Positions 1 to 20,000 of a stretch of 20,000 bases of DNA are shown here, in pieces. The notes beneath the pieces are model-generated. The model had not been told where the DNA came from. It ran no database searches and saw nothing but the letters and a program-made list of their open reading frames with translations. Positions within the stretch are counted from its first letter, which is position 1. Every line of letters starts with the position of its first letter. A program made the position numbers and the translations under genes. Source of the stretch: an uncultured virus (IMG/VR IMGVR_UViG_3300035181_000699) (lineage: Duplodnaviria > Heunggongvirae > Uroviricota > Caudoviricetes); the IMG/VR virus record IMGVR_UViG_3300035181_000699; one strand, 5' to 3'.

Positions 1-136
1 TGCTGAGCGCAAGTGTATATGGTACATGGTTGACTCAAAGGGAGCAGCGACTCTAACAGTGTACTTTACTCACAATCGTAGCGAAGCAGATGAGGTTGTT
101 TACTTCACTAATGACAGGTCTGAGGTTTCATGCTAA
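1..136 (+). CDS. 3' end of a gene truncated by the window; possibly the C-terminus of an ABC/SbcC(Rad50)-type ATPase
   Basis: Frame 2 is open from base 2 to TAA at 134-136 (AERKCIWYMVDSKGAATLTVYFTHNRSEADEVVYFTNDRSEVSC). 'VYFTH...ADEVV' resembles an ABC H-loop followed by the AD-x-V strand. It lies upstream of a resolvase-like gene. Confidence 0.35.
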   Translation, partial: AERKCIWYMVDSKGAATLTVYFTHNRSEADEVVYFTNDRSEVSC

Positions 137-160
137 ACTTTTCGCTGGACAAGTTGAATA
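133..160 (+). promoter_or_regulatory. Putative phage promoter CTAAA-N15-GTTGAATA
   Basis: Same bipartite motif and 15-nt spacing as four - strand copies; lies just upstream of AGGAG and the ATG at 181. Confidence 0.55.
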
Positions 161-180
161 CCAAGTCCATAGGAGTTACG

Positions 181-762
181 ATGGCGAGCAAGAAAAGCCC
201 AGTAGGGCCACACAAAGGACCGAACTTTGAAAGGGAGCTTTGCCGGAGGTTTTCCCTGTGGATTTCTAATGGGAAAACTAAGGACATCTTGTGGCGCACC
301 CATGGTTCTGGGGGATTCGCTACTAACTTGAGGAAGCAGGGCAGAGTTGCCCACTTTCAGGGCGGGGATATTGGTCTCTTAGACCCTCAAAACGCAACTG
401 GCATAGAATTCCTGCAGAACTTCATTGTAGAAGCCAAGCACCTACAGATGCAGTATTTCTGGCCAGGAGCTGCAGGCTGGCTTATGTTAGAAAAGTTTTG
501 GACAAAGGTTAATAAGGAGGGCGAAGGAAGAGTTCCTTTGCTTGTAGTGAAGATTAACTTTCAAGAAACGCTGGTGTTCATGCCTACGCCAATTTGGCGA
601 GCACTCCAGGCCATGGGAAACGACAACTGGAATGGAACCATGTATTTCCCCAACTACAAAGGCAGGGTGGGCTTTGTTACGTTGGACTTCCTGCTGAAGA
701 AATGTGATTATCAAAGTGTTCTAATACTAGCCAAGCAGCTAGTTGAAAGGAGAAGTCAATGA
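181..762 (+). CDS. PD-(D/E)XK nuclease, Holliday junction resolvase-like (Hjc type)
   Basis: KGPNFERELC, GGDIG and FIVEAKH give the E...D...ExK motif. The ATG at 181 has an AGGAG RBS and is preferred over 130. Confidence 0.75.
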   Translation: MASKKSPVGPHKGPNFERELCRRFSLWISNGKTKDILWRTHGSGGFATNLRKQGRVAHFQGGDIGLLDPQNATGIEFLQNFIVEAKHLQMQYFWPGAAGWLMLEKFWTKVNKEGEGRVPLLVVKINFQETLVFMPTPIWRALQAMGNDNWNGTMYFPNYKGRVGFVTLDFLLKKCDYQSVLILAKQLVERRSQ

Positions 763-1364
763 CAAGCCCCTTTAGAAGGCCTGATGGGCATAGGGTGAGT
801 TTGTTGTATGCTGCTATTGTGGCGGCGCTGGTATGCTCAAATGCTCTGTCTATAATCGTAGCCCTCAGACCAGCTCCTGTGAAGCCCACTGCAGTAGCTG
901 TTCCTGACCCACCACCATTTTGGCCAGAACGCAAGAAGCTAGAATCCTATGTTCTAGCCAATTACAATGTGTACCCCAGTTATGTTTCCTATGTCTTTGA
1001 CGCGGTAGAAAGCAATGCTAAGAAGTACAAGCTGCCGCCGGTATTTCTTCTTAGTGTTATCAGCGTGGAGTCTAGTTTCGACTTCGGCGCTGTCTCTAAC
1101 AAGCAGTGTAAGGGTATGATGCAAATCAACTACCCTATGTGGGCGTTAGAACTGAAGGCTGCTGGCATAGCAACTTCTGAAAAGCAGTTGTACGACCCCA
1201 AGGTTAATATAGAAGCAGGCAGTTATGTCCTTGCTAAACTGCTCAAACAGTGGAGTGACCCGGAGCTGGTATTGAGCAAGTACCTCGGTTGTAACAACAA
1301 GGATTACTCAAACAAAGTGCTCAATACCTGGGGGGAATACTCTCTCATCTGTACACTCAATTAG
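759..1364 (+). CDS. Lytic transglycosylase (SLT domain) with N-terminal transmembrane anchor
   Basis: VISVESSF (catalytic Glu), GMMQI, LYDPKVNIEAGSYVL; hydrophobic stretch at about residues 14-36; ATGA overlap with the upstream gene. Confidence 0.85.
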   Translation: MTSPFRRPDGHRVSLLYAAIVAALVCSNALSIIVALRPAPVKPTAVAVPDPPPFWPERKKLESYVLANYNVYPSYVSYVFDAVESNAKKYKLPPVFLLSVISVESSFDFGAVSNKQCKGMMQINYPMWALELKAAGIATSEKQLYDPKVNIEAGSYVLAKLLKQWSDPELVLSKYLGCNNKDYSNKVLNTWGEYSLICTLN

Positions 1365-1373
1365 GAGAATCAA

Positions 1374-2645
1374 ATGGATATGGAAAAGTTGAAGGCATTA
1401 ACTCCTCTAGAGGTGCTTATCTACTGGATGAACGAACGCCATAACATCTATTTGAGGAGGCAGGCAGGGCAACCTTGGCCTTGGACCGACGACCCAATTT
1501 TGCAGAAGCACAAGTTTGCCAACGTCTTTAGGGAGTTGGACAAGACCACTAAGTGGATGAGGGAAAACATAACCAACCCCCACATAGACGACCCGCCTGA
1601 GCTGATGATATTCAATTGTGCGTTGTTTAGGATGGTAGGAACAATTGAATACAGCCAGGCAATTGGTGGGTGGCAGGACCACTTTGACCCCGACAAGCTC
1701 ATAGCAGTAGGGGAACAGCTGCATGCGGCAGGCAAGCCAGTGTTTACTGCCGCGTATATCGTAAGTGGCACCAATTCTGGCATCGGTAACAAACTCAAAT
1801 TGGTGATTGAAGAGAACATGATGGCCCTTTGGCGCAAGCGCAAGGAGCTGGCTCAGATAGCAGCTGACACAAAGCGCATGAGCCAGGTGTTCAAAGCGCT
1901 GATTGAGCTGCCAGGATATGGCGGTTCTGGATTTATGGCGTATGAGCTGGTGACTGACCTACGCTGGACACATGTGTTCGGGCCTGAAGGCCCAACTGAC
2001 ATAATGACTTGGAGTAACCCAGGCCCCGGAGCTAGGGAGGGATTGAATCTTATTCATAATAGACCACTCAACTTTAGGCTAAGGAACGACCTGCTGCTGG
2101 AGGAGATGCAGGAGTTGCTTACTACTTTGCCTTCTCAGCTGGGCCCACACATTCCTCCATTAGAGCTGAGAGACGTGGAACACTGTTTGTGTGAGCTGTC
2201 GAAGTACTGGCGATGCCTACAGGGTCTGGGGTCTACTAGGTCTTTGTATTATAATCCTGACGTTGGGATGCCAGAACCATTTGCCCCCAAAAAGCACAGG
2301 CCAACAACCGTTAAACCAGCAGAAGAAGTAGTCAATACCAGCTTGCTGAGCCGGATTAAACTGGCTTGGAAGGTTTTGTTGGGGGAAAGCCTCCCTGCTC
2401 CGCCAGTTAAACGGGGAAGAAGAGCTAGGAAGACCGCGTTGCCTGAGCAGGAGTTCCCACAAGCGCAGCCCAATTGTGCGATTGACTTAGAGGATGTGCC
2501 CCCAGAACAGCCTGCAGATGAGTTAAAATTGACTCCTCAGCCTGCTAAGCCAAAGCGTAGCCACCACAAGAAGAAAGACCCTAATGCCCCCCCAAGACGT
2601 CGGGGCAGGCCACCTAAGCACCGGCCTCCAGAAGGGTTGGTGTGA
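1374..2645 (+). CDS. 5-hmdU DNA kinase-like (aGPT-Pplase1 / HMUDK helical family) with Lys/Pro-rich AT-hook C-terminal extension
   Basis: ERHNIY..GQPWPWTDDPIL..KFANVFRELDK, GFMAYELVTDL, NPGPGA..GL, RDVEHCLCELSKY; tail contains RRRGRPPK; AGGAG RBS. Confidence 0.85.
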   Translation: MDMEKLKALTPLEVLIYWMNERHNIYLRRQAGQPWPWTDDPILQKHKFANVFRELDKTTKWMRENITNPHIDDPPELMIFNCALFRMVGTIEYSQAIGGWQDHFDPDKLIAVGEQLHAAGKPVFTAAYIVSGTNSGIGNKLKLVIEENMMALWRKRKELAQIAADTKRMSQVFKALIELPGYGGSGFMAYELVTDLRWTHVFGPEGPTDIMTWSNPGPGAREGLNLIHNRPLNFRLRNDLLLEEMQELLTTLPSQLGPHIPPLELRDVEHCLCELSKYWRCLQGLGSTRSLYYNPDVGMPEPFAPKKHRPTTVKPAEEVVNTSLLSRIKLAWKVLLGESLPAPPVKRGRRARKTALPEQEFPQAQPNCAIDLEDVPPEQPADELKLTPQPAKPKRSHHKKKDPNAPPRRRGRPPKHRPPEGLV

Positions 2646-2706
2646 TTTGGCTGCGAGCAGTATATAAGGCGGCATATATGAAAAGCTCCGGAGAGGAGGA
2701 GAGCGA

Positions 2707-3240
2707 ATGCGAGAAGGAGACAGATACTATCGGAACTTCGGCGGCAGTTGTGAATGCGGGAGCACCGAACTGATTGTGAGCCACGGGATACTCCAATGTG
2801 CCAACTGCTGGAAACCGCTTGCTACTTCGACTGGTGGTAGGGAGAAGAGCATGAACGAAGTCAAGCGTACCGAACGTGGTTGGGCTGGACATGTCATCTG
2901 GTCAGCGAGCCGTTGCCGCTTCCGGCGGAACACTCTGTTGGAATGCGGCGACAAGCGAATCGTGGTCTCAACGGTTGGAGACTTGGAAAACGGCGAGCCG
3001 ATAGGCCATAATCGTTACTACGAGACCAAGGCATTCTGGGCCAAGAAGGACGGTGTCTACTGGGACGCTGACAAGGCGAAGGAGGTCCCTTTCGAGAGCC
3101 CGTGGTGTATCGGCACCTTATCTGGGACCTCGGATGACGAAGCTAACGATATGCACGAAGCCGTGGTGGCCGAATTGACCGAGTGGCTACGGCAAGGAGG
3201 AGAGCATGAAGCTGAAACGATGGGAAATCAGTCAGACTGA
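2707..3240 (+). CDS. Phage hypothetical protein: N-terminal CxC/CxxC module plus ERGWAGH domain (alternative start 2851)
   Basis: Strong RBS GAGGAGG before 2707; a second GGAG with in-frame ATG at 2851. Confidence 0.65.
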   Translation: MREGDRYYRNFGGSCECGSTELIVSHGILQCANCWKPLATSTGGREKSMNEVKRTERGWAGHVIWSASRCRFRRNTLLECGDKRIVVSTVGDLENGEPIGHNRYYETKAFWAKKDGVYWDADKAKEVPFESPWCIGTLSGTSDDEANDMHEAVVAELTEWLRQGGEHEAETMGNQSD

Positions 3241-3418
3241 GGGTGAAGAGGGAGAATTGACGGCCATAATGTTTTACGGCCCCTGGCGCAACGGCGTCAA
3301 TGCTGCGTTCACCATTTACCCAGGTAAGACAGCAGGGACACCGGAGTTTGTCGAATGGCTCTTGCAGAAGCTGAACGCGAAGCACAAACGCAGGGGCGGA
3401 ACTTCGTGCGCGGCCTGA
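3206..3418 (+). CDS. Hypothetical protein, 70 aa
   Basis: GGAGG RBS; overlaps the end of the upstream gene. Confidence 0.55.
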   Translation: MKLKRWEISQTEGEEGELTAIMFYGPWRNGVNAAFTIYPGKTAGTPEFVEWLLQKLNAKHKRRGGTSCAA

Positions 3419-3461
3419 TTGCTAACTGATGATGTTTGGAGCAAACCAAAAGGAGGCAGAC

Positions 3462-3761
3462 ATGTTTGTTAACACAGGTGGTGGTAGTAACTCTTCAGCA
3501 ACAGCAGTAGTACCAGAGGTCCAGCAAATCATGAAGAGGTTAGATATCGAGCTTGATGAATTAGGGAAAGCAGTAGAGGCTCTTGGTGTTCGTCTGGACG
3601 TGGTAATGACAGGACCTCTACAACCAAATGATAGTCAGCCGATTCCCGAGGCTGTTGCGCCAGCACGCTGTGCATTGGCTGCCACTTTGGAAAGACAGGT
3701 GGAGCGCGTGGCAGCGTACAGAGAAGACATAGACGCTCTTAGAAGTCGGCTTCAAATCTAA
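3462..3761 (+). CDS. Hypothetical coiled-coil protein
   Basis: AAGGAGG RBS before the ATG at 3462; heptad-like helices. Confidence 0.65.
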   Translation: MFVNTGGGSNSSATAVVPEVQQIMKRLDIELDELGKAVEALGVRLDVVMTGPLQPNDSQPIPEAVAPARCALAATLERQVERVAAYREDIDALRSRLQI

Positions 3762-3884
3762 GGCGCAGGCACTTCCCTGGCAGGACAGCCCTGCTCGGCC
3801 CAGAGAAGCTGGCGGAAGGGCAAAAAGCAGAGAATGACAGAGGCAAATCACAATAAATAGACTCGCTACATCTTGGGGGAACTG

Positions 3885-4472
3885 ATGGATTACAAAATCT
3901 TGAGCAATGCAGAAGCTGAGGCCCAGTATGCTGACTGGGCCAATATGTTTAAGGTGGACCGTCCTTTTCTGTCAGGTGCAGCTAACATTACACATAGGTT
4001 CGGTCAAGGTGAGGACTCTCTGGAGCACATAGTAATAGGTTATGGCAATAGAGTACTCAGCCTTGTTACATTTCATGTCGGACGGCGCAAGAGAGGCATA
4101 TGGGGCCGGTACTTAAATGTGTACTACGCATACACAATACCAGACTACAGGAGACTCGGTCTTGCCTCTAGTCTTATGCGGTCAGCTGAGGATATAGCTC
4201 GCAGCAAGGAAGCACACAGGATAAAGTCTATTGCAGGGTCTATCAGAGGGTTCTACTTGCATAGACACTTAGGCCATTCTATGTGGGGAGTTACTACAGA
4301 GGGCTCTATTATAGTTGACCACTACCTGGTCCCTGAGTATGACCTTCCAGGAGTGCCTCCAAATGTCTTAGGGTATGCTCCTGATACTAAGGGCACGTTG
4401 TCATACACTGAGGCAGAGAGCCTGTTCAGGGAGCACAAGGTAGGCAAGGCTTGGGCGCTCTTAGAGCAATAG
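3885..4472 (+). CDS. GNAT-family N-acetyltransferase
   Basis: Motif A: YAYTIPDYRRLGLASSLM (RRxGxA acetyl-CoA loop); motif B-like GFYLHRHLG; ATG at 3885 after GGGGGA. Confidence 0.75.
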   Translation: MDYKILSNAEAEAQYADWANMFKVDRPFLSGAANITHRFGQGEDSLEHIVIGYGNRVLSLVTFHVGRRKRGIWGRYLNVYYAYTIPDYRRLGLASSLMRSAEDIARSKEAHRIKSIAGSIRGFYLHRHLGHSMWGVTTEGSIIVDHYLVPEYDLPGVPPNVLGYAPDTKGTLSYTEAESLFREHKVGKAWALLEQ

Positions 4473-4503
4473 TACCCCCATCATACCCTACAGCCTGACT
4501 TTG

Positions 4504-4540
4504 TTTCATTGCGTCTCGAAGACGAGAGCGTGGAGTTTTT
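4504..4540 (+). terminator. Probable intrinsic terminator between convergent genes; copy A of a duplicated hairpin element
   Basis: Imperfect stem TTTCA(T)TGC(G)TCTCG-AAGA-CGAGAGCGTGGAG followed by TTTTT. Confidence 0.5.
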
Positions 4541-5171
4541 AAGCCATCCTACGTTTCAATAGGCTCTTAGCAGTGGCTATACCCTGAGCAACCTTGGTAA
4601 CTGGCTGGCTTAGCATAACAGCAATGTCTTCCGGGGACTTGCCAAGGTATAGACCCATCAATGCGCAGTCAGCAAGGAACTCATCCTCAAGCATGTTCAT
4701 TAAGGAAGTATATACAGCAGCTCCTGGGTGAGTTATAAGCTGCTGCGCTGTGCGGCCATGCCTTTCTGTTTCTTCATCATACTCCTCTTCAGGAGGAACA
4801 GAATGTAGGCTTGGGTCCAGCCCCTTCTTTGTAGCATCGAGCATATAGTGGCGGAGATTGTTGGCTAGAGCATTGCGGAAGTATGGTATGAAAACAGCTT
4901 CATCATTTTCCATATTAAACTTGTTCAGACACAATAACAATGTCAGACGTCCTTCTTGTATCAAGTCATCCTCTGTAACCCAAGGGGGGAGTTGGTGTTT
5001 GCTGAGCGTGTGGTAGACTGCTCTGTAAATCATTGCTGCCAGTAGTTCTAAGATGGAGTCGAACGCCATTGGGTTACTTTCTGGGTAGTTTCTGTATAAG
5101 AAAATGTACTGCTTGATGACGGTGCTTACTCTGCAAGCCCTTTGCCACCTGTTTATGTTAGAGACAGCCAT
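4539..5171 (-). CDS. Sigma-70 family RNA polymerase sigma factor-like protein (regions 2 and 4)
   Basis: EDDLIQEGRLTLLLCLNKFN...FIPYFRNALANNL (region 2); C-terminal HTH SPEDIAVMLSQPVTKVAQ; GGAGG RBS. Confidence 0.75.
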   Translation of the reverse strand: MAVSNINRWQRACRVSTVIKQYIFLYRNYPESNPMAFDSILELLAAMIYRAVYHTLSKHQLPPWVTEDDLIQEGRLTLLLCLNKFNMENDEAVFIPYFRNALANNLRHYMLDATKKGLDPSLHSVPPEEEYDEETERHGRTAQQLITHPGAAVYTSLMNMLEDEFLADCALMGLYLGKSPEDIAVMLSQPVTKVAQGIATAKSLLKRRMA

Positions 5172-5271
5172 ATACCCCTCCTAACAGCTATAGTATAATA
5201 CAGGTTGCACAAAAAGGTAAGTTTACTTCTATTCAACAGCGATTACTCATAGAATATATCGGAGACAATCG

Positions 5272-5619
5272 CTATAATTCTTTGTATGCAGCCTGCACCT
5301 GTTTCCTAGACTTTAGGATTTCTGCTCTAATTGCTTCGTCTCTATAGTACCAACTCCCCCTGTCTGCTTGGTACAGCTCTTTGCGCTTTTGTATTTCGTC
5401 TTCCTTTAGTCGAGTGACAAGGTTGTCTATTTCGTTCTCAGTCATCTTGGCCTTAATCAAAGGGGATATCTTCCGGTATTTACAGCACTGAATCCCATAG
5501 CAGTAGTCAAACATATAAAGCTCTCCGGAAGCCACTTTTATCTGTCTTTGTAGGCAGATACGCGGGTCTAGAGGGCTTGGGCGGTTAGCAGGGCATGGAA
5601 TAAGAATTTTAGGCTTCAT
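5272..5619 (-). CDS. Cys-rich hypothetical protein (paralog of 8119..8352)
   Basis: Pattern CP..R...P..CL..Q...C.G..CC; TAATG coupling to the upstream kinase gene. Confidence 0.65.
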   Translation of the reverse strand: MKPKILIPCPANRPSPLDPRICLQRQIKVASGELYMFDYCYGIQCCKYRKISPLIKAKMTENEIDNLVTRLKEDEIQKRKELYQADRGSWYYRDEAIRAEILKSRKQVQAAYKEL

Positions 5620-6506
5620 TAGAACTCCGGCGGTTTGTTTGAGGAGTACAAAGCCCTTGGTTTCCCTTCTCCATTCAGGACTCTTAGATACTTGTCCACC
5701 TCACAACACGCTCCTTCGATATCTCTCATCTCGAAAGCAGGTACATGTGGTTCTAGCCTGGTTACGGATGCTTTCAACAAATCCCTCATCATGTGAACAC
5801 TTTCATCTTCCGGCAGTTGAGTCTTGAGAGGGAGGCCAAAAACTCTACACAGTCCTCGCTGCGCTCCTGGGCCTGCATTTGCCCAAGTCATGATATCAGT
5901 AGCATCTCGCAGGTAGTGGGTCCACCGCAGGTCTGTAGCGACCTCGTATGCCAGAAAGCCCCCCCAGCCTGGGTATGCTGCGAGCCGTTTAGTGAAACTA
6001 CGGATGGTGTCATCTTTCCTTGGGGCAACATTACCCCTGTCAACCCACAGTTGGTTTAGTACGCTTTTGACTGTGTACGTGGGTTTGTCATTGGTAACAG
6101 CGTATTCCCGCCAGATGTCTCCACGGAGCATGTAAGCTCCAGTGTACACCTTTTCACCACGTTTCTGCCTGTCTTGCATCACTCTAACTATTGCATCTGG
6201 CTCCCATTCATCAGGAAAGTTGGTTCTCTCAACAATCTCTTGGAGGGTAGGAGGCCAGTTAATAACTCTGGCAAGACACATCATCATCCACAGGTTAGGA
6301 TGCTCTGCATAAGGCTCCCTCCAGTTGACTCTTAGCCAGGTTGTAACTTTGTCTAACTCCCTGAATACTTGACAGAATTTGTATCTTTGGAATATTGGGT
6401 CATCAGTCCAGGGCCAAGGCTGCCCGGAGCTTTTAAGTAGATGAATGCGGTGGCGCTCATTACACCAGTACCAGAACACATCCATAGGTCTCGTGGTAGT
6501 GAGCAT
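5619..6506 (-). CDS. 5-hmdU DNA kinase-like (aGPT-Pplase1), second copy
   Basis: ERHRI..GQPWPWTDDPIF..KFCQVFRELDK, VYTGAYM, GFLAYEVATDL, WANAGPGA..GL, RDIEGACCEVDKY; clearly homologous to 1374..2645. Confidence 0.85.
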   Translation of the reverse strand: MLTTTRPMDVFWYWCNERHRIHLLKSSGQPWPWTDDPIFQRYKFCQVFRELDKVTTWLRVNWREPYAEHPNLWMMMCLARVINWPPTLQEIVERTNFPDEWEPDAIVRVMQDRQKRGEKVYTGAYMLRGDIWREYAVTNDKPTYTVKSVLNQLWVDRGNVAPRKDDTIRSFTKRLAAYPGWGGFLAYEVATDLRWTHYLRDATDIMTWANAGPGAQRGLCRVFGLPLKTQLPEDESVHMMRDLLKASVTRLEPHVPAFEMRDIEGACCEVDKYLRVLNGEGKPRALYSSNKPPEF

Positions 6507-6508
6507 AA

Positions 6509-6721
6509 CTACGCCCCTTTTGATGTATTGTCTTGCTGTTCAGTTGACTTGCTTTCCTTGTTGTATGCTTCTTTTGCCTGAGCCAGTTTTTGCTTTAGCA
6601 TTTCGTTGGCTATCTTTACACAGGTGACATGCATATAGTTGCCTTGCTTGGTCTTGACTATCTGTTCTTCTGCTCCTCCCCGCTTACGAATCTTCTTACG
6701 GCACAATATACAGGTTTTCAT
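6509..6721 (-). CDS. Small putative zinc-finger protein (CxxC...HxxC)
   Basis: CILC...HVTC; AGGAGG RBS. Confidence 0.6.
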   Translation of the reverse strand: MKTCILCRKKIRKRGGAEEQIVKTKQGNYMHVTCVKIANEMLKQKLAQAKEAYNKESKSTEQQDNTSKGA

Positions 6722-6819
6722 GGTATAGCCTCCTACAGCTTAGAGACGCCACCCTTTCCTCTTGTCTATTTCTCTTGCTACTATGAAGCACCACAGAACT
6801 ACCATCACACATAGTAGAG

Positions 6820-7017
6820 TCATGGCTTCCTCTTTATCGGCGTGTCAACTCGAATCAGGCCAGTGGGTGTCACTCGCACTTCCAAAATCTGCCTATCCGT
6901 TTTGAGCGTTAAGAGCCATATATTGGGGGTGCTGGCGCTGCGCTCGACCTCAACCGGTCCCCAGACGAATCCATAGTCGGTAGCCTCCAGATAAGGCCAC
7001 TTTGCTCTCCTCATCAT
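6820..7017 (-). CDS. Hypothetical protein, 65 aa
   Basis: AGGAG RBS; tight packing in the operon. Confidence 0.55.
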   Translation of the reverse strand: MMRRAKWPYLEATDYGFVWGPVEVERSASTPNIWLLTLKTDRQILEVRVTPTGLIRVDTPIKRKP

Positions 7018-7019
7018 GG

Positions 7020-7244
7020 CTATATGCTCCTGTTTGCCTGCTTGGTTTCTATGATGATTGGCTCTCCCTTGTACTTGCTAGCGAGATAAGCACCTCGCTT
7101 CAGAAGGTCAATCACCGGTGCACCGTCAGGAGGGAGGTCTACTATCTGAGTCCTTATGCCGTATGCGCCGAGTTCGCTAGCAATTATGTGCGCAATCGTT
7201 GTTTTTCCAGAGTGAGCACCCCCTACTACAATTATCTTAAGCAT
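7020..7244 (-). CDS. Very small protein with a Walker A motif
   Basis: IIVVGGAHSGKTT; AGGAG RBS. Confidence 0.6.
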   Translation of the reverse strand: MLKIIVVGGAHSGKTTIAHIIASELGAYGIRTQIVDLPPDGAPVIDLLKRGAYLASKYKGEPIIIETKQANRSI

Positions 7245-7410
7245 TTTTGTCTCCTTTTTCCTCAGCTTTCATAATTGCTTTAGCTTGGCTGCTGGCTAGT
7301 GTAGCCCAGTTGTACACCCCCTCCCAGTCATGCATCCGAAGATACCCCTCAGCACTTTTCAGGGCCTGCTTAATGAGTTTCGCATGCTCTAGCTTTTCTT
7401 TGGCAGTCAT
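7237..7410 (-). CDS. Small helical hypothetical protein (paralog of 7905..8117)
   Basis: AGGAGGTG RBS before the ATG at 7410; DWEGVYNWA motif. Confidence 0.6.
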   Translation of the reverse strand: MTAKEKLEHAKLIKQALKSAEGYLRMHDWEGVYNWATLASSQAKAIMKAEEKGDKNA

Positions 7411-7455
7411 CTCGCACCTCCTATTCACGCTATTGCGTTTCCCTAACGTTCCGCA

Positions 7456-7908
7456 TCAGTCATCATCCAAACAAAAAAGTTCAGTCGCATCATGCGTGTC
7501 TTGTACCAAATCCTCTAACAACCCCAAAGAACGGTTATCCAACGATTCTATCCACTCCACTATTTCTTTCTTCCGTTCTTCTGACAACTTTGACTCTGGA
7601 GAAAACGAATACGGAATTAAACAAGAAGGACGCCTTTTTTCCTTACTGGGGGCTCGCGCTGCTTTGAGCATCCGCGCCAGGTTGTCGGCTGCTACGCAAG
7701 CGATATTCCAGCGTATGACTCGCCATCTATCCGGTGGGTCTATAGCCACGGCTGGTAAAGTGGCAATGCGGTCGTAGGTAGCATACATGGTTTGGTTGAA
7801 CAGCATCCTTGCCGCGTTGGGCCATTTCGCCCACTGTTTTTGCCCAACGCAGTAAAGGTTCTCTGGGCTTTCCGGTAAATCCCATTGTGTTTTCATCTTC
7901 CTCTTCAT
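7456..7908 (-). CDS. Hypothetical protein, 150 aa
   Basis: AAGGAGGTG RBS before the ATG at 7908; ATGA overlap. Confidence 0.6.
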   Translation of the reverse strand: MKRKMKTQWDLPESPENLYCVGQKQWAKWPNAARMLFNQTMYATYDRIATLPAVAIDPPDRWRVIRWNIACVAADNLARMLKAARAPSKEKRRPSCLIPYSFSPESKLSEERKKEIVEWIESLDNRSLGLLEDLVQDTHDATELFCLDDD

Positions 7909-8117
7909 CTCACACCTCCTTCTGTTCCCCTCTCTTCCCGTATCAAAAACCGTGCTCGGTTGCAAGCAAAATTCGCCCACAATATAACGCCATCCCAATC
8001 CCGTACTTTAACCCTTTCCTTCGCTATCTCCAATGCCATATTAACCCGCTTCTCTGGGGATGACTCCCGCATCACGCGCTCCAAACCTTCCTCATAACTC
8101 TCTTCGGGCACAGGCAT
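7905..8117 (-). CDS. Small helical hypothetical protein (paralog of 7237..7410)
   Basis: DWDGVILWA motif; abuts its neighbours. Confidence 0.6.
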   Translation of the reverse strand: MPVPEESYEEGLERVMRESSPEKRVNMALEIAKERVKVRDWDGVILWANFACNRARFLIREERGTEGGVR

Positions 8118-8118
8118 A

Positions 8119-8352
8119 TCACACCCCTATTGCTGGCGGAGGGTCTTTACGCTCTTCTGCTTGAAGACGCTCTGCTTCTATCCTGTAAATCGAAGCCAGC
8201 TGTTCACGTTGGCCCTGTACATAGTCGCATACAAAGTAGCAGCACCTGCTGCCACCACATGGTACTTTCTCTTTATTTTCCCATGCGCGCTGTAAGCGTA
8301 GACAGGTTTCTGGTGTGACCAATATGCGGTCATGAGGGCAAGCAAATTTCAT
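8119..8352 (-). CDS. Cys-rich hypothetical protein (paralog of 5272..5619)
   Basis: CPHDR..PETCLRLQ..CGGSRCC; TAATG coupling. Confidence 0.6.
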   Translation of the reverse strand: MKFACPHDRILVTPETCLRLQRAWENKEKVPCGGSRCCYFVCDYVQGQREQLASIYRIEAERLQAEERKDPPPAIGV

Positions 8353-8612
8353 TATTCCTTCTCCAATGGGTTCGGAAGATATTGCCAGTGGGTAGGATGG
8401 TAGTCATCATCAGCCCCACAGTTGTCTACCTCCCAGCGCTGTGTTTCTTTGTTCCAGTAGCAGTCAGCAAAAGAATAGCAGCGCGCCCATACCCAGCCTT
8501 CACCATCATCTGTTCTGCACCCGATGATTGGCTCTTCGGAGTCAGGCAGCAACAGCCAGACGGGCCGCTCCATAGGAGGCAGTTCGTCTTCTACTTTCAC
8601 CCACTCGCTCAT
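8352..8612 (-). CDS. DUF551-like phage protein
   Basis: Termini MSEWVKVEDELP and PTHWQYLP are typical of this family; start at 8612 after AGGTGA. Confidence 0.7.
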   Translation of the reverse strand: MSEWVKVEDELPPMERPVWLLLPDSEEPIIGCRTDDGEGWVWARCYSFADCYWNKETQRWEVDNCGADDDYHPTHWQYLPNPLEKE

Positions 8613-8616
8613 GGTT

Positions 8617-8895
8617 TCACCTGCACCAATCTCGTCGCTCACTTCGAGCTGCATACCACGCCCATTCCAACAATTGCTCTGCTTCAGCAGGGTTGCCAAG
8701 GGGTGTCAGGCTTCTCACTATGCCAAAGCCATTATCGTAACGCAACTGGGCTGCAACGCATACCAAGTTAGCCAAGCCGTACTTTTTTCGCACCACCTCC
8801 AAGTCGGTTCTAAGGTCTGCGAGTTCAGCGTTGAAGGCATCTTCGCTACTCGGGCGGCCCGTGAGCCAACAACACACCTGCTTTTTACTGTCCAT
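8617..8895 (-). CDS. Hypothetical protein, 92 aa
   Basis: GGAGGAGG RBS. Confidence 0.6.
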   Translation of the reverse strand: MDSKKQVCCWLTGRPSSEDAFNAELADLRTDLEVVRKKYGLANLVCVAAQLRYDNGFGIVRSLTPLGNPAEAEQLLEWAWYAARSERRDWCR

Positions 8896-9064
8896 CTTTA
8901 TCCTCCTCCTTTAGAGGATACCCTTGTGTCCACTCAATAAACCATGCCCACATAAGGAACAGCAGAGACGCATCCCAGAAGCCTGCTGACGCAGTCCCTA
9001 TGGAAGCCATTGCTAGGAAGAAAACTATGACGGTGGTAAAGAACTTAGCGACTTTGGGTTTCAT
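8885..9064 (-). CDS. Small membrane protein, 59 aa (absent from the ORF track)
   Basis: Manual translation MKPKVAKFFTTVIVFFLAMASIGTASAGFWDASLLFLMWAWFIEWTQGYPLKEEDKDGQ; GAGGAGG RBS; ATGA overlap. Confidence 0.6.
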   Translation of the reverse strand: MKPKVAKFFTTVIVFFLAMASIGTASAGFWDASLLFLMWAWFIEWTQGYPLKEEDKDGQ

Positions 9065-9279
9065 CTGGGTCCTCCTCTTCTCAACTTGGAAAGCACCCTT
9101 GACAAATCCATAGAAGCTCTTTTGACAGCTGCGGTCTCAACCCCGCCAAAGTTCATCACATCATCGTATGCTGTCTTACCAAGATGGTTGCGAACGCTCT
9201 TTAATCCTTCAAGTTCTTTGACCCTAGCTAAGAACCTTAGTGTTTCTTGCTTTGCTTCTTTCAAGAGTTTTTCTTCCAT
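9061..9279 (-). CDS. Hypothetical phage protein, 72 aa
   Basis: AAGGAG RBS before the ATG at 9279. Confidence 0.6.
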   Translation of the reverse strand: MEEKLLKEAKQETLRFLARVKELEGLKSVRNHLGKTAYDDVMNFGGVETAAVKRASMDLSRVLSKLRRGGPR

Positions 9280-9581
9280 CTGTCGTTCTCCTTGGTAGTT
9301 TCTTCTACAATAATTAACCCATTTTCTCTTTTGATTACACGTATCCAAGGCCCAGGAGTTGGGTCAATGGCTAGTCTCCTAAACAGTTCCCCACTGAATC
9401 TATGACCAAAAATAGTAAACACATCATTCATTGGGTTGTATACATTAGCAGCCATCATACTTAGCATGGTTCCTGGCATCAATATGAAGAAGGCCCATCT
9501 AACCCACCAAGGCATATAACAGCCTTCTGGGGTTTTGCTTAGGCTCTTGATGAAGTAAGCCAACTTGATATTCCAATTCAT
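9261..9581 (-). CDS. Hypothetical protein, possibly with one TM segment
   Basis: AAGGAGG RBS; directly downstream of a promoter motif. Confidence 0.65.
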   Translation of the reverse strand: MNWNIKLAYFIKSLSKTPEGCYMPWWVRWAFFILMPGTMLSMMAANVYNPMNDVFTIFGHRFSGELFRRLAIDPTPGPWIRVIKRENGLIIVEETTKENDRWKKNS

Positions 9582-9602
9582 GTTTGACCTCCTTATCTCT
9601 AT

Positions 9603-9630
9603 TATTCAGCTTAACATTAGAAAAATAAAG
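9603..9630 (-). promoter_or_regulatory. Putative phage promoter CTTTA-N15-GCTGAATA
   Basis: Intergenic; matches the other copies in sequence and spacing. Confidence 0.6.
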
Positions 9631-9631
9631 A

Positions 9632-11512
9632 CTACAGCAATCCTCTCTTAACAACTGGGCCCAGGCCTACAAGCACTCCTTTGTCCATCATAGCGTTCTG
9701 AGCTTCTTCTCTGGGCCATAACCAAGGCTTCTCAGCATTGGGCCACAGCTCCCCTAGATACTCTGGAGGGAAGCAGGCCTTCCTCATCTGCCAAAGCACT
9801 TCCCAGTCAACTCCAACAGTTGACTCTTTATGGTCTTCTTGTATGTGGCATATTTCTTCAGCCAGCCGGTCAATGTAGTAGCCAATGTACCTGTGCCTAC
9901 GATACAGACCTTTGTAGGCACAAAGCGCAGATTCTAACAACCAGTAATCAACAGCTATGTGCGGGAATGTGGCTTTGACTAAATGGTACAGTTCGTCAAG
10001 GTCAGTGTTTAGTTCCTTGAGTATGTCCTTCGTCATCTTGGCATCAACATATTGGTCTTTGCTAACAGCGTAGCACAGCCCGTTCCTACTGCTGAGGGCA
10101 TCGGGTAGGAACATGGTGTCTGCGAGTATTGGCATGCCCATGCATCTGTGTAGAGTTTCAGTGTAGTAGAAGGCACTGTATCGGCCAAACCTGTCAAACT
10201 TCATAACTTCTTTCCAGACATTGTGGAAGTTGACGACAGGGTCTTCAGAGGTCAATAACTCTGCAAACCATTCTTCTTGGGTGCGCTGGCCTATGGCTGC
10301 CTTGTAGGATACAAACATGTCAACCAAATGCCCTTTGCAGTATCTGCGGTCGGTTTCATACCGCAGTTCTCGCCAATGCTGTTTGTGCCACCGCTCAAGT
10401 CTCCCTAAATCAACCTTCTCAAACTCAGGGAATTCTTGCATAAACCAAAAGAGGCTACCAATTTGGTAGAACACCCCATACAACCAACAGACCCAATACT
10501 CCTGTTCCTTGCTGAGTTCATATCTGCGGAACAGATAGTTGATGGCAGGGTATGCTGGGTCAACGTCCCAGGTGACAGTTACAGCCGCATAGTAAAGCAG
10601 GAAAGCCTTCAGCCTGTTTTCTAATTTGCGGAAGTCAAGATGCTGTGCGACAGGAAAGTCTAGCCTGGGGTCAGACTGTACAGCTTCAGGTTGGAGTATT
10701 TCAGGGAATACAAGCTGAGGGCGCTGGAATCTGAATTCTTTGGGGTATTCAAAGGACAAAGGGTATGTATTGTTGGGGTTCTGAACGTCTATGATTGTAT
10801 ATGGGGGTACTTCCTGGTGCTCAATAGTCATTTGCATCCGCTCAGCTACCCTGTTGATGATGTCCTCTGTGCTAGCAAACCCTTTGACACCTAGCGAGGC
10901 AATGGAGAACAGCCACAGAGGCCTGATATGGTCTCTGACGCATAACATAGGCAGCCAACGCCCCATTATGCCTAGAGCGAAGACGGGAGGTTCAATCCCG
11001 TGGATACGGTGCAGTGCTTTGCCAAGAGCATTAGCCAGTGTGGCAGAGCTGCGGTCTTCAAGAGGGTCCTCTTTGATTGCTCTAAGCACGTGCTGTAGAA
11101 TCACTTCAGAATCATTGTAGGAATTGGTCTTGATGCCATACTGGTTCTCGAATTCTTCCTTAGTGCCCATGGACACAAGTCCATTATGTACCAAGGAAAC
11201 TTCTTCTGCCTCAAGTGGCTGGTTATTGGCATTGTCATCCCAGTCCCCGCTGGTAGAGTACCGGCAGTGCCCCAGGACTCGAACGTTGACCCCACCTATG
11301 GGCACTGACGTGTTGTACATATTGGTCTTGACAAATTCTGTAGCAGGCACAGGATGTTTGACAGTCACCAGGTTAGGCACCATGCCACTGCTCCAGGTCA
11401 CACCAGTGGCATGCCTCCCCCTGACTTGGCTCTCAAGCAATAGAGCTTCAGTCAGCTTAGCATGATTTTCGTTGAATTCTCCTTCAACTACAAACCCAAA
11501 TATGCCGCACAT
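9632..11512 (-). CDS. Fusion of class II (Ntn) glutamine amidotransferase and amino acid:DNA transferase (aGPT-Pplase2/AADT) domain
   Basis: N-terminal: MCGIFG (Cys nucleophile), RGRHATG, LGHCRYST, NNQPL, VHNG, DSEVI, RD..RPL. C-terminal: DVDPAY, ETDRRYCKG, FGRYSAFYYTE, LESALCAYK, RYIGYYIDR. AAGGAGG RBS. Confidence 0.8.
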   Translation of the reverse strand: MCGIFGFVVEGEFNENHAKLTEALLLESQVRGRHATGVTWSSGMVPNLVTVKHPVPATEFVKTNMYNTSVPIGGVNVRVLGHCRYSTSGDWDDNANNQPLEAEEVSLVHNGLVSMGTKEEFENQYGIKTNSYNDSEVILQHVLRAIKEDPLEDRSSATLANALGKALHRIHGIEPPVFALGIMGRWLPMLCVRDHIRPLWLFSIASLGVKGFASTEDIINRVAERMQMTIEHQEVPPYTIIDVQNPNNTYPLSFEYPKEFRFQRPQLVFPEILQPEAVQSDPRLDFPVAQHLDFRKLENRLKAFLLYYAAVTVTWDVDPAYPAINYLFRRYELSKEQEYWVCWLYGVFYQIGSLFWFMQEFPEFEKVDLGRLERWHKQHWRELRYETDRRYCKGHLVDMFVSYKAAIGQRTQEEWFAELLTSEDPVVNFHNVWKEVMKFDRFGRYSAFYYTETLHRCMGMPILADTMFLPDALSSRNGLCYAVSKDQYVDAKMTKDILKELNTDLDELYHLVKATFPHIAVDYWLLESALCAYKGLYRRHRYIGYYIDRLAEEICHIQEDHKESTVGVDWEVLWQMRKACFPPEYLGELWPNAEKPWLWPREEAQNAMMDKGVLVGLGPVVKRGLL

Positions 11513-11553
11513 GTCAGTGGTTTGCCCTCCTTGTCAGGTCAGCTCATAGATGG

Positions 11554-11712
11554 CTAATTTTTCTTCTGTTGCATCGCCCCAAAGACAAGGATGAGCACTA
11601 GCAGAAAGAACGTGGCAGCATCGAATCTCGCATAAGACAGAGCAATGAGCACAGCTACCCCAAACCCAATCAAAACACAGCCTTCCGCCAGCCACTTCAG
11701 TTGCTCAATCAT
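11554..11712 (-). CDS. Small two-TM membrane protein
   Basis: Two hydrophobic stretches and a basic C-terminus; AGGAG RBS before the ATG at 11712. Confidence 0.55.
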   Translation of the reverse strand: MIEQLKWLAEGCVLIGFGVAVLIALSYARFDAATFFLLVLILVFGAMQQKKN

Positions 11713-11883
11713 TGGGTTTCTCCTACCTTTCTCAAGCTCCATGCTACTGCCAGCGCCACTTCCATACCAACCTCCCAGGTTAGAGCAGCACAGTTGCGGC
11801 CTGGCAGTGAGGGCTTTGCTGTCGCAGACACTGCCAGGCCCGTCAAACCCCTGTCTAGGCCCATCCCAGACATGGGGGTTTGA

Positions 11884-12642
11884 CTATTCCTGTGGGGGTT
11901 CACTGGGGGCTGTCGAGCTTTCCAAGGGCAGAACAGCCTCCTGGGGCTTGTTTTCCTGCTTCTTCTCCTTCTTAGGAGGAGTCGATGGCTTGCGCACTGG
12001 CGCAGGATGGTTCTTGAGGTGTGTCTTGATGGCCTCAACCAGGTCCTCCGGCTTGCCTACCCAGACTTTCTTGTCCTGGTAGCACAGGGCGATACCCTGC
12101 GGAGTACCATGGATGTGCAGGTTGCTGCAGTTTCCGCCACGGAGCCTGAAGTAGCGAGGGGTGTTGTCAGAATGCATCACCATCTCGCAGCCAATTTCAT
12201 CATGGAGTATCTTGCTCAGCAGCTTCTCCCCCTTCGTCAAGTCTGGCAACTCTGTGGGGCGCAGAATGGACAGCCAGCTCACCTGCTCGACCTCCTGTGG
12301 GTCATACCGACGACCTTTGGGCCCAGGTTTGCCTTTCTCTTTCTTTTCCTGCGGCTTGGGTGCAGACTTGGTCTTAGCAGCCTTTGCTGGGGTTTCCTCC
12401 TTGACCGGAGCAGCCGTGGCAGCCTGTGCCTTTTCCTGGGCAGCAGCCTCCGCCGCTGCCTTCTTAATCTCTTCCACGTCCTTCTTTGTAATCCTCTTCA
12501 CGTCTACCATTGTTTCCTCCTTTTGGCACTGCTCTTTTACTGGGCACAGCTGGCAGGCTTGAGCTGCTGGGTCATAGTAACAGCCGAAACAGCTTTGGTT
12601 CTCTACCAGGCGTGTCAGTCGTTCAGTTAGGGCCTCGTCCAC
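11884..12642 (-). CDS. Hypothetical protein with Cys-rich N-terminal module and Lys/Ala/Pro-rich linker; strong internal start at 12510
   Basis: GTG start after AGGAG and a promoter motif; CFGC..CQLC..C; in-frame AAGGAGGAAACAATG at 12510. Confidence 0.65.
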   Translation of the reverse strand: MDEALTERLTRLVENQSCFGCYYDPAAQACQLCPVKEQCQKEETMVDVKRITKKDVEEIKKAAAEAAAQEKAQAATAAPVKEETPAKAAKTKSAPKPQEKKEKGKPGPKGRRYDPQEVEQVSWLSILRPTELPDLTKGEKLLSKILHDEIGCEMVMHSDNTPRYFRLRGGNCSNLHIHGTPQGIALCYQDKKVWVGKPEDLVEAIKTHLKNHPAPVRKPSTPPKKEKKQENKPQEAVLPLESSTAPSEPPQE

Positions 12643-12665
12643 TTCTTTATCTCCTACACTTCTGG

Positions 12666-12693
12666 TATTCAGCTTTTCAGATAATAAGTTAAG
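12666..12693 (-). promoter_or_regulatory. Putative phage promoter CTTAA-N15-GCTGAATA
   Basis: Overlaps the helicase stop codon; matches the other copies. Confidence 0.6.
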
Positions 12694-14098
12694 CAGCTTG
12701 AGACTGTAGCAGAGCCAGCAGTGTGTCCGCCGCTGGAGCTGGGGGGCTATCTACCTGACCAGCCGTTGCCGCCGACGCCATGCTTCTCTTGCCTTCTATC
12801 ATGCTGTAAGCATACTCATCAACCGTCTTCGGGGCAAGCAAATACCAGCAGTTGACTGGCTGAGTTTGCCCAATTCTGTGTACCCTGTCCTCTGCTTGGT
12901 CGTGCTCTGCTGAGTTCCACCCTAGCTCTACAAATGCCACGTTGGAGGCAGCTGTTAGAGTGAGACCCACTCCCGCAGCCTTCAGCGAGCAGATTATCAA
13001 CTGGCAGTTGGGGTCGGTTTGGAATCTGTGCACTTGCTGATTCCTAACTTCTGCGCTGTCCTCCCCCAAAATGTGTGCTGAGTTAGGCCACAGCGCCAGC
13101 AGCTTGCGTTGAACTTCTACATGCTCGGCGAAGAGAACCAGCTTAGACCCAGTGGACAGAAACGTTTCCACCCAGTTCTGCACTCCTTGCAGTTTGCCCA
13201 GCCCAACCATCAGCCTCAATTGCTCCAGGCCTCCGAGCAAGGAGAAGTTTTCGTCCTTGCTATGCCTCAATATCTCCTTGACCTTTCGGTTGTAGTCTTC
13301 CAGGTTGCTCAGCTCCAGGTGTATTATGGTCCTCTGCTTTGCTGGCAGCTCCTTCAGCACATCTTTCTTCTCTCGACGCAAGTAGCACGACTGTCTCAGA
13401 GTAGCATTGAGCTTGGTCATGTTATGGATGTTGATAGTCTTGAAAGAGCCTCCATTGCAGTATTGATGAGAAAACCACCAAAACCCGCCCAGAGCTTTCA
13501 TTTGGTCTAGCATAGACAGCAGAGCAACCAGCTCGTCTGGCCGATTCAATATTGGTGTTCCTGTCAAAAGCAGCCGTATGTCAATCATGCTGGCAAGATG
13601 CTTGACGCTCCCTGTGCGTTGGGCCTTTGGGTTTTTGATGTAGTGTGCTTCGTCTAGCACCAGAGACTTGGCTCTCAACTCTATCAGCTTTCTGTGCCAA
13701 TAGTATGCTATGTCATAATTCAGAATGATTATGTCTGCGTCTATGTCATATGGGGATGTGCCTTGCAGCACCTGCGCTTTCCTAGCAGGCAGCCATTTGT
13801 GGGCTTCTTCCGCCCAGTTTAATTTCAAAGACGCTGGGCTGATAACAATACAAGGAAATGCCTTGTTGTGCTCTACGGTTGCCAAGGTCTGTATTGTTTT
13901 ACCCAGGCCCATCTCGTCAGCAAGCAGCACCCGTTTCCGGGATGACATATACCTCACGCCAGCAGCTTGATATCCTCTCAGCTTGCCAGCGAAGTTGGGG
14001 ATGTCAATATCTGACTCATCCAAGGCATTCCTTGCAGGTTGTGCGTTGAACAGCTTATCCCATATGCCCATGTCTATACCTCTGCCAGCTGCTACCAT
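12689..14098 (-). CDS. SNF2-family helicase/ATPase, SMARCAL1/HARP-like
   Basis: LLADEMGLGKT, DEAH, LTGTP, RREKKDVLKELPAK, AAGVGLTLTAA, QAEDRVHRIGQ; the start may be 14071. Confidence 0.9.
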   Translation of the reverse strand: MVAAGRGIDMGIWDKLFNAQPARNALDESDIDIPNFAGKLRGYQAAGVRYMSSRKRVLLADEMGLGKTIQTLATVEHNKAFPCIVISPASLKLNWAEEAHKWLPARKAQVLQGTSPYDIDADIIILNYDIAYYWHRKLIELRAKSLVLDEAHYIKNPKAQRTGSVKHLASMIDIRLLLTGTPILNRPDELVALLSMLDQMKALGGFWWFSHQYCNGGSFKTINIHNMTKLNATLRQSCYLRREKKDVLKELPAKQRTIIHLELSNLEDYNRKVKEILRHSKDENFSLLGGLEQLRLMVGLGKLQGVQNWVETFLSTGSKLVLFAEHVEVQRKLLALWPNSAHILGEDSAEVRNQQVHRFQTDPNCQLIICSLKAAGVGLTLTAASNVAFVELGWNSAEHDQAEDRVHRIGQTQPVNCWYLLAPKTVDEYAYSMIEGKRSMASAATAGQVDSPPAPAADTLLALLQSQAA

Positions 14099-14373
14099 AA
14101 TTGTGCTGCAAATGCCTTCAGCACTTTCTCGCGCCAGGCATTGTAAGCGCTTTCTGTTACAAACCGAGTTCCACAGCCGCCCTTGTAAACATCAGAGAAT
14201 CCACAGGCATATATGCCTTTAATTTCTCGTCCATCGTCTAGCAGGACATTGACCTGGTCGGCATAAGTGCCTGTAGACCCGCCAGAGAATGTTATCACAC
14301 CATGCCCTGGTTCATTGGCCTGGTCCCCTGTGTAGTACACCCTGGTCCCCACTGGCAATTGTTCTATCTTCAT
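14092..14373 (-). CDS. Hypothetical protein, SH3-like beta-rich appearance
   Basis: AAGGAGGAG RBS; LPVGTRVYY..GHGVI. Confidence 0.65.
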   Translation of the reverse strand: MKIEQLPVGTRVYYTGDQANEPGHGVITFSGGSTGTYADQVNVLLDDGREIKGIYACGFSDVYKGGCGTRFVTESAYNAWREKVLKAFAAQLW

Positions 14374-14401
14374 GGCAGCTCCTCCTTCTTGGTTTCCTTG
14401 C

Positions 14402-14593
14402 TTATGCGTACCCCCATTCGAAAGCCTGCTCTGCCTCTTCCCAAGCTTCTGCTATATCTCCATGCCCTAACTCCCGAAGCATCGTAAGCAAGAAAGCATC
14501 CGCCAAAATATGGGCGTATTTCTTGTCGTTGACCTGCTCCGCCATTTGCCTCCAGAAAATTGATATTTGCTTCTCTTTGTCAACTTTGCTCAT
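14402..14593 (-). CDS. Hypothetical protein, 63 aa
   Basis: AAGGAGGAG RBS before the ATG at 14593. Confidence 0.6.
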   Translation of the reverse strand: MSKVDKEKQISIFWRQMAEQVNDKKYAHILADAFLLTMLRELGHGDIAEAWEEAEQAFEWGYA

Positions 14594-14604
14594 GTTCTCC
14601 TCCT

Positions 14605-14808
14605 TCATTCGTATCCCTTGTACATGCCATACTCCGGGCCGCATTCCGGGTTGGCCTTGGCTCTCCTGCGCTCTCTGCGAATTTGCCATTTTCTCTTCCA
14701 GTGAAACCACCTGTACCGTTTCTGGAGATGGTACTTCCTGTTGTATGGCTTGCCCCAGCCTCCTATGAAGCGAGGATGATCAGGCTGGTCAGGCCTCCCA
14801 TAACTCAT
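14605..14808 (-). CDS. Arg/Lys-rich small protein
   Basis: AGGAGG RBS; KRKWQIRRERRRAK. Confidence 0.5.
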   Translation of the reverse strand: MSYGRPDQPDHPRFIGGWGKPYNRKYHLQKRYRWFHWKRKWQIRRERRRAKANPECGPEYGMYKGYE

Positions 14809-14826
14809 GCTGTGCCTCCTGGTCCT

Positions 14827-15048
14827 TCAGTCATAATATGCGTATGCCTTGCACCCGCTGAATGCTGTAGTCTCCTCTTCGGGCTGGTATCTGGTGCCAT
14901 ATATGCATTCGCACCCATACCACAAACACCTCTGACACAGCTTGTGGTATATCCTCTCCGGGACTTCCTTCTGGTCCTGAGGAGGGACTGGCCTCCTCGG
15001 GGTCGTCGGTGGGTCAAACTTCCAGACTTTATTGGCCCGTTCGGTCAT
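14827..15048 (-). CDS. Small Cys-rich protein
   Basis: GGAGGTGACAG-ATG; CQRC..CEC..C. Confidence 0.6.
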   Translation of the reverse strand: MTERANKVWKFDPPTTPRRPVPPQDQKEVPERIYHKLCQRCLWYGCECIYGTRYQPEEETTAFSGCKAYAYYD

Positions 15049-15401
15049 CTGTCACCTCCTGCTTGATACCTTGGGCTCAAACCATTCTTAGCAACGCTTC
15101 TCTCGATAGCCTGTCTTACCCGTGTGATCCCCATCCGGAGCAGCATGCTATCGCAATCCTCTATAGCACGTGCTTTGGTGTTCGCCCTAGTGGATATGCC
15201 AAACCCACTTTTGGCTTCCACTACGTGCCACTTGCCCTTGTCACTACTCCCATCAATCCAGGTCTTGTACGCAAACAACTCCAGGTCCTCAAAGCCTGTG
15301 ACAACCACCTTGTATGCCTTTGGCACCTCCACAAACTTCAGGTCGTTGTCCATATACACCATGGCCCAATACCTATTTTCTTTTCCTGGGGCTGGTTTCA
15401 T
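15045..15401 (-). CDS. Hypothetical protein, 118 aa
   Basis: GGAGGTGACAG-ATG; ATGA overlaps at both ends. Confidence 0.7.
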   Translation of the reverse strand: MKPAPGKENRYWAMVYMDNDLKFVEVPKAYKVVVTGFEDLELFAYKTWIDGSSDKGKWHVVEAKSGFGISTRANTKARAIEDCDSMLLRMGITRVRQAIERSVAKNGLSPRYQAGGDR

Positions 15402-15610
15402 CTGTCACCTCCATGTGGTAATGCTATTATCTTTTTGAGCACTTGAAAGAGCGCATCAACTGCTTCGCTCTCGGTGCTGTACAGGCTGGTGGTCTGTGTA
15501 TGTGGGGTTGATATCTTGAGCATCCACTGCTGTTTCTTTGCTGGGGCATGAGTTACCTCGAGCTTGAGCTTGACCCCCTGCACCTTCACCTTAGTCACCA
15601 TGCTCTTCAT
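15398..15610 (-). CDS. Hypothetical protein, 70 aa
   Basis: GGAG-rich RBS; ATGA overlap. Confidence 0.6.
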   Translation of the reverse strand: MKSMVTKVKVQGVKLKLEVTHAPAKKQQWMLKISTPHTQTTSLYSTESEAVDALFQVLKKIIALPHGGDR

Positions 15611-16110
15611 TTTGCTCTCCCTCTCCTGCTCCGGTGGAATGCACCACACTCCCGGCAATACCACCCATCCGCAAGTTTATCGTCTTGGATGACGTTCTCC
15701 CAGTAGTCGAGCTTTTCCATTGCTCTTATTTCAGAGCGGCAGCTTGCTTCCAGCTCGGCCAATGCCTTTGTGTCTGCCTCATACATCTTTTTGGCCTCTT
15801 CGGCATCGTCTACATTGCGTTCATAGTCCTCCAACTCCGTCATGTCTCTGAGTGTAGAGACTGACATCCATCCTCCAGACCTCCCAAACTGTACAAGCCT
15901 GGCGTCTTTGCCGAAGAGGCGTTCGATTTCTACGGTCATGTCCTCCCAGAACATGTCAAACGCCCTGTCACGTATTTTGTCCACGGCGTGGTCTGCTGTG
16001 GCCTCGTCACAGTGGTACTTCTCCATGAAGTCATACGCATCGAACATCCCAGGGCACTTGATGTTTATGCAGGGCCAGTATGCTCTCTCATAATACCGTT
16101 TCTCTGCCAT
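15607..16110 (-). CDS. Acidic hypothetical protein with C-terminal CxxC
   Basis: AAGGAGGTGTAAG-ATG at 16110; the longer 5' extension in the ORF track overlaps the upstream gene. Confidence 0.7.
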   Translation of the reverse strand: MAEKRYYERAYWPCINIKCPGMFDAYDFMEKYHCDEATADHAVDKIRDRAFDMFWEDMTVEIERLFGKDARLVQFGRSGGWMSVSTLRDMTELEDYERNVDDAEEAKKMYEADTKALAELEASCRSEIRAMEKLDYWENVIQDDKLADGWYCRECGAFHRSRRGRAK

Positions 16111-16141
16111 CTTACACCTCCTTCTGCCCGTGGTGTTGGCC

Positions 16142-16438
16142 TCACACTTCCTCGACGGGGACAAATGATGGTGGCTCCACCTCTGCCATATCGCAAAGCC
16201 GGATGACATCTCCTGGGTCGGAGACCGCCTCATAATACGTGCCGATACAGCATCCAGGATGATTGCGGTCCTCCCAAATTGAGTCATATTCAGCCACGAC
16301 ACGGTGACGGCCAATCCATAGACCGGTGAGCCACACTCCAGCGCCAGCAGGCTCTTTTCCTTCCCATGCTGGCTCACCAAGTGACACCCGGATGTTCCGT
16401 CCCTGTTCGTTCGTTGCCGTTACTGTTCTGCGCCTCAT
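16142..16438 (-). CDS. Hypothetical protein, 98 aa
   Basis: AAGGGG RBS before the ATG at 16438. Confidence 0.6.
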   Translation of the reverse strand: MRRRTVTATNEQGRNIRVSLGEPAWEGKEPAGAGVWLTGLWIGRHRVVAEYDSIWEDRNHPGCCIGTYYEAVSDPGDVIRLCDMAEVEPPSFVPVEEV

Positions 16439-16489
16439 CGTCTCATCCCCTTGCCCACGTACAAGGCCCATGGGTGGGCACCCATTGTG

Positions 16490-16858
16490 TCAAAACTCCG
16501 GGCAAATAATCCCGTATCCGGCCCAGTCGTGCTTGATGTCCAAACCCTTCGCAATACTGCAATCAATCTTCAATGCATAGCCACGCGGGTCGAGGTCCAG
16601 GACGATGTCCGGGCCTCCTGCCCCAAGGATTGCCCGAGCTCTCCGCCGGAAGCTGGAGGCCTTGTGCTCGACTTCTTCGTCGCTCGCGTCAAGATAATTG
16701 CAGAGTGCCTCCGCGTAGTGGTGGGCCTCCACCTCCAGGCGGCGGAGCCGCTTGCAGAGGGTCAAAGGGTCGTCAACCGCATTGGGATACAGAGACCGCA
16801 GTTTCTCACCATGCGCCAGCATCCCCAAAACTCGCCTTTCCGCCTTTGTTGTCTTCAT
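16490..16858 (-). CDS. Hypothetical phage protein, 122 aa
   Basis: GAGGAG RBS; DPRGYALKI motif. Confidence 0.65.
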   Translation of the reverse strand: MKTTKAERRVLGMLAHGEKLRSLYPNAVDDPLTLCKRLRRLEVEAHHYAEALCNYLDASDEEVEHKASSFRRRARAILGAGGPDIVLDLDPRGYALKIDCSIAKGLDIKHDWAGYGIICPEF

Positions 16859-16944
16859 TGTCTCAGCTCCTCTCTTTTTCTTGGCCGTGTTATCTGGTGG
16901 GGAGTTTCCCTGCTACACCCACCACCGGCATACCTTCTATTGTG

Positions 16945-17250
16945 TTACTCGTCAGCCACTTCCACCAAGAGCCTGTCAATGCTGAGATTGCTTAGGCGAA
17001 AGGTCTTTCCTCTGCCATACTTAAGAGAGATTTCAAACCGTCCTGGCATGCGCTTCCACACTCTGACTTTGCCTTTGACACGTGCGAGACGGGCATTTCC
17101 TTCTAGAGTTCGGCACCATATTATGGAGCCTGCGGGAGTGCTCAATGCTTCATCCAAGGTCATCTGACGGAAAGTACCGCGTCCCTCCCGTCCACTGTAC
17201 TTGGGCAACTCACTGTACTTGGGCAACTCTATGGTCTTTGCTGTCTTCAT
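16945..17250 (-). CDS. Basic hypothetical protein (paralog of 19452..19739)
   Basis: GAGGTGTAAG-ATG at 17250; GREGRGTFR and WKRxPGRF shared with the paralog. Confidence 0.7.
   Translation of the reverse strand: MKTAKTIELPKYSELPKYSGREGRGTFRQMTLDEALSTPAGSIIWCRTLEGNARLARVKGKVRVWKRMPGRFEISLKYGRGKTFRLSNLSIDRLLVEVADE
17193..17228. repeat. Perfect 18-bp tandem duplication (ELPKYS x2)
   Basis: CACTGTACTTGGGCAACT at 17193-17210 and 17211-17228. Confidence 0.95.
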
Positions 17251-17251
17251 C

Positions 17252-17587
17252 TTACACCTCATCTTCCCGAGCCTGATTGTTGACCTCCGGGAATCTCTTT
17301 TGCATGTACCTGGTGAGCAGCAGTCCCCGGCAGCCACTGTGCCTTCTGTTCTGATGATAGTATGCTTCCACTTGCCGCCGGTCATACTCCAGGTCGGACA
17401 TGGTGTCCACGTCCAGGACGCCAAGATGCCGGTTGATCTTGGCCGCAAGGCGGCCTCGAAACCACTCAAGCCATTCCTTGGTAGTCAGGACTTCGCCATC
17501 CACATCCACGAATGGCATGTTTGGCGCCCACCTCTTGGCTGCTCGGTATGTTGCCACAAGTTCCTTGGCTGTGTAGGTCTTAGTCAT
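17252..17587 (-). CDS. Hypothetical protein, 111 aa
   Basis: AAGGGG RBS; preceded by a promoter motif and a hairpin. Confidence 0.65.
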   Translation of the reverse strand: MTKTYTAKELVATYRAAKRWAPNMPFVDVDGEVLTTKEWLEWFRGRLAAKINRHLGVLDVDTMSDLEYDRRQVEAYYHQNRRHSGCRGLLLTRYMQKRFPEVNNQAREDEV

Positions 17588-17632
17588 CTTCTGCCCCTTA
17601 TTGATTAGGTGGTCCCCACCACCTAATTCTGG

Positions 17633-17660
17633 AATACAGTATCAGCAGAAATAGATTAAG
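17633..17660 (-). promoter_or_regulatory. Putative phage promoter CTTAA-N15-ACTGTATT
   Basis: Near-identical to 18110-18137, including the spacer TATTTCTGCTGAT. Confidence 0.6.
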
Positions 17661-18072
17661 CACCTGCTCCTTGCGGCTCTCCTGCTTTTGTTGCAGGGCC
17701 AGCGTCTGGCATTTCTGACACTTGCACATGGACTTCGAGCCCATACACATCGTCAACTACAAAGCCAGGACTGCATCCGCAAGAGCACCCTGCCTCTTGG
17801 TCCCAGTGAGCTGATGTGCCTCCAATCAGCCCCAAAACAGTGGGCAGAATGTCTCGTCTGTACACGTCTATAGGCCGACAATGTCTGTTTATCAGATTGT
17901 CAATGATAGTTTCATTGACCGGCCAGATGTATATCCTGGCTCTCTTTGACAGGTCTCTCCGGGCCTCCAGGATATCTTCGTATGTGTATTTGTCCTCATT
18001 TTCCGGCTTGGTCATGAGGTCAAGCTCTGCTCGTGCGCTGATTATTTGTATGTCCCCAGTGATTGTTAGCAT
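17656..18072 (-). CDS. Hypothetical phage protein with CSCGCSPGF motif
   Basis: AAAGGAG RBS; WDQEAGCSCGCSPGF. Confidence 0.7.
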   Translation of the reverse strand: MLTITGDIQIISARAELDLMTKPENEDKYTYEDILEARRDLSKRARIYIWPVNETIIDNLINRHCRPIDVYRRDILPTVLGLIGGTSAHWDQEAGCSCGCSPGFVVDDVYGLEVHVQVSEMPDAGPATKAGEPQGAGA

Positions 18073-18109
18073 AGCACTCTCCTTTCTTGACCGCCTCGGT
18101 CATCTATGT

Positions 18110-18137
18110 TATACAGCATCAGCAGAAATAAATTAAG
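18110..18137 (-). promoter_or_regulatory. Putative phage promoter CTTAA-N15-GCTGTATA
   Basis: Immediately downstream of the sigma-like gene; matches the other copies. Confidence 0.6.
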
Positions 18138-18779
18138 TCAATGTGCCTCAGCGAACTGCCTGAGCTTCTGCGTCAGCCCGTTCAGTGCCTGGTTCACGGC
18201 AGCAGGAGTCACGTGCAAGGCGGCAGCGATTGCCCGCTGGGATGGCTTCACCGAGCGCTCTGTCTGCCCTTTTTCTGCGTTTTCGTGGCCGAGACGGATG
18301 GCCTGCCGATAGTGCTCCTGCCCATACAGGATCTCCATCAAGACCCTTTTCTCCAGCCCACTGCAAATTTCTGCCAGGTGCGCGTATGCTTCCTGCAAGT
18401 AGATATCCTCGTCAAAGGTCACATTGTATGATGCCTCGACGGGCTCCTCCTCATCCTCGTCAGGAGTCATAGACACCAAGTCACTGACCCGCTTTTGCGC
18501 GTAGTGCGCTTGGAGGGCCAGACTGACATCCCCGTACAAGCACTTCAGGACAATGTTCTTGAGATGCTGACGGGACTCCACTTTGTCCTTGTATCGTGTG
18601 TATGCCTGGAACGCTGAGAGAAGCATTTCCTGGTTGGAGTCTTCGTCACCACTGTACAGCCAAGAGTATTTCCTGGAGAGGTGGTGGGTCAGGGGCTTCA
18701 GCTCTGCCTCCAGTTCCTCCCATGTCTGTACAGGTCGAAGTTCCTGGTTGCCATTGGTGGTCCCATTTTGCTCGGTCAT
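18138..18779 (-). CDS. Second sigma-70 family factor-like protein (SigH/ECF-like size)
   Basis: Region 2-like LSRKY..DEDSNQEMLLSAFQAYTRY; region 4-like SGLEKRVL..SQRAIAAALHVTPAAVNQALNGLTQKLR. Confidence 0.7.
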   Translation of the reverse strand: MTEQNGTTNGNQELRPVQTWEELEAELKPLTHHLSRKYSWLYSGDEDSNQEMLLSAFQAYTRYKDKVESRQHLKNIVLKCLYGDVSLALQAHYAQKRVSDLVSMTPDEDEEEPVEASYNVTFDEDIYLQEAYAHLAEICSGLEKRVLMEILYGQEHYRQAIRLGHENAEKGQTERSVKPSQRAIAAALHVTPAAVNQALNGLTQKLRQFAEAH

Positions 18780-18848
18780 AGTGTGCCCCCTTTCTGGTGG
18801 GGCTGGACAAGCCCCACTTAAGGATTATAGAGTCGTGCTGTTTTAATC

Positions 18849-18895
18849 CTCCACGCTCTCGTCGTCAGAGAGCAACGAAACTAAGGTCTCCTGTA
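18849..18895 (-). repeat. Copy B of the ~50-nt duplicated hairpin element (copy A at 4489-4535, + strand)
   Basis: Shares an identical 15-mer GACGAGAGCGTGGAG and upstream TACAG..GAC..GTTTCRTTGC. Confidence 0.8.
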
Positions 18896-19372
18896 TTATT
18901 GCTTGGCCTCATACGCAAAGCCCAGACCCCTGAACCATGCTTTGGCAGACAAAGTTCCTTGCGCCGCTGGGTCCAGTATTTTGAGCGCAGAAGCCAATAC
19001 GGCAAGATGCTTCTGCTCTTGCTCTGCCTGCCACAGGTGTGTCACGTTTGTCAGTGCATAGGTGCAATTGTGTGCCCACGGCTGAGCGGAGAGCAGGTCC
19101 TCTACACCCTTTTCTATCTCCTGCTTGAGCAGCTCGATTGCCTCCTCCGGAGTGACCTCCTTGGTCAGAACTCTTGACAGCAGACCCACCAGTTTCCGTT
19201 GGTCAAACTGCTCCAGCTCTGCCTTGTATGCTGTCTCGTACCATGCCAGATTGGTGGTCACACTCTGCTTCATCTTTTCCAGCGCGTGCAACCTGGTCTT
19301 CTCGGAGAACTCAATGTTCTGGAGCAGCAGGTTATTGAAGTCACCCAGTTCCTTCATGGTTTTCTCGTCCAT
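18896..19372 (-). CDS. Hypothetical helical protein, 158 aa
   Basis: AAGGAGGAGTAAA-ATG at 19372. Confidence 0.7.
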   Translation of the reverse strand: MDEKTMKELGDFNNLLLQNIEFSEKTRLHALEKMKQSVTTNLAWYETAYKAELEQFDQRKLVGLLSRVLTKEVTPEEAIELLKQEIEKGVEDLLSAQPWAHNCTYALTNVTHLWQAEQEQKHLAVLASALKILDPAAQGTLSAKAWFRGLGFAYEAKQ

Positions 19373-19451
19373 TTTACTCCTCCTTCTGTTGTCCCCATGG
19401 TGGGGTGGATAATCCCACATTTCTGGACTGCTCATCTCTGCGTCTGCTGGC

Positions 19452-19739
19452 TTACTTTTCCTCCACCTCCGCAAGGAGTGCCCAGCCGAGATAATGCTGG
19501 TTCATGCGATGGCGCTCATGCAGGCCATATTTTATGGGAAACTCGAACCGTCCTGGCGTGCGCTTCCATGTTTTGACTCTGCCGGTGACGCGAGCACGTC
19601 GAGCATCCCCCCACGCGCTCCGAAACCATATTTCTTGCCCAGGCCTCAGAGACAACACATCCTCAATGCTCATCCACCTGAATGTGCCGCGTCCCTCCCG
19701 CCCATTATACTTCAGCAGCTCTACGGTCTTTGTCTCCAT
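19452..19739 (-). CDS. Basic hypothetical protein (paralog of 16945..17250)
   Basis: AAGGAGGAGTAAA-ATG; shared motifs with the paralog. Confidence 0.7.
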   Translation of the reverse strand: METKTVELLKYNGREGRGTFRWMSIEDVLSLRPGQEIWFRSAWGDARRARVTGRVKTWKRTPGRFEFPIKYGLHERHRMNQHYLGWALLAEVEEK

Positions 19740-19802
19740 TTTACTCCTCCTTCTGTCATCTCAGTCCTAATCCTCAGTGACAGGTCACGTGTCACATCAC
19801 CG

Positions 19803-19851
19803 CCTAACCCCCCTAAACCCCCCTTAGGCCCCCCTAAACCCCCCTAAACCC
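19803..19851. repeat. C6-tract repeats (CCCCCCTAAA-like); G-quadruplex potential on the - strand
   Basis: C6 at 19808, 19818, 19829 and 19839, plus C3 at 19849, separated by TAAA or TTAGG. Confidence 0.85.
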
Positions 19852-19873
19852 TTGGAAATAAAGGGGTTACGGG

Positions 19874-20000
19874 CTTACGGCTCACGCCTTACGGCTCACG
19901 CCTTACGGCTCACGCCTTACGGCTCACGCCTTACGGCTCACGCCTTACGGCTCACGCCTTACGGCTCACGCCTTACGGCTCACGCCTTACGGCTCACGCC
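19874..20000. repeat. Perfect 14-bp tandem array (CTTACGGCTCACGC) x9, running off the window
   Basis: 127 bp = 9 full units + 1 base; the unit consists of two related 7-mers, CTTACGG and CTCACGC. Confidence 0.97.

Follow-up and report, generated by a model that had tools for sequence, protein, structure and literature searches.

A glutaminase–AADT fusion from an uncultured phage, a candidate glutamine-dependent aminotransferase of thymidine hypermodification

The 20,000-nucleotide stretch of uncultured phage DNA analyzed here (the window) encodes a class II (Ntn) glutamine amidotransferase (GATase) fused to an aGPT-Pplase2/AADT domain, and a pathway based on this fusion probably converts 5-hmdU through 5-PmdU to 5-aminomethyl-dU, using ammonia from glutamine, and then to 5-acetylaminomethyl-dU. 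We infer the chemical steps for these proteins, and a protective role for the product, from observed domains, catalytic residues, gene neighborhoods, and structural models. The original prediction had drawn a route from hmdU via a kinase and the GATase-AADT to a GNAT; that course is supported in part, and two outcomes that would have counted against it, a missing route to 5-hmdU and a GNAT not co-occurring with the GATase and AADT, were not borne out, but the kinase step had been placed on the wrong genes, and reconstitution with the four genes first proposed, a set lacking the true kinase, should therefore fail. The route would be shorter than that of PaMx11 toward a protective base. Co-occurrence of the GATase is already published, whereas neither the proposed chemistry nor the fusion was found in the literature searched.

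Four open reading frames (ORFs) were confirmed (Table 1), and ORF calls and Pfam matches place them, as originally described, scattered over both strands with unrelated ORFs in between. The GNAT ORF has an ATG at 3885 and a TTG further upstream at 3873. Pfam matches were PF18723 in both aGPT-Pplase1 products (E 6e-52 for the longer, 3e-50 for the shorter), GATase_6 and ADDT in the fusion, and PF00583 in the GNAT (E 3e-7). Two sequencing runs, one of which may be the source of the DNA, covered 30/30 bins of the window at fairly even depth and thus gave no sign of a chimera. A promoter scan was uninformative (20 sites versus 11.9 ± 3.5 expected), and a terminator scan stayed at background level.

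Table 1. Features of the proposed pathway, with their positions in the window unless marked otherwise
Feature	Position	Strand	Evidence and proposed role
GATase-AADT fusion, 626 aa	9632..11512	-	Pfam, homologs, residues, AF2, VIA-align; proposed 5-PmdU aminotransferase
GNAT, 195 aa	3885..4472	+	PF00583; proposed 5-aminomethyl-dU N-acetyltransferase
aGPT-Pplase1 (PF18723), 295 aa	5619..6506	-	Sequence matches, conservation, model
Second aGPT-Pplase1 paralog, 423 aa	1374..2645	+	PF18723 at aa 13-281
P-loop 5-hmdU kinase, outside window	C1:4114-4692		PF18748 (E 2.5e-13), Walker A

The glutaminase domain of the fusion (about aa 2-255) carries Cys2, Arg31, Arg84-Tyr85, Asn110-Gly111, and Asp134, and has the N-terminal cysteine, the equivalents of Arg26, Arg73, Asn98-Gly99, and Asp123, and the Ntn fold of a class II glutamine amidotransferase. 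Near-full-length fused homologs made up 64 of its 79 matches; Arg84, Asn110, Gly111, and Asp134 are kept in 65/65 aligned fusions, and each of the 58 rows that extend to that position has Cys2. No fusion was detected at 80% coverage among 50,697 cultured-phage records. PurF and GlmS were the best matches of the glutaminase by both sequence and fold. The AF2 model of the fusion (pLDDT 94, pTM 0.92) was superposed by VIA-align on PurF 8w7d (Z 27.4, rmsd 2.7, 239 aligned) and on PaMx11 gp46 8z2m (Z 18.3, rmsd 3.4, 253 aligned); the amide hydrolase EgtC also fits, with a Z of 21.4 versus 27.4 for PurF. Among the matches listed by Foldseek there were only glutaminases, gp46 being found by VIA-align alone, and the AADT profile matched no PDB sequence.

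The second domain (about aa 290-590) contains Asp318, Glu527, Ser528, and Cys531, corresponding to the N-terminal Asp, metal-binding Glu-Thr/Ser, and catalytic Cys of AADTs, and shares the gp46 fold. Glu527 and Cys531 align with the Glu and Cys of M6 gp51 and are invariant in the alignment. Glycine is bound by K150 in PaMx11 and by K159 and K248 in YuA, but Tyr449 and Ala532 stand at the aligned positions of the fusion, and with these carboxylate-binding lysines missing we rejected a glycine:DNA transferase of the M6 gp51/PaMx11 gp46 type. A diamine:DNA transferase of the 15599/phiW-14 type was also rejected: the diamine type is marked by Gly at Cys+1 together with His and Asp in the pocket, whereas the fusion has Ala at Cys+1 and a motif unlike that of 15599. 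The Cys+1 residue is Ala in 60/60 split AADTs and Ala or Ser in 64/65 fusions. The closest AADTs of cultured phages are ViI-type, at about 25-27%.

The two activities are paired well beyond this phage. In 38 of 41 AADT clusters a GATase either forms one protein with the AADT, as in 7, or lies no more than 3 kb away; with a limit of 500 bp the count is 37. A scan with AADT-only patterns placed a GATase within 413 bp in 79/80 loci (the best 80 of 575), the single exception being cut at its contig start; both counts are biased upward, since the locus searches behind the clusters were chosen partly by the GATase motif and only the best 80 were kept. The analysis took in genome-contig loci L072-L076 of 80 and metagenome loci L152-L170 of 80, the remainder having matched only through the glutaminase part; it did not include L070 and L071, and whole-genome family searches covered four of five genomes, all but L153. 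For one AADT of the same group (L073), there is neither a GATase on the contig nor a close homolog in the MAG. The ViI-type phage Det7 has no GATase genome-wide, and its AADT nests on a long branch inside the GATase-linked group. Amidoligases adjoin the pair in 9/38 clusters; amidoligase, DAO-family flavoenzyme, and PALP enzyme were found in 0/3 complete relatives, and amidoligase is also absent from an overlapping fragment of the same phage (L236).

Where the two proteins are encoded separately, they are predicted to dock. The split GATase and AADT of locus L063 gave a complex score of 0.88 versus 0.01 for the best control, with 100% contact agreement between runs and partner pLDDT of at least 89; the mark used is reached by 116/157 solved pairs and 2/215 mismatched pairs. 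In the model, the interface sits on the ammonia-exit (channel) face of the glutaminase, its residues are conserved, and it includes Arg30 and Tyr77, the equivalents of GlmS Arg26 and Trp74, which couple the active sites and open the ammonia channel.

The GNAT gene lies 5.2 kb from the fusion on the opposite strand, and co-occurrence of its family with GATase and AADT, proposed originally as a check, was found: 6/6 confirmed loci, 3 of them already part of the query alignment, are inside T-hypermodification clusters. A word-index search returned only four close homologs, and a GNAT identical to it is encoded on a 77.9-kb contig. Locus L313 is a PaMx11-type cluster with gp46-like (44%) and gp47-like (35%) proteins, in which the window's GNAT family occupies the acetyltransferase slot (44% identity over 95 aa between the two GNATs), and in L316 the family sits between GATase and AADT. 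A second GNAT family, related to PaMx11 gp48 (E 2e-10), is found next to GATase-AADT. The window GNAT had no BLAST match to gp48, of which it is not a sequence ortholog, and none in cultured phages. No GNAT was present in the flanks of 18/38 GATase clusters or in the complete genome G009.

A P-loop kinase, with 32% to M6 gp54, is encoded elsewhere on the phage contig. The dUMP hydroxymethylase sought by the original prediction has a candidate on L236, which is near-identical to the phage contig where they overlap: just past the contig end lies a TS-family gene (30% to SP10 gp188 and PaMx11 gp51), presumably for a hydroxymethylase rather than a methylase. The dCMP deaminase, also sought, was found in neither fragment. 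TS, TET, and dCMP deaminase were absent from the phage's genome record (G000), which is 43% complete and in which the TET control, as everywhere, gave no match, so that these absences carry no weight; a six-frame scan for short TS and deaminase motifs returned noise only. The absence of flavin, PLP, and radical-SAM tailoring enzymes noted originally for the window appears to extend to the contig, where HMM searches of low sensitivity, with models built on the known proteins, gave no gp47-like flavoenzyme, M6 gp52-like PLP, or M6 gp53-like radical-SAM protein. For the gp47-like flavoenzyme this negative comes from a phage record that is 43% complete; none was found in L236 either, and it is absent from 3/3 complete relatives.

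The two PF18723 proteins had been read as 5-hmdU kinases, an assignment that probably traces to the Pfam name HMUDK_hel and that we consider extremely improbable. Besides the name, it has in its favor the fusion of this domain to a kinase in SP10 gp186. However, Walker A, which is present in M6 gp54, PaMx11 gp49, SP10 gp186, and the contig's own kinase, is absent from both products; the kinases in Table 1 of Lee et al. (PMC8989533) are all P-loop proteins; the SP10 kinase domain is active alone, and GlyT can be made without M6 gp55. Both proteins match M6 gp55, PaMx11 gp50, and SP10 gp186 in its C-terminal half, rather than the kinases (42% to M6 gp55 and 35% to PaMx11 gp50 for the shorter protein). 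The shorter protein has invariant Cys268-Glu269 and Lys272, and its model is all-helical with an HhH-glycosylase/AADT-like fold; the best fold match was 8z2m (rmsd 4.2, 218 aligned) at a Z of 10.3, within the common range for helical proteins, followed by HhH glycosylases, with no P-loop fold among the 50 VIA-align rows listed. Comparison with the AADT profile was weak (43% probability). A full-length PF18723 profile match, the helical HhH-type fold, and the conserved Cys-Glu place it in aGPT-Pplase clade 1. Its longer paralog (39% identical) has an EHCLCELSK motif and a 128-aa Pro/Lys/Arg-rich tail. Pplase1 occurs in 9/11 TS clusters versus 0/19 TET clusters, and Pplase1 loci contain TS in 77/80 and TET in 0/80. 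PF18723 is, despite its Pfam name, not a kinase.

In the proposed pathway, 5-hmdUTP would be used in replication, served by the dUMP hydroxymethylase-like and HD nucleotidase genes immediately left of the contig and a UDG-PolA. The P-loop kinase would phosphorylate some of the 5-hmdU in DNA to 5-PmdU. Cys531 of the fusion would then add to C6 and the phosphate depart, leaving an exocyclic methylene, a mechanism with experimental support for M6 gp51 and PaMx11 gp46. The Cys2 glutaminase would hydrolyze glutamine and its NH3 cross the domain interface, so that 5-aminomethyl-dU could be made in one step, without glycine or a flavoenzyme. N-acetylation by the GNAT would give 5-acetylaminomethyl-dU, and in relatives without a GNAT the free amine would be the end product. 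Both aGPT-Pplase1 proteins may act otherwise on 5-(P)hmdU, possibly reverting remaining sites to thymine.

Rival readings were also weighed. The AADT might attach intact glutamine or another amide donor to DNA, after which hydrolysis of the amide by the Ntn domain, in the manner of EgtC, would give 5-aminomethyl-dU or alpha-glutamylthymidine. EgtC is among the top fold matches, and what known AADTs transfer is an entire amino acid or amine; we nevertheless judge these two steps unlikely, because the sequence matches of the glutaminase are of the PurF/GlmS/AsnB type, the predicted interface covers its channel face, the known carboxylate-binding lysines are absent, and the presence of GNAT partners points to a primary amine that is free. 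It is somewhat less likely still that amination is correct but the GNAT stands outside the pathway or adds a different acyl group, the virion base then being 5-aminomethyl-dU or another N-acyl form. The distance and opposite orientation of the GNAT gene, its lack of a direct match to gp48, the complete relative without a GNAT, and the amidoligases beside some pairs would all fit, but all confirmed loci of its family lie in T-modification clusters, among them L313 (in the gp48 slot) and L316 (between GATase and AADT), which argues against this reading.

Very unlikely, in our view, is use by the AADT of some other small donor, such as a hydroxyl (compare serine, the donor of ViI gp247), with GATase ammonia feeding a separate amidation, for example by an amidoligase. 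The ViI-type affinity of the AADT and the 9/38 clusters with amidoligases point that way; the lack of amidoligase in the complete relatives and L236, and the fusion of the two domains in seven clusters and their predicted docking when split, point against it. We retain glutamine-dependent amination by the fusion as the preferred reading. Doubtful, and offered tentatively, is its extension to a general scheme in which GATase-AADT, as a glutamine-dependent, ammonia-channeling aminotransferase acting on a base in DNA, would be the core of a widespread uncultured-phage module making 5-aminomethyl-dU as a handle that GNATs or amidoligases would acylate, with Pplase1 as a polymer-level enzyme returning remaining 5-hmdU to thymine.

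If true, the proposal would assign a reaction to GATases listed beside thymidine-hypermodification genes in two papers, extend the range of AADT donors, so far glycine, serine, and diamines, to ammonia from glutamine, and provide, as a single polypeptide placing a primary amine at 5-hmdU sites, a simple labeling reagent. The correlation of Pplase1 with TS makes it a candidate for the 5-hmdU-to-T step required by virion compositions.

The nearest characterized counterpart is the 5-AcNmdU pathway of PaMx11, described as comprising gp49 kinase, gp46 glycine AADT, gp47 flavoenzyme, gp48 GNAT, gp50 Pplase1, and TS-like gp51 (PMC8989533; PMC11472151); gp47 is an FAD-dependent glycinyl-thymine lyase. 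Common to both phages are the TS-like (in this phage putative) hydroxymethylase, HD nucleotidase, P-loop kinase, GNAT, and Pplase1, the AADT fold and catalytic Glu and Cys, and the predicted end product. In contrast to PaMx11, no flavoenzyme was found here, the AADT (about 23% identical) lacks the glycine lysines and shares its polypeptide with a class II glutaminase, the GNAT comes from another family, and the genes are dispersed and include two Pplase1 paralogs. Clusters of ParB-dependent T-dioxygenases are reported to include an AADT and a P-loop kinase together with a GATase, which is listed without an assigned reaction (PMC13229309; bioRxiv 2025.08.14.668559; metavirome section of Lee et al.). 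They share the GATase and AADT pair, which are adjacent genes in 19 TET-type clusters here, but there TET supplies the 5-hmdU after replication, most of the genes stand apart, and Pplase1 is missing. PurF and GlmS share the Ntn glutaminase, its N-terminal Cys, and a joined synthase domain. In PurF, ammonia replaces a phosphate-type leaving group. That an amidotransferase can take part in modifying phage DNA has a precedent in phage Gat-QueC (PMC6884629). Here, by contrast, the proposed acceptor is a base within DNA, activated in an HhH-type domain through Michael addition of a Cys. ViI gp247 (serine) and the diamine-using phiW-14 gp109 and SH-Ab 15599 DADT belong to the same AADT family and share its mechanism (PMC13458397), the ViI-type proteins being the nearest cultured relatives of the fusion AADT; at Cys+1, Det7 175, from a phage without GATase, has Trp and 15599 has Gly, whereas the GATase-linked AADTs have Ala or Ser.

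The original prediction placed four ORFs of a dispersed thymidine hypermodification pathway in this stretch, two 5-hmdU kinases, a GATase-AADT fusion and a GNAT. All four are present, and the observation was confirmed in part: the kinase label is wrong for two of the proteins, which match PF18723 (Pplase1) and have no Walker A motif. These two proteins align with M6 gp55, PaMx11 gp50, and the C-terminal half of SP10 gp186, and the available part of Lee 2018 Table 3 classes gp72, gp186C, and gp160 as Pplase1. The predicted model of the second Pplase1 (pLDDT 91.9) is all-helical, with PaMx11 gp46 and HhH glycosylases as its top fold matches. According to the accessible text of Lee et al. (PMC8989533), every kinase contains a P-loop, the SP10 kinase domain is active on its own, and glycinyl-T is formed without M6 gp55, which is dispensable. 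The real kinase is encoded immediately after the polymerase, matches PF18748, and is 32% identical to M6 gp54.

Coordinates of features in the window, in C1 (the contig of G000, the virus record holding the window), in L236 (an overlapping contig of the same phage), and in locus L162
Feature	Coordinates	Strand	Remarks
First Pplase1	window 1374-2645	+	2260-2645 encodes a tail of 128 aa rich in Pro, Lys, and Arg, whose RRGRP motif recalls an AT-hook
Apparent variable cassette	window 2653-3852		Just upstream of GNAT; skipped (1,198 bp) by one contig of run X4; further loose contig ends fall here
GNAT	window 3885-4472	+	
Possible phage sigma factors	window 4539-5171 and 18138-18779 (-)		Two ORFs of ~210 aa; weak sigma-70 region 2 or HTH matches
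Second Pplase1	window 5619-6506	-	
GATase-AADT fusion	window 9632-11512	-	626 aa
Contig-end repeat	window 19875-20000		C-rich runs followed by some nine tandem copies of a 14-bp unit; mapped contigs part ways at 19987, and the repeat may be partly an assembly-end artefact
N6/N4 DNA methyltransferase and 164-aa ORF	C1:118-1270		Between the HD gene and polymerase; the 164-aa ORF has no Pfam match and is shared with relative L003
P-loop kinase	C1:4114-4692		
GT-B glycosyltransferase-like ORF	L236:2-1051		PF00534 E 2e-4 (under the cut-off); ~6.5 kb upstream of the TS-like gene
RCC1-repeat ORF	L236:9411-9959		About 630 bp; no counterpart in G000; short repeated stretch at its ends
C5 cytosine methyltransferase	L162:8470-9447		Between TET and GATase-AADT

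The N-terminal domain of the fusion retains the class II glutaminase residues, with PurF its nearest relative by both sequence and fold, and the C-terminal domain superposes on PaMx11 gp46 (Z 18.3, rmsd 3.4, 253 residues) and retains the AADT residues Asp318, Glu527, and Cys531. Near-full-length fusions account for 64 of 79 homologue matches, and among 50,697 phage records there is none with 80% coverage of the fusion. Donor specificity in the AADT family depends on a small number of pocket residues (PMC11472151 and PMC13458397); in the fusion, the glycine-binding lysines and the diamine-type Gly are both replaced, and directly after the Cys all 60 of the 60 split proteins have Ala, while 64 of 65 fused ones have Ala or Ser. 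A 42-row tree, from which clusters with domains shorter than 200 aa were excluded, separates glycine and diamine enzymes from the GATase-linked group (99/99); the ViI-type AADT of Det7 falls within that group on a long branch, and its placement is unsure.

Clustering of 162 AADT loci at 70% identity gave 42 clusters, or 41 with Det7 set aside. A GATase was found in 38 of the 41, fused in 7 and within 500 bp in 37; two of the three exceptions are cut at contig edges (one genome has its GATase on another contig), and the third, L073, is a genuine miss in its available data. Because the original locus searches used a GATase motif, we rescanned with AADT-only patterns, and a GATase lay within 413 bp in 79 of the best 80 of 575 loci. 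Partners among the 38 GATase clusters are a kinase (32), TS (11), TET (19), GNAT (20, of which 19 lie within 1.8 kb), and amidoligase (9); TS and TET never occur together, and 12 clusters have neither GNAT nor amidoligase. Searches of the three complete relatives found no DAO flavoenzyme, PALP enzyme, or amidoligase in any of them. Elsewhere, GATase-AADT repeatedly has as neighbors both an amidoligase_2 and a low-molecular-weight phosphatase-like domain (L009, L032, L044, L061, and L062, the last with the phosphatase-like domain fused to the kinase), and six clusters (L032, L034, L036, L068, L161, and L310) have, near GATase-AADT, an uncharacterised radical-SAM family of ~420 aa that the M6 gp53 model did not match. 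The methyltransferase of L162 hints that the module there might act on 5hmC.

The fused protein was modeled with a pTM of 0.92. For the split pair of locus L063, the predicted complex scored 0.88 against 0.01 for the best control, with 100% contact agreement between runs and partner pLDDT of at least 89; the mark for this score is reached by 116 of 157 solved pairs and 2 of 215 mismatched pairs. Since the two halves correspond to a gene fused elsewhere, a passing score was likely, and the informative part is the surface used, formed by the R-loop and Q-loop of the glutaminase (Arg30 and Tyr77). In GlmS, coupling of the sites and opening of the ammonia channel are brought about by the equivalent residues, Arg26 and Trp74 (PMC7000685). 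The models support, but do not show, GATase-AADT binding.

Of 60 pattern-matched loci, 6 were confirmed as carrying the GNAT family. The predicted co-occurrence with GATase-AADT holds: three of the six, already in the query alignment, adjoin the pair, and at L316 the GNAT lies between its members (GATase, GNAT, AADT, kinase, Pplase1, TS). The other new loci read ParB, TET, GNAT, and then a contig cut (L317), and gp46-like AADT, GNAT, gp47-like flavoenzyme, kinase, Pplase1, TS (L313). The PaMx11 GNAT accepts only the free amine that gp47 produces, so the presence of one GNAT family in both layouts suggests that GATase-AADT and gp47-type layouts may yield the same amine intermediate. Against this reading, the GNAT in the window lies 5.2 kb from the fusion, and the complete relative G009 has none.

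The window is the right-hand 20 kb (C1:13672-33671) of the 33,685-bp record, estimated to be 43% complete. To its left are genes for a DNA methyltransferase, UDG-fused PolA, the P-loop kinase, gp32-like protein, RecA, exonuclease, and an SbcCD-like protein. At least 97% of sampled words were present in four of five listed runs (sediment and microbial-mat metagenomes; three are possibly source runs), and the two runs mapped covered 30 of 30 window bins. The contig strongly avoids GATC, with 4 sites across 33.7 kb (8 observed on both strands versus ~146 expected) and none in 12.5 kb of L236, which suggests a GATC-directed host system beyond the cover of the modification.

No TS, TET, or dCMP deaminase was found in this incomplete record. 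The IMG/VR locus L236 overlaps its left end with 99.9% identity over 2,552 bp and 100% over C1:1-127, the two matches being separated by a gene of ~630 bp without a counterpart in G000. L236 reveals that C1 starts inside an HD nucleotidase gene, which is preceded by a 357-aa TS-family gene whose product shares 30% identity with SP10 gp188 (its annotation being dUMP hydroxymethylase) and with PaMx11 gp51, and has the catalytic motifs of both. Of the upstream enzymes noted as missing from the window, a TS-family gene was recovered, whereas dCMP deaminase was detected in neither contig; it is present in two of three complete relatives. The GT-B-like ORF of L236 could be responsible for an additional modification, of DNA or of the surface.

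In Pplase1, a Cys-Glu pair and a Lys are invariant, and the motif that holds them is faintly similar to the active site of AADTs. Of the TS clusters, 9 of 11 contain Pplase1, against 0 of 19 TET clusters (nominal p 4e-6, with clusters not independent and some flanks short), and in a separate scan, TS accompanied it in 77 of the best 80 of 576 loci (13 of 15 clusters) and TET in none of the 80. TS-route phages must turn leftover 5-hmdU into T ahead of packaging, whereas TET-route phages need not. Because Pplase1 tracks the TS route, we tentatively propose that it performs this conversion; a second transferase, as SP10 seemingly needs, or a reader or repair protein is about as likely. In one cluster of 65 loci (L325), Pplase1 and TS are present but the available flanks show neither a kinase nor an AADT; Pplase1 may act there without them, or they may sit elsewhere in the genome.

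The interpretation in the original prediction is supported in part. The dispersed thymidine-hypermodification pathway in this phage is real and its donor chemistry probably new; amination is the likely chemistry, and we lean toward an acetylated end product. Our literature searches, mostly of the text of open-access papers, turned up neither the fusion nor direct amination in any paper, and the words "ammonia" and "aminomethyl" do not appear in the text and supplements of the T-dioxygenase PNAS paper (PMC13229309). In the available text of Lee et al. (PMC8989533) and of the T-dioxygenase papers (PMC13229309; bioRxiv), GATases beside AADTs are recorded without an assigned reaction, and Gat-QueC sets a precedent for the involvement of an amidotransferase in modifying phage bases (PMC6884629).

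Follow-up and report, generated by a model that had tools for sequence, protein, structure and literature searches.

The window, by which we mean the whole 20,000-nucleotide stretch of DNA analysed here, from an uncultured virus of the Caudoviricetes, carries a gene in which a class II (Ntn) glutaminase (GATase) domain is fused to an amino acid:DNA transferase (AADT) domain. We infer that its product is probably a two-domain amidotransferase which acts on DNA, combining ammonia derived from glutamine with the methylene derived from 5-phosphomethyl-dU to give 5-aminomethyl-dU in one step. The published pathways to an aminomethyl base require two, glycine transfer and then flavin-dependent cleavage. 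Hypermodified thymidines shield the DNA of phages against restriction and other nucleases, and the enzymes responsible for the modification serve as tools with which modified DNA is written and read.

Structure of the fusion gene

The fusion ORF starts with ATG followed directly by TGC, the codon for Cys2, and the N-terminus of the protein is MCGIFG; the ATG is preceded, at a distance of 13 nt, by AGGAGG. The glutaminase motifs are GHCRYSTSG (81-89), VHNG (108-111) and NDSE (133-136), while those of the AADT half are DVDPAY (316-321), ETDRRYCK (386-393), FGRYSAF (442-448), ESALCAYK (527-534) and RYIGYYIDR (541-549). The first-pass annotation had described a single 626-aa ORF with motifs of both kinds, and all of those it named are confirmed at the residues given here. 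The coordinates of this and other relevant genes are listed in Table 1.

Table 1. Location of the fusion gene, its parts and associated genes
Feature	Position	Strand	Length or evidence
Whole GATase-AADT fusion gene	9632..11512	minus	626 aa + stop
Class II (Ntn) glutaminase domain, aa 1-250	10763..11512	minus	Pfam GATase_6, PDB profile matches, Foldseek
Glutaminase catalytic codons	Cys2 11507-11509, Arg84 11261-11263, Asn110-Gly111 11180-11185, Asp134 11111-11113	minus	
Inter-domain segment, aa 251-293	10634..10762	minus	AlphaFold2 model; comparison with split forms
AADT (aGPT-Pplase2 / PUGT-like) domain, aa 294-591	9740..10633	minus	
AADT key codons	Asp318 10559-10561, Gly443 10184-10186, Glu527 9932-9934, Ser528 9929-9931	minus	
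AADT catalytic Cys531 codon	9920-9922	minus	
C-terminal tail, aa 592-626	9635..9739	minus	Homologue alignments
HMUDK_hel protein (5-hmdU DNA kinase helical domain)	1374..2645	plus	423 aa; Pfam E 6.1e-52
Second HMUDK_hel paralogue	5619..6506	minus	295 aa; Pfam E 2.7e-50
P-loop 5-hmdU DNA kinase HMUDK_HMUD1	G000:C1:4114-4692 (elsewhere on same contig)		
GNAT acetyltransferase, candidate amine acylator	3873..4472	plus	199 aa; Pfam Acetyltransf_1 E 3e-7

The full chain was modelled by AlphaFold2 with a pLDDT of 93.7 and a pTM of 0.93, which over 626 aa implies that the packing of the two domains would be fixed. The part of the model with the lowest confidence is the inter-domain segment (10-residue block means 70-91), which is present in fused forms only and missing in split forms, that is, those with the two domains in separate genes. 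The C-terminal tail is likewise kept in the fused forms and missing in most split AADTs.

Homologues

A search of 5.8 billion proteins returned 79 matches, 64 of them spanning at least 91% of the query. These near-full-length homologues are 541-671 aa in length and 36-91% identical to the fusion, and both PF13522 and PF18724 were recognized in 61 of the 64. Because so many of the homologues are near full length and nearly all of these bear both domains, the fusion is genuine and no accident of assembly. A protein 100% identical to the fusion is also found on L003, an independent viral contig. Among 50,697 phage records, from which the source genome and its nearest kin may be missing, no match to the fusion gene was found by megablast; tblastn with the protein gave matches in 513 records, all of them C-terminal and none spanning at least 80% of the fusion.

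The glutaminase domain

Pfam GATase_6 was found at aa 79-144 [E 9.1e-9; 35.9 bits, cut-off 27]. When the PDB was searched with a profile built from 62 homologues, the glutaminase domains of PurF and GlmS were matched (best E 1.3e-12, query 1-191), and Foldseek paired the GATase half, which has the Ntn alpha-beta-beta-alpha fold, with the corresponding domain of GlmS [1xff_B; TMt 0.77, rmsd 3.3]. In class II GATases such as GlmS and PurF an Arg binds the carboxylate of glutamine, Asn-Gly forms the oxyanion hole and an Asp binds the alpha-amine. Arg84, Asn110, Gly111 and Asp134 are invariant in the 62 fused homologues, in which Cys2 is at least 90% conserved; all five residues are invariant in 22 split homologues together with the window protein (23/23), four of the 26 non-redundant split genes having been omitted from this alignment for their ambiguous start codons. 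This set of residues would be equally compatible with a gamma-glutamyl amidohydrolase.

The AADT domain

The Pfam family ADDT [PF18724] was identified at aa 326-535 [E 5e-23; 82.5 bits, cut-off 26.2], and this half of the protein has the two-helix-bundle, HhH-glycosylase-like fold of PUGT, the glycine:DNA transferase of phage PaMx11 (gp46). Glu527 and Cys531 align with Glu243 and Cys247 of PUGT and are invariant in 87/87 rows of the alignment. Mutation of the catalytic Cys or of the nearby Glu leaves M6 gp51 and ViI gp247 dead, according to the accessible text of two sources (Lee 2021; PMC11472151). An intact Ntn class II GATase joined to a C-terminal half of the AADT family, as read in the first-pass annotation, is thus borne out on both counts: by conserved residues, a GATase_6 score above the cut-off and PurF/GlmS matches for the one, and by the PF18724 score, the aligned Glu and Cys and the fold for the other.

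The glycine of PUGT is held by Trp146 and Lys150, as the available part of PMC11472151 describes. In a MAFFT L-INS-i alignment, at about 16% identity, both are replaced in 78/78 GATase-linked AADTs. Position 146 is Tyr or His in the fused and Phe or Tyr in the split AADTs (Tyr445 in the window protein), and position 150 is Ile, Ala or Tyr in the fused and Leu, Ile or Asn in the split (Tyr449 in the window protein), Lys occurring in 0/78; M6 gp51, PaMx11 gp46 and PhiW-14 gp109 retain it. The loss of the amino-acid-holding residues of PUGT from the GATase-linked AADTs is suggestive rather than firm because the alignment is at low identity. For the mapping of residues we used the match in fold together with the L-INS-i alignment in place of hhalign, which gave for the split-AADT profile and PaMx11 gp46 a match of 39 columns (probability 7%) that agrees on the FG motif.

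Fused and split forms and their gene neighbourhoods

GATase and AADT are fused in six distinct loci and encoded by separate adjacent genes in 50 related viral loci. In 26 non-redundant split pairs the two genes overlap by 1-89 nt, 13 nt being the commonest. Whether by fusion or by adjacent or overlapping genes, the two domains are coupled in a Rosetta-stone-like manner. In the AADT tree the fused domains fall into one clade (SH-aLRT 92) and 25 of the 26 split domains into another (99), with fused, split and ViI-type serine transferases related as a polytomy; the fusion is one clade within a larger GATase-AADT family.

Within five ORFs on either side of the split loci ParB was found in 40/50, a P-loop kinase in 47/50 and TET/JBP in 37/50, the pairs usually lying in a ParB / P-loop kinase / GATase / AADT / TET-JBP cassette. 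Over the same distance 36/50 have no GNAT-like gene and 46/50 no amidoligase. Of the 56 fused or split-adjacent loci, seven have a clear GNAT and nine a weak GNAT-like protein. Seven loci have an Amidoligase_2 protein (family match in 7/10 members, best E 3.7e-9), which is missing from 59/66 classified loci, the constant feature being GATase-AADT adjacency or fusion. The optional extra enzymes are of amine-acylating types. No FAD oxidoreductase, PLP enzyme or radical-SAM enzyme was detected in 56+116 (172) neighbour representatives at Pfam E<=0.001, nor were these families found when 42 ORFs of the contig to which the window belongs were scanned. Relaxed Pfam scans of the ORFs flanking the fusion (252 aa and 106 aa) and of the conserved unknowns c50, c96 and c97 returned nothing credible.

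The two HMUDK_hel genes and the GNAT gene of the window, with the P-loop 5-hmdU DNA kinase elsewhere on the contig, agree with the thymidine-hypermodification context that had been proposed for this phage. No Pfam match at E<=1 was found for the 138-aa C-terminal extension of the 423-aa HMUDK_hel protein. The GNAT gene lies about 5 kb from the fusion gene on the opposite strand. It cannot be claimed as an ortholog of the known 5-NmdU acetyltransferase, since its product gave no meaningful specific similarity to PaMx11 gp48 by BLASTP and no match at E<=0.01 by tblastn against phage records. As for the source of 5-hmdU, PF00303 (dUMP hydroxymethylase) and PF12851 (TET/JBP) were not found in the 33.7-kb contig, which is ~43% complete by CheckV. 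Since TS-like genes adjoin 4/6 fused loci, the gene order suggests that in the fused clade 5-hmdU may be made before replication.

Proposed mechanism

A phage kinase, for which the two HMUDK_hel genes of the window and the P-loop HMUDK_HMUD1 gene are candidates, would phosphorylate 5-hydroxymethyl-dU in the DNA polymer, and the AADT domain would flip out the phosphorylated base. Cys531 would add to C6, the phosphate would depart and an exocyclic methylene would form at C5, a route established for PaMx11 gp46 (PUGT) and M6 gp51. The Ntn domain would hydrolyse free L-glutamine via Cys2 and hand the ammonia to the AADT site, where it, and not glycine or serine, would attack the methylene to yield 5-aminomethyl-2'-deoxyuridine; glycine transfer and flavin-dependent cleavage would thereby be bypassed. 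The GNAT may then acylate the amine to a 5-AcNmdU-like base, and in related cassettes with no acylating enzyme the modification would stop at the bare amine. The methylene intermediate takes varied nucleophiles, among them mercaptoethanol and borohydride, as reported in the accessible text of Lee 2021. Chemistry with glutamine-derived ammonia fits the coupling of GATase to AADT, the lack of FAD, PLP and radical-SAM neighbours and the replacement of the residues by which PUGT holds glycine.

With less assurance, we suggest that the GATase-AADT family might be a DNA-level counterpart of PurF, and that minimal cassettes which have no acylating enzyme might leave unsubstituted 5-aminomethyluracil as the final virion base; this is a possibility that we would not yet call probable. 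To our knowledge 5-aminomethyluracil has so far been met only as an intermediate of the PaMx11 pathway. PurF, the closest match by sequence in the PDB, likewise uses channelled ammonia from glutamine, which displaces a phosphoryl group bound to an activated carbon.

Alternative explanations

The same base might be reached with no free ammonia if the side-chain amide nitrogen of glutamine attacked the methylene, leaving a DNA-linked N5-substituted glutamine from which the Ntn domain, acting as an EgtC-like gamma-glutamyl amidohydrolase, released glutamate. The Cys/Arg/Asn-Gly/Asp set of the fusion is also kept by class II Ntn domains that split gamma-glutamyl amides, and the tight coupling of GATase to AADT fits equally well. 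An amide nitrogen is, however, only weakly nucleophilic, the adduct on the DNA would need to move from the AADT pocket into that of the glutaminase, and the closest relatives in sequence and fold, PurF and GlmS, are true ammonia-channelling enzymes, so that we regard this course of events as unlikely. A less favoured alternative, raised in the first-pass annotation, has the AADT transfer whole Gln or Glu through its alpha-amine and the Ntn domain deamidate or trim it to an alpha-glutamylthymidine-like base as in SP10. That AADTs transfer Gly, Ser and putrescine, and that alpha-glutamylthymidine exists in SP10, are both recorded in the accessible text of Lee 2021. Against such a transfer stand the loss of the Lys and Trp which hold the amino acid in PUGT and the abundance of glutamate, which leaves deamidation with no obvious benefit. 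The invariant Asp134 and Arg84, moreover, are those which class II GATases use to hold a glutamine by its free alpha-amino group and alpha-carboxylate, and a glutamine tethered by its alpha-amine would not fit; we consider the proposal improbable.

The glutaminase could also feed ammonia to some other reaction, such as the amidation of a carboxylate by an amidoligase, with the AADT using another cellular amine. Amidoligase_2 proteins do come after the GATase-AADT pair in the seven loci mentioned, and phage GATases occur with amidoligases in clusters with no Pfam-detectable AADT (e.g. LUZ24 gp16-gp22). The rarity of the amidoligase beside the constant link of GATase to AADT, and the fact that the fusion partner is an AADT with no ATP-grasp or synthetase domain, make this a rather remote prospect. 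Remoter still, and very improbable, is the use of both halves of glutamine, in which the ammonia would form the aminomethyl base and the new amine would capture the Cys2 gamma-glutamyl thioester to give a gamma-glutamyl-aminomethyl base. Nothing speaks for it directly, and it is conceivable only by analogy with transpeptidating Ntn enzymes; the active sites are in separate domains, and the co-occurrence of GNAT and amidoligase suggests a free amine open to other acyl donors.

Were one-step amination by glutamine-derived ammonia, the reading which we prefer, to prove true, it would supply a function for the amidotransferase genes listed beside AADT and kinase genes in Lee 2021 and O'Toole 2026, and ammonia would join the nucleophiles used by AADTs. 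A kinase plus a single enzyme would then constitute a compact means of placing reactive primary amines on chosen thymines in DNA. For expression and assay the fused form is the simplest.

Comparison with known systems

Amidotransferases adjoining AADT and kinase genes have been noted, with no function assigned in the accessible text, by Lee 2021 (NAR) and O'Toole 2026 (PNAS), which is the earlier computational mention that the first-pass annotation had suspected. A literature search for a tested function of the GATase-AADT pairing found only these mentions of the association. In the metavirome cassettes of these reports, made up of ParB, P-loop kinase, GATase, AADT and TET-JBP genes (ParB-dependent 5mYOX clade C1 in O'Toole 2026), both domains are encoded by neighbouring genes and have the conserved residues of the fusion. 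Their domains are split and 5-hmU is made by TET/JBP after replication, whereas here they are fused; the same predicted chemistry is expected of both.

A split GATase used as query against the phage records matched mainly LUZ24-like Pseudomonas phages (160 records). We considered the LUZ24-like system as a relative and set it aside as different; LUZ24 gp19 is a GATase with a non-AADT C-terminus, located in an amidoligase / gamma-glutamyl cyclotransferase cluster.

With PurF and GlmS, its best PDB matches in sequence and fold, the fusion shares an N-terminal class II Ntn glutaminase with Cys directly after Met. Unlike their PRTase or isomerase domains, its acceptor domain is helical, HhH-glycosylase-like and DNA base-flipping, and the predicted acceptor is a base in polymeric DNA.

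The closest AADTs of cultured phages are the ViI gp247-type serine:DNA transferases of the Ackermannviridae, which are 25-28% identical to the fusion, score 99-129 bits with the split-AADT HMM and have the catalytic residues in common with it. These stand alone, with no GATase, and use the serine hydroxyl, a PLP decarboxylase acting afterwards.

In the 5-AcNmdU pathway of PaMx11 the glycine:DNA transferase gp46 (PUGT, PDB 8Z2M/8Z2N) is accompanied by the FAD lyase gp47 (NGTO), the acetyltransferase gp48 and the kinase gp49. Sequence similarity to gp46 is very low, the split-AADT HMM giving no match to it at E<=1e-3. The fusion differs from this system in that no FAD lyase (NGTO) was found on the contig or among the neighbours, while it carries an Ntn glutaminase in its stead; other residues occupy the places of Trp146 and Lys150, which hold the glycine, and the GNAT has no specific relationship to gp48.

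The fusion gene and its homologues

The window corresponds to positions 13672–33671 of a 33,685-base IMG/VR viral contig (completeness rating 43%). The gene for the fused glutamine amidotransferase (GATase) and amino acid:DNA transferase (AADT) opens with ATG-TGC, which makes Cys residue 2, and AGGAGG lies 13 nt 5′ of the start. All the motifs named in the first-pass annotation were found in the protein, each in the place indicated, and its two family assignments hold: the Pfam matches to GATase_6 [aa 79–144, 9.1e-9] and ADDT/PF18724 [aa 326–535, 5e-23] both exceed the curated cut-offs. A weak aGPT-Pplase3 match overlaps the latter region.

The fusion is real. A separate viral contig (L003) codes for an identical protein, and a word-indexed search of 5.8 billion proteins returned 79 matches, 64 of which span 91% or more of the query (36–91% identity, 541–671 aa); 61 of these 64 possess both PF13522 and PF18724. 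When 1.84 billion cluster representatives were searched exhaustively, 2415 matched at E ≤ 0.001 (72 at E ≤ 1e-30), about eight being of fused length and the remainder of AADT-only or GATase-only length. In a collection of 50,697 phage records, which may lack those nearest to the source, no cultured phage has such a fusion or a close AADT relative, the best match having 28% identity. The whole-chain AlphaFold2 model, built on a 62-row alignment, has a mean pLDDT of 93.7 and a pTM of 0.93, from which we infer that the packing of the two domains is confidently modelled.

Coordinates of the fusion gene, its neighbours and features of compared loci
Feature	Location	Strand	Remarks
GATase-AADT fusion	window 9632–11512	-	single ORF, 626 codons
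GNAT acetyltransferase	window 3873–4472	+	about 5 kb from the fusion
HMUDK_hel, longer paralog	window 1374–2645	+	138-aa C-terminal extension, no Pfam match even at E ≤ 1
HMUDK_hel, shorter paralog	window 5619–6506	-	
Fusion-flanking ORF	window 9261–9581	-	106 aa; no informative family
Fusion-flanking ORF	window 11884–12642	-	252 aa; phrog_13400 match only, no informative family
SNF2-family helicase	window 12689–14098		follows the 252-aa ORF
P-loop HMUDK_HMUD1 kinase	G000:C1:4114–4692 (window's own contig)		separate gene
DNA polymerase A with N-terminal uracil-DNA glycosylase (UDG) domain	L002:1520–4117 (window's own contig, outside the window)		865 aa; Pfam UDG 2.4e-25, DNA_pol_A 6e-87
DNA polymerase III alpha (PHP, NTPase, finger domains) with C-terminal UDG domain	L063:4263–7664		1133 aa; UDG 1.1e-19
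Amidoligase_2 family	L033:11630–12607		about 310 aa; 9 other ORFs
Cluster c11	L049:9350–9988		212 aa; 11 other ORFs
Atypical locus	L066:5376–11835		about 3 kb between GATase and AADT
Thoeris inhibitor Tad3 homolog	L064:22–630		1.5e-21
Pseudomonas phage LUZ24 gp19	L073:5001–6533		class II GATase; C-terminal region of about 300 aa without Pfam family

Glutaminase domain

A profile of 62 fused homologues matched only glutaminase domains in the PDB, with PurF the best [1.3e-12, positions 1–191] and GlmS next, and Foldseek placed the fusion model on the GlmS glutaminase domain [1xff_B, TMt 0.77, rmsd 3.3]. The Ntn class II site, earlier described as apparently intact, is well preserved in the 62 fused sequences: Arg84, Asn110, Gly111 and Asp134 do not vary, and Cys2 shows conservation of at least 90%. 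The five are those from which, in GlmS and PurF, a functional class II site hydrolysing free L-glutamine is built. Where the GATase is a separate (split) gene, Met-Cys stands at the start of the longest ORF in 22 of 26 non-redundant cases; these 22, without the four whose start was ambiguous, were aligned with the glutaminase domain of the fusion, and all 23 rows share Cys2, Arg, Asn-Gly and Asp.

AADT domain and nucleophile pocket

Since the profile found no PDB sequence match to the C-terminal half, aa 265–626 were folded alone (pLDDT 94.5, pTM 0.92). The top Foldseek match was the glycine:DNA transferase of phage PaMx11, gp46 or PUGT [8z2m, 5.7e-4, probability 1.00, TMt 0.63], and the only two matches at E ≤ 0.001 were to this protein (8z2m, 8z2n). 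The mismatch with AADT/HhH-like folds that the first-pass annotation had named as grounds for abandoning its proposal was therefore not found.

The AADT cysteine attacks C6 of 5-phosphomethyl-dU, phosphate departs, and the exocyclic methylene then takes the incoming nucleophile (Lee 2021; PMC11472151). Alignment of 87 AADT domains by L-INS-i places PUGT Asp24, Gly144, Glu243, Thr244 and Cys247 opposite Asp318, Gly443, Glu527, Ser528 and Cys531 of the fusion; these five positions are conserved in every GATase-linked row. Retention of the Glu and Cys was also seen when the split AADTs were examined by themselves.

In PUGT the glycine carboxylate is held by Trp146 and its amine by Lys150 and Asp24 (PMC11472151). 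In the same alignment, made at only about 16% identity to PUGT, the fused AADTs carry Tyr/His at position 146 and the split ones Phe/Tyr, and position 150 is Ile/Ala/Tyr or Leu/Ile/Asn, with Lys in none of the 78 GATase-linked rows; M6 gp51, PaMx11 gp46 and PhiW-14 gp109 keep the lysine. Because of this low identity, and of the low hhalign probability over the pocket stretch against gp46, the loss is no more than suggestive: a pocket without a charged amino-acid clamp is what would be expected if the co-substrate were ammonia.

Related loci and neighbouring genes

Scanning IMG/VR by pattern and tblastn yielded 70 loci. Their ORFs were called by a basic script that takes the longest frame, and BLASTP was used to cluster them. 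GATase/AADT-cluster ORFs occurred in 66; this procedure gave none in L010, L039, L050 and L061. With L003 left out, its protein being identical to that of the window, and the window's own contig added, six loci are fused, 50 have the pair split between neighbouring genes for a GATase of about 199 aa and an AADT of about 293 aa, and ten have other or fragmentary architectures. The genes overlap by 1–89 nt, most commonly 13, in 26 non-redundant split pairs. In a quick IQ-TREE of the 87 domains the 52 fused rows form a single clade (SH-aLRT 92), a second clade (SH-aLRT 99) unites 25 of 26 split rows, and both stand in a polytomy with the ViI-type serine transferases; the M6 and PaMx11 glycine transferases are very distant.

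Within ±5 ORFs, a P-loop kinase accompanies 47 of the 50 split loci, a ParB-like gene 40 and a TET/JBP dioxygenase 37, the typical order being ParB, kinase, GATase, AADT, TET/JBP. Four of the six fused loci have a P-loop kinase, HMUDK_hel and a thymidylate-synthase-like gene immediately downstream, an order which parallels PaMx11 gp46–gp51. No thymidylate-synthase-like or TET/JBP gene was found on the window's contig, which is 43% complete. At Pfam E ≤ 0.001, no flavin oxidoreductase, PLP or radical-SAM enzyme was detected in either 56 representatives of ORF clusters or another 116 neighbours with a length of 100 aa or more, and 42 ORFs scanned on the contig that holds the window likewise gave none.

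The optional extras of these loci are enzymes of acyl-transfer type. Of the 56 loci that are fused or split-adjacent, seven have a clear GNAT, as does the window, whose GNAT showed no specific relationship to PaMx11 gp48; a weak GNAT-like family occurs in nine. An Amidoligase_2 family (seven of ten members match Pfam, best 3.7e-9) lies directly downstream of the pair in seven loci, a hint that these phages elaborate the new amine through an amide linkage. The c11 protein, between kinase and GATase in 12 loci (seven of its ORFs were aligned), may be a divergent acyltransferase, since it gave only weak GNAT matches [0.004–0.009].

Several loci carry other features. The polymerase A-UDG fusion is of a type described for phages with T-modified genomes (PMC13697223); the L063 gene, which adjoins a split GATase-AADT-amidoligase-kinase cassette, shows that these phages have a second type of fusion between replicase and UDG. 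The Tad3 homolog is located upstream of a split GATase-AADT cassette, a few genes away. The L066 gap is occupied by a pair of amidoligase paralogues together with genes for a GNAT-like and a SET-domain protein, with an NAD-dependent epimerase and HMUD2-type kinase nearby. LUZ24 gp19 clusters with a COOH-NH2 ligase, an amidoligase, a protein annotated RimK-like and a gamma-glutamyl cyclotransferase, a different, uncharacterised phage GATase system present in about 120 Pseudomonas phage records.

Proposed mechanism and comparison with known systems

We favour, with reasonable but far from full confidence, a route by which glutamine-derived ammonia yields 5-aminomethyl-dU. A kinase would form 5-phosphomethyl-dU; the AADT domain would flip out the base, generating the Cys531 adduct and the methylene; glutamine would be hydrolysed at Cys2 of the Ntn domain, and the ammonia would reach the AADT site and add to the methylene. 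Release of Cys531 would then leave 5-aminomethyl-dU, which is probably acylated by the window GNAT.

The same product would arise if the amide nitrogen itself attacked and the gamma-glutamyl group were cleaved next, which we consider unlikely; transfer of whole Gln or Glu followed by trimming, against which the altered clamp positions speak, is just as unlikely. We think it less probable still that the ammonia is destined for another enzyme, and very improbable that both halves of glutamine are used.

The first-pass annotation allowed for an earlier computational mention, and the gene association is indeed in print. Passages of Lee 2021 place amidotransferase or "glutaminotransferase" domains, their function not known, beside kinase and AADT genes, and O'Toole 2026 finds ParB-dependent T-dioxygenases in the company of GATases, P-loop kinases and AADTs; in the passages concerned neither assigns a reaction. 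Full-text literature searches found no experimentally tested function for the association. The ammonia route proposed here would apply the logic of PurF to a DNA base.
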